From the NCBI GenBank assembly GCA_028718945.1, contig JAQUKT010000003.1:624-64623 (forward strand): 64,000 bases of DNA, given 5' to 3'. Source of the stretch: Actinomycetota bacterium. GTDB lineage: Bacteria; Actinomycetota; Geothermincolia; Fen-727; JAQUKT01. The translations under genes and the position numbers were made by a program. This document shows positions 1 to 64,000 of the stretch, piece by piece. The notes beneath the pieces are model-generated. The model had not been told where the DNA came from. It ran no database searches and was given only the letters and a program-made list of their open reading frames with translations. Numbering within the stretch: the first letter of the stretch is position 1; every line of letters begins with the position of its first letter.

Positions 1-2558
1 GTTGAGTCATGTCCTCCGAGGCGGTTGTTCCAGTACATTGCCCTTTCAGCGATTATCTCCTTGTTAGAGGTTATTCTTGTTGAGACCTGATAGTTTTCAG
101 GGACCGTGTTTGCAACGGATATGCTCTGTCGGGTCTTTGGGGCAAGGGTGATCTCCGGACCCTTTTTCTCTCCCTCGGCTGTCTGGTAGAAGACACTCAC
201 CTTTGCTGGGGCGTCATTCGGGTTCTGAACAAGGACCCATGTCTCAAATCCACCCCCGGTTGATCCCTCTGCCAAGTACCAGGTCTTCGAGGCGGATGTT
301 ACGCCCGTTGAGTCATGTCCCGCTTTCCTTCCCAACCAGTACATTGCCCTTTCCGCTATCACGGGCTTATCCGATGTTACGACCGTTGAGACTGACATCT
401 CATCAGGAACATAGTCCTTGACATTGAATGTCTGCCTGCTTTTTGGCTTGAGCGTTGTAGATGGCCCATCCTTTTCTCCAGAGGGCGTCTGGAACTTAAG
501 CGAGACCTTTGCCTCCTCATTACCTGGATTCTGAACAAGGATGAATGTCTCAAATCCTCCCCCAGTTGATCCCTCTGCCAAGTACCAGGTCTTTGATGGC
601 TCGGTTGGGACAACGGGGGTCTGCGATGTCACGGTGAACTTGTAAGGATTGCTCTCTCCGTATTCAGTGTGAACCTTCACACCTCCAGTCTTTGCTCCAC
701 TTGGAACTGTACAGACAATCTGGGTATCCGACCAGGAGGAATGGGTTGCCTTTATTCCATTGAAATCCACATAATAACTCTCATCCTTGGGATTGTCCCC
801 GAAGTGCTGCCCGGTAATTGTGACTTCTATTCCGACAGGACCAGAATCGGGGGAAATTGAGGTGATCTTGGGGATATTCTGGGATTCCGTCACGGTAAAT
901 CCTTCTTTGATCATATTCTTGACGCCGTTTGGATTGATTACCGCAAGGTCGTATTTACCGGTTTTAGCATTGGTTAGGTCAAATTTCACATCTATTTTCG
1001 TTGAGCCAGAAACCGTGGTTTCCTTACCGAAGAGATAACCACTGTCATTCTGAAGCCATACTAAAAGACCACTCTTGAATCTTTTTCCCTGAATCTCAAC
1101 CGGGACACTTTTCCCTCTTTCTCCTGATGATGGAGAAACATCATCAATAAGTGGATAATCAAATCTTACTGAGGAGGCGCGATTGTCGAAATCTTTGTCC
1201 GAAAGGCGCTCAATACTAATGCTGGTTTCAAGCACATTTCCGGAACAGAATGTGCCTTCGAAGATCTCAGCAGTTCCACTCCCCCTTATGAGTGCTGATG
1301 AAGCGGTTTTGTTTCCAACCATATTTCCCGAAAGGTCATCTTCGAGAGTGGTGAAGAATTCACCCTTCCCCTTGTACCCTTCATTTTCATATAGAAGCAC
1401 ACCATCCGGAGAGGGAATATCGGTTTTGTCCCATACTTTTACGAGCCTCATGTGTGAAGGGTCATCCTTGACCGCTTGCGTGTGGACGCCAGGGCAGATG
1501 TAATTATCCTGATATTTTATTTCAAACTCAAATTCAGGACCCCAAATCGGGATATGTTCATGCATGTGACCGGCTATCCACAAACCCTGATAGAATTTGT
1601 AGTAGGGAAGCATCTCTCCCACACCACTTTCTGTCCCCTGATATAAGAATTCTGTAACCTCGTCATAGTCCGATTGCGAGAAGCAGAAGCTAAAAATTGC
1701 ACCACCGGTTGTAACGCACAGCGGTTGGTGTGTTAGATTCACGATGTTTCGAGCCGCCTTGAAGTCATAATCCTTAAGGTGGTTTTTGTACCAGTGCCAG
1801 GTTCCTCCCTCAAAGTCATAAAGGTTAGTGTATGGCATTGCGCCCTTCGACCCCGCAAGTGCATGCTGTCTCGTGTTGAAATCGTTGCAGATAAAATGAT
1901 AGCCGGCATAGTCAAAGGCATAATTTTGAAAATAGCTATCGCAACTGAATTCACCATTCCAGATTTTTTCAAGTCTTGTTCCATCATCCCAGTTTGGAAG
2001 GGTGTTTTTTAGTTTTTCGAATTGCTCTGAAAATATGTTCTTGAAGTACTCATCGCCGAATGGGGAAGGGGCCTCGCTGCTTTGAGTATAGGGCCAGATA
2101 TCGTGATTTCCCAAGATTGGAACGTAGGGAATCTGAAGAGAATCAAGAATTTCCTTTGCCTTCATGAATTCTGATTTCTCCGCTGAATCAGTTATGTCCC
2201 CGGTTATTACCACGAGCCTTATGTTCTGGATAGCAGCGTTTGCGTTTACCCAGTTGACCGCTTCCCTCAATCTCTGGGCGGAGGTACCTTCATCCCCTGC
2301 CGGCGGAGAGTCATCATATCCGGCCGTTCCGTAGTCTTCATATCCCTCTCCTATGTGTAGGTCAGAAATTTGGATGAACGACCACTTATTGGAAGTTCCT
2401 TCGAGTTCAGAGTTGAGGTTGAAGCCCTGAGCGGGTTCACCGAGATTAGTGGACGCAAAAGATATTTCCATTGATAGAGGGAAAACAAGCGGAAGCAAAA
2501 TCAAAAGAAATACCGCTCTCTTGATAGTCTTTTTGAGGTCTTTCGTTATTTTTCTCAC
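1..2558 (-). CDS. Partial (3' end outside window) secreted calcineurin-like metallophosphoesterase with IPT/TIG-like domain and tandem ~95-aa C-terminal repeats
   Basis: Reverse-strand reading frame is open from the GTG at 2556-2558 to the window edge. The N-terminus is signal-peptide-like ([29 protein letters not shown]). Phosphoesterase motifs are present: DLHIG, GDITD, GNHD, GHMHEH. Not in the ORF track because no stop lies in the window. Confidence 0.6.
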
Positions 2559-2577
2559 ATAGTCATCTTAAGACAAT

Positions 2578-2604
2578 GGGGTCAGGTCTTGCAATAACAC
2601 ATTT
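2578..2604 (+). repeat. REP-like repeat, arm A (GGGGTCAGGTCTTGCAATAACACATTT), solo copy
   Basis: Same 27-mer recurs at 9842, 15217, 62221 and 63117 on the + strand and at 15275 and 51822 on the - strand. This copy artificially extends the pdxS ORF upstream ([12 protein letters not shown]). Confidence 0.8.
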
Positions 2605-2683
2605 ACGTTATTTTTTGCCCTTCCATTTATTAAGAATTGCAGCTCCCCTCTGGATTCGTTATCATATTAAAGGGGATGATTTT

Positions 2684-3571
2684 ATGAAGTTAGAGAAAGC
2701 TACAGATAGGGTAAAAAGAGGACTTGCTGAGATGCTCAAAGGCGGGGTAATCATGGATGTTACAACGCTTGAGCAGGCAAAAATTGCTGAAGATGCGGGA
2801 GCCGTTGCCGTAATGGCTCTCGAGAGGGTTCCTGCTGACATAAGGGCTTCCGGTGGTGTTGCAAGGATGGCTGACCCTGCAATTATCGAGGCAATAATGG
2901 GTGGGGTAACCATCCCGGTGATGGCGAAGTGCAGAATTGGTCATTTTGCAGAGGCGCAGGTTCTCGAGGCATTGGGGGTTGACTATATTGATGAGAGTGA
3001 GGTGCTCACTCCTGCTGACGAAAGCAATCACATAGACAAGAGAAAGTTCAAAGTTCCATTTGTATGCGGCGCGATAAATCTTGGTGAAGCGCTCAGGAGA
3101 ATCGGCGAAGGTGCTGCAATGATAAGGACTAAGGGTGAGGCTGGAACCGGAAATGTTGTAGAAGCGGTAAAGCACATGAGAAAGATCAATGGAGAGATAA
3201 GATGGCTCAATGGGCTTCCGGAAGACGAGCTCATGGCTGCCGCAAAAGAGCTCAAAGCACCGTATGAACTCGTTGTCGCGGTTGCAAAAAAGGGCAGACT
3301 CCCGGTTGTAAACTTCTCTGCTGGTGGAATTGCGACACCTGCCGACGCGGCGTTGATGATGCAGCTTGGTGCTGATGGAGTTTTCGTTGGCTCGGGTATA
3401 TTTAAATCAGAGGACCCATCCCGCAGGGCGAAAGCGATAGTTGAGGCTACCACTCATTATGAAACCCCCGATTTGGTTGCTAAAGTTTCAAGAGGGCTTG
3501 GCGAAGCAATGTCAGGAATTGAAATAGACAAGATGAGCAAGGAGGAAATGCTTCAGTTTCGTGGCTGGTAA
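2684..3571 (+). CDS. pdxS: Pyridoxal 5'-phosphate synthase lyase subunit PdxS
   Basis: MKLEK...[37 protein letters not shown] matches the PdxS/SNZ family. ATG at 2684 is preceded by AAAGGGGA. Confidence 0.9.
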
Positions 3572-4157
3572 GATTCTCAACATTGGCGTGCTTGCTCTTC
3601 AAGGGGCTTCAAGGGAACATATTACAATGCTCGAAAGGTGTAGAGTCCGGGGGGTTGCCATAAAGAAACCTTCCGGGCTTAAGAATGTTGACGGAATTGT
3701 CATTCCCGGAGGAGAAAGCACCACGATTGGAAAATTAATTGATGAGTATGAATTTATGGATGAAATCCGTGGACTTGCAAATGGTGGTTTTCCAGTTTTT
3801 GGAACCTGTGCTGGAATGGTAGTTCTTGCGAAAAAAGTAAACGGGAGTCACGGTAAACTACTTCGCCTGATTGATATTACGGTCAATCGCAACGCTTTCG
3901 GGCGACAGGTGGATTCGTTTGAGGCTGATATTGAAATAAGGGGGATTGAGAGAGAAGAGATTCCCTTTAGGGCTGTTTTCATTAGGGCTCCTTTTATCGA
4001 GGAGGCTGGAGATGGAGTTCGTGTGATGGCTGAAGTCGAAGGGAAAGAAGTCATGGCGCGACAGGGTAACATCCTGGTTTCCGCGTTTCACCCGGAGCTT
4101 ACGGATGACAGCCGAGTTCATGAGTATTTTCTTCGAATGGTGAGGAATAGCATTTAA
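3561..4157 (+). CDS. pdxT: Pyridoxal 5'-phosphate synthase glutaminase subunit PdxT
   Basis: [19 protein letters not shown] and the GTCAGM catalytic Cys region; overlaps pdxS by 11 nt. Confidence 0.9.
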
Positions 4158-4169
4158 CTGGAGGTCTTC

Positions 4170-4934
4170 ATGTCCGGTCATTCGAAATGGCACTCAATAA
4201 AGCACAAGAAATCGAAAACTGACGCCAAAAGAGGCCAACTTTTCAGCAAACTTTCGCAAAAAATAATGGTCGCTGCCAAGGAGGGTGGTGGGAATCCAGA
4301 AGCGAATCCGACTCTTGCTACTGCTATAGAAACGGCGAAGAGTTACTCAATGCCGGCGGAGAGAATAAAGAGAGCTATTCAGAAGGGAACCGGGGAACTT
4401 TCGGGAGGGAAGCAGCTTGAACACATGAGTTTCGAGGGATACGGCGAAGGTGGCGTGGCGATACTTGTTGAGGTACTTACTGACAACAGGAATAGAGCCT
4501 CGTCCGATGTAAAAAGAGTGTTCACCCGTGCTGGAGCGAAGATTGCGGAGCCTGGTTCTGTTTCCTGGCTTTTTGAAAAAAAGGGAGTTGCTATCGTTCG
4601 GAAAGAGGATGTTTTAGATGAGGATGTGCTGCTTTCTGTTGCGCTCGAGGTTGGCGCTGATGATATAAGGGACGAAGGAGGTGACTGGGAAATAATAAGT
4701 GACGTCGAGCACTTCAAGAACGTAAGAGAAAGTCTTGAAACTAAAGGAATCAAGCTCGATGGGTTCGAACTCACGATGTTTCCCAAAAACAGCGTTCCGC
4801 TCGAGAAGGAGGCTGCGAAAAAGGTTCTGAAGCTTCTTGAGAACTTGGAGGAGCTCGATGACGTTCACGAGGTTTATGCGAATTTCGAAATTCCTGACGA
4901 GGTGATGGAAGAAGTTGCGTCTCTTTCAGACTGA
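4170..4934 (+). CDS. yebC: YebC/PmpR family probable transcriptional regulator
   Basis: N-terminus MSGHSKWHSIKHKKSKTDAKRGQLFSKL is typical of YebC; conserved position upstream of ruvCAB. Confidence 0.9.
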   Translation: MSGHSKWHSIKHKKSKTDAKRGQLFSKLSQKIMVAAKEGGGNPEANPTLATAIETAKSYSMPAERIKRAIQKGTGELSGGKQLEHMSFEGYGEGGVAILVEVLTDNRNRASSDVKRVFTRAGAKIAEPGSVSWLFEKKGVAIVRKEDVLDEDVLLSVALEVGADDIRDEGGDWEIISDVEHFKNVRESLETKGIKLDGFELTMFPKNSVPLEKEAAKKVLKLLENLEELDDVHEVYANFEIPDEVMEEVASLSD

Positions 4935-4997
4935 TGGCAGGTTCCAGTTTTCCATTCATATTCTGCCGATGTTAGAAAGGAAGCGGGGAAAGCGGAA

Positions 4998-5495
4998 TTG
5001 AGAGTGCTTGGAATAGACCCGGGAATCGCAAATACCGGATATGGACTTGTGGAAGCGGAGAATGGAAAGTTGAGCGCTATTTCGTTTGGCTCCATCAGAA
5101 CTGACAGTAAGGATACCAAGGATTTACGCCTCGACAGGTTATATCGAAAGATGATGAACATCATCGAAGAACTTTCGCCCGATGTGGTTGTCTTGGAAAG
5201 CCTTTTCTTCAGTACCAACAGGAAGTCTGCTTCTGCTGTTGGCGAGGCGCGTGGAGTGATTATTCTTGCCTGTTCGCATTCAGGGGTTCCATTTTTCGAG
5301 TATGCCCCGCTCGAAGTGAAAATGACTGTCGCTGGAAACGGAAATGCCGGGAAGGAACAGGTAAAGTATATGGTCGAACATCTTTTGGGCATTACTGAAA
5401 GCCAGATTTCGCTTCATGCAACCGATGCTTTGGCCATGGCAATATGCTACATTCACCGCTCTCGACTTCGCTCATTGTCCGGGAAGGACGGTTGA
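4998..5495 (+). CDS. ruvC: Crossover junction endodeoxyribonuclease RuvC
   Basis: (L/M)RVLGIDPGIANTGYGLVE...DALAMAICYIH; TTG start. Confidence 0.9.
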   Translation: MRVLGIDPGIANTGYGLVEAENGKLSAISFGSIRTDSKDTKDLRLDRLYRKMMNIIEELSPDVVVLESLFFSTNRKSASAVGEARGVIILACSHSGVPFFEYAPLEVKMTVAGNGNAGKEQVKYMVEHLLGITESQISLHATDALAMAICYIHRSRLRSLSGKDG

Positions 5496-5501
5496 GGTCT
5501 A

Positions 5502-6107
5502 TTGATTGGTTACATCGAAGGAAAAGTTACCGCGAAAGATCCGAAGAGATTGCTTCTTGTCGTTCAGATTGGCGGTCTCGGATTTGAAGTTCTTGTTCCT
5601 GCTGGAACTCTTGAAAGAGCCCCCGATATGGGAGAGGATATTTCACTTCATACATTCCTCCATGTTCGCGATGATTTGCTCCAGCTTTTTGGTTTCGATT
5701 CAGTTCGAGCAAGAGACCTCTTTGTCAAACTGATGTCCATCTCAGGATTTGGACCCCAGAAGGCTATTGGTGCGCTTTCAGTTTTTTCTCCCGAGGATTT
5801 TGAGGAAATGATAAGGAATTCAGATATTGAAAGGCTCACCGAAATTCCGGGCATAGGGCGAAAAACAGCCGAGAGAATGGTCTTAGAAATGCGCGATAGA
5901 ATTGAGGAGCCATACCCACGGGCAGAATTGTCCGGAACCGCCTTCAGAGTTATGGAGGAGGCAGTCGAAGCGATGGTCGCGCTTGGGTTTTCATCCTCCG
6001 AGGCAAGAGGGGCATTGAGGGAATTCAAAGGTGATGTTCGAGGAGTAACGGTGGAGGAAATGATTCAATTCGGGCTCAAATTCATAGGAAGTGGAAAGAG
6101 GCACTAA
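5502..6107 (+). CDS. ruvA: Holliday junction branch migration protein RuvA
   Basis: MIGYIEGKV...LVVQIGGLGFEV, HhH motifs IPGIGRKTAERM. Confidence 0.9.
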   Translation: MIGYIEGKVTAKDPKRLLLVVQIGGLGFEVLVPAGTLERAPDMGEDISLHTFLHVRDDLLQLFGFDSVRARDLFVKLMSISGFGPQKAIGALSVFSPEDFEEMIRNSDIERLTEIPGIGRKTAERMVLEMRDRIEEPYPRAELSGTAFRVMEEAVEAMVALGFSSSEARGALREFKGDVRGVTVEEMIQFGLKFIGSGKRH

Positions 6108-7130
6108 TTGAGCACTGGGCATGGCATTGCATCTGAGCTTACACCTGAGGAGAAAGCACTTGACATCTCGCTTAGACCACGAGTTCTTTCAGATTTCATT
6201 GGGCAAGAGCGAATCAAGGAGCAACTTCGAATTTTCATTGAGGCAGCAAAGAATCGGAGTGAGGCTCTCGACCACGTTTTGCTTTCAGGACCACCCGGAC
6301 TCGGGAAAACAACTCTTGCGAACATAATATCTAACGAACTTGCGGTTTTAATTCATCAGACAAGCGGACCTGCTATCGAAAGGCAGGGGGACCTTGCGGC
6401 AATCTTATCGAACCTCCAGCCCGCTGATGTCCTTTTCATAGATGAGATTCACAGGCTTCCACGAACGGTTGAGGAGATACTTTACCCTGCAATGGAAGAT
6501 TTCAAGATTGACATCGTAATTGGCAAGGGTCCAGGAGCTCGTTCCGTCCGGCTCGAACTTCCTCATTTCACCCTGATTGGCGCAACCACACGCGTTGGAC
6601 TAATGAGCTCCCCTCTGCTTTCCCGTTTCGGTGTATCGAGCAGACTGGACTATTATCCACTCGATGAGGTGGTTTCCATCGTAAGGAGGGCTTCGGGGAT
6701 ACTCAAAGTAAAGGTTGATGAGGAGGGTTGCCTCGAGATTGCCAAGCGCTCGAGAGGAACACCGAGGGTTGCGAACCGGCTTTTAAGGAGGGTCAGAGAC
6801 TTTGCTGAGGTAAAGGCTGACAGCGTCGTTACCGGCGAGGTTGCAATTGGGGCGATGAGTTTGTTCGAGGTTGACGAGGCAGGGCTTGATGTTGTTGACC
6901 GTGCCATACTTTCAACCATAATTGACAAATTTTCTGGCGGACCTGTGGGATTGAAAACTATTGCAGCTGCAGTGGGCGAGGAACCTGACACGATCGAAGA
7001 CGTGTACGAACCTTATCTAATGCAACTCGGATTCATGAAAAGAACTCCGCGTGGAAGGGTGGCAACCCCGGGCGGATACAGGCATCTTGGAAGGGAAGGC
7101 CAGCATCGTGATGAGAAAAGCCTTTTTTGA
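6108..7130 (+). CDS. ruvB: Holliday junction DNA helicase RuvB
   Basis: [19 protein letters not shown], Walker [18 protein letters not shown]. Confidence 0.92.
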
Positions 7131-7155
7131 AAAATTTTCAGATTGAGGGATTGAT

Positions 7156-7694
7156 TTGAGAATACTGATTCATACCTGCTGCGCTCCATGTCTCATATAT
7201 CCTTTGGACGTACTAATCTCGAGGGGTTATTTAGTTGTTCCTTTTTTCTACAATCCGAACATACACCCTTTCACCGAGTACAGGAAGAGATATTTTGCTG
7301 CTCTTGATTTTTGTTCCGCTCGAAGTCTCGAATTCCATGCTGGGAAGTATGAGATAGAACGATTTCTACTCGAGGTTTCAGATAAAGTGGAGGAAAGGTG
7401 CAAATACTGTTTCAAGATGAGGCTTGATGCGAGTGCCAGGCAGGCAAGGCTCCTGGATATTGGCGAGTTCACGACCACATTGCTTTCAAGCCCCTATCAG
7501 AATCAGGAACTAATAAAGGAAGCTGGGGAAGAAGCCGCAATCAAGCACGGAGTCATCTTCCTTCAAGAGGACTGGACTTCCGGATATAGTGTGAATGTTC
7601 AGAAATCGCGCTCTCTTGGCATCTACAGGCAGGCTTATTGCGGCTGCGTGTACAGTGAAAAAGAGCGCTATCAAAAGAGTGATCCGCCAGAGCG

Positions 7695-7698
<4 letters not shown>
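7156..7698 (+). CDS. queH: Epoxyqueuosine reductase QueH (DUF208)
   Basis: ILIHTCCAPC...FFYNPNIHP...CKYCFKMRL are hallmark QueH motifs. Confidence 0.85.
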
Positions 7699-9925
<2,227 letters not shown>

Positions 9926-10038
9926 ATGACACATGATCCGGAAAATGTTCTTGAGAGCTTGAGATAAAATGACAAACGGTTTTTCTTCATCTATCATAGT
10001 CGCATGTATTTGATGATTGATGGAAAGGAAGATGAAAC

Positions 10039-10452
10039 ATGAAAGTATTTTTTTATTCGATTGCGGTGCCGGTAATTTATGCCGCTTCAAAGACTACCGA
10101 GAATACCCAGAAGCAGGGAGGGCTTGCAAACTACAGCATGTTCATTCTCATTGCTGCAATGATTGTTATCTTCTATTTCCTTCTCATAAGGCCGCAGCGC
10201 AAACAGGCACAGAAGCACCAGGAGATGATTTCAAAAATTGAGCGAGGTGACAAGGTAGTTACAATTGGTGGCATTCATGGTGAGGTTAAGAAGAAGACCG
10301 AGGATGCGGTTGTCCTTGAGGTTGATAAAGGAGTCAGGATTACGTTTTCGAAGTCTGCAATTGCGAGGAATCTTACCGAGCCCGCAGAAGAGGAAGAAGA
10401 GGAAGGACACGAAGAAGAGGGGGAAAAGGGGAAGGAGGAAGACGAAGCCTGA
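10039..10452 (+). CDS. yajC: Preprotein translocase subunit YajC (true start possibly ATG ~10138) with acidic C-terminal tail
   Basis: MFILIAAMIVIFYFLLIRPQRKQ...VVTIGGIHGEV is the YajC core; position between tgt and secD is conserved. Confidence 0.8.
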   Translation: MKVFFYSIAVPVIYAASKTTENTQKQGGLANYSMFILIAAMIVIFYFLLIRPQRKQAQKHQEMISKIERGDKVVTIGGIHGEVKKKTEDAVVLEVDKGVRITFSKSAIARNLTEPAEEEEEEGHEEEGEKGKEEDEA

Positions 10453-10477
10453 GGTATAGAACGGCGTCGATTGTAAA

Positions 10478-11860
10478 GTGAGCAAAAGAGGAAAATACTG
10501 GCTTTCAATAGGATTCGTTGCCCTCGTTATTGTTTGTCTTTACGGGGCGAGTTTCGGTTTCAAGCTGAAACCAAGACTTGGCCTTGACCTAAAAGGTGGC
10601 ATAAGCCTTGTTTACGAGGCAAAGGGCAAGAAAGTTGATAGTGGAGTTCTCGAGAAAACAGTTGAGAAAATAAGGGAAAGGGTTGACAAGCTCGGGGTCT
10701 CGGAACCAGAGATATCAACCCAGGGCTCGAGAAATGTTTCTGTTCTTCTTCCCGGCATACATGATCCCGAAAGAGCAAAAGAAATTGTTGGCAAGACCGC
10801 TCAGCTTCAATTCAGAATTGTTCTTGACCAAAAGACGGCCAAAGAGGTAAAGAACGACCCTTCCTGGAAAATCTCAACTGGTGATGAATTGAAAGAAGAT
10901 GCTGCTGTTGTTCTTCCCGCCTCTAAAGAAGGCAAATCCAAGGGCGCCTATCTTTTGAAGCTTGATAGAACAATCATGACTGGGGAATACCTGAAGAAGG
11001 CAACTGTTGTGTATGATCAGCAGACCGGAGAGCCAAAGGTTACTTTTGAACTGACCGATGAGGGGACCAAGAAGTTTTCGGATATCACCACGCAGAACAA
11101 GGACAAAAACCTTGCGATCGTTCTGGATTACGCGGTTGAGTCGTATCCAACTATAAAGGAACCGATCACGACTGGAACCGGGGAAATTACCGGTAGCTTC
11201 ACCGACAAAGAGGCAAAGGACCTCGCGATAGTTTTGAACACCGGTGCCTTGCCAGTTGAATTGAAATTGCTTACAGAAGAGGATGTTACCGCTACTTTGG
11301 GGGAAGACTCACTACACAAGGGCATGATTGCTGGAATTGCCGGTCTTATCATTGTCGTGTTTTTCATGTTGGCGTACTACAGAGTTCTCGGGATTGTTAC
11401 CTGCATGGGCCTTGTGGTTTTTGCTGGAATAATGTATGGCTTCATCAGCGTTCTCGGTGAGTTCTGGAGTTTGACTCTGGCCGGAATCGCAGGCTTGATC
11501 GTTTCAGTTGGAATAGCGGCTGACTCGAGCATCGTGTTTTTCGAGCGCCTGAAAGAAGAGGTGAGAGCAGGAAAAACCGCGAGGAGCAGCGTTGAGCGTG
11601 CTTACAAGTCTGCCTTCAGGACGATAATCGCTGCTGATACAGTTTCATTTTCGGCGGCTGCTATCCTCTATTTGACTGCGGTTGGTTCAGTTCGCGGCTT
11701 TGCTTTCACGCTCGGGATGTCAACGCTTTTTGATGTATTTATTTCGTATTTCTTCACAAGACCGGTAACTTCGCTGATTGCAGAAATTCCTGCCTTTACA
11801 TCTCGCGTCGCAATCGGCATGAGAAAGCTACCTGAAGCAGGTTCCGGAGGAGATTCTTAA
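10478..11860 (+). CDS. secD: Protein translocase subunit SecD
   Basis: LDLKGGISLVYEA N-terminus and 6-TM SecD C-terminal domain; GTG start. Confidence 0.9.
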   Translation: MSKRGKYWLSIGFVALVIVCLYGASFGFKLKPRLGLDLKGGISLVYEAKGKKVDSGVLEKTVEKIRERVDKLGVSEPEISTQGSRNVSVLLPGIHDPERAKEIVGKTAQLQFRIVLDQKTAKEVKNDPSWKISTGDELKEDAAVVLPASKEGKSKGAYLLKLDRTIMTGEYLKKATVVYDQQTGEPKVTFELTDEGTKKFSDITTQNKDKNLAIVLDYAVESYPTIKEPITTGTGEITGSFTDKEAKDLAIVLNTGALPVELKLLTEEDVTATLGEDSLHKGMIAGIAGLIIVVFFMLAYYRVLGIVTCMGLVVFAGIMYGFISVLGEFWSLTLAGIAGLIVSVGIAADSSIVFFERLKEEVRAGKTARSSVERAYKSAFRTIIAADTVSFSAAAILYLTAVGSVRGFAFTLGMSTLFDVFISYFFTRPVTSLIAEIPAFTSRVAIGMRKLPEAGSGGDS

Positions 11861-13039
11861 GTGAGACAAGTGCCTGTTCGGCGGAACATTGATTTCGTTG
11901 GAAAGAAATATATCTGGTTTGCGATATCTGGAGTAGCCATACTCGTTTCAATCATTGGACTTTTTACCCGTGGCTTGAATTTCGGAATCGATTTTACTGG
12001 CGGCACTCAGATGGAAATAAGGTGCGACAAGGAAACGACCATTTCCGATATTCGTAAGGTTTTATCGCGCTTCGGTTTCGGAGACGCTCAGATACAGCAG
12101 GGTCAATCAAACACTTTTATCATAAGAACGCCAAATCTGTCGGAGCAAAAAAGAAACGAAATCACTGCCGAATTGAAGAAAAGCGCTAAAATGAAGGATT
12201 TGCTCGGTATTAGTGATGTTGGACCCGGATGGGGCGCTCAGGTCAGCAGGCGGGCTATTATTGGTGTCATTATCTTCCTGGTTGCAGTGGTTTTATATGT
12301 GAGCATTCGCTTTGAGTTCAAGATGGCAATATCTGCAATTGTTGAGATATTTCACGACACTATCATAACGGTTGGAGTCTATGCCCTTATCGGGCGGGAG
12401 GTCACACCTGCTACTATCATCGCATTTCTCACCTTACTTGGATATTCGCTTTATGACGCGATTGTGATTTTCGATAGATTGAAGGAAAACGCGGATGCGC
12501 TCACCAGGCAGAGTAAAAAGACATATAGTGATGTAGTAAATGACTCGGTCAATCAAATTCTCGCAAGGTCTATTAACACCTCTCTTACAACACTTTTTCC
12601 TATTGTTACAATTTTGCTATTTGGTGGCGAGACCCTGAAGGCTTTTGCCTTCGCTCTCTTTCTCGGTGTTTTGACAGGAACGTACTCGAGCATATTCGTA
12701 GCGACGCCAATGCTTGCTATCTGGAAAGAGTCTGAGCCGAAATATGCCACTTTCCGCGAAAAGGTTGAAAAAGAGCGGGTAAGAGAGAGAAGAACAGTCG
12801 AGCAAAATGTTGCTACCAACAGGGTAAGGGTTCAGGAAAAGCAAGCAAAAACAAATGAGGAGCCTTCTGCCATGGAGAAGCCTGCAAAAGAACCTGCAAA
12901 GGTTGTGAGAATAAACGAGGAAAGAGAATCGCGGAAACCCACGCCAAAGCCGAAGCCAAAAGCGAAAAGCAAGCAAACTTCCGCCAAAGCCCGAACGAAG
13001 GGTCCCGGGAGCCGGAAAAAGAAAAAGAAAAAGCGATGA
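11861..13039 (+). CDS. secF: Protein translocase subunit SecF with Lys/Pro-rich C-terminal extension
   Basis: GIDFTGGTQMEIR SecF N-terminus and conserved TM core; tail KPTPKPKPKAKSKQ...RKKKKKKR. Confidence 0.9.
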   Translation: MRQVPVRRNIDFVGKKYIWFAISGVAILVSIIGLFTRGLNFGIDFTGGTQMEIRCDKETTISDIRKVLSRFGFGDAQIQQGQSNTFIIRTPNLSEQKRNEITAELKKSAKMKDLLGISDVGPGWGAQVSRRAIIGVIIFLVAVVLYVSIRFEFKMAISAIVEIFHDTIITVGVYALIGREVTPATIIAFLTLLGYSLYDAIVIFDRLKENADALTRQSKKTYSDVVNDSVNQILARSINTSLTTLFPIVTILLFGGETLKAFAFALFLGVLTGTYSSIFVATPMLAIWKESEPKYATFREKVEKERVRERRTVEQNVATNRVRVQEKQAKTNEEPSAMEKPAKEPAKVVRINEERESRKPTPKPKPKAKSKQTSAKARTKGPGSRKKKKKKR

Positions 13040-15237
13040 AAAGCGATGAAAATGTGAACAGGCTTTTTTCATTGACGAAGAAATTCCTTTCCAAGAGCGA
13101 ACAGAAGAAGCTCGAGAAGGCATACCAGTTCGCTTTTGAATGCCACAAGGACCAGTACAGAAAATCGGGAGAGCATTTCATAGAGCACCCTTTGACTGTC
13201 GCCACCTATCTTGCCCAGTTGAAACTCGATGCCGATACGATCTGCGCCGGGCTTTTGCATGATGTGGTGGAAGATTCAGAACTAACTCTCGATGATGTAA
13301 GAGAAGAGTTTGGCGAAGAAATATCGAGCATAATTGATGGCCTTACAAAACTGGAAAGATTCAGATTCAACTCGAGAGAAGAACAGCAGGCAGAGAACAT
13401 GCGCAGGATGCTGATTGCGGTTGCGAAAGATGTGAGGGTTATTCTTGTCAAACTTGCTGACAGACTCCACAACATGGAGACAATAAGCGCTCTTCCATCT
13501 GACCGCAGGCGTGAGATAGCTGAGGAAACACTCGAGATTTATGCTCCCCTTGCTCACAGGTTTGGAATTTCACAAGTCAAGTGGAGGCTGGAGGACCTTT
13601 CTTTCGAGGTTCTTCACCCGGAAAGATACCGTCAGGTTCAGGAAATGGTTGCAGAGAAGCGCCGGGAGAGGGAAAAGTACTTAGGATCGATCGAGAAGAA
13701 AATAGAGACTGAATTGAGGAGGAACAAAATAAAGGCGAGTGTTAGCGGAAGGGTAAAGCATTTTTTCAGCATATACGAGAAGATGGTCAATCGTGGAATC
13801 GAGTTCGATGAAATAATGGACCTTTCTGCTGTCCGAGTGATAGTTGAGTCAATCAAGGATTGTTATGCTGCTCTTGGGATAATTCATTCAATCTGGAAAC
13901 CGGTTCCGGGTCGGTTCAGGGATTATATCGCCATGCCAAAACTCAACATGTATCAATCTCTTCATACCGTGGTGATGAGCCATGATGGAAAACCGATTGA
14001 AATCCAGATAAGAACGAAGGAAATGCACAGGACAGCTGAGTTTGGGATTGCCGCGCACTGGCTCTACAAGGAACAGAAGAGAGAACACCACGGTAAAGCC
14101 TGGCTGAAACAGGTGATGGACTGGCAGGAGATGAAGGATCCCACCGAGTTCATGCGAACCCTGAAAATAGAGCTTTTCCAGGATGAGGTATTCGTTTTCT
14201 CCCCCCGGGGGAAACTCATTTCGCTGCCCAAGGGAGCAACTCCGATTGATTTTGCGTATCAAATACATACGGAAGTTGGGCACAGTTGCATCGGGGCAAA
14301 GGTGAATGGGAAGATGGTTCCTCTGTCCTATGAACTTCAGAATGGCAATATTGTGGAGATAATTACATCAAAGACGCCTCACGGCCCGAGCATAGACTGG
14401 CTTCAGATTGTTAAGAGCGCCCGGGCAAGATCGAAAATACGGCAGTGGTTCAGCCAAGAGAGACGCGAGGAGGAAAAAGAGGAGGGAAGGGAACTTCTTG
14501 AGCGCTCCTTGCGAAAGACGGGTTTGCCTGTTCACTCCCCTGAAGTCTCCAAGATCCTTTCACAGGTAGCATCTGAGTGCCATGCTGAGAGATTGGAAGA
14601 CCTTTATGTTCTTATCGGGTGTGGTCAGGTCTCAACAAATCAGGTAGCCAGCAAAGTCTCGCAATATCTTGGCGTAGGTAAAAGAGAGACAATCATTCCT
14701 GAAAAGGAAGAGCCAAAAAAACCCCCCGAAAAAGAGAAATTCACCCGCAGAATCATTGTAAACGGAATTGAGAATGCATTGGTTCAGATTGCGCAGTGTT
14801 GCAATCCCGTTCCAGGAGATAAGATAGTTGGATTTGTGACCAGGGGAAGAGGGGTTTCTGTTCATAAGGAAGGCTGCCCTAACTTCAAAGAACTTTCAAT
14901 AGACAGTGAAAGGATATTGGATGTTTCATGGGAGAAGGTTGAACCTGTAAGAGTTGTCGAGATATGCGTAAAGGCAATCGACAGACCCAAACTCGTGCGG
15001 GACATCACAGTTGTCCTTGGTGACCGCAATGTGAACATAATATCGGCGGCTTTCTCGACCAATTACGAAAACCTCGCTGTAAGTAATTTTGTGTTCGAAG
15101 TTGCAAGCGGAGCCCACCTCGACGAGATATTGCGTGAAATAAGAAAGGTTGACTCCGTCTACGATGTTTTCGAGGTTACTGGCGAGAAAGTTGGTGACAA
15201 AGGCGAATCCGGGACAGGGGGTCAGGTCTTGCAATAA
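13036..15237 (+). CDS. rel: Bifunctional (p)ppGpp synthetase/hydrolase RelA/SpoT family
   Basis: HD domain (HPLTVA...LLHDVVED), synthetase domain, TGS and ACT regions; 733 aa. Last codons run into the REP unit at 15217. Confidence 0.9.
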   Translation: MKSDENVNRLFSLTKKFLSKSEQKKLEKAYQFAFECHKDQYRKSGEHFIEHPLTVATYLAQLKLDADTICAGLLHDVVEDSELTLDDVREEFGEEISSIIDGLTKLERFRFNSREEQQAENMRRMLIAVAKDVRVILVKLADRLHNMETISALPSDRRREIAEETLEIYAPLAHRFGISQVKWRLEDLSFEVLHPERYRQVQEMVAEKRREREKYLGSIEKKIETELRRNKIKASVSGRVKHFFSIYEKMVNRGIEFDEIMDLSAVRVIVESIKDCYAALGIIHSIWKPVPGRFRDYIAMPKLNMYQSLHTVVMSHDGKPIEIQIRTKEMHRTAEFGIAAHWLYKEQKREHHGKAWLKQVMDWQEMKDPTEFMRTLKIELFQDEVFVFSPRGKLISLPKGATPIDFAYQIHTEVGHSCIGAKVNGKMVPLSYELQNGNIVEIITSKTPHGPSIDWLQIVKSARARSKIRQWFSQERREEEKEEGRELLERSLRKTGLPVHSPEVSKILSQVASECHAERLEDLYVLIGCGQVSTNQVASKVSQYLGVGKRETIIPEKEEPKKPPEKEKFTRRIIVNGIENALVQIAQCCNPVPGDKIVGFVTRGRGVSVHKEGCPNFKELSIDSERILDVSWEKVEPVRVVEICVKAIDRPKLVRDITVVLGDRNVNIISAAFSTNYENLAVSNFVFEVASGAHLDEILREIRKVDSVYDVFEVTGEKVGDKGESGTGGQVLQ

Positions 15238-15303
15238 CACATTTACCGACCCATTCTTAACAAGGCAGATAGAAAAATGTGTTATTGCAAGACCTGACCC
15301 CCC
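15217..15303. repeat. Complete palindromic REP-like unit: arm A, 30-bp loop, inverted arm A (perfect 27-29 bp inverted repeats)
   Basis: GGGGGTCAGGTCTTGCAATAACACATTT...AAATGTGTTATTGCAAGACCTGACCCCCC read directly; lies between the rel stop and the dtd start. Confidence 0.85.
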
Positions 15304-15403
15304 TTTGTGCGAAAAGGAGTGAAAAACGAAAGCAGTTGTTCAGAGGGTCGGGTGGTGCAGTGTAAGAATCCGGGGAAGTGAAGTCTCGAGAACCGGTCCC
15401 GGT

Positions 15404-15784
15404 TTGCTTGTTTTTCTTGGAGTGGCAAAGGGGGATGCGGAACAAGAAGTTTGTTGGCTTGTTGATAAAATCTTGAACCTGAGAGTTTTCGAGGACGATA
15501 ATGGAAAGATGAACCTTTCTCTTTGCGATACTTCAGGAGAGTTGATGGTTGTGAGCCAGTTCACTCTTGTTGCTGATTTGAGAAAAGGCAGAAGACCCTC
15601 TTTTGAGGAAGCTGCTTCTCCTGATGATGCAAAGAGACTGTATGAATTGTTTGTAAGGTTGGCGCGCGAAAAAGGAGTCGAGGTGAAGGCCGGGGTATTC
15701 GGGGAAACTATGGTGGTTGAACTTCAAAATGATGGACCCGTTACTCTAATTCTTGAAGCTCCTTTGCAGGAAATTTTGGAATAG
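15404..15784 (+). CDS. dtd: D-aminoacyl-tRNA deacylase Dtd (annotated from internal Met; N-terminus likely starts near 15319, see finding)
   Basis: SQFTLVAD...GRRPSF...NDGPVT Dtd motifs. Upstream in-frame peptide KAVVQRV... is the canonical Dtd N-terminus but lacks an in-frame start. Confidence 0.75.
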   Translation: MLVFLGVAKGDAEQEVCWLVDKILNLRVFEDDNGKMNLSLCDTSGELMVVSQFTLVADLRKGRRPSFEEAASPDDAKRLYELFVRLAREKGVEVKAGVFGETMVVELQNDGPVTLILEAPLQEILE

Positions 15785-15787
15785 GGA

Positions 15788-16468
15788 ATGTTTTCTGTCA
15801 TGGATGAGATGAAAGGAATGAGAATCAAGACTTTAACGGTGGGGATGCTTCGAGCCAACTGTTACATTCTTTCCGATAATGAAACAGGCAGGGCTTTCCT
15901 GATTGACCCTGGTGGCGAATATAAGAAAATATTGAGTGAAGTCAAAAACGAGAATGTTTCAGTAGTTAGCATACTTTGCACTCATGGTCATATTGACCAT
16001 ATTGGTTCCGCAGGGAAAATTTCACAGAATCTCGGCGTCCCCATTTTTATTTCGTTCAAAGATAGTAAGAATTTTTCGGCTTCACTTCTTGGAGTGCTTC
16101 ATGGAAATGCATTCTCAAAGCCACGAAACCTTGAATTTTCGGGCGAGAGAGAGGAGCTTCAGCTTGGTGCGAATTCCGTCAGAGTGATTCAAACACCAGG
16201 ACACACACCCGGGTCCTTGAGTTTTCTTGCTGGAAATAATCTTTTCTGTGGAGACCTCATTTTCAAAGGATCGATTGGGAGAACCGACTTTCCAGGTGGT
16301 TCGCTTGATGACCTTATGTCTTCGTTGAGGGATAAGGTATTTGTTCTTCCGGACGAGACGGTGATATTTCCGGGGCATGGTCCTTCGACAAGCGTTGGGG
16401 AGGAAAAAAGGTCCAATCCTTTCATTGTGTCTATTGCGAGAGGTGCGAGGGGTGGAAACAAAATATAG
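15788..16468 (+). CDS. MBL-fold metallo-hydrolase (glyoxalase II-like); start probably MRIKTL ~15818
   Basis: CTHGHIDHIG (HxHxDH) and downstream His/Asp ligands. Confidence 0.7.
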   Translation: MFSVMDEMKGMRIKTLTVGMLRANCYILSDNETGRAFLIDPGGEYKKILSEVKNENVSVVSILCTHGHIDHIGSAGKISQNLGVPIFISFKDSKNFSASLLGVLHGNAFSKPRNLEFSGEREELQLGANSVRVIQTPGHTPGSLSFLAGNNLFCGDLIFKGSIGRTDFPGGSLDDLMSSLRDKVFVLPDETVIFPGHGPSTSVGEEKRSNPFIVSIARGARGGNKI

Positions 16469-17738
16469 CGCGCCAAAGGGAATGAAAGATTACCTTTATC
16501 CCGAATCCTTCGAGATGGAGCGTATTTATTCGACTGCCTCTGAAGTATTGGAAATCCATGGATATAAAAAGATAGAGACACCTGTTCTTGAAAAGGCGGA
16601 ACTCTTTTATCGGGGCGTAGGCGAAGATACTGACATAGTCAAGAAGGAAATGTATTCTTTCAAGGATAAAGATGGGGAATTGCTTTGCTTGAGACCGGAA
16701 GGGACTGCTCCTGTAATAAGAGCCTACCTCGAGAACAGGCTTGATGGTCTGGGATTGCCACTTAAACTGTATTACTCTGGTCCGATGTTCAGGCGGGAAA
16801 GACCACAGGCGGGTCGCTCGAGGGAGTTTCATCAGGTTGGGGCTGAAGCAATAGGCAGCGATGACCCGTTGCTTGACGCTGAAGTCATATCACTATCGTG
16901 CCTTATTTTCGAAAAGCTTGGACTAAGAGATTTCAAACTCTTGATAAACAGCGTCGGTTGTAGCAACTGCAGGCATTCATATACGGGGAAATTGAAGAAA
17001 TTCATTGATGGTATCGAAGGTGATTTGTGTGTGGATTGCAGAGCGAGGAAAAAGACGAATCCTTTGAGGGTGCTTGATTGCAAAAGAGGTTCATGCATGG
17101 AAGCTCTTAAGGATGCTCCGGTGATACGAAACTTTCTCTGTGATGACTGCGAAAGGCATATCAATAAGGTCATCGAAGCTTTGAGAGACATGGAGATAAC
17201 TTTTGAGGAAAACGAAAGACTCGTTCGCGGTATTGATTACTATACCAGAACCGCTTTTGAGTTCGTTTTTGAGGGACTTGGCGCCAAGAATACTGTTTCT
17301 GCTGGCGGCAGATACGACGACCTTGCTGAAACACTCGGAGGTCCGAGGACTCCTGCGGTTGGTTTCTCACTTGGGTTGGAAAGACTCATGCTTGCGCAAA
17401 GGAAGGCTCATGCCTCTTCAGTTTCTTCGAGAACGCTGGATGTTTTTGTGGCAACAGTTGGTCCAGATGCGCGCGAATTTGCGTTTTCGCTTCTGAGAAT
17501 GCTCAGGCGTTCAGGAATAAGCGCGGATATTGATTATCTTTCGCGAAGCCTCAAAAGCCAGATGAAACATGCTGACCGTCTCGGCGCGAAATTAGTGGTA
17601 ATTGCTGGAGGAGAGGAACAGGAAAAAGGGGAAGTGGTTTTGAGGGAACTTGAAACTTCCACTCAAGAAACGGTTTCCGTTGATAGTCTCCCGCATAGTG
17701 TAAAATCTTTGCTTTCGGGAAGTGTTTGCGATGTCTGA
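16452..17738 (+). CDS. hisS: Histidine--tRNA ligase HisS
   Basis: PKGMKDYLYPES, class II aaRS motifs, C-terminal anticodon-binding domain; GTG start inferred. Confidence 0.88.
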   Translation: METKYSAPKGMKDYLYPESFEMERIYSTASEVLEIHGYKKIETPVLEKAELFYRGVGEDTDIVKKEMYSFKDKDGELLCLRPEGTAPVIRAYLENRLDGLGLPLKLYYSGPMFRRERPQAGRSREFHQVGAEAIGSDDPLLDAEVISLSCLIFEKLGLRDFKLLINSVGCSNCRHSYTGKLKKFIDGIEGDLCVDCRARKKTNPLRVLDCKRGSCMEALKDAPVIRNFLCDDCERHINKVIEALRDMEITFEENERLVRGIDYYTRTAFEFVFEGLGAKNTVSAGGRYDDLAETLGGPRTPAVGFSLGLERLMLAQRKAHASSVSSRTLDVFVATVGPDAREFAFSLLRMLRRSGISADIDYLSRSLKSQMKHADRLGAKLVVIAGGEEQEKGEVVLRELETSTQETVSVDSLPHSVKSLLSGSVCDV

Positions 17739-19509
17739 CATGGAACCAATGGTTAGTTTCAGACTGAAAAGAACGTCATACTGTGGGGCTCTTGGTGCTC
17801 GAGAATCGGGAAAGAAAGTAGTACTTGATGGTTGGGTTTCAAGCAGAAGGGACCATGGTGGTTTGATATTCGTGGATTTGAGGGACAGAACTGGCATCGT
17901 CCAGGTTGTCTTTGATCCCGAGGAATCGGAAGAGAGTCACAAAAAGGCGAAGGAGTTGCGACCGGAATATGTGCTTGGAATAAGAGGGGTTGTAAGGATG
18001 AGACCGGAAGGGACGAAAAACCTCTCACTCAAGACCGGTGAAATAGAGGTTGTCGCAGAGGAAGTCGAGGTCCTGAATGCTTCCGTCGTGCCCCCTTTTG
18101 AGATTAAGAATGATGTGAGCGCCGATGAGAAAGTAAGGCTTCGCTATCGCTATCTTGATTTGAGGAGACCTGAACTGAAGGAATGTTTTGAACTCAGGCA
18201 CGAGATTACAAAGGAATCAAGGATGTTTCTCGAGGAAAATGGCTTTATCGAGATTGAGACACCTAATCTCACCAAGAGCACTCCAGAGGGCGCGCGTGAT
18301 TTCCTTGTTCCATCAAGAATTCAAACCGGTCGCTTCTACGCGCTTCCCCAGTCTCCACAGCTTTTCAAGCAGTGCCTCATGATCGCTGGCTTTGAGAGGT
18401 ACTACCAGGTTGCAAGATGTTTCAGGGACGAGGATTTGAGAGCGGATAGACAGCCCGAGTTTACCCAGATTGACCTCGAGATGTCTTTCGTTGATGAGGG
18501 CGATGTGATTGAAATCACCGAGGGGCTGCTTTCAAGAATATTCAAGGTTGTCGGAATCGAGATGAAAACTCCTTTTGAGAGAATGCGTTACGACGATGCG
18601 ATTGAAATTTATGGAACAGACAGGCCCGATATTCGTTATCCGCATTCAATGGTTACACTCGACGAGGTTTTTAGGGAAACCAGTTTCAAAGTTTTTGCTT
18701 CCGAACTTTCGCGAGGAGGAACAATAAGAGCATTGAGGGTTCCTGATGGCGCTGCCCTTTCGCGCGCGGAAATTTCATCTCTCGAGGAAAGGGCAAAAAA
18801 CCTGGGCTCTGCCGGGCTTGTATGGCTTGCCATGGAGGACTCTCCTCACTCGCCGATTCTAAAATTTCTTTCAGGGAAAGAGATTGACATACTTGTTCGC
18901 AAACTGAAGCTTCAAAAGGGAGATGCTGCTTTTTTGATTGCCGGCAAACGTTCACTTTGCGATGATGTTCTTCATGCTCTGCGGGTCTCGCTTACCGAGA
19001 AGAAAGGTTCTCTACGGAATTACGCGCCGGTATGGGTTCTGAATTTTCCGTTGCTCGAGTATGATGACAAGGAAAAGCGCTACAAATCACTTCATCATCC
19101 CTTTACATCTCCGACAGAAGACTCGTTGAGCATTCTTGAAAATGAGCCACTGAATGCGCGTTCGAGAGCCTACGATATTGTCCTCAATGGAGTGGAATTG
19201 GGGGGCGGCTCTATCAGAATTCACAGGAAGGAGATTCAGGAAAAAATGTTCAGGCTTCTTGGCATTCCAGAAAAGGAGTATCTTGAGAAGTTTGGCTTCC
19301 TCCTTGAGGCTTTGGAATATGGAGCGCCTCCGCATGGAGGGATAGCCCTCGGGCTCGATAGATTGGTGATGATACTTGCAGGCAGGGATTCAATTCGGGA
19401 CGTAATAGCGTTTCCAAAGACCCAGTCCGCGTCCGATCTACTCTCCGGGGCTCCTTCAGAGGTTGATGCTGCACAGTTGAAGGAACTTGGATTGAGAATG
19501 GATTTCTGA
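17722..19509 (+). CDS. aspS: Aspartate--tRNA ligase AspS (start uncertain, 17722-17749)
   Basis: OB-fold N-terminus (GWV..RRDHGGLIFVDLRDRTG), FRDEDLRADRQPEFTQIDLEMSF, GGGSIRIH. Confidence 0.9.
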   Translation: MFAMSDMEPMVSFRLKRTSYCGALGARESGKKVVLDGWVSSRRDHGGLIFVDLRDRTGIVQVVFDPEESEESHKKAKELRPEYVLGIRGVVRMRPEGTKNLSLKTGEIEVVAEEVEVLNASVVPPFEIKNDVSADEKVRLRYRYLDLRRPELKECFELRHEITKESRMFLEENGFIEIETPNLTKSTPEGARDFLVPSRIQTGRFYALPQSPQLFKQCLMIAGFERYYQVARCFRDEDLRADRQPEFTQIDLEMSFVDEGDVIEITEGLLSRIFKVVGIEMKTPFERMRYDDAIEIYGTDRPDIRYPHSMVTLDEVFRETSFKVFASELSRGGTIRALRVPDGAALSRAEISSLEERAKNLGSAGLVWLAMEDSPHSPILKFLSGKEIDILVRKLKLQKGDAAFLIAGKRSLCDDVLHALRVSLTEKKGSLRNYAPVWVLNFPLLEYDDKEKRYKSLHHPFTSPTEDSLSILENEPLNARSRAYDIVLNGVELGGGSIRIHRKEIQEKMFRLLGIPEKEYLEKFGFLLEALEYGAPPHGGIALGLDRLVMILAGRDSIRDVIAFPKTQSASDLLSGAPSEVDAAQLKELGLRMDF

Positions 19510-19521
19510 TTTGATTGTTTC

Positions 19522-21000
19522 ATGAAACGAGGAGCCCGTTTCCGCTGGTGGAAGATTCTCATAGTTATCATATTTGCTGCGCTTGTATTCACAGCGGCTT
19601 CAAAGCACGAAGCATTCACGGATGAGGGTCAGGCGTGGCTCATTGCAAGGGACGCACCGGTAGGGGAAATATTTTTCAAGTGGCTTCATTACGAAGGCCA
19701 TCCTTCTCTTTGGTTTGCTTTACTGATAATTCCCGCAAAACTCGGTTTGCCTTTCTATTCGATCAACATCATATCCGCCCTCATAGCCACAATTTCCGTC
19801 TTTCTTTTTCTCATGTATTCACCCCTTCCTTCTTTCATGAACGTTTTGTTCGCGTTTTCATATTTTGTCTCATACCAGTATGCTGTTGTTGCGAGAAACT
19901 ATGTTTTAGCCCTACTTCTCTTGATCGTTCTTGCGATTTTTTACCAGAATCGTTTCTCGAAGCCATATTCTTTTTTTCTCATCCTTGCTCTTCTTGCGAA
20001 TGTGAGTCTTCACTGCACTCTGATTGCAATAGGGATTAGCGTAAATTACCTCCTTGAACTGAAAAAAAGATGGCTCCGTTTTGACAGGGACAGGAAAAGG
20101 CGAATTGCTTTTTCCATGCTGTTCTTCGTATGCGTTCTTCTATTGCTCCCTTTCCAGCTCTGGCCGAGGAGCGACAACAGGCTCATGGGGGGATTTGATT
20201 TTTCTCCTGCACGCTTTGCTTCAACTGGAAATTTCTTGATTTCGGGAACTGGACCTTTCAGCAATTACCTACCGGTCACCGTGATATGCCTTTTGGTTAT
20301 CGCTATATGGTTCTGGAAGCGTGGTAATCTGTTCCTCTATCTTTTTCCATCTTTTCTTCACTTCCTACTTGTTGCGATAAAACCCATTAGCGTATTCAAT
20401 CATGGAATCTTTTTCATTTATCTCGTTTTTGTGGTCTGGGTTTCCTACGAGGGAACGGAACGGGAAAGACTCTTCTCATTTTCAATTAGGAACCTTTCAA
20501 TTCTTGCCCTTTCGGTTCTCTTGGTAATTCAGGTTTTTTGGGGGTTTCAGGCAATAGCATACGATTATTCCCACAGTTATTCTGGAGCCCTTGAGGTCTC
20601 AAACTTCATAAAATCGAACAACTTGGATAAAACGAAAATTTACATGGTCGGAGAATCCTGCACCGGAGTGCTTCCCTATTTCAAGGAAAATATCTTTTCT
20701 AATATGAACGAAGGGGGAAAGCCGTGCTTCTGGGACTATTCAAAGAAGAACAAAACTCCAGAGAGGCTTGATAAGAGCGCTCTCGAGTCCATCAGGAAAG
20801 ATAAACCGGATATTGTTGTTCTATCGCTTTCTGCCGTATCAAAGAAAAAAGAGAAACAAAATCTTAAATCTCTTCTTAGAGAGTATCATCCCGTAGGACC
20901 ATTCACTGGGTTCATAATCTGGAAGGAGCAGAGAGGTCCTCATGAGACATATTCCTACTTTGTTCTTTTGAGTAAAGATAAATTTGTGATGCACAAATGA
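19522..21000 (+). CDS. Polytopic membrane protein, GT-C fold glycosyltransferase-like (family 39/83-like)
   Basis: About 11 predicted TM helices; DE motif in first extracytoplasmic loop (FTDEGQAW). No specific family assignable from sequence alone. Confidence 0.5.
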   Translation: MKRGARFRWWKILIVIIFAALVFTAASKHEAFTDEGQAWLIARDAPVGEIFFKWLHYEGHPSLWFALLIIPAKLGLPFYSINIISALIATISVFLFLMYSPLPSFMNVLFAFSYFVSYQYAVVARNYVLALLLLIVLAIFYQNRFSKPYSFFLILALLANVSLHCTLIAIGISVNYLLELKKRWLRFDRDRKRRIAFSMLFFVCVLLLLPFQLWPRSDNRLMGGFDFSPARFASTGNFLISGTGPFSNYLPVTVICLLVIAIWFWKRGNLFLYLFPSFLHFLLVAIKPISVFNHGIFFIYLVFVVWVSYEGTERERLFSFSIRNLSILALSVLLVIQVFWGFQAIAYDYSHSYSGALEVSNFIKSNNLDKTKIYMVGESCTGVLPYFKENIFSNMNEGGKPCFWDYSKKNKTPERLDKSALESIRKDKPDIVVLSLSAVSKKKEKQNLKSLLREYHPVGPFTGFIIWKEQRGPHETYSYFVLLSKDKFVMHK

Positions 21001-21070
21001 GAATCCCTCATATAAACATGTAAACATGTTTCGCTGATTGAAAGACCACAATTTTTCACGTGCTGGCTTT

Positions 21071-21098
21071 TTGATATGTCAACCTGCTGTGTTATGAT
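21071..21098 (+). promoter_or_regulatory. Sigma70-like promoter candidate (TTGATA, 16-nt spacer, TATGAT) upstream of the DUF948 gene
   Basis: Hexamers read directly in the 150-nt intergenic region. Confidence 0.35.
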
Positions 21099-21152
21099 AT
21101 GTGCTCGATGCATCATGTAATATGTTTGACGGTTTCTTAGAAAGGAGAAGTA

Positions 21153-21509
21153 ATGAGTATAGGAGAAATTTCCGGCTTGATTGCAGCCATAGCATTCGCG
21201 CTTCTGTCGCTTTTCTCAGCCTGGTTGCTTGTTCAACTGGTGAAAACGATGAACATCATGAACAAGTTTCTCGACGAGATCAGAATTGAAACCATGCCCC
21301 TCATGAGCAAGTTTCAGACGAGTATGGACCACGTGAATACTGAACTTGAAAGGGTTGATGGTATTTTGACCGCTGTTGAATCCATGTCCGAGAAGGCTAA
21401 CAACGCGACAAAAGCCGTTCAGGAAATTGTCACATCGCCATATATGAAGGCTGTCGGAATTGGAACCGGAGCCAGCAAAGCATGGAGAAAGTGGAAGAAG
21501 AAATCCTGA
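21153..21509 (+). CDS. DUF948 family membrane-anchored protein
   Basis: Single N-terminal TM helix followed by a coiled-coil region resembling DUF948/YtxG-like proteins. Confidence 0.55.
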   Translation: MSIGEISGLIAAIAFALLSLFSAWLLVQLVKTMNIMNKFLDEIRIETMPLMSKFQTSMDHVNTELERVDGILTAVESMSEKANNATKAVQEIVTSPYMKAVGIGTGASKAWRKWKKKS

Positions 21510-21661
21510 TTCGAAAAAAAGACTCGGAATATAAAACTTTGTTGTTCTCCTGCAATCGCCATTTTCCAAGGACATCCATTAGTTGACCTTTATCGCCGTA
21601 ATTCTTTATTTTGCAAATTCGCTGATTTGTATTTAATGAAAATTGGTGATAAATGAGTTAG

Positions 21662-24325
21662 TTGCTTTCCTTTCAAAAGAGAAAAGTGGAGGGTGATTTG
21701 AAGAGCGCGGAATTGAGAGAAACTTTCTTAGAGTTCTTCGCGGAAAGAAATCACGAGGTGGTCAATAGCTCGTCACTTGTCCCAGATGACCCAACTATCT
21801 TACTGACAACTGCCGGGATGGTTCAGTTCAAGCCCTATTTTCTTGGAGAAAAACCTCCTTCATATAAACGCGCGACATCGGTGCAAAGATGCGTGCGCAC
21901 AACCGATGTGGAATCTGTCGGGAAAACCGCAAGGCACAATACGTTTTTTGAGATGCTTGGAAACTTCTCTTTCGGGGATTACTACAAGGAAAGCGCGATT
22001 CCCTGGGCATGGGAACTTCTGACCGAGGTTTTTGGAATCAACCCCGGGGATTTGTGGATTTCCGTTTTCGAAGAAGACGAGGAGGCAGAGAGAATATGGA
22101 AGCAAATATCTTCTGTTGACCCCGGGCGCGTTATTCGTCTCGGAGCGGAAGACAATTTCTGGGACATGGGAGAGACTGGCCCCTGCGGTCCCTGTTCAGA
22201 GATTCTCCTCGACAGAGGCGAGAAATACTCTTGTGGTCCGGACTGCGCTCCGGGGTGCGACTGCGACAGGTTTCTCGAACTCTGGAATCTTGTCTTCATG
22301 CAATATGACAGGTTGCCGGATGGTAGTTTGAAACCACTTCCACAAAAAAACATTGACACTGGTCTTGGTCTCGAGCGACTTGCTGCAGTCAAACAGAACA
22401 AGGAAAACGTTTTTCAAACAGACCTGTTCTTGCCCATCATGGAGATGATATTCGAAATCTCCGGGGTGAAGATGGGAGAATCCAAAGAATCAGACGTTTC
22501 AATAAAAGTTATCGCTGACCATGCGAGAGCCTCGGCTTTTCTCATTTCCGATGGAGTGATTCCTTCAAACGAGGGCAGAGGATATATTTCAAGACGCCTC
22601 ATCCGAAGGGCTCTCATGCACGCAAGGCTGCTCGGCCTGAACAGGCCATTCCTCGAAAAGCTTGCAATGCTGACAACTGAGATGTTCGGGGATACCTATG
22701 AAGGTTTGAAGGAGAATTCTCGATTGATAAGAGAAGTTGTTGTTGCTGAGGAGAAAAGATTCAGGCAGACGCTTGAGCAGGGTGTTTCCTATCTTACCGG
22801 GCTCATAGCAGATAACAAAAAAGCGGGAAAAAATTTCATTGATGGGGATGCGGCTTTCTACCTTCACGATACACTGGGCTTTCCTTTGGAGCTAACTCGC
22901 GAAATAGCGGAAGAATCAGGTCTTACTGTTGATGAAGGTGGCTTCGCTAAATTGATGAAACTCCAAAAAAGCCGAGCGCGGCTTTCCCGCGAGCATGATT
23001 CGCTTATCGAAGAGGAAGTGTTTTCGAGCATTTTGTTGGAGCACGGTACCACGGATTTTCAAGGATATAACTCTACGGAGCTTGAGACTCGCATTTGTGC
23101 GATCGTATCTGAGGGAAGCGAGAAGGTTGAAATTGCTGGTGGTTCTCTGATGGCGGAAATAGTCCTTGAAAATTCTCCGTTTTATGCCGAGTCTGGTGGG
23201 CAAATAGGTGATACCGGGGAAATAGAATCACCGTCGGGAATATTCGATGTGAAAGAGACTTATTACGGAGCGCCCGGACTCATAGTGCACAGGGGCGTCC
23301 TTTCCGGACAGATGACCCGTGGCCAGAATGTAGTTGCTCGAGTTGATTCGAGAAGGCGAATGGATATAGCGAAAAACCATTCCGCCACGCATCTTCTCCA
23401 CTGGGCCCTCAGGGATGTTCTCGGACCTCATGCAAAACAGGCAGGGTCGCTGGTTGCTCCGGATATCTTACGCTTCGATTTCACGCACTTCAAACCATTG
23501 ACAGAACAGGAGATAAAAAAAATCGAAAACCTGGCAAATGAGAAGGTGCTCGAGGATGTTCCCGTGAGTACTTGTCTAACCACACAAAAAAAGGCTTCCG
23601 AGGAAGGCGCAGTTGCGCTCTTTGGAGAGAAATATGGTGATGAGGTAAGGGTGGTTGATATTGGTGGTTTTTCAAAAGAACTCTGCGGAGGCATTCATGT
23701 GACAAGAACCGGTCAGATTGGGCTCATAAAGATAGTTCAGGAAAGTGGTATTGGTGCGGGTTTGAGAAGAATCGAGGCTACAAGTGGCATGCGTAGCGCA
23801 GAGCTTTTCAGACAAACAGAGGAGACTTTAGAGAAAGCAGCCTCATTGCTAAAGTGTTCAAAGGATGAGATTCCTTACCTAATTGAGAGTTTGACTTCTC
23901 GTCTTAGGGAACTCGAGCGTCTTGAGGAAAAAGAGAGGAAAGGCAAAGCAAAGGAAGAGGCTTCACGTATCCTGAAGAAAAAGGGCGCTCTCGAGTCGAA
24001 AGCGGATTTTGTTTTTGAACATGTTCGGAGCCGGGACCTTGATTTCTTGAGAGAACTTGCGGATACCCTAATAGAAGCAGGAGCTCAATTGGTTGCTCTT
24101 GGCTCAGAAGTTGGCGAAAGGGCGAACCTTGTCGTGAAGATTTCAAGAGACCTTGCGAGAAAAGGATTTGATGCCCGCGAGCTTGCAAGGTCCGGTGGTG
24201 AGATTCTTGGCGGCGGAGGCGGGGGTAGAAAAGATATGGCGCAAGCGGGAGGCGGAAGGGTTGATATGGTTGACGAAGCCCTTCAAAGAATCGAGTCAAT
24301 TGTTAGAGAAGGCAGAAAAGTTTGA
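21662..24325 (+). CDS. alaS: Alanine--tRNA ligase AlaS (start may be TTG ~21698)
   Basis: FLEFF..HEVV.SSSLVP..DPT N-terminus, WNLVFMQYD, editing domain and C-terminal DHHA1-like region; 887 aa. Confidence 0.92.
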   Translation: MLSFQKRKVEGDLKSAELRETFLEFFAERNHEVVNSSSLVPDDPTILLTTAGMVQFKPYFLGEKPPSYKRATSVQRCVRTTDVESVGKTARHNTFFEMLGNFSFGDYYKESAIPWAWELLTEVFGINPGDLWISVFEEDEEAERIWKQISSVDPGRVIRLGAEDNFWDMGETGPCGPCSEILLDRGEKYSCGPDCAPGCDCDRFLELWNLVFMQYDRLPDGSLKPLPQKNIDTGLGLERLAAVKQNKENVFQTDLFLPIMEMIFEISGVKMGESKESDVSIKVIADHARASAFLISDGVIPSNEGRGYISRRLIRRALMHARLLGLNRPFLEKLAMLTTEMFGDTYEGLKENSRLIREVVVAEEKRFRQTLEQGVSYLTGLIADNKKAGKNFIDGDAAFYLHDTLGFPLELTREIAEESGLTVDEGGFAKLMKLQKSRARLSREHDSLIEEEVFSSILLEHGTTDFQGYNSTELETRICAIVSEGSEKVEIAGGSLMAEIVLENSPFYAESGGQIGDTGEIESPSGIFDVKETYYGAPGLIVHRGVLSGQMTRGQNVVARVDSRRRMDIAKNHSATHLLHWALRDVLGPHAKQAGSLVAPDILRFDFTHFKPLTEQEIKKIENLANEKVLEDVPVSTCLTTQKKASEEGAVALFGEKYGDEVRVVDIGGFSKELCGGIHVTRTGQIGLIKIVQESGIGAGLRRIEATSGMRSAELFRQTEETLEKAASLLKCSKDEIPYLIESLTSRLRELERLEEKERKGKAKEEASRILKKKGALESKADFVFEHVRSRDLDFLRELADTLIEAGAQLVALGSEVGERANLVVKISRDLARKGFDARELARSGGEILGGGGGGRKDMAQAGGGRVDMVDEALQRIESIVREGRKV

Positions 24326-24326
24326 A

Positions 24327-24734
24327 ATGAGAATAGCTGGCTTGGATGTTGGTGAGAAGATGATTGGAGTCGCAATAAGCGATGAATCCGGTGCAATAGC
24401 ACAACCTTTTAAGAGCATCGAAAGAGATTCAGGCGTTTTGGAGTGTCTTCGAGAGTTTTTTCGCGAATACGGAGTCGAAAAAATAATTGTTGGCATGCCT
24501 TTTCTTCTGAACGGCACAGAGGGCAGTGAGTCTCGCAAGACAAGGGAATTTGCCCGCGAGGTCGAGCAGGCTTGTGGTCTTTCCGTAGAGTTTCAGGATG
24601 AGAGACTTTCAACAAGGGAAGCGGAAGTTGTCCTCAAGAATGCGGCAATAAACAGGGATAAGAAACGAAGAGCAGGTCACAGTATTGCGGCTGCGCTGAT
24701 TCTTCAAAAATACCTCGAATCGTACAGGCGGTGA
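24327..24734 (+). CDS. ruvX: Putative pre-16S rRNA nuclease / Holliday junction resolvase-like YqgF (RuvX)
   Basis: MRIAGLDVGEKMIGVAISD; conserved position after alaS. Confidence 0.85.
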   Translation: MRIAGLDVGEKMIGVAISDESGAIAQPFKSIERDSGVLECLREFFREYGVEKIIVGMPFLLNGTEGSESRKTREFAREVEQACGLSVEFQDERLSTREAEVVLKNAAINRDKKRRAGHSIAAALILQKYLESYRR

Positions 24735-25591
24735 GGATGCACGATTATCCAGAATACGAAAGCAGGCTCGCCAAGAGAAGGGCAATTTCAAGGGAGAGAA
24801 AACGAAGAAAAATTACTTTTCTTGTTAGTTTTTTTCTCATAATTGTCATTGTGCCATTTTTTTTCTGGCTCGGGTGGCATTACCTCAAACCTGAAGAGAA
24901 GAGGCCTCTAAAAACATACAGAGTTGTAGTACCTGAGGGGCTTGATACAAGGCAAACTGCGCGTAAGGTTGCCTCGCAATGTGAAATAACTTATGACGAA
25001 TTCATGGCAGCAACGAACGATGATTACAGCAAAAAAAGTTTTCTGAAGGGTTCAAATGGGACGCTCGAAGGGTTCTTATTTCCGAAAACTTATGATGTGG
25101 ATTCAAAAACAACCGCGAAGGGACTAATATTGAGAATGCTTGACCAGTTTGAAACAGAAACATCCCCCCTCGACTGGTCAAAAGCTTCCTCTATGGGAAT
25201 GAGTAAGTATCAGATTCTCACAATCGCTTCTCTTATTGAGAAAGAGGCAAAGTTTTCTGATGAGAGACCGATCATCTCTTCCGTTGTCTATAACAGAATA
25301 AAGAAAAACATGAAACTTCAGATTGACGCGACCGTTCAATACTCTTTAGGTGAGTGGAAACCCTCATTGACTTACGATGACTTGAAGGTAGATTCTCCAT
25401 ATAATACTTACCTTTATTCCGGTCTACCACCCGGTCCAATTTGCAATCCAGGGATAGATTCCATCAGGTCGGCGCTAAACCCAGCGCAAACCGATTACAT
25501 TTATTATATTGTTACTTCTTCGGAGGGAAGACATAGTTTCACTGCGGACTATCAGCAATTCTTGAATTGGAAGAAAAGCAAAAGTGGTTAG
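24731..25591 (+). CDS. mltG: Endolytic murein transglycosylase MltG (YceG family)
   Basis: N-terminal TM helix and YceG motif GLPPGPICNPG. Confidence 0.85.
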   Translation: MRMHDYPEYESRLAKRRAISRERKRRKITFLVSFFLIIVIVPFFFWLGWHYLKPEEKRPLKTYRVVVPEGLDTRQTARKVASQCEITYDEFMAATNDDYSKKSFLKGSNGTLEGFLFPKTYDVDSKTTAKGLILRMLDQFETETSPLDWSKASSMGMSKYQILTIASLIEKEAKFSDERPIISSVVYNRIKKNMKLQIDATVQYSLGEWKPSLTYDDLKVDSPYNTYLYSGLPPGPICNPGIDSIRSALNPAQTDYIYYIVTSSEGRHSFTADYQQFLNWKKSKSG

Positions 25592-26072
25592 AAAAGGAGA
25601 GGTTTTGCTCGAGACTGAAGAGTCAATGCTACTTCAATTGAAAGCTCTCATGCGGATAGCCTCGATTCTTGATTCGGCTGGCGAAAGGGTTCTTGGAAAG
25701 GGAGCGGGGGCGATCATGTATCAGGCGGGTAAGGAAGAAGGGCGTGAACAGGGAAGAAAACTTGAACCTGCCTCGAATTTCAATGCCGCTTTGGCTTCGC
25801 TTCTTTTAGAAGGAAACACAATCTGCGATTTCGATTATTTTGAGGGCGAGAGTGCTTCACGGACAAAAGAAATCAGCGTAGTTGTTTTCAGGAGATGTCC
25901 GCTCAATGCGCTATCTCGCTCCACTGGTTCAAATTTAGGCGGATTTCTCTGTCAGGCATTGCATGGATACCTTGCTGGCTCAATTGAAGAAATGCTTGGG
26001 AAAAAGGTTGATTTGAGGACCCTGCACTCAGGGCCTCGTGCATGCAAGATTCGCGTTGAGATGGTGAAATGA
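25584..26072 (+). CDS. V4R (4-vinyl reductase-like) domain protein
   Basis: VVVFRRCPLNA...GFLCQALHGYLAGSIEEMLGKKVDL...GPRACKIRVE fits the V4R domain Cys pattern. Confidence 0.55.
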   Translation: MVRKGEVLLETEESMLLQLKALMRIASILDSAGERVLGKGAGAIMYQAGKEEGREQGRKLEPASNFNAALASLLLEGNTICDFDYFEGESASRTKEISVVVFRRCPLNALSRSTGSNLGGFLCQALHGYLAGSIEEMLGKKVDLRTLHSGPRACKIRVEMVK

Positions 26073-26917
26073 TGTTTGTTTCAACTGCGGAGTTCACTTC
26101 CTGTTGTGGTTGTCTTTCCTCTCTTCTCGAGGTGGGAGAACCTCTTGTTTCGCTCTTGAGTGAGCACAGTGTCTCTTTTTCGGAACTTGTAGATTTTCAA
26201 GACATTTCTCCTTCGGATGTCACTATTGTTTGGGGCTGCATTGGAGATGAAGAAGACGAAAGAATTGCCAATGAGGTTTCGAGGATGAGCAAGAAGATCA
26301 TCGCAGCTGGTTCTTGCGCTGTCTATGGTGGGATATCAGCAAGAATGCAGCAACTACCTTCGAAGGAACGGGTTCCTTCTTCACTCAGTAGATTTGAGCC
26401 AGTTGATGCCTACATTCCGGTTGACCTTTACGTTCCGGGTTGCCCTCCACCAGGCCGCATTCTGTTCGAAGCACTCAAAGGAACGCTTGAAGACTATACT
26501 CCGATTCATTATGACTATACAGTTTGTTCGGAGTGCAAACGGAAATGCGAGAAAAAGCACACGGGCAGGTGGTTCAAGAGAAACGAGCGGATACCTGTTG
26601 AAGGTATTTGTTTTCTCGATCAGGGATTTCTATGTATGGGACCAGTAACTCGTGGAGGATGTCATGCATCCTGTACTTCAAGAGGCGCAGCATGTATTGG
26701 GTGCAGGGGGCCATCCGATACTGTTCTTTTGTCTCATCTACATTCCCTTTATTCCGACATGCTTCACTATATTTCAATTTCCACTACTGGCAAGAGGGCG
26801 AAGCCGGAAAAGACACTCGAGGAATATATTGACCTACTTTACTTGTTTACACTTCGCGACCCGGTGACGAAAGAAAGACCAAGGGAAAGACTTCCGAGAA
26901 CAAAGGAAGAAAAGTAA
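26069..26917 (+). CDS. [NiFe]-hydrogenase small subunit-like (NuoB fold) with C-terminal Cys-rich FeS extension
   Basis: SCCGC...GSCAVYGG...PVDLYVPGCPPPG proximal-cluster motifs plus CSECKRKC...GFLCMGPVTRGGCHASC...ACIGCRGP. Confidence 0.7.
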   Translation: MMFVSTAEFTSCCGCLSSLLEVGEPLVSLLSEHSVSFSELVDFQDISPSDVTIVWGCIGDEEDERIANEVSRMSKKIIAAGSCAVYGGISARMQQLPSKERVPSSLSRFEPVDAYIPVDLYVPGCPPPGRILFEALKGTLEDYTPIHYDYTVCSECKRKCEKKHTGRWFKRNERIPVEGICFLDQGFLCMGPVTRGGCHASCTSRGAACIGCRGPSDTVLLSHLHSLYSDMLHYISISTTGKRAKPEKTLEEYIDLLYLFTLRDPVTKERPRERLPRTKEEK

Positions 26918-26918
26918 G

Positions 26919-28244
26919 ATGGATGAAACAGAAAGTGGCCGGACCGTAAGAATTTATCCTCTGACGAGAATACCCGGAAGAGCCGATATTCAAATACTTT
27001 TCTCACATAATGAAGAAGTAGAGGAAGCCAGATTCAGGGTTCTCAAATCAAGGAAACTTGAGAATATTGTAAGGGGAATGCCATGCTCTTACGCGCCACT
27101 AATTCTTTCAAGGTCTTGTGCTTCATGTGGACTGATGCACGCTCTTGCGAGCTCGATTGCGATTGAGCAAGCTTGTGGGGTTCAAGTTCCTCCTGCGGCG
27201 AAGGCTTTGCGGGAACTTGTTTCATCACTTTTTTTTGCATCAACGCATATCACTAACATGCTCTACTTCATGCTTCCAGATTACGCGCTCCCGATGTCAG
27301 ACTCAAAGGTCAGGAACGTGTTTGGAATATACAATGTCGAGCCGGAAATAATTAGCCGAATTGCACGTGTTCAATCCTCCTTTGTCAAGGCGATTTCAAA
27401 GGTTGCCGGAAAGTCCATTAACTCTTCCTTCTTCATTCCGGGCGGAGTATCCACCGGCGTGGATGAAAAATTGGTTTCAGATTTATTTCTTCTTGAAGGG
27501 TTGAAAGAGGACCTTGGCGAGATTCTGAACTTTTTGAGAACGCTTTTGAAAGGATGTTCAAGCGTTATGGATGCGGGAAGACCTTTGAGAGGCTTCTATT
27601 TTGGAGTCACCGATGATGATTACCCTTCTTTTTGCGGTGACTCTTTAACATTTGCCTCATTTTCAGGTGAAGAAAAAATCACCCTCGACAAGAGTCATTT
27701 CATTTCAGCAATAAAGAACACTCAGTCCGAATGGACGTGCGCTGAATCTATTTCGGTTGGAGAGTATGCGCCTGCTCTCACCGGTGCTCTGGCAAGAGCG
27801 AACCTTGGATTTGATTCGGCCTCTTTTGCGGGTGCTGAATCAAGCAAATGTTTCGAGATTTGGGGTCATCCCTTTTCGCGTGATTCCCTTTCAATTCTTG
27901 CGAAAGGTCTTGAAGTTATAAGAGCGTGGGAAAGAGCAATCGAAATAATAAAAAGCGAAAGCATCGTGGGCGAGGAAGTATTTGTTCCCTTCTCTTTTTC
28001 GCAGGGAACCGGTTGCTCTATTGTCGAGTCTCCAGCGGGAGTTATCGTTCACGAAGTCGCACTGGATGATGAGGGGTTTATTAGAGATTACCGAATTGCA
28101 ACTCCGCTTGATTTCAATTACCAGATGTTGAACGAGTGTCTTTCCAATGTGGCAAGAGATGTCGTTTCCGGGATCGACATAGATGATAAAGAGTCCATGA
28201 GATTGATGTTGTGTGTTAGGGCATTGAATTCATGTATGGTTTGA
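26919..28244 (+). CDS. [NiFe]-hydrogenase large-subunit homologue with non-canonical C-terminal metal-binding motif
   Basis: L1 motif RSCASCGLMH (RxCGxCxxxH with G to A) and THITNMLYF present. Expected C-terminal DPCxxCxxH is replaced by LCVRALNSCMV-stop, with no maturation extension. Confidence 0.65.
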   Translation: MDETESGRTVRIYPLTRIPGRADIQILFSHNEEVEEARFRVLKSRKLENIVRGMPCSYAPLILSRSCASCGLMHALASSIAIEQACGVQVPPAAKALRELVSSLFFASTHITNMLYFMLPDYALPMSDSKVRNVFGIYNVEPEIISRIARVQSSFVKAISKVAGKSINSSFFIPGGVSTGVDEKLVSDLFLLEGLKEDLGEILNFLRTLLKGCSSVMDAGRPLRGFYFGVTDDDYPSFCGDSLTFASFSGEEKITLDKSHFISAIKNTQSEWTCAESISVGEYAPALTGALARANLGFDSASFAGAESSKCFEIWGHPFSRDSLSILAKGLEVIRAWERAIEIIKSESIVGEEVFVPFSFSQGTGCSIVESPAGVIVHEVALDDEGFIRDYRIATPLDFNYQMLNECLSNVARDVVSGIDIDDKESMRLMLCVRALNSCMV

Positions 28245-28253
28245 CAGGCGGAA

Positions 28254-28523
28254 ATGGAAATCTATGAAATAAAGATTCTAAGAGAAAGATGTAAGGATTG
28301 CGGAAATTGCCTTGAGCTATGCCCTCAAAGCAAAGCAACCGAGACCCCCCCTGTTTTCCTCGAGGATGATGGAGTTGTGAGAGTAGGAAACCCGGCTTCT
28401 TGCATTGGTTGCTTTACGTGTGTGGAATTCTGTCGGGCATCTGCGGTTCGCGTCCTTCCAGCAGAGGGTTTTCCTCTGCTTCCCGATATATTCGTCTCGA
28501 GACCGACTTCGAGGATTTTCTAA
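28254..28523 (+). CDS. 2x[4Fe-4S] ferredoxin
   Basis: CKDCGNCLELCP and CIGCFTCVEFC cluster motifs. Confidence 0.7.
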   Translation: MEIYEIKILRERCKDCGNCLELCPQSKATETPPVFLEDDGVVRVGNPASCIGCFTCVEFCRASAVRVLPAEGFPLLPDIFVSRPTSRIF

Positions 28524-28574
28524 CCGACTGCCGACCTTCACCTTGAATCAATGTGATGAATGGTTGAATTCTTA

Positions 28575-28602
28575 TTCAATCAAAGATATTTCTCGATATA
28601 AT
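28575..28602 (+). promoter_or_regulatory. Weak promoter candidate (TTCAAT, 16-nt spacer, TATAAT) upstream of the first Roadblock gene
   Basis: Perfect -10 hexamer at 28597-28602, poor -35; SD GAGGAGG at 28629-28635. Confidence 0.3.
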
Positions 28603-28642
28603 AAAAGAAGAAAAAAATATTTCTAACTATGAGGAGGTTGTT

Positions 28643-29011
28643 TTGGCATCAACTCGTGAACAGCAAATGAAAGATTACCTTGAGGAACTGAAGGAAGCAG
28701 GCACAGGAATACTTTCTGCTGTACTTGTCAGCTCCGATGCTATGCCAATTGCGTCTGTTGGAGGCGAAGTTCAAGAGGAACTTATGAGCGCAATGGCTTT
28801 TTCTCTTTTGCAGGCAGGCGAACGGGTTGCAGCTGATTTGAACTGCGGAAATGTTGAGCAGCTTTATTTGAAGGGGGAGGGATGTGACTTTGTCATCCTC
28901 AGGGTAAATGATAATGCTGTTCTTGCCTGTACTGTTGACCATGATGCGAGGATGGGAATCATCCTTCTCGAGGTAAACAGGTGCGGCCAGAAACTTGTCG
29001 AAATCATATAG
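28643..29011 (+). CDS. Roadblock/LC7 (MglB-like) domain protein
   Basis: About 120 aa, SAVLVSSDAMPIAS...AFSLL pattern typical of Roadblock/LC7. Confidence 0.7.
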   Translation: MASTREQQMKDYLEELKEAGTGILSAVLVSSDAMPIASVGGEVQEELMSAMAFSLLQAGERVAADLNCGNVEQLYLKGEGCDFVILRVNDNAVLACTVDHDARMGIILLEVNRCGQKLVEII

Positions 29012-29056
29012 CGTGTCATATTGTCGAGGGTTTTTTGAAGAAAGGAAGAATGTCCT

Positions 29057-29593
29057 GTGGTAGAATTAAACGACGAGGGGAAAATAATCGGTGTTGTATC
29101 CTCTGAAGAAAAGGGAAAAGAGCTGGTTTCTGGTAATTCTGCTTTTGATTCTATGGAAAGCAGCAATAATAATACAGCTGGGGAGAAACATTTGGAGGAA
29201 CGGGAAACTCTACTTAGGAAGGAACTTGAGGGGCTCATTGAAAAATCCCCTGACATCGATGCCGCTGCGATTGTCAGTATGGATGGTTTTGTTATGGCGT
29301 CTATTCTTCCCCCGGAATACGAGGAAGACAGACTCGGCGCAATGACCGCTGCTTTGTTGAGTCTTGGTGAAAGAACAGCACTGGAACTCGGAAGGGGAGA
29401 GCTTGCTCAGGTATTTGTTGAGGGAACCAAGGGATATGTTTTTCTTCTTTCTGCCGGAGAGGATGCGGTTCTTGCCGCAATCGTTCGCAGGGGCAGTAAA
29501 CTCGGGCTCGTTTTGTATGATATCAGGAATGCGGCAACCAAGATCGCATCGATTTTTCAGACTGAATCAGAAATAGAAAATAGTTCTGAGTAG
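29057..29593 (+). CDS. Roadblock/LC7 domain protein with N-terminal extension
   Basis: C-terminal 120 aa (AAAIVSMDGFVMAS...AALLSLGER...FLLSAGEDAVLAAIV) matches Roadblock/LC7. Confidence 0.65.
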   Translation: MVELNDEGKIIGVVSSEEKGKELVSGNSAFDSMESSNNNTAGEKHLEERETLLRKELEGLIEKSPDIDAAAIVSMDGFVMASILPPEYEEDRLGAMTAALLSLGERTALELGRGELAQVFVEGTKGYVFLLSAGEDAVLAAIVRRGSKLGLVLYDIRNAATKIASIFQTESEIENSSE

Positions 29594-29607
29594 TGTGGTG
29601 ATATACT

Positions 29608-32382
29608 TTGCCGCCAGAGAAAGAGCTCAAGGGAAGTCTCAGAGATTTCAGTCTTCCAGATTTGTTTCAGTTGATACATTATGGAAGGAAAAGCGGTACC
29701 CTTAATTTAAGATACAATGATTTAAGGGGCTACGTTTGCTTCAGAAATGGCAAAGTTTTTTTTGCCACTCATAACTGGAAGCGACTTCCTCTCGGTAGAA
29801 GGCTCATCGAGTCCGAAACAATAACCGAAGACCAACTGGAGGAAGCCTTAGACCTCCAGAAGACAACACGAAGAGGTCAGCGTATTGGGGATATTCTCGT
29901 TGAGCTTGGATATTTGAGTCGAGAGTCCCTTGAGGTGTTTGTGGAAGAACAGATACGCGAGGCAGTTTTTCACCTCCTAAGATGGACCGAGGGGGAGTTC
30001 GAGTTCGACCCAAAACAGATTTTTCCGGAGGAGGACATTGGACTTTCAATGACTACTGAGGAACTGATAATGGAAGGCAGTCGCCGGCTTGATGAATGGG
30101 CAAAAATAGAAAAGAAGGTTCCTTCGCTCGAATCCATGTTTGAGTTGACCGGGATTGCGAAAAAAGATGAAGCCAATGAAAACCTGACCGACGAGGAGCG
30201 CCTTGTGCTCAACCATGTTAATGGTGAAAGCACTGTGCGGGATATGATCCAGAAATCCGGTTTAAGTGCACTGGCAACCTGCAAGGCTCTTTACGGGCTT
30301 GTGACAGCGGGTCTAATTTCGCTGAAGGGACAGAGGGCGCAAAGGGCGGCTCAAAGTGGTGGTCTGGAAGGTGAAATTGATAGATTCCAGGAGGAAACAA
30401 GAAGACCATCACCCGAAATTACCGAAAAGGCCAAAATCAGTTCGGAGACACGGATAGAAGAAAACGAAGAGATCCTTGAGGGGAAATCTGGTGTCGAAGA
30501 AATCGTGATAGGTGATGAAGAAATACATGTTGACAGAAGACGAAAAAGGTGGAAGAAAAAGCATGAGAAAGAGCCTGAAGTTGAGGTTGTAGAGGTTGAG
30601 GGTGGAGAGGAACCGGAGGAGGCGGAAGTCGGGAGTGAGGAAAAGTCATTGGAGAAAGTCAAGGAAGAAGAAGCTCCAGTAATTGTTCATGACGAGACAC
30701 TCGTTCCGGAACAGGTAGAAGAGAGTAAACCCTCTTCGGAGCAGAGCCTGGTTGACTACTACAAATCCCTGGCGATAAAAGAGGCATCTGATACTGAAAA
30801 GCTTGTTGCATTTCGCGAAACGGAGGAAAAATCAGAGAAAGAAAAGGTGGAAAGTAAACCGACTATTGAAGAGGAAGCCGCTCCCGTCAAGGAGATAGAG
30901 ATCCCAGAGTTTGAGGAACCAGAGGATGTTCCAATCGAATGGGCAAGTCATCTTTCAAGGTTGAAGGGAACAAGGGGAGTGAAATCAAAGGAAGTTCAAA
31001 AACCTATTGAGGTTGAGGCTTTGAAAGAAGAAGCGAAAGAGGAAGTAAACGAGGAGGTAGCTGAATCAAGAACAGAAGAGGCGCAAGAGGTTCCTGAAGC
31101 TGTTTCACGTTTCATGACTATAGAGCAGGAAGTGGAGGCACAGGCAACCGAGGAAGAAGGAATTTTCGGAGAGGTCACCGAGCTCGAGGAACCTTCGAAA
31201 ATCGAGACATCAAAACTGGAGCTGGCGTTAGGTGCCGAGGAAGTTTCGGGAATATCCGAAGAAGTCGAGGAAACAGCCTCAATGACTGCAATTGATGAGA
31301 TCGAGAGGTTAGTTGAGGGAGTGAAGGAAGGCAGGGGAGAAATTTCGCGCGAGGAACTTCTTACTTATGACCAGCCAACTTATCCTGATATTGGGGTTCG
31401 GCATGCTGAACCTATTGGGGAGGAAGAAAAGCCTTCGAAAGAAGTAGAAGTCGAAGAAGAACATGAGCGCATTGGAGGCAAGAAGAAAAAGCGGCTCGGA
31501 AAAGTTCTGAAATTTGTAAAGCCTGAGGAGGCTGAATTAGAGGAACATGAGTTAGAGGAACCTCTTATGTTTTCTGATGTCGAGCAGGTTGTCTTGTCTT
31601 CCAAGGAAGTGCTGGCATCTGCGCCTGTTCTCGACTTACCAATTATTGCTGAGCCAGAGGCAGGTTCCGAAGAGTCGCTTATTTCCGGAGGGGAGGTTAT
31701 CGAGGAGGAAGCCATTCCGCTTGTTGAGTCAGAATATGTGGTGGAGCCTTCAAGAGAGGTGATTGAAGAAACTCCTTCTGTTCCAGCCGAGATGATTGTG
31801 AGCGAAGAGCCTATGGAGGCTTCTATTCTTGAAGAAGAAGCAATCTCTGTCGAGGAAGTTTCAGAAGAGCAGGTTGAAGTAGCAAGGCCTTCCAGTGAGG
31901 TCAGGGTTGAAGAAGCCGAGACTGCCAGCGAGCAGTTTGATCTCGAAATGGAGGGAATGTCAGCGCTGAGAGAGCTATCGAGTGATAAGGCAGTCTTAGG
32001 GGGGGCAAAGCCCCTAATAGAGGAAGAAGAGGAAGAGCCTCCGCCGGAACCCGAAGTTTTAGAGAAGCCTATATCCGGACCCATGGAGGAAGAAGAGGAG
32101 GAGGAAGAAGAGGAAGAGGGTGTTTTCTCTCTCCAGGTTGGAGGGAGAAGGGGTGCGGGGACAAGCTTGATCGACCTTGAGACACTTGAACTCGAACAGG
32201 AACTTCTTGAGATTGCTGGCAGAAACAAAAAAAAGGAAGAAAGAAGACCTGTTCCAAAGGAGGTCAAGGAAGCGGAAGTGAAGAAGAAGGCAAAGAGAGG
32301 AGATCAAAACCTTAAGAAGCGGGGGGAAGAGAGTAACAAGGGTTCCATCAAGAAGGCGATTGACGACCTGAAAAAGAAATAG
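29608..32382 (+). CDS. DUF4388 domain protein with MshEN/T2SSE_N-like motif and ~600-aa polyacidic (Glu-rich) disordered C-terminus
   Basis: N-terminus FSLPDLFQLIHYGRKSGTLNL...GKVFFA...GEFEF (DUF4388) and ITEDQLEEALDLQKTTRRGQRIGDILVELGYLS (MshEN-like), then E/V/K low-complexity to residue 924. Confidence 0.7.
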   Translation: MPPEKELKGSLRDFSLPDLFQLIHYGRKSGTLNLRYNDLRGYVCFRNGKVFFATHNWKRLPLGRRLIESETITEDQLEEALDLQKTTRRGQRIGDILVELGYLSRESLEVFVEEQIREAVFHLLRWTEGEFEFDPKQIFPEEDIGLSMTTEELIMEGSRRLDEWAKIEKKVPSLESMFELTGIAKKDEANENLTDEERLVLNHVNGESTVRDMIQKSGLSALATCKALYGLVTAGLISLKGQRAQRAAQSGGLEGEIDRFQEETRRPSPEITEKAKISSETRIEENEEILEGKSGVEEIVIGDEEIHVDRRRKRWKKKHEKEPEVEVVEVEGGEEPEEAEVGSEEKSLEKVKEEEAPVIVHDETLVPEQVEESKPSSEQSLVDYYKSLAIKEASDTEKLVAFRETEEKSEKEKVESKPTIEEEAAPVKEIEIPEFEEPEDVPIEWASHLSRLKGTRGVKSKEVQKPIEVEALKEEAKEEVNEEVAESRTEEAQEVPEAVSRFMTIEQEVEAQATEEEGIFGEVTELEEPSKIETSKLELALGAEEVSGISEEVEETASMTAIDEIERLVEGVKEGRGEISREELLTYDQPTYPDIGVRHAEPIGEEEKPSKEVEVEEEHERIGGKKKKRLGKVLKFVKPEEAELEEHELEEPLMFSDVEQVVLSSKEVLASAPVLDLPIIAEPEAGSEESLISGGEVIEEEAIPLVESEYVVEPSREVIEETPSVPAEMIVSEEPMEASILEEEAISVEEVSEEQVEVARPSSEVRVEEAETASEQFDLEMEGMSALRELSSDKAVLGGAKPLIEEEEEEPPPEPEVLEKPISGPMEEEEEEEEEEEGVFSLQVGGRRGAGTSLIDLETLELEQELLEIAGRNKKKEERRPVPKEVKEAEVKKKAKRGDQNLKKRGEESNKGSIKKAIDDLKKK

Positions 32383-32388
32383 GAGGGT

Positions 32389-32931
32389 TTGATTTTGAAC
32401 AACAAGTTCAAAATTCTTGTGACGGGACCATATAACTCGGGGAAGACAACATTCATAGGAACAATAAGCGAAATTCAGGTTGTATCTACCGAAAAAAAAT
32501 TGAGGAGTGCTCAAGGAACTACAACTGTGGCAATGGACTATGGAAGAATAACGTTGAGTGATGGAGATGTTATTCACCTTTATGGGACACCGGGTCAGGA
32601 AAGATTTGATTTCATGTGGAGAATTCTTTCAAGGGGGATTCTCGGTTACGTTGTGCTTGTTGATGGAAGCGATCCGGGGGCTTTCGCTCAAGTCTCAAAA
32701 ATTATTGATGTTTTTTCTAAGATGACTGATGCCCCGTACGTTTTATGTTTGACCCGTGCCGATCTTAGGGATTGCGTCTCTTCGGAAGAGGCAAGAAGGT
32801 TTATTAGGGCTTCCGCTGATGTAGATATCCTCGAATGCAATGCGAAGAGTAGAGAGGATGTGAGGGATGTCATAGTGTCTCTTCTTGAAAGAGTCATTGA
32901 GAGTATGGAGGCTAAGTGTTTCGTTCCATAG
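32389..32931 (+). CDS. Small Ras-like GTPase, COG2229 (CvnD/MglA-related) type
   Basis: P-loop GPYNSGKTT, TTVAMDYGRI, LYGTPGQERFDFMW and VVLVD match Roadblock-associated COG2229 GTPases. Confidence 0.75.
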   Translation: MILNNKFKILVTGPYNSGKTTFIGTISEIQVVSTEKKLRSAQGTTTVAMDYGRITLSDGDVIHLYGTPGQERFDFMWRILSRGILGYVVLVDGSDPGAFAQVSKIIDVFSKMTDAPYVLCLTRADLRDCVSSEEARRFIRASADVDILECNAKSREDVRDVIVSLLERVIESMEAKCFVP

Positions 32932-33076
32932 ATACGGTGTCGTATAGAGAGAGCGTCGAGGTGCCGCTCCCGCAAGGCGCGCGACCAACGCGTACTTCTG
33001 TTGTACTCGGAGGGAGCGGAACGCTCTTCTGTGGATAGATCGGCGATTGAATGCAACCGTATTTATGGAATGGAGC
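32914..33076 (-). repeat. ~160-bp GC-rich element with 18-bp terminal inverted repeats, copy 1 (minus orientation)
   Basis: About 90% identical to the reverse complement of 48908-49067; TIR CCGTTCCATAAATACGGT / ACCGTATCTATGGAACGG. Confidence 0.8.
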
Positions 33077-33131
33077 ACTAAGGAAAACAGGATGACTTCA
33101 CTTCACGCTTGAATTCATAAAGAGGTGGAAG

Positions 33132-33998
33132 ATGAGGATCGATGGAAATACGAGACTTGTTGGTATCATAGGCAATCCTTTAGAGCACACCCTGTCGCCC
33201 GTGATACATAATGCAGCTTTCGACTACATGGGATTGAACTGGTGCTATGTCCCGCTTCCAGTTGAACATGATGAGATCGAGAAAGCGCTTGAAGGTATCA
33301 AGGTTTTTAGGTTTGCGGGTGTAAATGTGACAATGCCGTTCAAGACCGCGGTTCTTCCTTTTCTTGACGAGGTTGCAATGTTTGCTGAATCCGTCGGTGC
33401 GGTGAACACTATATTATTCGATAAGGACAAACTCATAGGTTACAACACGGATGGGCGCGGTTTCTATACTGCTTTGAGCCGCGATTTAGGTTATGATGTA
33501 AGGGGAAAGAAGGTCTTGATTCTCGGTGCTGGAGGAGCCGCAAGGAGCGTAACTATTTCACTCGCTGTTGCTGGTTGCTCGAGAATGGTCATTGTGAATC
33601 GCTCGAGCGAAAGGGCGAGGAGTCTTAAGGAAATAATAAGAAGAAGTTCTTCTGATGTTGAGGTGCAGTGTCTCACTCCCGAGGAAGACTATGACGTTCT
33701 TCTTGCAGATTCGGATTTGATAATAAACGCGACACCTGTTTTTTCTTTCGGGAAGTCTGGGTTGAGAATTCCTGTTGCCATGCTGAACAAAAGTCAGGTT
33801 GTGTGTGACCTCAATTATTCATCATACTATTCCCCTCTCCTCGAGGAAGCAGAGGCACGAGGCGCTACCGTCATGGATGGGAAAGGAATGTTGCTTTATC
33901 AGGCAGCGACAGCTTTTGAGATATGGACGGGGCTCGAGGCACCCGTTGAAGTAATGAGAGTAGCGCTTCTGAGGGCGCTCGATGAAGCACGTATTTGA
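33132..33998 (+). CDS. aroE: Shikimate dehydrogenase AroE
   Basis: LVGIIGNPLEHTLSP...NVTMPFK...GAGGAARS. Confidence 0.88.
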   Translation: MRIDGNTRLVGIIGNPLEHTLSPVIHNAAFDYMGLNWCYVPLPVEHDEIEKALEGIKVFRFAGVNVTMPFKTAVLPFLDEVAMFAESVGAVNTILFDKDKLIGYNTDGRGFYTALSRDLGYDVRGKKVLILGAGGAARSVTISLAVAGCSRMVIVNRSSERARSLKEIIRRSSSDVEVQCLTPEEDYDVLLADSDLIINATPVFSFGKSGLRIPVAMLNKSQVVCDLNYSSYYSPLLEEAEARGATVMDGKGMLLYQAATAFEIWTGLEAPVEVMRVALLRALDEARI

Positions 33999-34034
33999 TG
34001 GATCATGAGCATTTAGGCATGGATTTCAGGTGAC

Positions 34035-35732
34035 ATGATGGAAAAACCAAGGCAGGAAAGGCTCGGTCAACTCCTTCTGGAAAAGAACCTGATAACTGAT
34101 GATCAATTGAAGGAGGCATTGTCCGAGCACGAAGATACAGGAAAATCACTTGGAAGGGTTCTTATAGAAAAGGGAATGCTTACCGAAGGCCAACTTACAA
34201 GCGTTCTTGCTGAGCAGATTGGAATCAAATATATAGACCTCGATTCGTACCAGATTGACCCGGCTGCGGCTGTCCTGGTAGATGGAAATCTTGCGAGAAG
34301 ATACTCGGTTATGCCAATCGAGTTCGAAGACGGGAAATTAGTGGTCGCAATGTCCGACCCCACAAACGTTTTCGCACTCGACGATCTTCGGATAATGACC
34401 GGGATGGAGATTTTGCCTGTTGTGAGCACGAGGGACGAAATAAATGCGGCTATAGATAGATACATACATACGGATGTTGACCTCGAGGAAGTTCTCGAGG
34501 AAGTGCCTCTTCCGGAGGAGGTTGAGGAAGGCGAAACGGAGGAATTGAAGGAGGCAGCTGGGGAAGCTCCGATTGTCAAGTATGTCAATCTGATAATTGA
34601 TGAGGCTGTGAATGAAAACGCGAGCGATGTTCACATAGAACCCGGGGAGAAGGATGTGCGAATAAGATATCGCGTTGACGGCGTTCTTCATGAGGTTCGA
34701 AAGTCACCGAAGAGAATTCACCCAGGGCTTGTATCTCGAATCAAAATTCTTGCGAATATGAATATCGCTGAAAGGAGAGTCCCACAAGATGGTCGCTTTG
34801 CGATGACGGTGGGTAGCAAATTCATTGACTTGAGAGTGGCGAGTTTGCCAACTGTTTACGGAGAGAAAATCGTGCTTCGAATCCTTGACAGATCATCAAT
34901 ACTTATGAAACTCGAAGACCTTGGGATGGAGCCCGAGCCGCTGGAGGTATTTAAAAACGCTTTCAGGAGGCCATACGGAACGGTTATTGTTACCGGACCA
35001 ACAGGGTGTGGAAAAACAACCACTCTTTATGCGGCGCTTGCCGAACTCAACAAGCGCGAGGTGAACGTTATCACTGTTGAAGATCCGGTTGAATATCAGA
35101 TGGCTGGTTGCAATCAGGTTCAGGTGAACGCGAAAGTCGGGCTCACTTTCGCTGCGAGTTTGAGGTCTATTCTGAGGTGCGACCCCGACATAGTGATGAT
35201 TGGCGAGGTGCGTGACCCTGAGAGTGCCAAGATGGCAATCGAGTCAGCGCTTACAGGACACATGGTTCTCTGTACGCTGCACACAAATGACGCTCCCGCG
35301 GCGATGACAAGAATGACCGAGATGGGCGTTGAACCCTTCCTGATTTCTTCTGCGGTGGATGCCGTGGTCAGCCAGAGGCTTGCAAGGAAGCTGTGCAAGA
35401 GGTGCAAGGAAGAGACGACATATGACGCGGAATATCTCGAGAGCGTAGGGTTTCCGGTTGATGAAATGAAAGATGAAAAGGTTGTGCTTTACAGGGCGAA
35501 AAAGGGAGGTTGTCCTTTCTGCGCCGGGACCGGTTTCAGGGGAAGAATAGGGGTTTTCGAGGTTCTGCATGTAGATGAGGAAATAGAAAAACTTGTAGTC
35601 AGTCTTGCCACCGCGCGTGAAATAGGAAATGAAGCGCGAAAGAGGGGAATGAAGACTCTGAGGCAGGATGGTTTTATAAAGGTCAAGAATGGGATAACTT
35701 CCATTGAGGAAATCCTGCGTGTTATCATGTAG
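34035..35732 (+). CDS. pilB: Type IV pilus assembly ATPase PilB (GspE family) with tandem MshEN-type N-terminal motifs
   Basis: LGQLLLEKNLITDDQLKEAL and SLGRVLIEKGMLTEGQL N-terminal motifs, Walker A GPTGCGKTTTL, tetracysteine CKRCK...CPFCAGTG. Confidence 0.92.
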   Translation: MMEKPRQERLGQLLLEKNLITDDQLKEALSEHEDTGKSLGRVLIEKGMLTEGQLTSVLAEQIGIKYIDLDSYQIDPAAAVLVDGNLARRYSVMPIEFEDGKLVVAMSDPTNVFALDDLRIMTGMEILPVVSTRDEINAAIDRYIHTDVDLEEVLEEVPLPEEVEEGETEELKEAAGEAPIVKYVNLIIDEAVNENASDVHIEPGEKDVRIRYRVDGVLHEVRKSPKRIHPGLVSRIKILANMNIAERRVPQDGRFAMTVGSKFIDLRVASLPTVYGEKIVLRILDRSSILMKLEDLGMEPEPLEVFKNAFRRPYGTVIVTGPTGCGKTTTLYAALAELNKREVNVITVEDPVEYQMAGCNQVQVNAKVGLTFAASLRSILRCDPDIVMIGEVRDPESAKMAIESALTGHMVLCTLHTNDAPAAMTRMTEMGVEPFLISSAVDAVVSQRLARKLCKRCKEETTYDAEYLESVGFPVDEMKDEKVVLYRAKKGGCPFCAGTGFRGRIGVFEVLHVDEEIEKLVVSLATAREIGNEARKRGMKTLRQDGFIKVKNGITSIEEILRVIM

Positions 35733-35761
35733 AAGGTTTTATTGAGAAGCGGAGGTGAAAT

Positions 35762-36838
35762 GTGGCAAAGCAAGCGCTAAAAATTGATATCAATGAACTC
35801 TTGGAGGAGGTCATAAAAAGGGGTGCTTCCGACCTTCACGTTACGGTGGGCGTACCGCCCGTTCTTCGGATAAACGGTGTTCTTCAGAGGATGGACCTTC
35901 CCAAACTGACGAGTAACGATACAAGGGAGATGGTATATTCTATTCTTACCGCTCGTCAGAGAGAACAACTCGAGAGCAACCTCGAGTTTGACCTTTCCTA
36001 CTCGGTTCCTGGTAGCGCTCGCTTTCGCGTCAATGCATTCTTTCAGAGGAACTCTGTCGGAGCGGCATTCAGGATTATTCCCTACCGTATCAAGACCATC
36101 GAGGAGTTGAAACTGCCGCTCGTGATAAAAGAGTTTGCTCGCCTCCCAAGGGGGTTTGTGCTTGTTACCGGACCAACCGGTCAGGGGAAATCCACCACTC
36201 TTGCGGCGATAATTGACCTCATAAACTCAATCCGTGAAGAGCATATCATAACCATTGAGGACCCCATAGAATTCTTGCATCTTCACAAAAAGTGTATTGT
36301 CAACCAGCGGGAGGTCGGCTCTGATACGCACTCGTTCGCAAATGCCTTGAAATATGCCTTGCGTCAGGACCCTGATGTAATTCTCGTTGGTGAGATGAGA
36401 GACCTCGAGACGATTTCAACGGCTCTTACTGCCGCCGAGACAGGACACCTTGTCTTTGCGACTCTCCATACACAGGATTCTCCCCAGAGTATTGATCGAA
36501 TTGTTGATGTTTTCCCAACCTACCAGCAGTCGCAGGTACGGCTGCAGCTCGCGTCAACGATTCAGGCGATTGTTTCCCAGCAACTCGTTCCCACAAAGGA
36601 CAGACGCTCGAGAATCCCTGCGGTGGAGGTTATGATAGCGACTTCAGCAATCAGAAACATGATAAGGGATGCAAGGGTTCATCAGATATATTCCGCAATG
36701 CAGGCAGGCGGACAGCTCAGGATGCAGACAATGGACGCGTCTCTGGCAGCGCTATATCGGGCAGGCCAGATAGTATATGAGACGGGGCTTGCCAGGGCGC
36801 ACAACAAGGATGATTTCAGAAGATTGGTAGGTAGATAG
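35762..36838 (+). CDS. pilT: Twitching motility ATPase PilT
   Basis: ASDLHVTVGVPP, GPTGQGKSTT, AIRNMIRD; 358 aa. Confidence 0.9.
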   Translation: MAKQALKIDINELLEEVIKRGASDLHVTVGVPPVLRINGVLQRMDLPKLTSNDTREMVYSILTARQREQLESNLEFDLSYSVPGSARFRVNAFFQRNSVGAAFRIIPYRIKTIEELKLPLVIKEFARLPRGFVLVTGPTGQGKSTTLAAIIDLINSIREEHIITIEDPIEFLHLHKKCIVNQREVGSDTHSFANALKYALRQDPDVILVGEMRDLETISTALTAAETGHLVFATLHTQDSPQSIDRIVDVFPTYQQSQVRLQLASTIQAIVSQQLVPTKDRRSRIPAVEVMIATSAIRNMIRDARVHQIYSAMQAGGQLRMQTMDASLAALYRAGQIVYETGLARAHNKDDFRRLVGR

Positions 36839-36959
36839 ATAGGAATACTCATAAAATTTTGCTGCGTGGATTTTTTGAAATTTTTGTTACATTTGTAAAG
36901 AATTGATGTTATTATTAAGATCAAGGTAAAGAGTTCGATGATTTCGGGAGGTATGAGAG

Positions 36960-38177
36960 TTGGCAGAGTCTTTTACCTACACTGTAAGAGATAAGGCAGG
37001 CAGGGAAGTAACCGGCTCGCTCGAGGCAGAGTCAGCGGAAGTTCTTGCCGCGAAGCTCCGCCAAATGGGATATTTTGTTGTTTCGGTTGAACAGGTTAGA
37101 AAATCAATCGCGAAAAAGGAAATACACATCTTCGGCGTAAAGGTGAAAAGCGATGATTTGACCATATTCACCCGCCAGTTTGCCACCATGATAAACGCCG
37201 GTCTTCCACTCATAAAGTGCTTGAGCATACTTGCCCAGCAGACGGAATCATCAGCTCTTGCTGATATCATCATGGATTGCCAGAAAGAAGTGGAAGCGGG
37301 TCGTTCGTTATCAGAAGCTCTTGCCAAGCATCCGGAGGCATTTACTGACCTTTATGTGAGCATGGTTCGCGCGGGTGAACTTGGTGGTATGCTTGATGAT
37401 GTTCTCCTGAGAGTTGCAAATCAGCTCGAGCGTGACGCTGAAATCAAACGCAAGATAAAGTCAGCGATGACCTATCCAGTTGCCGTTCTTGGAATTTCCG
37501 TTCTGCTACTTACAATTATGATTATTTTTGTTGTCCCGAAATTTTCTTCAATGTTTGAGAACCTCGGCGCGAAACTACCGGGGTTCACACAGATGCTCGT
37601 TAATGTAAGCCACTTCGTGGGTGGATATGGAGGCTTGATAATACTTGCCTTCATTATTGGCTTTGTGATTGTCTATCGCAGATTCAAGGCGACCGAGCGG
37701 GGGAAGCTCACTTTAGATAGAATCAAACTACACCTTCCAGTTGTTGGAAATCTCTTTCACAAGACAGCAATGTCAAAGTTCTCGAGAACTCTTGGAACTC
37801 TGATTTCATCGGGTGTTCCGATACTCGGTGCTCTCGAGATAACGGGAGAAACAACAGGGAATATGGTTATTACCAAGGCGCTGGAGGAAGTGAGGTCTGG
37901 TGTCAAGGAAGGCGAAACAATAGCCGCTCCACTTGCTCAGGCTGAAGTCTTCCCGCCGATGGTCACCCAGATGATAGCGATTGGTGAGGAAACAGGAGCG
38001 CTTGATGTTATGCTCAGCAAGGTTAGCGATTTCTATGACAGTGAGGTGAACACGGCGGTTGACGGTCTCACATCAATGCTCGAGCCAGTACTCATAGTTT
38101 TCCTTGGTGGCACGGTTGGAACCGTTGTTGTTGCTCTATATATGCCGATATTCAGTATTGTCACCAAGATCAAATAG
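36960..38177 (+). CDS. pilC: Type IV pilus platform protein PilC (GspF family)
   Basis: Two GspF-type repeats with three TM segments; TTG start with SD GGGAGG. Confidence 0.9.
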   Translation: MAESFTYTVRDKAGREVTGSLEAESAEVLAAKLRQMGYFVVSVEQVRKSIAKKEIHIFGVKVKSDDLTIFTRQFATMINAGLPLIKCLSILAQQTESSALADIIMDCQKEVEAGRSLSEALAKHPEAFTDLYVSMVRAGELGGMLDDVLLRVANQLERDAEIKRKIKSAMTYPVAVLGISVLLLTIMIIFVVPKFSSMFENLGAKLPGFTQMLVNVSHFVGGYGGLIILAFIIGFVIVYRRFKATERGKLTLDRIKLHLPVVGNLFHKTAMSKFSRTLGTLISSGVPILGALEITGETTGNMVITKALEEVRSGVKEGETIAAPLAQAEVFPPMVTQMIAIGEETGALDVMLSKVSDFYDSEVNTAVDGLTSMLEPVLIVFLGGTVGTVVVALYMPIFSIVTKIK

Positions 38178-38251
38178 TGTTAAAGTGTTTTCGACTATTT
38201 GCCGAATATTAGAAAGAAATAAAGTTAGGATTGAAAGGAGGTGAAAGTCAA

Positions 38252-38596
38252 ATGAAGGTTATTCGCAGTAATAAAGGCTTCACGCTTATTGAACTTATGA
38301 TTGTAGTTCTTATCATTGCCATCCTGGTTGCGATAGCTGTGCCTGTCTATATAAACACTCAGGAAAACGCAAAGAAGAGAGCCTGTCAGGACAATGTGAG
38401 AACGGTGGACGGGCAGATACAGGCGTATCAGGCAAGTGAGCCAAATCAATCATATCCAGCCAATCTTGCCGCTCTTGTCACTGGTAAGTTCCTGAAAAGT
38501 ACTCCAATGTGCTCGAAGTCGGCGAGTGGAACATACGCTTGGATAACTGGTACTCCCCCTTACATATCCTGCACAGTCCATCCTCCGGTAGATTGA
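38252..38596 (+). CDS. pilA: Type IV (major) pilin PilA
   Basis: Class III signal MKVIRSNKG|FTLIELMIVVLIIAIL with Glu+5; SD AAAGGAGG. Confidence 0.85.
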   Translation: MKVIRSNKGFTLIELMIVVLIIAILVAIAVPVYINTQENAKKRACQDNVRTVDGQIQAYQASEPNQSYPANLAALVTGKFLKSTPMCSKSASGTYAWITGTPPYISCTVHPPVD

Positions 38597-38621
38597 TTAT
38601 TTTTGGTTCAGGCTTGAAGCT

Positions 38622-38652
38622 GGAGTCCTCAGATTTGAGGGCTCCTTTTTCA
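38622..38652. terminator. Bidirectional rho-independent terminator between pilA (+) and the convergent DUF2723 gene (-)
   Basis: Hairpin GGAGTCCTCA-gattt-GAGGGCTCC followed by TTTTT. Confidence 0.6.
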
Positions 38653-38654
38653 TA

Positions 38655-40886
38655 TTACTTTAATATCTCAAGCTGTTTTCTCGATTCAGAGGCAAGGCTT
38701 CCCGAGGGTTCGATTTCTATTACCGCTTCGAATTCCTTTTTTGCTTCTCTCATACGACCGAGCGGCATATATGATTTTCCAAGAAGATATCTCAAGCGCG
38801 CGTTCTTTGAATCAATACTGACGCATTCTTCAAAAACGCGGGCCGCTTCCTCGTATTGCTCCGACATGAGGTAGAGCTCTCCCTTTATTATTCTTGCCTC
38901 GACTTCATCGGGATTGAATGCTATGTATTTATCGAGTTCAATGAGGGCGTCTCCGATGTGACCAAGCCTCATATATGCTTCCACCATAGCTGGTGAGGCA
39001 AAATCCGAATCTATTCGAGTCGCGCCTTTTAGTTTTCTCAAAGTTTCTCTGTATCGACTTTCCGCATTGAGGCACTCCCCCCAGAGTTCATAGAGACCAC
39101 TCATGGTTGCGCATCCATAAAGAGTTGGCACATACATTTTGTCTTCGAATTCGCTTTTGATTTCCTCATAAAGCAGTGATGCTCTTTTATATTCTTTTTT
39201 CGAATAGTGGTAGTTTGCGAGAAGCGCGCGCGGCATTAGCACTGCTTCTCTTGCGTCACTATCCATGTAGGGGACTCCTTTTCTTATGGAAGTGTTTGCT
39301 TTCCTTTCCGGTATCTCCGCGTCCATTGGAACCACTCTCAGGGCGTATCCAAGCCAGTATTCCTTTGCGTCTTTGAATACACAGAGGGAATGTGTCGAAT
39401 ATACGGGTTTCTCCCGGAAGTTCTTGAGCGCGACTTCTGTCAAATTATTCTGTGTTTTTGTTTCCTGAGATGGTTCGAGAGGTTTGGCAAGCAAATCAAG
39501 CCCCTCGAACCCGAATGCTCCGATTGATTCAGCGTTTATCACCCTTATATCGGTGCGAATTCCTTCCACGATTTGCATGTAACGGCATGGAAAAAAAACA
39601 TTGTCACTTTCAGTGAGGACAATTGATTCCGGTTCCGTAATTTCAAGTATTCTTCTTGCCATATCCTCGGCAAAATGGTAATTGCTCTTGTCAACTTTTT
39701 CGTAATGTATGATTCCCGCTGGAACAATTGTAAGAAGCGCAACGGCAAAACCAACTGAAAGAGACGCAATTTCAACAATCCGGTCCTGGTTCCTTGACCA
39801 TGAGCGAAGGACTCTGCCAAAATAAGCAACACCAATACCAATCCAGATTGAAAAGATCAGATAACTTGGATAATAAAAGTGCGCACGGAGAACCGGTTCT
39901 ATTTGTGTGTATGTCATTACTGGTAGAAGTGAAAGAAGGAAAAGCAGAACTAAGAACAGTGGAATCTTCTTTGACCGCTTCCTGAAAGAAAAAACAACAC
40001 CAAAAAGTCCAATCCAGGCAACATAGGGAAATTCCGTATTCAAGGTTCCAAAGTACCTCGAGAATCTGCCTGCAAAGTAGGCTGAAGGATATGTGAAAAG
40101 TCCGCCTCGCTGGTAATAGAGAGTTATATGTCTGAACCACCTGAGAAGCGTCGAGGGATCTCCGTAGTTATAGCCCGGACCCCTGAATGCGGCTACAGGC
40201 TGGTAGATGTATGGAAGCGCTCCAAGAATCATGAAAACAATTATTCTAAGCAAATTCTTAGGAGCGAGAATTGATTTCCAGTCTGTATCAACTATGAAGA
40301 AGATGAATGCGGGAAGCAGAAAAACAATGGTTATGTGGTTTGCCAGAGCGAGCCCGTATATGAATGCCATGAGGCAGAGAGTGTTCGTTGCTTTCTTTTC
40401 CCCTCCCTCATAAAAAAGCCTTTCCCATCTCAAAGTCAACAATATGAGGAGAGCTATGAAAAAAGCGTTCAGGCTGTACGTTTCAGGTATGACGGATTGA
40501 TACCAGAAAGTATATGAAAATGAATAGACGAGTGCGGCGACAAGACTACCCACCTTGCTTCTTGTTATTCTCAAAACTATGTGATAAATCAGGCAGGCGG
40601 TTAATGCGGCAAATATTCCAGAATATATGCTTGTCCTGAAAGCAAGGGTTCCAAAAGGAAAAATCCATGAAAATATTTTCGCGGTCAATAGAAACAACGG
40701 ATAACCAGGTCCATGCACATTTCCCATGGTTGCTATTCCCATGAGGAAGTCACCAGAATCAGCGAATGTGACGGTTCTTGCCGCGCAGGTTATATGAGTC
40801 AGAAGCACAAGAAAAAAGATAAATATTGATATCAAAAAATCGGGGTTTTTGACCGTTCCTTTTTGGATTGATATTTCTTTTTCCAT
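38655..40886 (-). CDS. DUF2723/GT-C (family 39-like) membrane glycosyltransferase-like protein with C-terminal TPR repeats (TMTC-like)
   Basis: About 11 TM helices with FADSGDF loop motif, then TPR-like C-terminal third; 743 aa. Confidence 0.65.
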   Translation of the reverse strand: MEKEISIQKGTVKNPDFLISIFIFFLVLLTHITCAARTVTFADSGDFLMGIATMGNVHGPGYPLFLLTAKIFSWIFPFGTLAFRTSIYSGIFAALTACLIYHIVLRITRSKVGSLVAALVYSFSYTFWYQSVIPETYSLNAFFIALLILLTLRWERLFYEGGEKKATNTLCLMAFIYGLALANHITIVFLLPAFIFFIVDTDWKSILAPKNLLRIIVFMILGALPYIYQPVAAFRGPGYNYGDPSTLLRWFRHITLYYQRGGLFTYPSAYFAGRFSRYFGTLNTEFPYVAWIGLFGVVFSFRKRSKKIPLFLVLLFLLSLLPVMTYTQIEPVLRAHFYYPSYLIFSIWIGIGVAYFGRVLRSWSRNQDRIVEIASLSVGFAVALLTIVPAGIIHYEKVDKSNYHFAEDMARRILEITEPESIVLTESDNVFFPCRYMQIVEGIRTDIRVINAESIGAFGFEGLDLLAKPLEPSQETKTQNNLTEVALKNFREKPVYSTHSLCVFKDAKEYWLGYALRVVPMDAEIPERKANTSIRKGVPYMDSDAREAVLMPRALLANYHYSKKEYKRASLLYEEIKSEFEDKMYVPTLYGCATMSGLYELWGECLNAESRYRETLRKLKGATRIDSDFASPAMVEAYMRLGHIGDALIELDKYIAFNPDEVEARIIKGELYLMSEQYEEAARVFEECVSIDSKNARLRYLLGKSYMPLGRMREAKKEFEAVIEIEPSGSLASESRKQLEILK

Positions 40887-40935
40887 GGCTAAATTATAGA
40901 CTTGGTTTTCAGGTTCTTCAAAAAATGGAGGCAGA

Positions 40936-41844
40936 ATGACCTGGTTTTATTATTTTGTTTCATTTTGTTTCGGGCTGATATTTGGAAGTTTTTTCAATGT
41001 TTGCATTTATAGGATTCCCAAGAAGGGATCGCTCGGAGAAAGGTCGAGGTGTCCTTTTTGCGGGGAGATAATACGTTGGTATGACAACATTCCGCTGTTG
41101 AGTTTCGCATTACTGAGAGCGAAATGCAGGCATTGCCATTCTCCCATTTCAATACAATATCCGATTGTCGAAGCTCTCACCGGTTCCTTGTTCGTTCTTG
41201 CTTACTGGTGGAGCACCGAATTTGTTCCTAAGGAATTGCACATAGAACAACAAGTTATTATCCCTGAACTCTTTCTCGGCCTTATTCTTGTCTCGATTCT
41301 CATTATCATCTCTGTGATTGATATTCAAAAGATGATTATCCCAAACATTGTAATCGGTCCGGGGATAGCCTTATCCTTTCTTTTGGTTGTCGCGTTTAGC
41401 CTTTCGAGGAGCCAACCAGGGCGTATCTCCCTTTCTCTTCTTTCAGGCACGATAGGGAGTGGATTCCTTCTAATTGTGGGGTTGCTTTACGGATATCTCT
41501 TCACGGAGAAATCCCCGCCTTCGGTGGAGGGGGATAAGGGAGAATCCGGGGAAGAAGAAATCAATGACGAAGGTGAAGGGATAAGAACGGGAGTGGGATT
41601 TGGTGATATCAAACTTGTTTTCTTCACCGGTCTCGTTCTTGGGTATTTTCACTGGTATTTGATCCTTGTTCAGTTGTTTTTTGGTTTCCTTATTGGCTCA
41701 CTGGTATCTATTGCACTTATGTTGATTTTCCATATTGGCAGAAAAGAACATGTTCCGTTTGGTCCATTTCTTGCTGCGGGTGCGGTAATCTCACTTGTAT
41801 TCGGTAGCAATCTTGTGGAGTTTTACCTGAAGATGTTTAGGTAA
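40936..41844 (+). CDS. pilD: Prepilin peptidase PilD (A24 family) with ~30-aa acidic loop insertion
   Basis: N-terminal tetracysteine CPFCG...CRHC, catalytic-Asp region GFGDIKL; insertion SVEGDKGESGEEEINDEGEG. Confidence 0.88.
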   Translation: MTWFYYFVSFCFGLIFGSFFNVCIYRIPKKGSLGERSRCPFCGEIIRWYDNIPLLSFALLRAKCRHCHSPISIQYPIVEALTGSLFVLAYWWSTEFVPKELHIEQQVIIPELFLGLILVSILIIISVIDIQKMIIPNIVIGPGIALSFLLVVAFSLSRSQPGRISLSLLSGTIGSGFLLIVGLLYGYLFTEKSPPSVEGDKGESGEEEINDEGEGIRTGVGFGDIKLVFFTGLVLGYFHWYLILVQLFFGFLIGSLVSIALMLIFHIGRKEHVPFGPFLAAGAVISLVFGSNLVEFYLKMFR

Positions 41845-41992
41845 GATTCATACTGGACCCTAAACTCTGAAGACAGAATCATATATAGAAAACTTTCGGC
41901 TCGTTCCTTTGAAACGTTTTACAAACCGATAAAATTTTATTAAACTGATAATAACTGCTATAGTTTGTTGAAAAAGTTGACGAATTAAAGTA

Positions 41993-42028
41993 TTGACAAC
42001 TTAGGTTGAAATGATACATAATTTTAGT
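41993..42028 (+). promoter_or_regulatory. Sigma70-like promoter candidate (TTGACA, 17/18-nt spacer, CATAAT) followed by palindrome CTCAAGTTGAG
   Basis: In 265-nt AT-rich intergenic region upstream of the small HTH gene and pilMNO; perfect palindrome at ~42036-42046 with a half-site repeat GTCTCAAC at ~42053. Confidence 0.4.
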
Positions 42029-42109
42029 CTCAAGTTGAGATAGATTGAAACAGTCTCAACCAGAGAATAAGATTTAAGCTCTTCGCCTTTACGATGGAAG
42101 TGAGCAAAA

Positions 42110-42277
42110 TTGAGCAAAAAGTTACTTACAGTTAATGAAGTGGCTCAGATACTTCGCGTTTCGAATATGACCGTATATCGCCTTGTTAAAAGCAAACAGA
42201 TTCCAGCCATTAAGGTTGGAAAGAATTATCGCATAAAAGAAAGCGATGTGGATGACTACTTGAAAAGGGGCTCATGA
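42110..42277 (+). CDS. Small (55 aa) helix-turn-helix DNA-binding protein, excisionase/MerR-like family
   Basis: TTG-initiated ORF LSKKLLTVNEVAQILRVSNMTVYRLVKSKQIPAIKVGKNYRIKESDVDDYL. Below the 60-aa cut-off, so absent from the ORF track. Confidence 0.5.
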   Translation: MSKKLLTVNEVAQILRVSNMTVYRLVKSKQIPAIKVGKNYRIKESDVDDYLKRGS

Positions 42278-42309
42278 TAGGTCAAGACAGGATGTTTTAG
42301 GTGATGTGA

Positions 42310-43371
42310 TTGGCAAGGACAGGAACTTCTATAGGAGTGGACATAAGCACCGGGTCGGTTAAGGTTGCCGAGGTGAATATAACGAGGGCAGAGCCGGTTC
42401 TGAACAAGTTGGGCATAATAATGCTTCCCGAAGGCGTAGTAAGGGATGGAGAGATCGAAGACCCGGCAAGTATTGCAGGTTACCTGAAGGAACTCTGGAA
42501 GACAAATCGATTCTCAAGACGGAAGGTCATTTTGGGTGTTTCAAATCAGAAAGTCATAGTAAGGTCAATGGACCTTCCATACATGGCTGAAGAGGAACTC
42601 GATAGTGCTGTTAGATATCAGGTGCAGGAGTTCATACCGATACCAATAGAAGATGCGATCATCGACTTTGAGGTCGTTGACGAATTCATGACCGGTGAGG
42701 AAGAAAGGATGCAGACAGTTCTCTTGGCGGCAGCTCACCGCGAAATGATTCAGAACTTTGTTGATGCTCTGCTTGGCGCCGGTCTTAATCCTGTGGCAGT
42801 TGAACTAAAAGCATTCGCGATGACTCGTTCCCTTCTAAAAAGAGAGTATCAGTTTCTCGAGGAGGAGGGCGAGGCGCCTGGAAGCGTTTGCCTCATAAAC
42901 ATTGGATCTGGAATATCCAATATTTGTGTTGTCAAGGAACAAACTCCCAGGTTCGTCAGGATGCTTATGAGGGGTGGCGATTACTTCACAAAATTGCTTT
43001 CAGACAAGTTGAAGCTATCGCCTGTTGATGCCGAGGAGATAAAGCAAGGAAGAAGCACTGATAAGGAAGCGAATGCCCTTCTCCAGCGCGAAATCCAGGC
43101 ATTCGTTGGGGAGATTCGCAGGTCGTTGGAATTCTACATTTCCCAGACTCAGGAGAGAGATTTGAAGAAGGTCATAATTTCTGGTAGCGGCTCGAGAATA
43201 ATCAATCTGCCGCTCGAGTTGAACAGGGCTTTGAGGCTTCCGATAGAGATAGGTCATCCACTTCAGAATGTTCAACTTGGAAAACTTCCCTACACTCCCG
43301 AGGAACTTGCTGAAATGGAAGCTTCTATTGCCGTATGTGTGGGACTTGCTTTGAGGGACTTGGAGGAATGA
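42310..43371 (+). CDS. pilM: Type IV pilus assembly protein PilM (actin-like ATPase)
   Basis: SIGVDISTGSVKVAEV N-terminus, FtsA/actin fold length; TTG start. Confidence 0.88.
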   Translation: MARTGTSIGVDISTGSVKVAEVNITRAEPVLNKLGIIMLPEGVVRDGEIEDPASIAGYLKELWKTNRFSRRKVILGVSNQKVIVRSMDLPYMAEEELDSAVRYQVQEFIPIPIEDAIIDFEVVDEFMTGEEERMQTVLLAAAHREMIQNFVDALLGAGLNPVAVELKAFAMTRSLLKREYQFLEEEGEAPGSVCLINIGSGISNICVVKEQTPRFVRMLMRGGDYFTKLLSDKLKLSPVDAEEIKQGRSTDKEANALLQREIQAFVGEIRRSLEFYISQTQERDLKKVIISGSGSRIINLPLELNRALRLPIEIGHPLQNVQLGKLPYTPEELAEMEASIAVCVGLALRDLEE

Positions 43372-43372
43372 A

Positions 43373-44119
43373 TTGACAAGGATAAACCTCCTGCCACCGG
43401 AAAGGGTAAAGGAAAAAAGGCGGGTAGCCCCGGCGAGATCATACGTCTGGCTTTTGATAGTGCTTCCACTCATTGCTATTGTAATTGTTGTTTTTTGGTT
43501 CATGAGTATGAATGGAAAGATTTCTGAGAAAACAAAGTTGAGGGATGAAGCAAATCAGGAGCTTTCCGAATGGCAGGCAAAGGTCAGCAGTTACAAGAAA
43601 TACGAGGAAATGGAAACCGGAATCAAGACCAAAACTACGAACGCATTGGGTGCTCTTAAGGGAAGGGTTTACTGGGCGAGAATCCTAAACGAAGTTGCGA
43701 TAATGTGTCCTACGGATATATGGCTTACATCACTTACTGGGACATCCCAGCAGGGGCAATCTGGGACGGTTCAGTTCGCGGGTTATGCCCTTCAATGTTC
43801 GAGCAGAATAGTTCCTGGTAGGTCATATCCTTATCTTCCCGACTACAGACCCATTGCAAGCTGGCTTGAGAGGATGGCACAAATAGCGGAGTTCCAGAAG
43901 ATATGGTTATCTAATGCTGCTCCGACTCAGGTGGGGGTAAATCCAGCAGTGGTAGCCACAACAACAGAAACCACGACAACTCAAACGACAGGGTACTGGG
44001 TCATCAGTTTCGGTTCTACTGCGACTCTCAACATGAATACCGCTATTGTTGGTCCACAATCAAGCTCACCTTCCTCACCCGCTCCCGCCACGCCTCCAAC
44101 GGGGGGTGGTGCAGAGTGA
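43373..44119 (+). CDS. pilN: Type IV pilus assembly protein PilN with Thr/Pro-rich C-terminal extension
   Basis: MTRINLLPPER + single TM + coiled coil. Confidence 0.8.
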   Translation: MTRINLLPPERVKEKRRVAPARSYVWLLIVLPLIAIVIVVFWFMSMNGKISEKTKLRDEANQELSEWQAKVSSYKKYEEMETGIKTKTTNALGALKGRVYWARILNEVAIMCPTDIWLTSLTGTSQQGQSGTVQFAGYALQCSSRIVPGRSYPYLPDYRPIASWLERMAQIAEFQKIWLSNAAPTQVGVNPAVVATTTETTTTQTTGYWVISFGSTATLNMNTAIVGPQSSSPSSPAPATPPTGGGAE

Positions 44120-44781
44120 TGAAGAGACCGGCAGTCGCGCTCCTCATAGGAATTTTCCTGTTTGTCGTTGTTCTTGGGGCGGGCTATTTTCTGCTTGTTG
44201 GTCCAAAAAACAAGGATATCGATAAGCTTGCAAAGGAAATAGAGGATATTGACACAAAGGTAAATGAAGAAAAAAGCAAGTACTCAAAACTTATTGACAT
44301 AAAGAATCGCCTTCCTGAGTATGAAGCAAAGCTCGCTGCTGTTGAAGCAATGATACCGGCCGAGCCTGAGCTTCCTTCACTTATAAGGAACATACAGGCG
44401 GCAGCTGACCCTGGAACCGGCGCGGGGATTCCATGGGTTTCTTTTACGCCCGGTGAAGTCGCTGCTGGACAGGCGGCAGCCGGACAACCTGCAGCTGGAC
44501 AGAAGACAGGAGCAGGGTTCTCTTCATACAGTCTTTCGATATCATGCGCTGGATGCTATTCGCAGGTAGTTGATTTCATTTACCGGCTTGAACGTATGCA
44601 AAGGGCAATTGTTATCGACGGTGTTACTCTCACACCAACAAGCGCGATTTTCAACACGAGCTACAGTCAGAATCTTGGACTTGTTAGTTGCCAGTTGACC
44701 GCAAAAACGTTTACATTTGCTGCGCCTGCTGGGGGGGCTGCGACAACCGCTCCAGCGGCTACGCCGGAGACTAAAAAGTAA
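44116..44781 (+). CDS. pilO: Type IV pilus assembly protein PilO
   Basis: N-terminal TM, coiled coil, position after pilN with 4-nt overlap. Confidence 0.75.
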   Translation: MMKRPAVALLIGIFLFVVVLGAGYFLLVGPKNKDIDKLAKEIEDIDTKVNEEKSKYSKLIDIKNRLPEYEAKLAAVEAMIPAEPELPSLIRNIQAAADPGTGAGIPWVSFTPGEVAAGQAAAGQPAAGQKTGAGFSSYSLSISCAGCYSQVVDFIYRLERMQRAIVIDGVTLTPTSAIFNTSYSQNLGLVSCQLTAKTFTFAAPAGGAATTAPAATPETKK

Positions 44782-44797
44782 TATCGGATGGTGAGAG

Positions 44798-45400
44798 ATG
44801 CCTGAGAGTATCAAGAAAATGAAGCCAAAAAAAAGTGATTCAATGTCAAAAAGAAAGAAGAACATAATTCTTGTTTCTTCGGTTTTGATTGCTGTTCTCG
44901 CACTCGGTCTTCTATTTATTGGCTCAGGGGGAGAGAAAAACAGGGGCAATATTACTGCTCAGACAAGTGCCCCCCAGACTTCCGGAGCCCAGACGCCTGC
45001 TACAACTCAGGAAACCAATGTGGAAGATATAATAGTTCCTCCGCTTTCGATATACAGGCGAAGGAATCCATTCAAACCGCTTGTGAATATGGAAGCCCCC
45101 GAGGCCGCCGCTACAACTCCTACAGGTACGGGCGGAGTTGTTGTTATTCCTCCGGAGATTGAGGCGGGTCTTTCAAATCCAGTTGTATCGCGCGCCATTA
45201 CTCTCGGGGGCATAACAAGGGAAAAGGGAAAAACATACGCGAGCATTCGTGTAAGTGATTCGGTTTTCGATAAAGTCGGAGTCGGCGATGTATTTGCGGA
45301 TAATTATAAATTGATTTCTCTTGGCAATGATGGGACTGCGACCATTTTGTATGGTGATGAGCGGTTTACGATTTCTGTTGGTCAGTCAGTCTATTGGTAA
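44798..45400 (+). CDS. Membrane-anchored hypothetical protein, PilP-like position in pilus operon
   Basis: Lys-rich N-terminus + TM + Thr/Ala-rich linker + C-terminal beta-rich domain; no family recognised. Confidence 0.4.
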   Translation: MPESIKKMKPKKSDSMSKRKKNIILVSSVLIAVLALGLLFIGSGGEKNRGNITAQTSAPQTSGAQTPATTQETNVEDIIVPPLSIYRRRNPFKPLVNMEAPEAAATTPTGTGGVVVIPPEIEAGLSNPVVSRAITLGGITREKGKTYASIRVSDSVFDKVGVGDVFADNYKLISLGNDGTATILYGDERFTISVGQSVYW

Positions 45401-45409
45401 TTGGTAATT

Positions 45410-45433
45410 GGGGTCAGACCTTCATTTTTGGTG
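45410..45433 (-). repeat. REP-like repeat arm B, minus orientation (GGGGTCAGACCTTCATTTTTGGTG on + strand)
   Basis: Reverse complement of arm B at 9903 and 55246. Confidence 0.75.
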
Positions 45434-45520
45434 TTTTTCCATCTAATCGGCGCGTTTTGCTATAGCGTTAGTGTTATCTCGAAGATTTTTTTGAGAAGAC
45501 CTTGAATGTTCAAGGGAGTT

Positions 45521-45556
45521 GGGCGGCACCATTTGCGGGTGCCGCAACTTTTTGTT
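45521..45556 (+). terminator. Rho-independent terminator after the pilus operon
   Basis: Perfect 8-bp stem GCGGCACC-atttgc-GGTGCCGC followed by AACTTTTTGTT. Confidence 0.65.
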
Positions 45557-45579
45557 GAATTTCTGTTTGAGGAGATAAG

Positions 45580-46752
45580 ATGAGACTGAGATTTCTTTCC
45601 GCTGGAGAGTCCCATGGTCAGAGAATCTGCGTGATTGTGGAAGGATTGCCTGCCGGCCTTGCGGTTAATCCGGATGAGATAAATCGCGAGCTTTCAAGAA
45701 GACAGGGTGGATACGGCAGGGGCGGAAGAATGGAGATAGAAAAAGACAGAGCGTTGATTGTTTCTGGTGTGAGGTACGGGGTTACCACCGGGGCTCCGGT
45801 CTCTGTTGAAATAGAAAATCTTGATTACAAGAACTGGGCTGATGTAATGGCAGTCGAGGAGCCCCGAGAGAAAGCAAAGCCGGTTACCAGACCAAGACCG
45901 GGTCACGTAGACCTCGCTGGAATGCTCAAAACCGCATCCATGGACGCAAGAGATGTTATGGAACGAGCGAGCGCAAGGGAAACCGCCTCAAGGGTCGCTG
46001 CCGGTTCGATTGCCAAACTTCTGCTTTCTGAAATTGGCGTTCGTGTCATGGGGATGGTTGTTCAGATAGGAAGCGTGAAGGTAAGCGGTGGAGAAGCAGA
46101 ACTCCATTCGTTTGAGAGGGCGTTTTCCGACCCGCTTCTTTGTTGCGATCCAGCAGTTTCAAAGAACATGATGGAAGAGATAGATAGCGCCAGGGAAGAT
46201 GGCGATACGCTCGGTGGCGTCTTCGAGGTTGCCGCGTTCGGAGTCGTCCCAGGTCTTGGCTCGCATACACAATGGGATAGAAGGCTTGACGGAAAACTTG
46301 CTTGTGCGCTTATGTCGATACCTGGAATAAAGGGAGTTGAGATAGGAGGTGGGTTTTCACTTTCCGCTTCAAAAGGCTCATCCGTTCACGATGAGATTAT
46401 ACTCCGCGAAGATGAATGTATCGGGCGCAGGACAAATCGCGCTGGTGGAATAGAGGCGGGAATAACGAATGGGGAAACCATTTTGGTTCGTGCCGCAATG
46501 AAGCCCATACCAACACTTCAAAAGCCGCTAAAAACGGTTGACCTTGCTACCATGAAAGAGGCATCTGCCTCGGTCGAAAGGTCTGATATTTGTGCGGTTC
46601 CATCAGCCTGTGTTATTGGCGAAGCGGTTGTCGCGCTGACTCTTGCTGATGCCGCACTTGAAAAGTTCGGTGGAGATTCATTGAAGGAATTCAAGCGAAA
46701 CTATGAGGGGTATGTCGAACAGATATCGCGTTTCTGGAAAATCGAAAGGTGA
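45580..46752 (+). CDS. aroC: Chorismate synthase AroC
   Basis: AGESHG, GGRSSARET-like motifs; 390 aa. Confidence 0.92.
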   Translation: MRLRFLSAGESHGQRICVIVEGLPAGLAVNPDEINRELSRRQGGYGRGGRMEIEKDRALIVSGVRYGVTTGAPVSVEIENLDYKNWADVMAVEEPREKAKPVTRPRPGHVDLAGMLKTASMDARDVMERASARETASRVAAGSIAKLLLSEIGVRVMGMVVQIGSVKVSGGEAELHSFERAFSDPLLCCDPAVSKNMMEEIDSAREDGDTLGGVFEVAAFGVVPGLGSHTQWDRRLDGKLACALMSIPGIKGVEIGGGFSLSASKGSSVHDEIILREDECIGRRTNRAGGIEAGITNGETILVRAAMKPIPTLQKPLKTVDLATMKEASASVERSDICAVPSACVIGEAVVALTLADAALEKFGGDSLKEFKRNYEGYVEQISRFWKIER

Positions 46753-47303
46753 CCCCCGTGAAAACAAACATAGTTCTCTGTGGATTCATGGCATCCGGCA
46801 AGACGACCGTTGGAAGGATTCTTTCGCAGTTGACTGGAAAAGGATTCGTTGATACCGATTCGATAATCGAAGAAAGAATGGGAATGAACATAAGGCAAAT
46901 ATTCTCCGAATTGGGGGAGAGATATTTCCGCGGTCTCGAGCGCGACATTGTTATCGAGGCATCGGGCAGGAAAAACATTGTGATTGCCCTCGGGGGCGGG
47001 GCAGTTCTTGACCCCGAAAATGTGAAGGACATTAGAAAAGAGGGCATTGTCTATCTTCTCAAGGTAAGTCCAGAGGAAGCTGTGAGAAGGTCAAAGGAAA
47101 GCCTCGAGGAGAGACCTCTGATGGGCGACCAGGCGGAGGATGCCGAAATTCTCATGCGCGCAAGGGAGGATGCGTACCTGAGGGCTGCCGATGTTGTGAT
47201 AGAAACAGACGACCGAAAACCAGAAGAACTCGCGAAACAGATTGCAAATGATTTCAAGGATAAGACACAAACAAATTCTTCCCTGCAAAACCCGGGATTA
47301 TGA
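46749..47303 (+). CDS. aroK: Shikimate kinase AroK
   Basis: Walker A GFMASGKTTVG, overlaps aroC stop. Confidence 0.85.
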   Translation: MTPVKTNIVLCGFMASGKTTVGRILSQLTGKGFVDTDSIIEERMGMNIRQIFSELGERYFRGLERDIVIEASGRKNIVIALGGGAVLDPENVKDIRKEGIVYLLKVSPEEAVRRSKESLEERPLMGDQAEDAEILMRAREDAYLRAADVVIETDDRKPEELAKQIANDFKDKTQTNSSLQNPGL

Positions 47304-47337
47304 TTGAAACTAACCCCAAAAAGGAAAGGCAATTCAA

Positions 47338-48429
47338 GTGGAACGCGCTTCTGTTACTGTTAGATTAAAAAGAGGACCATCGAGGATATTCATTGGAAGA
47401 GGCATCCTCGGGCAAGCGGGTAAACTTGCAGGGGGAAATAAGGGGAAGAAGGCATTTGTAATAACGGATTCAAACATTGAACCACTATACCTCGACGAAC
47501 TCCTCGATGGATTAGGCTCTTGTGGCATCTCGACATCCGTAAAGATTATCAAGCCGGGGGAGCAATCAAAGGACCTTTCGGTTGCAGAAGAAATTCTTTC
47601 TCTCATGATAGGAGAAAATCTCTCGAGGGACGACATGGTGGTTGCCTTGGGAGGCGGAGTTGTTGGAGACCTTTCAGGGTTTGTCGCCTCAATATACAAA
47701 AGGGGAATTTCTCTTCTTGCTGTTCCAACCACGCTCATTGCTCAGGTAGATTCTTCCATCGGGGGGAAAACCGCGGTGAATCTCAAAGAGGGCAAAAACA
47801 TGGTTGGAACTTTTCACCAACCCCTTTGCGTGATTTGTGATGTCAAAACTATTTTGACTCTTCCCGAAAGAGAATTCCGTTCGGGGATTGCCGAGGTTGT
47901 GAAATACTATTTTTTGAGCAAAAGTTTTCCCGACTTGAGGGGAATTGGAAAGGAATTACTTTCGAGAAAAGAGGATGCGCTTCTTGATATTGTTCACGCG
48001 TCTGCTTCTCTAAAGGCAAGAGTTGTCTCAAAGGATGAGTTTGACAGGAAGGGGTTGCGAGTTTTTCTAAATTATGGGCATACCCTCGGTCATGCTCTCG
48101 AGGCTGCTTGCGGCTACGGTGATGAATACACCCATGGCGAGGCTATATCTATCGGGATGGTTTTTGCGGCAATGCTTTCCGAAGAGCACCGAATCGCACA
48201 AAAAGGACTTGTGGATGAACACAGGGATATGATTTCTCCCTTTGGTCTTCCGGTGAATCCTCATGAACCCTTCCCTTCATTTGAGGAGTTATTATCATTC
48301 ATGGAAAGGGACAAGAAGAACAAGGATGAGATAGACATGGTTCTTTTGAGGAAGCGCGCAAGACCGTTACTTTCAAATGGAATCGAGGCTGAAAAACTGA
48401 AACTCGCATACGAACGTTTGTTGATGTAG
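47338..48429 (+). CDS. aroB: 3-dehydroquinate synthase AroB
   Basis: GGGVVGDLSGFVASIYKRGI, NYGHTLGHALE. Confidence 0.88.
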   Translation: MERASVTVRLKRGPSRIFIGRGILGQAGKLAGGNKGKKAFVITDSNIEPLYLDELLDGLGSCGISTSVKIIKPGEQSKDLSVAEEILSLMIGENLSRDDMVVALGGGVVGDLSGFVASIYKRGISLLAVPTTLIAQVDSSIGGKTAVNLKEGKNMVGTFHQPLCVICDVKTILTLPEREFRSGIAEVVKYYFLSKSFPDLRGIGKELLSRKEDALLDIVHASASLKARVVSKDEFDRKGLRVFLNYGHTLGHALEAACGYGDEYTHGEAISIGMVFAAMLSEEHRIAQKGLVDEHRDMISPFGLPVNPHEPFPSFEELLSFMERDKKNKDEIDMVLLRKRARPLLSNGIEAEKLKLAYERLLM

Positions 48430-48456
48430 AAAAGGGATCAGGCAGAGGAGGCTTTT

Positions 48457-48897
48457 TTGGAGAGGATACTCATCATAAATGGTCCGAATCTGAATCTCTT
48501 GGGAGAGAGAGACCGAAAAGCCTACGGTCAAAAGACGCTCGAGGAGATAAATACTTTAATCAAAGGAGTGGCGGACGAACTTTCCGTGGAGGTGGAGTTT
48601 TTTCAGTCGAATCATGAGGGAGACCTTATTGACAAGATTCACGAGGAGAGAAAAAAAGCGGATGGAATAATAATCAATCCAGGCGCGCTAACGCACTACA
48701 GTTTCGCTCTTCATGACGCGCTCGAAGCGGTTGGCTTGCCGACGGTCGAGGTGCACATAAGTGATATAGACAAAAGGGAAGAGTGGCGCAGGCATTCGGT
48801 CATAACGCCGGTCGCCTGGAAGGTAATCAAAGGAAAAGGATTCGAAGGATACCTTGTTGCTTTGCGCGAACTGGTAAATCATATTCGCGCGCAGTAG
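48457..48897 (+). CDS. aroQ: Type II 3-dehydroquinate dehydratase AroQ
   Basis: ILIINGPNLNLLGERD...QSNHEG...IINPGALTHYS. Confidence 0.88.
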   Translation: MERILIINGPNLNLLGERDRKAYGQKTLEEINTLIKGVADELSVEVEFFQSNHEGDLIDKIHEERKKADGIIINPGALTHYSFALHDALEAVGLPTVEVHISDIDKREEWRRHSVITPVAWKVIKGKGFEGYLVALRELVNHIRAQ

Positions 48898-48907
48898 GCT
48901 TGCTGCC

Positions 48908-49067
48908 CCGTTCCATAAATACGGTTGCATTCTATCGCCGATCCATCCACAAAAGAGCGTTCCGTTCCCTCCGAGTACAACAGAAGTACGCGTCGGTCGT
49001 GCGCCTTGCGAAAGCGGCGCCTCGACGCTCTTGGTACGATACCGTATCTATGGAACGGAACACTTGA
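48908..49067 (+). repeat. ~160-bp GC-rich TIR element, copy 2 (plus orientation)
   Basis: See copy 1 at 32914-33076; ORFs predicted through both copies give similar peptides only because the DNA is repeated. Confidence 0.8.
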
Positions 49068-49076
49068 GTTTAGGAA

Positions 49077-51074
49077 TCAATTTCCATTATCGAAGACGGT
49101 GGAATAATTCTTATAGACGATGATGCTAACACGCGTCATTTTGTCTTGAAGTTTACGGGAATCGGGGTTTAGCTTTACGGTAAAACCCTCATTCATGTTT
49201 GAAAGTTTTGCGTCTTCGATCAATGCCCCTCTTGATGCTTTCTCCGCCATTGCCCCGGCAGTCTCGCCTTTAGTAATCCCGACCATGAGAGTCATCGTTC
49301 CCTTACTTGCGGAAGATTCAACGCCAATGCTATTTCTTGTTATGCTCCATGAATCGGGATAGAGTTCCGAGTTGAGAAGGCAGGCGAAGAAAACCTTCTC
49401 TTCTCCTCCTGCAAGCAGGAATGGTTTCGCTACATTGAAGGGCGAAGAAATGGTTTCGGAAGCCCTTGGCATTGGAATTTTGCCTTCAGGAATGATTACT
49501 TCTCCTGATGGAGAAATTTCCAACTTCAGGAAGTCTTGTTTGAACGCCATGCCATTGCTTTCCTGCTCTCCTTCGCATTTCACATATACGAAGGGCTCTC
49601 CACGTGCAAGAATAATGGTGTATCTCCACCTTTGACCGGAGGAGTCGAAGACAACCTGGCATGCCACCTGGTCATTGCCGGAGAAGATAATTTTTGGCCC
49701 ATCAAATATCTTTGAGTTTTCTAAGGGGCTCAAAAGTGGACCTGCCTCCCCTCCGTCGGATAGACTGGTGATTTTTGAAAGGATTTGCCCGGGAATTTTG
49801 CCAATGCGCACACTTATAATCCCATTTGAAAGTTCAATTACATTTTTTGAAGTGTTGAACTCGGGTGGAGCGCCCGCAGCCTCGCTTAAGGTTTCAAGTC
49901 CTCCCAAGGTGAGGACATCTCCAAGGTCATGAAAAACACCGTTTTGCAAAACGGAAAGAGAAATTCTCGAAGTTACCCTTGCGAATTTCTTCTCGACTTC
50001 AAATCTACACATTCCGCTGCTATCGGTTTTGAGGTAAGCATCCCCGAGCATCCCGTTGATTGTTGAAGTGCCGGTTCTGTCAGAAATCCTGACCTGCGCA
50101 TTCTCAACGGGCATTCCATCTTTTCGCCTGAGTTGCAGTTCAAAATCCTGCGGTGTGTTGAGTGGCAAAACTTCCAGGGATGGTTCGATAGTGGCTTCAT
50201 ACTGAGGAGAGAATGCGGAAGAGACGGGTGCAATTGGGGCAATTTGCTTTCTACCATCGAGCTCCACGACAACATCGAGGTTTCTCAATAGTTCTTTTGG
50301 ATCAGTGTTTCTCGCGTCAATGTCAAACTCGAATACCCCATTCCTGTCTGCCATTCCCTCAATCGCTGTCTTTCCGCAGAGAGCCTTTGTTCCTCCTTTG
50401 GAATCAACAACTTCTATTCTTGCCCCGCTCGCGCGTTTCAAAAGAATTTCCGGCTCGCTCGAGGCAAGAGTTCTTTCGATGTTGCTTTGCTTCGTCTTCA
50501 GGTTCTTTATCTCGCCTGTTAATTCAAAACCTCCCGCGAAATCTCTTTTGCCCATGATTTCACTGGCGGATTTCAGTTTGCTGTTGTAGTCAATACTTGC
50601 AAGCTCAATGTTTTCATGCTCAGCCTCTTTGGATTCAATGAGTTTTTGAACCTCTGAAAGCCTGACGTTTGCAAGTTCGAGATATTTTTTTGCCTTATTC
50701 TTCTGATTGAACGTAAAGGCAAGGGACACATTTTCTCCTGCCTTCTTGAATGTATATAAAGGGTCTCCAGGTTTCGTGTTTCGCGCAGCAACTGTAAGTC
50801 CCCCGAAAATCGCGAAAAGAAGAACAAGTGAAATACCCGCACTGACCGCTATTTTGAAGGGCAAACTTCTCTTGAGCGCTCGATGCTCTTCTCCTGCGCG
50901 CCTCTCAGTAGCCGGTATGAAAATGGAAGGAAAAAGTGAAGCAAAAAATATCTTTACCTTGAATGCCAACCCCGCTTTTGCTTTTGGGATAGCCTTCAAT
51001 CTTTGGACTATCGCGAGCAAATCCTCGTATTGTTTCATATTACTTTTACTATTCAGGTTTCTTTTGTTTCTCAT
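49077..51074 (-). CDS. Membrane-anchored anti-sigma factor-like protein with DUF5667-like extracytoplasmic domain
   Basis: Overlaps and follows the ECF sigma gene; single TM (AVSAGISLVLLFAIFGG), then PGDPLYTFKKAGENV...LELANVRLSEVQKL, DUF5667-like. Confidence 0.55.
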   Translation of the reverse strand: MRNKRNLNSKSNMKQYEDLLAIVQRLKAIPKAKAGLAFKVKIFFASLFPSIFIPATERRAGEEHRALKRSLPFKIAVSAGISLVLLFAIFGGLTVAARNTKPGDPLYTFKKAGENVSLAFTFNQKNKAKKYLELANVRLSEVQKLIESKEAEHENIELASIDYNSKLKSASEIMGKRDFAGGFELTGEIKNLKTKQSNIERTLASSEPEILLKRASGARIEVVDSKGGTKALCGKTAIEGMADRNGVFEFDIDARNTDPKELLRNLDVVVELDGRKQIAPIAPVSSAFSPQYEATIEPSLEVLPLNTPQDFELQLRRKDGMPVENAQVRISDRTGTSTINGMLGDAYLKTDSSGMCRFEVEKKFARVTSRISLSVLQNGVFHDLGDVLTLGGLETLSEAAGAPPEFNTSKNVIELSNGIISVRIGKIPGQILSKITSLSDGGEAGPLLSPLENSKIFDGPKIIFSGNDQVACQVVFDSSGQRWRYTIILARGEPFVYVKCEGEQESNGMAFKQDFLKLEISPSGEVIIPEGKIPMPRASETISSPFNVAKPFLLAGGEEKVFFACLLNSELYPDSWSITRNSIGVESSASKGTMTLMVGITKGETAGAMAEKASRGALIEDAKLSNMNEGFTVKLNPDSRKLQDKMTRVSIIVYKNYSTVFDNGN

Positions 51075-51663
51075 GATTCAGGTCTTCTTGTTTTCCTTCC
51101 TCGAGACCGGAAGCTTTTTCTGATTCACCAAGTTTTTCTCTTAAGTTCTTTATTCCCTTGAACTGAAGCGCTCTTACTGTCACCTCTTTCTTACCCAGGA
51201 TATATGCAGTTTCCGCGACGCTTCTATCCTCAATAAACCTCAATATCAGAACCTCTGCTTGTGCCTTTGGCAATTCAGTCACATTTCCATATAGAGTTTT
51301 CAAATCATCTTTCTTCTGAATGTCCTCTTCAATCCTGTTTTCAACCGGTATATCCGCTACTTCATCAATGTCCAAAGATCCCTTTTGTTTCCTGAAATTG
51401 TCGACCACCTCGTTATGCGCAATCTTGAAGAGCCATGCTTTTACAGAATATCCCCTCTCCTCATAGGACTCCACGGTTCTCAGCCCATGCATGAAGACCT
51501 GCATCGTAAGGTCTTCCGCGTCGCTTCTGTTTCCGGTTCTTCTGTATATGTAGTCATAAATTTCCTCATAACACAGCTTGAAGAGCCTCCCATACGCTCT
51601 CCTGTCACCTTTTCTCGCCATTTCTACGAGACTTCTTAGCAAGTCTTCCTGGCTTTTCGCCAT
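51049..51663 (-). CDS. ECF (sigma-70 region 2/4) RNA polymerase sigma factor
   Basis: Region 2 (YRRTGNRSDAEDLTMQVF) and region 4 HTH (AEVLILRFIEDRSVAETAYILGKKEVTV). Confidence 0.85.
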   Translation of the reverse strand: MAKSQEDLLRSLVEMARKGDRRAYGRLFKLCYEEIYDYIYRRTGNRSDAEDLTMQVFMHGLRTVESYEERGYSVKAWLFKIAHNEVVDNFRKQKGSLDIDEVADIPVENRIEEDIQKKDDLKTLYGNVTELPKAQAEVLILRFIEDRSVAETAYILGKKEVTVRALQFKGIKNLREKLGESEKASGLEEGKQEDLNHEKQKKPE

Positions 51664-51821
51664 TACCTTCTATCCTTTGAAACGAATGACAGCTTATTTT
51701 GTTAACTCTTACATTTCGAGGTCGGCATAACCTTTGGGCCCTGTCATATTATAATGCGCCTGGCAATTCTTGAGCTTCGGGGCTGCTATAAATCAGATTG
51801 GAACATTTTTTATCTAACCGC

Positions 51822-51848
51822 AAATGTGTCATTGCAAGACCTGACCCC
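51822..51848 (-). repeat. REP-like repeat arm A, solo, minus orientation
   Basis: CAAATGTGTCATTGCAAGACCTGACCCC is the reverse complement of arm A. Confidence 0.8.
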
Positions 51849-51869
51849 ATGTTGTAAGGTAAGGGTGTG

Positions 51870-52445
51870 ATGGAAAAAATTTCGATTTCTGGTTTCTCCA
51901 CATTCGAGATGTTTTTTCTCGTTTTCGTGCTGTGCGTTTTCTTTCTCGGGGTTGTTCTCGTTCCCGCCCGCCTGCCAGAGGGGAATTTCAGGAAAAGTTC
52001 AGAACTTGAAAATCAAGCAAGGGTCCTGGTTGGGAAAATTGAAAAAATCCTCGAAGGGGCTTTAAGAGTTGAACTGAAAGAGGGCGGCAGCTCTGATTGT
52101 ATTGTTGTATTTCAGAATCTCGATGGTGATGCAGGTACAGGTGGCTTCAGAGCAGATGAGGAAAGGGGATTAGAGCGGGTTGTCATTCGAAGGGAAAGTC
52201 ATAATAGCCGGAAACTCGGGGCATTAGTCTATTCAAAGCCAGGCATTTTGAAGGGGAGGGTTACTTTGACCGAATTCCTCGATGTCAAAAAGGGATTACC
52301 TTTTGAATTGAGGTATAAATTCATGAATCGAAAAGCGAACCTGAAAGAAATTTCGGTTCGTGTAAGATTGAGGAAAGGGGAAAGTGCATTTGCGTTTGAA
52401 AAAATTGTTAGATTGAAGAGAAATCCCGGGGTATTTTTCTTTTGA
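51870..52445 (+). CDS. Pseudopilin / minor pilin (prepilin-type N-terminal domain)
   Basis: MEKISISG|FSTFEMFFLVFVLCVFFLGVV class III leader with Glu+5. Confidence 0.6.
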   Translation: MEKISISGFSTFEMFFLVFVLCVFFLGVVLVPARLPEGNFRKSSELENQARVLVGKIEKILEGALRVELKEGGSSDCIVVFQNLDGDAGTGGFRADEERGLERVVIRRESHNSRKLGALVYSKPGILKGRVTLTEFLDVKKGLPFELRYKFMNRKANLKEISVRVRLRKGESAFAFEKIVRLKRNPGVFFF

Positions 52446-52528
52446 AGATATGGATTCTCGAATGTAAACCTTGTGCATGAAAAAGCGTTATAATAAATAA
52501 AGGAAGCTGGTAAAAAGGGAAGGAAGGC

Positions 52529-53119
52529 ATGAACAAGAAGGATAATTTGAGATGTCTCAATCAAGATAGCTTTACCATAGCAGAACTCCTTATTGTTATT
52601 GGTTTGATAGGGATTTTGCTCACTGTTACGGTTATTTCTTATGCGGTTTCGAACAGGTCAACAGACCAGAGGGCTGGCGTAGAGATGCTCAAAGAAGAGA
52701 TAAGAAGAGTGTATTCTCTTGCTAATTCTGCGGTTAAGACAAACGGACAGAGAGACAGGTATAGAATTGAGTTCCGTCGCCTCGGTGAGGGTAGTGACCC
52801 AAAAAACTGCTACAGGGTTCTAAAACTTACGTGGAATGGCTCGTCATGGGTTCCAGGTGTTGTTCCGGCAATGAGACAGACCTCGGTAAAGATTGTTGAC
52901 GAGGCAAACGGATGGGTGAGGCCATTTTCCTCTGGTGAGCCGTACATAAATGCATATACCGGCATGTCCACGCTTTCTGGATACAATGGGGTAACTTTTG
53001 TTTCAAAGGGCTCAATAGTTGAGACAGACACCGCTGGCGAAAAAACGGTTATCGTGAGGGTTCCCCCAAATAGCGACATCACCATAAGAATTTCACAGTA
53101 CGGATCAGTTTCAGAATAG
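52529..53119 (+). CDS. Pseudopilin / minor pilin
   Basis: ...NQDS|FTIAELLIVIGLIGILLTV hydrophobic N-terminal helix with Glu+5 (Ser at -1). Confidence 0.6.
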   Translation: MNKKDNLRCLNQDSFTIAELLIVIGLIGILLTVTVISYAVSNRSTDQRAGVEMLKEEIRRVYSLANSAVKTNGQRDRYRIEFRRLGEGSDPKNCYRVLKLTWNGSSWVPGVVPAMRQTSVKIVDEANGWVRPFSSGEPYINAYTGMSTLSGYNGVTFVSKGSIVETDTAGEKTVIVRVPPNSDITIRISQYGSVSE

Positions 53120-53122
53120 CTC

Positions 53123-53650
53123 TTATCTTTGATATTTGCCGGTTACCCAGTCAAAATCGTTCTGCCAGTTTCTCCCAGGGGTACTAAATCCAGGGCTATC
53201 GGGATGAGGATTCCCACTTTTTTCCATGTCCCTTATGCCAAACACATAAAAACATCCTCTTGAGGAATCAGCACCATAAGAGCCAGCCCCGTACCTGTAA
53301 TAGTGCATGTTCCCGCTTGCATGATAAAGCCTCCCGGTAGGGTCCTTGAACATTTTTGAGATGAATCCCTCATCCTTAAGCGGTTTGATAAATATACCGT
53401 CTGCATCACCATCCCAGCCACCCCAGTCATTATCGGTGTTTGCAGGGTAATTACCTTTGGCGTCCTTGTATCTTTCGAGAGCCTCGGGAATTGCTTTAGC
53501 GTATGAAAGTCGGGTGGCATCCGCGGTGTCTTTCGTGTTTGCAATATAAACGGGAACCGCAATTCCCACAAGAACTCCAATAATGCCGATCACCATCATC
53601 AGTTCGACTATCGTAAATCCTTTGTTTTTCGCACCAAGTACACTCCTCAA
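53123..53650 (-). CDS. Type IV pilin (second pilin gene)
   Basis: MRSVLGAKNKG|FTIVELMMVIGIIGVLVGIAVP canonical prepilin leader. Confidence 0.75.
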   Translation of the reverse strand: MRSVLGAKNKGFTIVELMMVIGIIGVLVGIAVPVYIANTKDTADATRLSYAKAIPEALERYKDAKGNYPANTDNDWGGWDGDADGIFIKPLKDEGFISKMFKDPTGRLYHASGNMHYYRYGAGSYGADSSRGCFYVFGIRDMEKSGNPHPDSPGFSTPGRNWQNDFDWVTGKYQR

Positions 53651-53724
53651 TTTAGACCTCCAATTTGTTATTATACAATATATAAAACGATAAATCTCCT
53701 CTTTCGTTTATATGGGGTCGCCCA

Positions 53725-55110
53725 CTAAATTGAAGGGTCGCCGATGAGAGTCATGCCGAGAACGACTCTCCTTTGGTCTGAATTTTTCATGAGGGAGGAG
53801 TTCCTGACAGTGTATTCGTCAATAGCCCGCGCAAGCGCGTCTCCAAATGTCATTTTCTTGTTGATGAAATTCTCGAGAACGTCCTCTCCAATCTCAAAGT
53901 GCAGCCCTCCGGTTTTTTCAAGCGCGGCTTTGTAGTCATCCCTTGTGAAAGAGAAGAAATCCCTTGACATTCCGCAGGCAGAAATTGCACCACCCTCTTG
54001 CATCACGAGCGCTTCTGTAATCGAATAGTCCGGTTCATAATCGAAAGCCGAAATAACGCACCCGAAACCGAGGAAGAAAAAGGGCGTTTTGTTCCTGAGG
54101 TTTTTAACCTTCTCCGAATCAAGAACCGCCTCAGAAAGTTCTTTTTCATACCATTTTGAATATCTTATATCCCGGCAGGCTTCAAGGACATTTTTCTCAT
54201 CTTGGGGCGAGATTCCCCGCGATTGGAGGCTTTTCAGCCTCTTTATTGAATTTACCACCAGACCGAATGGAAAACCGTGGGTTATTCCTACAACGACAGA
54301 GTAATTCCCGCTGTTGATTTCTCTTATTACCTCGGAAGGAGTTATTTTCCCCTCACGTAGTATTTTCCCTTCCCATCCTTGAAAGATAGACCTGAGGCGC
54401 TTTGAGAAATCATACCCTTTCAAGATTTGTCCCATGTCCTTCAGGGCTTCTATCAAAAGGTATCTTTCTTCCCCGGGTTTTCTGTAATCCATGATTTTTT
54501 CAATAACCGGTTTCAGGTCACGGGCAGATTTTGCTGGGATCCTTCCAACTGAAATATCATGGGAATATCCACCTTCAAGCAGGTTGCCGGTGATTTCCCC
54601 GTATATGCCGTTTCTATTTATATCCCAGTTGTCAGAAAGATTCGCGAAATAAAGGTCAGATGGCACGTAGTATCTTTCATACTCGAGCGGGTTTCCTCTT
54701 CTGGCTTTTTCTCTTTCCCGTTCCCTTCCCGGAACCACTCCCTCGAATGGGCAGTAAACATATCTAACCGGAACCAATTTCTCATCGCCGAGTAGAAGAA
54801 GGTATTTTATCTTTTTTCGCCTGTGATATTCGCGCACGAGTTCTCTCATTTTTTCTGGTAGGTCTTTCCCCTCAAAGTTCTTCTCTATGTGCGATGTTGT
54901 TACAACGGCTGCTGGAATACCATTCTTCGTCTTGAACCTTGCGAGTTTTTGAGCGTCCTCGAAAAACTCTTTATGAGTGATAATCAGGAGGTCTATTTTC
55001 TTGCCCTGCTCTTTGGGATATATTTCCACCTGATTTGCGCAACCAGCAGAAAACACGCAAATTACCATTAAGGTAGATATTAGAGTAAGCGCAAACCTTA
55101 AATATTTCAC
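53725..55110 (-). CDS. Lipoprotein, clan CD (C25 gingipain/C11/caspase-like) cysteine peptidase-like
   Basis: Lipobox LMVICVFSAGC; hydrophobic strand + His-Gly (VVVGITHGF) and hydrophobic strand + small-Cys (FFFLGFGCV) as in clan CD catalytic dyads. Confidence 0.5.
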   Translation of the reverse strand: MKYLRFALTLISTLMVICVFSAGCANQVEIYPKEQGKKIDLLIITHKEFFEDAQKLARFKTKNGIPAAVVTTSHIEKNFEGKDLPEKMRELVREYHRRKKIKYLLLLGDEKLVPVRYVYCPFEGVVPGREREREKARRGNPLEYERYYVPSDLYFANLSDNWDINRNGIYGEITGNLLEGGYSHDISVGRIPAKSARDLKPVIEKIMDYRKPGEERYLLIEALKDMGQILKGYDFSKRLRSIFQGWEGKILREGKITPSEVIREINSGNYSVVVGITHGFPFGLVVNSIKRLKSLQSRGISPQDEKNVLEACRDIRYSKWYEKELSEAVLDSEKVKNLRNKTPFFFLGFGCVISAFDYEPDYSITEALVMQEGGAISACGMSRDFFSFTRDDYKAALEKTGGLHFEIGEDVLENFINKKMTFGDALARAIDEYTVRNSSLMKNSDQRRVVLGMTLIGDPSI

Positions 55111-55245
55111 GATGACCTTTCTTGACTTACATTTGAAATGTTAACATTCTGCTGGGACATTTATTTTTCAACTTTCTTCTGTTTTCCTCCGAATACTCGA
55201 ACAAAGGCAAATAAAGGCAAAAAAGAGTATAATTCAAAAGAGAAA

Positions 55246-55269
55246 CACCAAAAATGAAGGTCTGACCCC
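55246..55269 (+). repeat. REP-like repeat arm B
   Basis: CACCAAAAATGAAGGTCTGACCCCC is identical to 9903-9925. Confidence 0.75.
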
Positions 55270-55365
55270 CGCGTAAACGATGAAGGGTGTTTTTCGTTAT
55301 AAATATTGGAGTTCTGGTAAAATAATATCGTGAATATATGCTTTCCCTTGGGGAAAGGAGGAAAG

Positions 55366-58086
55366 GTGAATAAGCGGGTGAATAAGCGGGTAAGGGCAGT
55401 TTTTCTTTCGCAGCAAGGTTTTTCGCTTGCAGAGGTTCTGGTGGCTTTTGTTCTGTTTACCACATCCGTCTTGGGCATATCAGTGATGCTTACAAGTGGT
55501 GGCGCGAATGTCATGCGTGGCGCGATGGAAAGCAAAGCGTCCGAACTTGCCGCGAAGAAAATTGAGGAAGTAAAGTCGCTTCGATATTATGCTCCATATT
55601 CAAGTGAAGACAATGACATTGATGACTACTATTACAATGCGTCCTACTCAAATGCGGAGCAGTTCGACCACCCGGTTGCAATTGAGGACTATGGAACAAT
55701 TTCTGGTTACGAGGACTACAAAAGAACAACAGCGGTTCAATACCAGTATGTAAGTGGCGGGGCTCTTACTCCCGCGGTGATGGATCCTTTGTGGAAACCA
55801 AAGAATGCTACCACTCCATACTTCGACAGACCAAAAGGTGGTCCAGCCGGTGGACCCTATGATTATCTGCACGTTATCGTAATTCAGGTCAAGGTTTATT
55901 ATCACCATGAAACTGCCCCTTCGGGTTCGGAGTTATGCTACACGGCACAGGGAATTTCAGGAGACATACTTGTAACTGGCGGAACGAATCAGCCTTTGCT
56001 TGTAATAAACTCGATTAGCCCCGTGACGGGTGCTCTCGGGGATACAAACATGCAGATGAAAATATATGTGACCTCAGCAGGGATGAATGACACATCTCAA
56101 CTCGAGGTATATCTGTGGTATCCGGGGCTTGCTGATTATTCAGCAAAATCAAGCCCTGCTCCGCAGTCAAATGCGGCTGGAACTGAGATAACCTGCTATT
56201 TTGACCTTTCTTCAGCGAGCGTAAGACCGGGATATTACAATATTGCGGTTTACTGGAAGGACAGAGGCGTAAAGGCAAAGTACAGGGATAATGTATTCAC
56301 GGTCATACAGCCTCCACCAGTAATAACGGGAATCTCAAATTTCAACTGGGGCTACAGGGGTCAGAATTCTCGGCAGGTAACCATTACCGGAAACTATCTT
56401 AAGAATCCGGACTCGGTGAAACTCAAAGGTCCTAACCCTGGCGATACATATTCAATTAACGGTGGGATTGTTTCCTCTACAATTAATCAGATTGTCGTGA
56501 AATTCGATCTTACCGGCGATTCAACAACAAGACCGCCAAACTCAAAGTGGAATGTTGAGGTAACAACGGGTGGAGGAACTGATACTTCTTCAAGCGATTC
56601 TGAAAGGGTCTGGATGAACCCTCCGCCAAACATAACCGCTGTTACTGGAAGCAGCCCGCCAAACTACTATAACTGGGCGTACAGGTCACTGACAACGAGA
56701 AAGGTTAGAGTTGAGGGAACATATCTTTACGGAATGAACGATGCAGCAAGCTCCGCAAAACTCAAATTCGGCTCGTTCTCTACTGGAAATGCGGCTTTCG
56801 TTTCTGGTCCTTACGGGAACAACTGTAATCACACCGACCCAATAATAATGAATTTCAATCCGAATTCAGCGGGAGCGGATTCAACCACAAACAACACTCA
56901 ATGGAAAGTGAGCATAACAAATCATGGTGGAACAAACGAATCCGATGATGTGGGGTCTGAAAGGGTCTTGATGAACCCACCACCCACCTTGAGTTCGCTT
57001 TCAGGCTTCCCGAGCCCCGCATATACGGGCTCGAGGGGTGGAAGCATCTACAATAACCTGACTGTAAATGGCACATACATCCAGAATAATTATTCGGGCG
57101 TTTATCTCACGAGAAACAGTGGTTCAGCCCCTGTTTCTGGAACGACGTACGTGAGGCTAACAGGCGGTTCATTGAACGATGCTGGAACACAGATAACGGG
57201 CTGTCAGGCAAAGGTTTATGTCAATCCAATGAGTGACTCATTCGACCAGTGGTCCGGGACAACTGACGCGACAAATGCCAACATCGGTGGTAATTACTAT
57301 CTGTACCTTGTGAATGGAGACAGTCAGGCGGGCATTCTTGGAACCGCGTATCCAATTACGCATGCCACTTATTCGATATCCTGCACGGCAACTCCATCGG
57401 GATGGGGAAGCGTATCAGGACCGGGAACATATTATCAGGATCAATCATACAGTCTTACCGCAAACCCGGTCAGTTCTTCGGGAAATTATCTTGGTGCTTT
57501 CAGGGTTTGGCAGGAGCCTCCAGGGACAGACCAGTGGAGTTATGCATATCCGCTTACCGGAACCGCAACCGCGTCGAGGAGCCTCAACTGCAGGTTCTGT
57601 AAATGGTTCTATCATGGAGACCTTGGTAACCCGGGCGCTAACATAGCAACCTGGCAGCAAACTGTGAATGATTCGCCTTATGACAATAACAATTACTTCT
57701 ATGACAACGGTGGATACTACGTTATGAAAATAAGGTCAAAAGCCAGCATCTCATTCCTATCCGCAAATTCTGGAGAAGTGGGGGCAAGGACGAACGCTCA
57801 GGTTGACTACACAGGCGCGACGACCCTCTGGTTCTACATGCAGCAGCAGGATGGAAATAACAACGGTGCTGCAAACAGGTCATATATCTGTTCATCTACC
57901 GGAACGGGCGATAGATGGAATGTTGGTTCACTCTGGGGTAGTGATGATGTTTACGATTTTGGCTGGAGACCCGTAAGCGTTTCTGGAAGAGCAGCCGGAT
58001 ATATCCACGTGAACTCCCAGACCGATTATTCAGTTCTTGGTGGGAACTCTACTGATACCCGGGTGAGGTATATTTTCATAGAGTAG
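55366..58086 (+). CDS. Large (~907 aa) prepilin-leader protein, Thr/Ser/Gly/Asn-rich adhesin-like minor pilin
   Basis: GTG start after AGGAGG; leader MNKRVNKRVRAVFLSQQG|FSLAEVLVAFVLF; extended -10 TGGTAAAAT at 55316-55324. Confidence 0.65.
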   Translation: MNKRVNKRVRAVFLSQQGFSLAEVLVAFVLFTTSVLGISVMLTSGGANVMRGAMESKASELAAKKIEEVKSLRYYAPYSSEDNDIDDYYYNASYSNAEQFDHPVAIEDYGTISGYEDYKRTTAVQYQYVSGGALTPAVMDPLWKPKNATTPYFDRPKGGPAGGPYDYLHVIVIQVKVYYHHETAPSGSELCYTAQGISGDILVTGGTNQPLLVINSISPVTGALGDTNMQMKIYVTSAGMNDTSQLEVYLWYPGLADYSAKSSPAPQSNAAGTEITCYFDLSSASVRPGYYNIAVYWKDRGVKAKYRDNVFTVIQPPPVITGISNFNWGYRGQNSRQVTITGNYLKNPDSVKLKGPNPGDTYSINGGIVSSTINQIVVKFDLTGDSTTRPPNSKWNVEVTTGGGTDTSSSDSERVWMNPPPNITAVTGSSPPNYYNWAYRSLTTRKVRVEGTYLYGMNDAASSAKLKFGSFSTGNAAFVSGPYGNNCNHTDPIIMNFNPNSAGADSTTNNTQWKVSITNHGGTNESDDVGSERVLMNPPPTLSSLSGFPSPAYTGSRGGSIYNNLTVNGTYIQNNYSGVYLTRNSGSAPVSGTTYVRLTGGSLNDAGTQITGCQAKVYVNPMSDSFDQWSGTTDATNANIGGNYYLYLVNGDSQAGILGTAYPITHATYSISCTATPSGWGSVSGPGTYYQDQSYSLTANPVSSSGNYLGAFRVWQEPPGTDQWSYAYPLTGTATASRSLNCRFCKWFYHGDLGNPGANIATWQQTVNDSPYDNNNYFYDNGGYYVMKIRSKASISFLSANSGEVGARTNAQVDYTGATTLWFYMQQQDGNNNGAANRSYICSSTGTGDRWNVGSLWGSDDVYDFGWRPVSVSGRAAGYIHVNSQTDYSVLGGNSTDTRVRYIFIE

Positions 58087-58098
58087 AGGGGAAGAGAT

Positions 58099-58722
58099 TT
58101 GAAGCAAAGAAAAGCTGAAGAAAACAAAAAGCAATGCGAGGGTTTCACGCTCGTGGAACTTCTCATTGTTGTTGTGCTTTCGTTCATAATGATTTTTGGA
58201 ATGGTTGGTCTCATCGAGATGGCATTCGGGACTTTCCGGTCGAGGCGCGATGTTCAGCAGGTTACAGATACCGCGAGAACGGCGCTCTCCACCATGGAAA
58301 GACAGCTCAAAGGTGCTCTGTACTTTAATGACGATGATTGTACAGCCTCACAGGTTTCCTTCTATGCTGACGTAGATAACGACAACCCGTCCGCGAATTC
58401 GAACAACTGGACCGAAGGGGAAAAGGTGGTTTTCTCAAAAAGTGGGGCAAATGTCGTTCAGACTACCACGCAACCAACATCGGAAGGAGGCGGTGTTACG
58501 ACCGCGAACCTCGGTGGTTACTGTAGCAACTTGCAGTTATTCTACTTCGCGTCAGGAGTGAAGCCTCACTGGAATGGTTCCACTTACGATAACGCGATAA
58601 CCCTTCCGGGTGACGTTAACAAAAACTGCGGGATGGTAAAGGTAAGGCTTACACTCACGAGCGGAAAGATTATGAGGTATTTTGAAAGAGACTGTTTTTT
58701 GAGAATACTCAAACGCGGGTGA
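58099..58722 (+). CDS. Pseudopilin (PilW/GspJ-like)
   Basis: ...QCEG|FTLVELLIVVVLSFIMIFGMVGL prepilin N-terminal domain. Confidence 0.65.
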   Translation: MKQRKAEENKKQCEGFTLVELLIVVVLSFIMIFGMVGLIEMAFGTFRSRRDVQQVTDTARTALSTMERQLKGALYFNDDDCTASQVSFYADVDNDNPSANSNNWTEGEKVVFSKSGANVVQTTTQPTSEGGGVTTANLGGYCSNLQLFYFASGVKPHWNGSTYDNAITLPGDVNKNCGMVKVRLTLTSGKIMRYFERDCFLRILKRG

Positions 58723-58723
58723 T

Positions 58724-61639
58724 GTGGAGGTAGGAAAGATGAGGAAAATCTGGGATTTCAAATGGGGAAGGATAAAGGACGAATCGGGGTATGTTCTCAT
58801 CATGGCTCTTTTTGTCATTCTCATTCTTTCCCTTATTGGAGTTGCTCTTACGGTTGTTGGGATCCAGGAATATACGATTTCTTCGCTTACAAAACTGATG
58901 GACCAGTCTTATGCCATTGCTGACGCGGGGGTGAACCGCGCGGCTGTTCACATTCAGTTGAACCCGGACCTCACGAAGACAACTTCTCCCGCATACCCCA
59001 CAGCCCAGTACGGACCCGCCTCGGAAAACTTCGGTGGTGGTCAGTTCACATATTCGATTTATCAGAGCAACATATATCCAAGCGACCCCACAATGAAGAT
59101 AATAAGGTCAACCGGAAAAATAACCAGGGGCGGTAAGACCTCCGAGAGAACGATTGAGGCTCAAATCCAGATTGGAGCGGGTAGCGAAGAATACGACGCC
59201 TCGTTTGACTACTGCATATACAACGGGAACTCCGATTCGGGCGGAACCGGAACATGGCCATCGGTTCTTAGATTTGGTGGATATATTTCTGGAAACTATT
59301 ATTTCGATGGTCTTACACCTTATGAGGGAAGGTCTCCAAAAGGCGCTGTCTATACAAAGGGAAGCATTCAGATTCCGGTATGGCTTCTTGGTGACATAAT
59401 ATACAAGGGAAATATTGTTGCTACCGATAACATTGAGATACGAAATACCTGGCACGCTGACTGGAATGATCCGGGAATCCAAATCCAGAACGGCAGAGCA
59501 ATCGCAGGTCTTGACGGAACTGGAAATCTTTCGGTAAAAGTTGCGGAATGTATTGCCGCGACTAAGCCGGCATTAAGTATTCCTTCACCGAGCAGAGTTG
59601 TTGCCGCTGGAGACATAACAATTGATACATTGGTAAATGCCTCACTTTCAAATGTTCTTGAAATCGGTGATGTGAAGGCTGGCGGAAATGTAAGAATATC
59701 GGGTACTTTCAATATAAGCCAGGCAATGCAGATTGGGAATGTTATTTCGGGTGGGAAAACAACTGTTGAGAGTCGCTGGCTTAACGGAATAAACGTTGGG
59801 AACATCTGGGCTGGGCAGGCAGCGGATGGTCTTGGTGTTGACCTTGATACCGAGGCGGCGTCTAAGATTACCGTCGCGGGAATAACATCCAGAGGAAAGG
59901 TCAATGCCGAGGCGGACGTAGCAGGAATTTCTACCGCGAACATAATTGCCGGAAATGACATAACTGGTTCAACGGGAGGTATTGGTGTTCGCTTCAAGAT
60001 TGCGTGGCTTTCAGGCACGAGTGTTGGAACTATTATTTCTACGGGAAGAGTTAACCTGGAGGCAGTGAACATCTCAAACATTACAACCGGTTCAATATAT
60101 GCTGGAGCCGATGCAGGTGGAACGGGCGTTTATTGGCAGGGTAATGTTTTATCATCTATAGACTGCGGTGACGTGTATTCTGTTGGGTGCGTATATGCAA
60201 ATTTGGCTTCGGGTTCCGACATTTCGATTGGTTTAATTAATTGCGAGTCCTATGTTTACTTGACGGGGAAGGAGTGGTCGTCTGTTAGCGACGACATCAT
60301 TGTGGATGGAGCAATAAAGGCAAAAGATTATGTGAAGATAACAGGCTATGACGACATAATGGTTTATGGTGCCATAACAACGGAGTCATGGGTTTGGATA
60401 AAGGATTACTATGGGTCATTTTCACTTGGGAACGTCCGAATTTATGGTAACGTATGGGCGGATACCGAGATCTGCCCCGATACTGGTTATACAATCAGGA
60501 TTGAAAACGAATTGTGGCAGGACTGCGATGTTCATGGTTCTATTATGGCAAGGGGTCCGATACGTTATTTGTCAACTCAACCAGGAGTTACAGGTGAGGG
60601 TGATACCTACATTGATGGCGGATTATGGGGAACATCCGTGAAGGTTACCCGAGATTGGGGTGGAGGTTATGGTGACCTCTATGTAGGGAAAATTTCTGGC
60701 AGTAATGATTCGATAAGGTCTACCGGGAATGTTGAATGCAAAGGCGCGGGCGACGTCTTTGATGATGATATAATCTTGGGAGGCGGTTCAGGGGACATAC
60801 GCTACAACGGCTCGACTGACATCGATGATACCGATTACGGTTCGACGTTCGGTGGATATACAAGCCTTCCAGATGCTCCCAACCTTGGGAATCTTGTAAC
60901 GACTCCAGCGAAGCCGAATCCGGTATATGTTGACAGGAATGGCGTATTTGATGAGCCGGGACCTGCTGGTCAGAACAAAAACGTTGATGTTCTCGCGGAA
61001 GCGGGACTTCACGGAACCGTTGATTTGCTTGAGCCAAACTGGGAATACTTTGAGACAATGGCAAAGCAGGATGACGCGAGCAATCCCGGTGCCCCGCACA
61101 TGATTTATGATGGTGGAGCGGGAGATAAAGATGGGGTTGTGAACGATGAGATTAAATTCCAGTGGGATACAACCACCCCTTACTCCACTAATGAAACTGT
61201 CTACAATGGAGACCCTGATGTCAGCATAGTCATCAACAAGCTGGACTGGACTGGAAGGGGACCGAAGTTCACAGGGACGCTTGTTTCAAGAGGAAGTATT
61301 TACATGTCTTGTAGTAGTACAGACTGGACTATGGAACAAGAAGAGACTTTGAACCTTGTTTCCGGTTACGACATATCCTCGAAGACTGCGGGTCTTACGG
61401 TCTGGGAAAACCCCAACTGCCATTACCACTGGTGGGCGGAGCACAACATTGACATATCAAACATGAGGTTTTCACTCGGCGGAGGTCAAACCTACTACGG
61501 TTCATTCACCGCTGGAAATACAGTCATGTACGCGGATAACTCCTTCTGGCCTGATAGCACTTTCAGGTGGTCAAGGTGGGAACTCGATCCTGTTGCATGG
61601 GCTCCGCCATTTGATATTCTCGTCTGGAAGGAGATTTGA
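58724..61639 (+). CDS. Giant PilX-N-like pilus-associated protein with beta-helical Gly/Asn-rich repeats (971 aa)
   Basis: N-terminus GYVLIMALFVILILSLIGVALTVVG resembles the PilX N-terminal domain; ~600 aa of repeated GN(I/V)..G..(V/I) units typical of beta-helix/solenoid. Confidence 0.6.
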   Translation: MEVGKMRKIWDFKWGRIKDESGYVLIMALFVILILSLIGVALTVVGIQEYTISSLTKLMDQSYAIADAGVNRAAVHIQLNPDLTKTTSPAYPTAQYGPASENFGGGQFTYSIYQSNIYPSDPTMKIIRSTGKITRGGKTSERTIEAQIQIGAGSEEYDASFDYCIYNGNSDSGGTGTWPSVLRFGGYISGNYYFDGLTPYEGRSPKGAVYTKGSIQIPVWLLGDIIYKGNIVATDNIEIRNTWHADWNDPGIQIQNGRAIAGLDGTGNLSVKVAECIAATKPALSIPSPSRVVAAGDITIDTLVNASLSNVLEIGDVKAGGNVRISGTFNISQAMQIGNVISGGKTTVESRWLNGINVGNIWAGQAADGLGVDLDTEAASKITVAGITSRGKVNAEADVAGISTANIIAGNDITGSTGGIGVRFKIAWLSGTSVGTIISTGRVNLEAVNISNITTGSIYAGADAGGTGVYWQGNVLSSIDCGDVYSVGCVYANLASGSDISIGLINCESYVYLTGKEWSSVSDDIIVDGAIKAKDYVKITGYDDIMVYGAITTESWVWIKDYYGSFSLGNVRIYGNVWADTEICPDTGYTIRIENELWQDCDVHGSIMARGPIRYLSTQPGVTGEGDTYIDGGLWGTSVKVTRDWGGGYGDLYVGKISGSNDSIRSTGNVECKGAGDVFDDDIILGGGSGDIRYNGSTDIDDTDYGSTFGGYTSLPDAPNLGNLVTTPAKPNPVYVDRNGVFDEPGPAGQNKNVDVLAEAGLHGTVDLLEPNWEYFETMAKQDDASNPGAPHMIYDGGAGDKDGVVNDEIKFQWDTTTPYSTNETVYNGDPDVSIVINKLDWTGRGPKFTGTLVSRGSIYMSCSSTDWTMEQEETLNLVSGYDISSKTAGLTVWENPNCHYHWWAEHNIDISNMRFSLGGGQTYYGSFTAGNTVMYADNSFWPDSTFRWSRWELDPVAWAPPFDILVWKEI

Positions 61640-61657
61640 CATTTGATGTATCTTAAA

Positions 61658-61688
61658 AGGACCGGCTCAGAGCCGGTCTTTTTTATAT
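61658..61688 (+). terminator. Rho-independent terminator after the minor-pilin operon
   Basis: GACCGGC-tcaga-GCCGGTC followed by TTTTTTATATT, directly after the 61639 stop. Confidence 0.65.
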
Positions 61689-61735
61689 TGGTTGTTTTTT
61701 TGATAATATCTACATGTTTGAAAAGGAGGCGGAAG

Positions 61736-62221
61736 TTGAGATTTTTTGCATTAAGGAAAGGGCTTGCGTTTCTGCTCGTTTTTCTCTTCATTGCTGGATT
61801 TTCGGGTTGCGGGCGGAGTGTGGATTCCTACAAGGCGGAATACAAAAAAAGGCTCGATTCTTTCGAGGATAGAGTCACGAAGGACGACAAAAAAGTTGGA
61901 GGGCTGATTTCGAAAAATGACATAGCGGGGGCTTTGAAGGAAATAAGAAGGAGAGTGCGTGATGTTGATTCCTTTACCACTAAGATGATTGACATGCTTC
62001 CGCCGGATGAGCTTCAAAGAGTCTATATCCTTACCCTCTATTACCTCTCCTGCCTTGCCAGTCAACTCGAGGCGCAGGAAAGCTGGCTTGACGCCGCAAT
62101 TGCGGGAAAGCCAACCAATGATTTGCAGGAAATCGTGAAGAAAGAAGCGGGAAAAACAAAGTTTGCCGGTTCTGAACTTGCCATTGAACTTCAAAAGCAG
62201 GGAATCACCCTCAACAAGTAG
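61736..62221 (+). CDS. Hypothetical lipoprotein
   Basis: TTG start after AGGAGG; signal MRFFALRKGLAFLLVFLFIAGFSGC (lipobox). The longer ORF from 61643 merely translates the terminator hairpin. Confidence 0.5.
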   Translation: MRFFALRKGLAFLLVFLFIAGFSGCGRSVDSYKAEYKKRLDSFEDRVTKDDKKVGGLISKNDIAGALKEIRRRVRDVDSFTTKMIDMLPPDELQRVYILTLYYLSCLASQLEAQESWLDAAIAGKPTNDLQEIVKKEAGKTKFAGSELAIELQKQGITLNK

Positions 62222-62246
62222 GGGTCAGGTCTTGCAATACGACAAT
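62221..62246 (+). repeat. REP-like repeat arm A, solo
   Basis: GGGGTCAGGTCTTGCAATACGACA immediately after the lipoprotein stop. Confidence 0.8.
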
Positions 62247-62291
62247 TTTATGTAAACCAAGTCATTATTTTGAAAGAGAGCAGAGAAAAGC

Positions 62292-63149
62292 ATGAATCGC
62301 TGCGAAAAACACCCCGATGAAGATTCAATGGTTACCTGCATGAGTTGTGGAAGGAACTTCTGCAGAATCTGCCACCCGCTCCTCGGTGCCGGTCAGTATT
62401 GCCCGAGGTGCCATGAGGAATACATCGAGAAGCTCGGGAAGGGCGCCGAAGCGATTCCAGTCGAGCAAAAAGGCAAGTCAAAATCTCTATTGAAATCTCT
62501 TGTCGAGAAAATCAAAAGATTTTTCAGCGCCGTGCCGAACGCGATTCTTTCCGCTTTGAGGAAATGCGCGAAGTTCTTTGTTTTTATTGCTCACCTTCCG
62601 GTAAGGATTTTCAGAAGAGTCGCAAGCGAAATCAAAGAACACTTCCCGTTTTCTCTCGCTGAAAGAAAGGATTTATCAGATATATCAGTTTTTCAAAAAA
62701 TCTGGTGGAAGCTCGTCATCTCTCTTTTTTCGGGTCTTATTCTATGGGTTATTGTGGTTATGATTTTCCACCAGAGGAATCCAGCCTTTTCGCTTGTAGT
62801 TTCAGCCATTGTTGCTTTTTTTGTTTCCTTCTTTTTTGGCTGGGAATTCGGGGTTCCAGTCGGAATACTTTCATGCCTCGTTGTGCTTGGAGCGCTTTCG
62901 CTTGGTGAAGTAGTGGCACAGGTCTTGTGCAGGGCGAAAATATTGAGACTAAACGATGTTCAAACCATAGGTATCGTTCAGCTTGGGAGCAAGGAAACAT
63001 TTGGATTTTCGTTTGTCATCAAGGTAATTCTTCAAAGGCTTCTTCCCTCGGCAGCGCTTGCCTTCCTGATAGGCTACTGGCCGCTTCCCAAGCGCCCTGC
63101 CTGGCGCGGCTGGCATGGGGTCAGGTCTTGCAATACGACAAAATCTTGA
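62292..63149 (+). CDS. Zinc-ribbon/B-box-like N-terminal domain membrane protein (hypothetical); 3' end overlaps a REP copy
   Basis: CEKHPDE...CMSCGRNFCRICHP...YCPRCH Cys/His pattern followed by ~4 TM helices; last 11 codons (WHGVRSCNTTKS) lie in the repeat. Confidence 0.5.
   Translation: MNRCEKHPDEDSMVTCMSCGRNFCRICHPLLGAGQYCPRCHEEYIEKLGKGAEAIPVEQKGKSKSLLKSLVEKIKRFFSAVPNAILSALRKCAKFFVFIAHLPVRIFRRVASEIKEHFPFSLAERKDLSDISVFQKIWWKLVISLFSGLILWVIVVMIFHQRNPAFSLVVSAIVAFFVSFFFGWEFGVPVGILSCLVVLGALSLGEVVAQVLCRAKILRLNDVQTIGIVQLGSKETFGFSFVIKVILQRLLPSAALAFLIGYWPLPKRPAWRGWHGVRSCNTTKS
63117..63143 (+). repeat. REP-like repeat arm A, 20 nt upstream of the RAYT start
   Basis: GGGGTCAGGTCTTGCAATACGACAAAA. Confidence 0.8.
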
Positions 63150-63162
63150 TTATGATGTATGC

Positions 63163-64000
63163 ATGGCGAGACCATTAAGAATAGAATTTCCCGGTGCTGT
63201 TTATCACATTACTGCGAGGGGAAACGCGAAGCAGGACATTTTTCTCGATAATAAAGACTTCCTTGATTTTCTTTATATCCTATGTTCTGTGGTCAAGAGA
63301 TATAACTGGATTTTGCATGCATACTGCCTCATGAGCAACCATTATCACCTTCTGGTAGAGACTCCCGAGGGAAATCTTTCAATAGGAATGAGGCAACTGA
63401 ATGGAACATTCACCCAGCAGTTCAACCGAAGACACAAGAGGGTTGGGCACCTTTTCCAGGGCAGATACAAAGCGATTCTCGTGGATAAGGATAGTTACCT
63501 GCTTGAACTTTGCAGGTATATTGTGTTGAACCCTGTAAGGGCTGGAATCGTAAGAAGCCCAAAGTATTGGCAATGGAGCAACTATAGAGAAACAGCCGGG
63601 TACGGGAGAGAGATTCTCTGCCTGACGAGAGAGTGGACACTTCTTCAATTTGGCAGAAAAAGAGAAGGGGCTGAGGAGCAATACAGGCAGTTTGTGCATG
63701 AAGGGTTGAAGGAAGGTGCGCCCTGGGAAGGAGTAAAGGGGCAAATATATCTCGGGAATGATGAATTTCTCAAGCGGATAGACACGTTGATAAAAGGCGG
63801 AGAGACCTTGAAGGAGGTGCCAAAAGCGCAGCGATATATAACAAAGCCGGAACTCAAGGATATATTCAAACATAAAGGGGGTAAGGTAGATCCGCTTGAA
63901 GCGTACGAAGCTCATGTTCGATATGGATACACGTTAAAAGAGATAGCCGAACACCTCGGTGTGCATTACGCCACAATCAGCAGGGCTTTGAAGAGGTTGG
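63163..64000 (+). mobile_element. REP-associated tyrosine transposase (RAYT, IS200/IS605 Y1-HuH family) with C-terminal DnaA-C-like HTH; partial, continues beyond window
   Basis: Own translation: MARPLRIEFPGAVYHITARGN...MSNHYHLLVETPEGNLS (HuH motif) ...YKAILVDKDSYLLELCRYIVLNPVRAGIV (catalytic Tyr helix, RAYT signature) ...GYTLKEIAEHLGVHYATISRALKRL. Open to window end, hence absent from the ORF track. Confidence 0.8.

Follow-up and report, generated by a model that had tools for sequence, protein, structure and literature searches.

The window, that is, the whole stretch of 64,000 nucleotides that was analysed, ends inside a gene on the + strand. The gene starts with an ATG at 63163 and stays open up to base 64000, which leaves 279 codons within the window (Table 1). 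The NCBI protein P0001, encoded on the 64,695-bp contig, is 282 aa long and shows 100% identity to the windowed gene product; the window therefore omits just the last three residues, EER, and the stop codon, which according to the P0001 match lies about 10 nt past the window end. An earlier sequence-only reading had described a HuH/RAYT gene on the + strand running off the window end, and this is what we see, three codons short of the full protein. As that reading had also noticed, the gene is not found in the list of open reading frames, because there is no stop codon inside the window.

Table 1. Features of the gene at the window end and of the repeat arms (window coordinates).
Feature	Position	Strand	Remarks
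CDS of TIRYT / RAYT-like Y1 HUH protein	63163..64000	+	codons 1-279 of 282
HuH motif NHYHLLVE, residues 59-66	63337..63360	+	H60, H62 invariant in family; aligned to HuH of 4ER8
Catalytic-tyrosine helix YIVLNPVRAGIV, residues 119-130	63517..63552	+	Y119, N123, P124 invariant
C-terminal three-helix HTH, residues about 244-282, truncated by window edge	63892..64000	+	HTH_23 match; AF2 helices
Left arm (terminal inverted repeat), left-end subtype ...AATACGACAA	63117..63143	+	18-nt invariant head GGGGTCAGGTCTTGCAAT = 63117-63134
Promoter-like site: -35 TTGCAA 63128-63133 (inside arm), 17-nt spacer, -10 TATGAT 63151-63156	63128..63156	+	promoter scanner match
Arm A, same left-end subtype as 63117 arm, direct repeat	62221..62247	+	with 63117 arm brackets ORF 62292-63149
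Solo arm A (...AATAACACATTT)	2578..2604	+	
Arm A, left half of hybrid A/B inverted dimer	9842..9868	+	tip + flank micro-duplicated: AAAGATGGGGG AAAGATGGGGGTCAGG
Arm B (TGGGTCAGACCTTCATTTTTGGTGT), right half of hybrid A/B dimer	9902..9926	-	
Arm A, left half of perfect 28-nt inverted dimer, 30-nt spacer	15218..15244	+	dimer hairpin -34.4 kcal/mol, z -9.9
Arm A, right half of perfect inverted dimer	15275..15301	-	
Solo arm A (...AATGACACATTT)	51822..51848	-	
Solo arm B	45410..45434	+	
Solo arm B	55245..55269	-	

Judged by its sequence, the gene product is an intact RAYT-like Y1 HUH protein that keeps both the HuH motif and the catalytic tyrosine. An alignment of 25 family members has 72 invariant columns, with H60, H62, Y119, N123 and P124 among them. 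The Pfam profile Y1_Tnp (PF01797) gives 48.4 bits (cut-off 23), which places the protein in the Y1 HUH superfamily, and the NCBIfam equivalog NF047646 (REP_Tyr_transpos) gives 88.1 bits on the 279-aa fragment against a cut-off of 80; thus, the Y1_Tnp and RAYT-group profile searches that the sequence-only reading had proposed both end above the cut-off. None of the IS200-type NCBIfam models matched the protein. Its best relative in the PDB is the E. coli TnpA_REP (4ER8), which was reached by the family profile only (E 0.005); a phmmer search of the single protein against the PDB gave no match. The HuH motif and the RAYT-type tyrosine helix recognised by eye are conserved on alignment and align with their counterparts in 4ER8, and the catalytic tyrosine is followed by a serine motif, WxWS, at residues 136-139.

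At the C-terminus, the full-length protein matches HTH_23 with 25.5 bits (cut-off 24.6). Bac_DnaA_C (PF08299) matches weakly in 10 of the 25 family members (best E 0.0088), and for P0001 it is not among the best 25 of the 32 Pfam families with E<=1. Thus, of the "DnaA-C-like HTH" claimed before, the C-terminal HTH stands, and the likeness to DnaA-C is only weak: we see a short, generic HTH_23. An AlphaFold2 model calculated from the 25-sequence alignment reached a mean pLDDT of 55, with only the HTH helices at 70-87; the fold is therefore supported by the sequence alone.

Directly before the gene there is a copy of a repeat that we call an arm. The repeat string GGGGTCAGGTCTTGCAATACGACAAAATC spans 63117-63145, and the part that is conserved in the family stops at about 63140-63143, which gives a gap of 19-22 nt between the end of the arm and the ATG. 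The previous statement that a "REP arm A copy" is found 20 nt upstream of the start is thus right as far as the repeat and its position are concerned; its identity as a REP is not upheld. Counted from its first base, the arm begins 46 nt before the ATG, and in 27 of 28 homologous loci this distance is 45-48 nt. Furthermore, the -35 box of the gene seems to lie inside the arm. The ATG is found 6 nt past the -10 box TATGAT, and since this leaves no space for a Shine-Dalgarno site, we infer that the mRNA is leaderless. The upstream regions of the homologs look alike in this respect: in 23 out of 28, TTGCAA is followed at 16-18 nt by a TAnnnT, which is separated from the ATG by 5-8 nt.

The arm is repeated many times in the window. 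Its 18-nt head occurs in 7 exact copies in 64 kb (0.09 expected), a number reached in 0 of 100 shuffled sequences. Besides the left arm of the gene there are 6 more copies of arm A and 3 copies of a second type, arm B, giving a total of 10 arms versus one single gene copy of the family. The arms are intergenic and occur as solo copies, as inverted dimers and in one hybrid dimer; several of them extend into the 3' end of an ORF or make long hairpins. Arm B (GGGGTCAGACCTTC...) was absent from all 139 fetched loci, which cover no part of the window itself, and neither in the window nor in any fetched locus were we able to find a cognate gene for it. Scans of the window for tRNA genes and Rfam families were empty.

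Do these arms represent REP elements? The sequence-only reading had proposed a REPtron-like arrangement, and a classical REPtron would be a RAYT gene flanked by REP hairpins that are cleaved at the hairpin foot. The protein does indeed pass the NCBIfam equivalog named "REP-associated tyrosine transposase" and has a RAYT-type catalytic helix, and the repeats are extragenic and dense. More specifically, it shares with the E. coli system (TnpA_REP, REP/BIME; 4ER8; Ton-Hoang 2012, Messing 2012, Corneloup 2021) the HUH/Y1 core, an alignable Y-x-x-x-N-P-V-x-x-G helix, the inverted copies of a presumably genome-wide extragenic repeat that would bracket the gene, and the presumed action in trans on non-autonomous repeats. 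However, the defining feature of a REP is contradicted: single arms do not fold (DNA MFE 0 to -0.7 kcal/mol, no better than shuffled sequences), and it is the dimer that makes a strong hairpin. We found no GTAG-type or CGTC tag in the repeat, the head of which is GGGGTCAG. The protein, 282 aa including the HTH, is 117 aa longer than the 165 aa of E. coli TnpA_REP. The head is shared by several phyla, whereas a given REP family goes with one particular tnpAREP (Quentin 2018, PMC6006769); the same study reports the subclass 2.1 genes, discussed below, with "no REP-like sequences" adjoining them. An unfolded unit without the tag and with a head common to many phyla does not bear out the REPtron-like arrangement, and we consider a classical REPtron highly improbable. 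Dimers such as 15218-15301 resemble REPINs (Bertels and Rainey 2011) in that two inverted units and a short spacer form a long hairpin, but the halves are not themselves palindromic, and in some dimers the flank extends the palindrome.

The coupling of the repeat to the gene, on the other hand, which the sequence-only reading had also claimed, is confirmed: the same spacing recurs in dozens of unrelated genomes and is therefore not a coincidence. Homologous loci of more than 12 phyla carry this 18-mer 45-48 nt upstream of the ATG; between phyla the 18-nt head stays identical, and the proteins are 46-75% identical. When loci were picked by the 18-mer, a homolog adjoined the arm in 23 of 115 among the matches listed. 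When loci were picked by the protein, an arm preceded the ATG in 16 of 19, a count which takes in heads with one mismatch as well as lineage-variant arms with other spacings. Where the 3' flank is visible, which is the case in 12 metagenome homologs, an inverted arm follows at the stop codon in every one; three further loci (L141, L140, L142) have it too. The complete order of arm, gene and arm is present in the closest homolog (L141, 75% identity), in a tandem gene pair (L140) and, with variant arms, in a copy on a Legionella plasmid. Among the cultivated carriers are Methylomonas subterranea SURF-2, Arsukibacterium ikkense GCM72 and Legionella adelaidensis. Chance matches of the 18-mer across phyla were ruled out: more than 115 stretches were found versus about 17 expected in 2 x 596 Gb, and the matches agree at positions 22-25 (RCAT) as well, occur as dimers and lie next to the gene. 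In the fetched loci about a third of the arms are in dimers. The density of arms differs between the carriers of the gene; for example, one 20.8-kb locus has 3 arms, all of them at genes, and the window has 10 in 64 kb. Carrying the gene is thus not enough for the arms to be dispersed.

An arrangement of this kind has been described before. Di Nocera, De Gregorio and Rocco (2013; BMC Genomics 14:522; PMC3733652) report RAYT-like genes between long terminal inverted repeats (TIRs) that share GGGGWSAS and that are found at similar distances from the CDS, with genomic TIR copies that are single, dimeric or grouped. Here, too, we see a RAYT-like Y1 HUH gene, a TIR with an outer end (GGGGTCAG at 63117) that fits GGGGWSAS at the distance typical of the family, and scattered TIR copies, which within the window are single, dimeric and grouped; and the protein is longer than RAYTs and has a C-terminal HTH (282 aa, HTH_23), as a TIRYT does. 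The system thus belongs to an already described class (TIRtron/TIRYT) and does not consist of classical REP elements, and we think it probable that the locus itself is the left end and the gene of a TIRtron. Compared with PMC3733652, the arm density in the window is high (10 per 64 kb, versus families called "moderately abundant"), and the 18-nt identity across phyla, the embedded promoter and the duplications of tip and flank are not reported in the text of that paper used here. Of the TIRYTs, 20 out of 26 fall in TnpA_Y1 subclass 2.1, the second largest subclass, with HTH_23, HTH_28 or Bac_DnaA_C at the C-terminus (Quentin et al. 2018, BMC Genomics 19:475; PMC6006769). We place the present protein in subgroup 2.1.2 based on domain architecture and TIR type rather than on its position in a tree: it is a long Y1 protein with an HTH_23/HTH_28/Bac_DnaA_C-like C-terminus and a serine motif after the catalytic tyrosine, with no REP hairpins nearby. 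A search for TIRYT/subclass 2.1 proteins at E<=1e-30 returned 3,077 clusters at 50% identity.

The arm tip is often duplicated in tandem together with its flank: such [flank + tip] duplications were found at 29 of 232 arms (0.02 expected), and in 16 of these 29 the break falls after GGGGTC(A). From these breakpoints, cleavage would be placed near arm position 7/8. Flank sequence extends the palindrome in 7 of 36 dimers; the sequences suggest that some dimers arise locally by inverted duplication. Target-site duplications were seen in 1 of 36 dimers and in 0-1 of 27 gene units, and their lack indicates Y1-type rather than DDE-type chemistry. For the same reason we rejected the idea that the arms are DDE-type MITEs. 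The 12 nt flanking the arms carry no information and hold no conserved target motif; hence, an IS608-like conserved insertion target was rejected as well. With the IS200/IS605 TnpA proteins (IS608, ISDra2) the system has in common the Y1 HUH chemistry and the lack of a target-site duplication, but it does not belong to them: those elements have subterminal hairpins and, 5' of the left end, a fixed target of 4-5 nt, and their proteins measure about 140-155 aa, whereas here we find true terminal inverted repeats, no target motif, 282 aa and no match to an NCBIfam IS200 model.

Potentially, the whole arm-gene-arm unit could be an insertion sequence that is autonomous and spreads horizontally; the arms found elsewhere would then be its MITE-like deletion derivatives and solo ends, and not repeats that a resident, domesticated gene takes care of. 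Horizontal spread fits an 18-nt head that is identical in more than 12 phyla while the proteins are 46-75% identical; some dimers (L046, L019) pair a left-subtype with a right-subtype arm, as expected for internal deletion derivatives; multi-copy or tandem genes are known (L140, L097, L112), and one copy resides on a mobilizable Legionella plasmid. However, the window has one gene copy versus 10 arms, plasmids seldom carry homologs (11 of 72,556 records), arms that are more conserved than the protein are unusual for the ends of an insertion sequence, and there is neither a target-site duplication nor a target motif. Furthermore, simple deletion does not account for the perfect dimer at 15218-15301, which is symmetric (right/right). 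On balance we find this explanation rather unlikely.

Alternatively, the protein may be a domesticated DNA-binding regulator or a site-specific nicking protein, with arms that are operators or portable promoters and not mobile DNA. The HTH is the best conserved part outside the catalytic core, the palindromic TTGCAA in the arm serves as -35 before the gene in most homologs, and the arms are intergenic. Yet the invariant HuH and tyrosine argue for retained catalysis, and the local duplications at arms, both tandem and inverted, point to broken and rejoined DNA; in addition, several arms run into the 3' end of an ORF or form long hairpins. A role of the solo arms as portable promoters is unsupported in the window, where we found no -10 box at 16-18 nt from them. 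Taken together, this makes the regulator a quite improbable explanation.

For the TIRtron, we can outline how the parts would work together. A TIRYT gene (Y1 HUH with a C-terminal HTH) between two inverted arms of about 25 nt starting GGGGTCAG would form a unit of about 0.93 kb. The right (3') arm of the present copy lies beyond the window end; we expect it, in the form ...AAATGTGT[TC]ATTGCAAGACCTGACCCC, no more than about 40 nt after the stop codon, at roughly 64,015-64,060. On double-stranded DNA, the HTH would bind the body of the arm (GGTCTTGCAAT...), which is specific to the lineage, and the HUH/tyrosine centre would nick single-stranded DNA in or beside GGGGTCA, the head that the arms share. 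The enzyme would work in trans and copy or move arms and arm dimers without a target-site duplication, a step that is modelled on the presumed action of RAYTs on REPs and REPINs. The left arm would also provide the promoter of the gene with its -35 box, leading to a leaderless mRNA, and by binding its own arm the protein would autoregulate its gene. It is plausible that the enzyme mobilises the dispersed arms; it may propagate the repeat, and the system may be active or recently active, as the sequence-only reading had it. In the literature searched we found no demonstration of binding, cleavage or transposition by any TIRYT. HUH enzymes normally require a hairpin or a guide sequence in single-stranded DNA. 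A solo arm offers neither, and outside the arms there is no conserved target motif; both points count against the explanation outlined here.

A different, and in our opinion unlikely, possibility is that arm and enzyme are parts of a single pan-bacterial system built on an invariant DNA site of about 18 nt, in which a nick after GGGGTCA seeds local copy events and not cut-and-paste. These events would be tandem [flank + tip] duplications, tandem arm arrays with a period of 33-35 nt, and fold-back inverted dimers that include the flank. If this is true, then the genesis of the repeats differs both from the "peel-and-paste" of IS200/IS605 and from the REPIN model, and the arm is at once a cleavage site, an operator for the HTH and the -35 box of a leaderless gene.

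In summary, the dispersed arms and the gene belong to a known class; two side observations stand out, the invariance of the arm across phyla and the frequent tandem duplication of tip and flank. The annotation label "REP-associated tyrosine transposase" merges two different kinds of repeat systems. In the Y1 HUH superfamily, the TIRYT/subclass 2.1 proteins form a branch that is very large, and in the literature searched we found no member with a substrate or an activity. This locus is a clean test case: its gene is intact, its site is defined to 24-27 nt, and there are many genomic copies of the site. Furthermore, the cross-phylum invariance of the arm together with the recurrent breakpoint after GGGGTCA suggests specific oligonucleotides as substrates and predicts where they would be cleaved.

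The transposase-like gene lies on the + strand, opens with an ATG at 63163 and continues for 279 sense codons until the window ends. As the sequence-only reading had said, it is missing from the ORF listing because no stop codon falls inside the window. A protein search returned P0001, an NCBI MAG protein of 282 aa from a 64,695-bp contig, with 100% identity over all 279 residues; the window is therefore without only three codons (EER) and the stop. Both motifs quoted in that reading are present (see the table), and its RAYT-family call comes close: the protein passes the cut-offs of Pfam Y1_Tnp (48 bits against 23) and of NCBIfam NF047646, "REP-associated tyrosine transposase" (88.1 bits against 80), and matches none of the IS200-type NCBIfam models.

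An alignment of 25 homologs (59-75% identity) has 72 invariant columns, among them H60, Y61, H62, R118, Y119, N123 and P124. The best solved relative of this alignment profile is E. coli TnpA_REP (PDB 4ER8, E 0.005), with HuH opposite HuH and crYvvlNPVraG opposite vdYIyiNPVkhG. The C-terminal ~40 residues form a three-helix HTH. Such a domain had been noted as "DnaA-C-like"; the HTH itself stands (HTH_23 on the full protein, 25.5 bits against a cut-off of 24.6), while for the DnaA label there are weak Bac_DnaA_C matches in 10 of the 25 relatives. The AlphaFold2 model (pLDDT 55) was too uncertain for use. The family is very large, with 3,077 clusters (50% identity) at E<=1e-30.

Features of the transposase gene, the arms and other repeats, in the window and in related loci (L numbers)
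Feature	Position	Strand or remark
HuH motif NHYHLLVE	residues 59-66	+ strand gene
Catalytic-helix motif YIVLNPVRAGIV	residues 119-130	+ strand gene
Arm upstream of gene, GGGGTCAGGTCTTGCAATACGACAAAATC	63117-63145	+
Arm B copies	9902-9926, 45410-45434, 55245-55269	
ORF 8711-9922	stop 9920-9922	stop inside arm
ORF 13036-15237	stop 15235-15237	stop inside arm
ORF 61643-62221	stop 62219-62221	stop inside arm
ORF 62292-63149	stop 63147-63149	stop inside arm; last 11 codons encoded by 63117 arm
Copies of ~170-nt element	32914-33082 (+), 48899-49065 (-)	bracket type-IV-pilus-like gene block
Tip+flank duplication, window example	9824-9849	
Tip+flank duplication, loci	L006, L020, L038, L048, L049, L060, L065, L085, L087, L103, L106, L109, L122, others	
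Head-to-tail arm arrays	L003 10-95, L020 1191-1224, L058 1796-1848, L083 7876-7911, L106 4887-4950	
Dimers with inverted-complementary flanks	L064 3189-3350, L066 6033-6113, L059, L011, L007, L028, L061	

The repeat copy directly upstream of the gene does belong to a recurrent family, as had been claimed: the 18-nt head of this arm (arm A) has seven exact occurrences in the window, against 0.09 expected, and none of 100 shuffles reaches seven. Arm B (GGGGTCAGACCTTCATTTTTGGTGT, three occurrences) shares only the GGGGTCAG head with arm A; its cognate gene was not found in the window, and arm B itself is absent from 139 related loci. All ten arm copies in the window sit at gene boundaries, and four window ORFs take their stop codon from an arm. 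The name REP given to this repeat was wrong. Single arms are not self-complementary, and their ssDNA folds (0 to -0.7 kcal/mol) are no more stable than those of shuffled sequences; lacking both hairpin and GTAG tag, the arm unit is not a REP. It is the dimer that resembles a REPIN: two arms at 15218-15301 form a perfect 28-nt inverted dimer (-34.4 kcal/mol, z -9.9), and a hybrid dimer at 9842-9926 sets arm A opposite arm B. A classical REPtron, in which the transposase would serve true REPs, is contradicted by the missing hairpin, and we regard it as highly improbable.

Two arms of the left subtype (…AATACGACAA) bracket ORF 62292-63149 in direct orientation (62221-63145); its product is a zinc-ribbon and transmembrane protein. 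The remaining dispersed arms of the window belong to the subtype with which homologous units end on the right (AAT[AG]ACACATTT). In the homologs P0019, P0054 and P0111 the transposase ORF runs into its own right arm, where TGCAAGACCTGA is translated as the terminal ...CKT*. The window also contains two copies of a non-coding element of ~170 nt, inverted relative to each other, separated by 15.8 kb and 83-90% identical; Rfam gave no match for it, even at E<=1. Since the changes from one copy to the other (CTCCC>CTTTC and GGGAGCGG>GGGAACGG) seem compensatory, the element may be a structured RNA or a leader. Furthermore, two direct repeats at 30-596, one of 57 nt (72% identity) and one of 71 nt (90%), share a 306-nt offset and probably reflect a tandemly duplicated segment at the window start.

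We scanned one genome per species for the exact 18-nt head and obtained more than 115 stretches. Those among the matches listed come from Pseudomonadota, Nitrospirota, Nitrospinota, Acidobacteriota, Gemmatimonadota, Methylomirabilota, Actinomycetota, Planctomycetota, Elusimicrobiota, Patescibacteria, Bipolaricaulota and others, three isolates included. Although chance would give ~17 hits in the whole collection, the matches across phyla are, judged by sequence and context, clearly homologous, because among those listed arm positions 22-25 read RCAT (C in 82%, A in 85% of copies), one third of the arm copies form head-out inverted dimers and a gene homolog adjoins the arm in 23 loci. Conversely, starting from the protein, we scanned metagenome contigs. 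Where the 5' flank is visible (19 homologs), an arm precedes the ATG in 16; in 12 of these the 18-nt head is exact or has one mismatch, about 46 nt upstream of the ATG, and the other four have lineage-variant arms, some at different distances (32 or 78 nt). An inverted arm lies at or just past the stop in all 12 homologs with a visible 3' flank. The arm-gene-arm layout recurs around the closest homolog (L141, 75% identity), at a tandem gene pair (L140) and around a 45%-identical copy with variant arms (GGGTCAGGCCTTGCC) on a Legionella adelaidensis plasmid. Of 28 distinct loci, 27 have their ATG 45-48 nt from the start of the arm; in the window the distance is 46 nt. In the tandem pair (L140 9955-11764) the two genes are 93% similar; each has its own left arm, only the second is followed by a right arm, and the neighbourhood includes a DDE transposase and a phage-type integrase. 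More divergent proteins retain the GGGGTCAG head next to a different arm body (e.g. GGGGTCAGATCTTGAAAC, GGGGTCAGTTCTTTAC, GGGGTCAGAGTGAATT), a pattern which the sequence of arm B in the window fits.

RAYT-like genes bracketed by long terminal inverted repeats with a common GGGGWSAS, with similar TIR-CDS distances and with single, dimeric or grouped TIR copies in some genomes, were named TIRtrons, and their proteins TIRYTs (Di Nocera et al. 2013, PMC3733652). TnpA_Y1 subclass 2.1 takes in 20 of 26 TIRYTs; C-termini of subgroup 2.1.2 are HTH_23, HTH_28 or Bac_DnaA_C-like, and no REP-like sequences were found beside subclass 2.1 genes (Quentin et al. 2018, PMC6006769). Repeats as abundant as REPINs were detected for RAYT groups 2 and 3 alone (Bertels et al. 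2017). The locus shows every TIRtron feature testable in the window, and we file it as a member of this class, not as a REPtron. Its precise class is thus already described; in the cited literature we found no description of an 18-nt arm invariant across phyla, an arm-embedded promoter or tip+flank duplications. In the literature searched, neither a later paper using the term TIRYT nor a biochemical study of such a protein turned up.

Rearrangements at the arms may bear on what the enzyme does. Tandem duplication of the outer flank together with the arm tip, [X+tip][X+arm], is seen at 29 of 232 arms, against 0.02 expected in shuffles. The duplicated tip is the first 2-14 nt of the arm, most commonly GGGGTC(A) (16 of 29), and the duplication may mark a nick site; it also occurs at right ends of gene units (L117, L119, L125, L129). 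There are also small head-to-tail arrays with a period of 33-35 nt, made of whole arms and ~9 nt of flank. Of 36 short inverted dimers, 7 have a palindrome that reaches at least 4 nt into the flanks (4-12 nt; control mean 0.8), which suggests that some dimers originated when a solo arm folded back and was duplicated locally, flank included. A purely regulatory role of protein and arms is unlikely, because HuH and Tyr are invariant and the rearrangements are of the breakage type. Target-site duplication is lacking (a single case among 36 dimers, 0-1 among 27 gene units), and no conserved target motif was found outside the arms. Potentially, the unit could be an autonomous IS that spreads horizontally and leaves MITE-like derivatives, as arm identity across phyla, dimers of left-type with right-type arms, tandem genes and the plasmid copy would allow. 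We consider this doubtful: the window has a single gene against ten arms, homologs are rare on plasmids (11 of 72,556 records) and the arms are more conserved than the protein.

For a TIRtron, the established basis of a mechanism is conserved catalytic residues, a fixed arm-gene geometry, inverted arms around homologous genes and arms dispersed in the genome. It is plausible that the enzyme mobilises the arms. The GGGGTCAG head recurs in every lineage and the body varies from one lineage to the next, which suggests an arm in two parts, a catalytic head and a binding body, the latter likely read by the near-invariant HTH. Cleavage would probably occur near arm position 7/8, judging from the tip+flank duplications, and the flank-extended palindromes suggest that some dimers may form locally. 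TTGCAA within the arm would serve as the -35 box of the gene: a promoter scanner reports TTGCAA-N17-TATGAT in the window, and 23 of 28 homologs have TAnnnT 16-18 nt downstream of TTGCAA and 5-8 nt upstream of the ATG. A Shine-Dalgarno site would not fit into this space, so a leaderless mRNA is expected. By binding its own arm, the protein could repress its own gene. Upstream of some homolog genes (L120 72-100, L133, L138) an inverted repeat of 9-10 nt, ATATAACAT-N5-ATGTTATAT, pairs the inner left arm with the -10 region; it is absent from the window copy and is a possible subterminal hairpin or operator. These steps appear consistent with HUH nick-and-rejoin chemistry. Together, the cross-phylum arm, the embedded promoter and the tip+flank duplications make a concrete prediction for the first biochemistry of a TIRYT, in an enzyme class that is large and uncharacterised.
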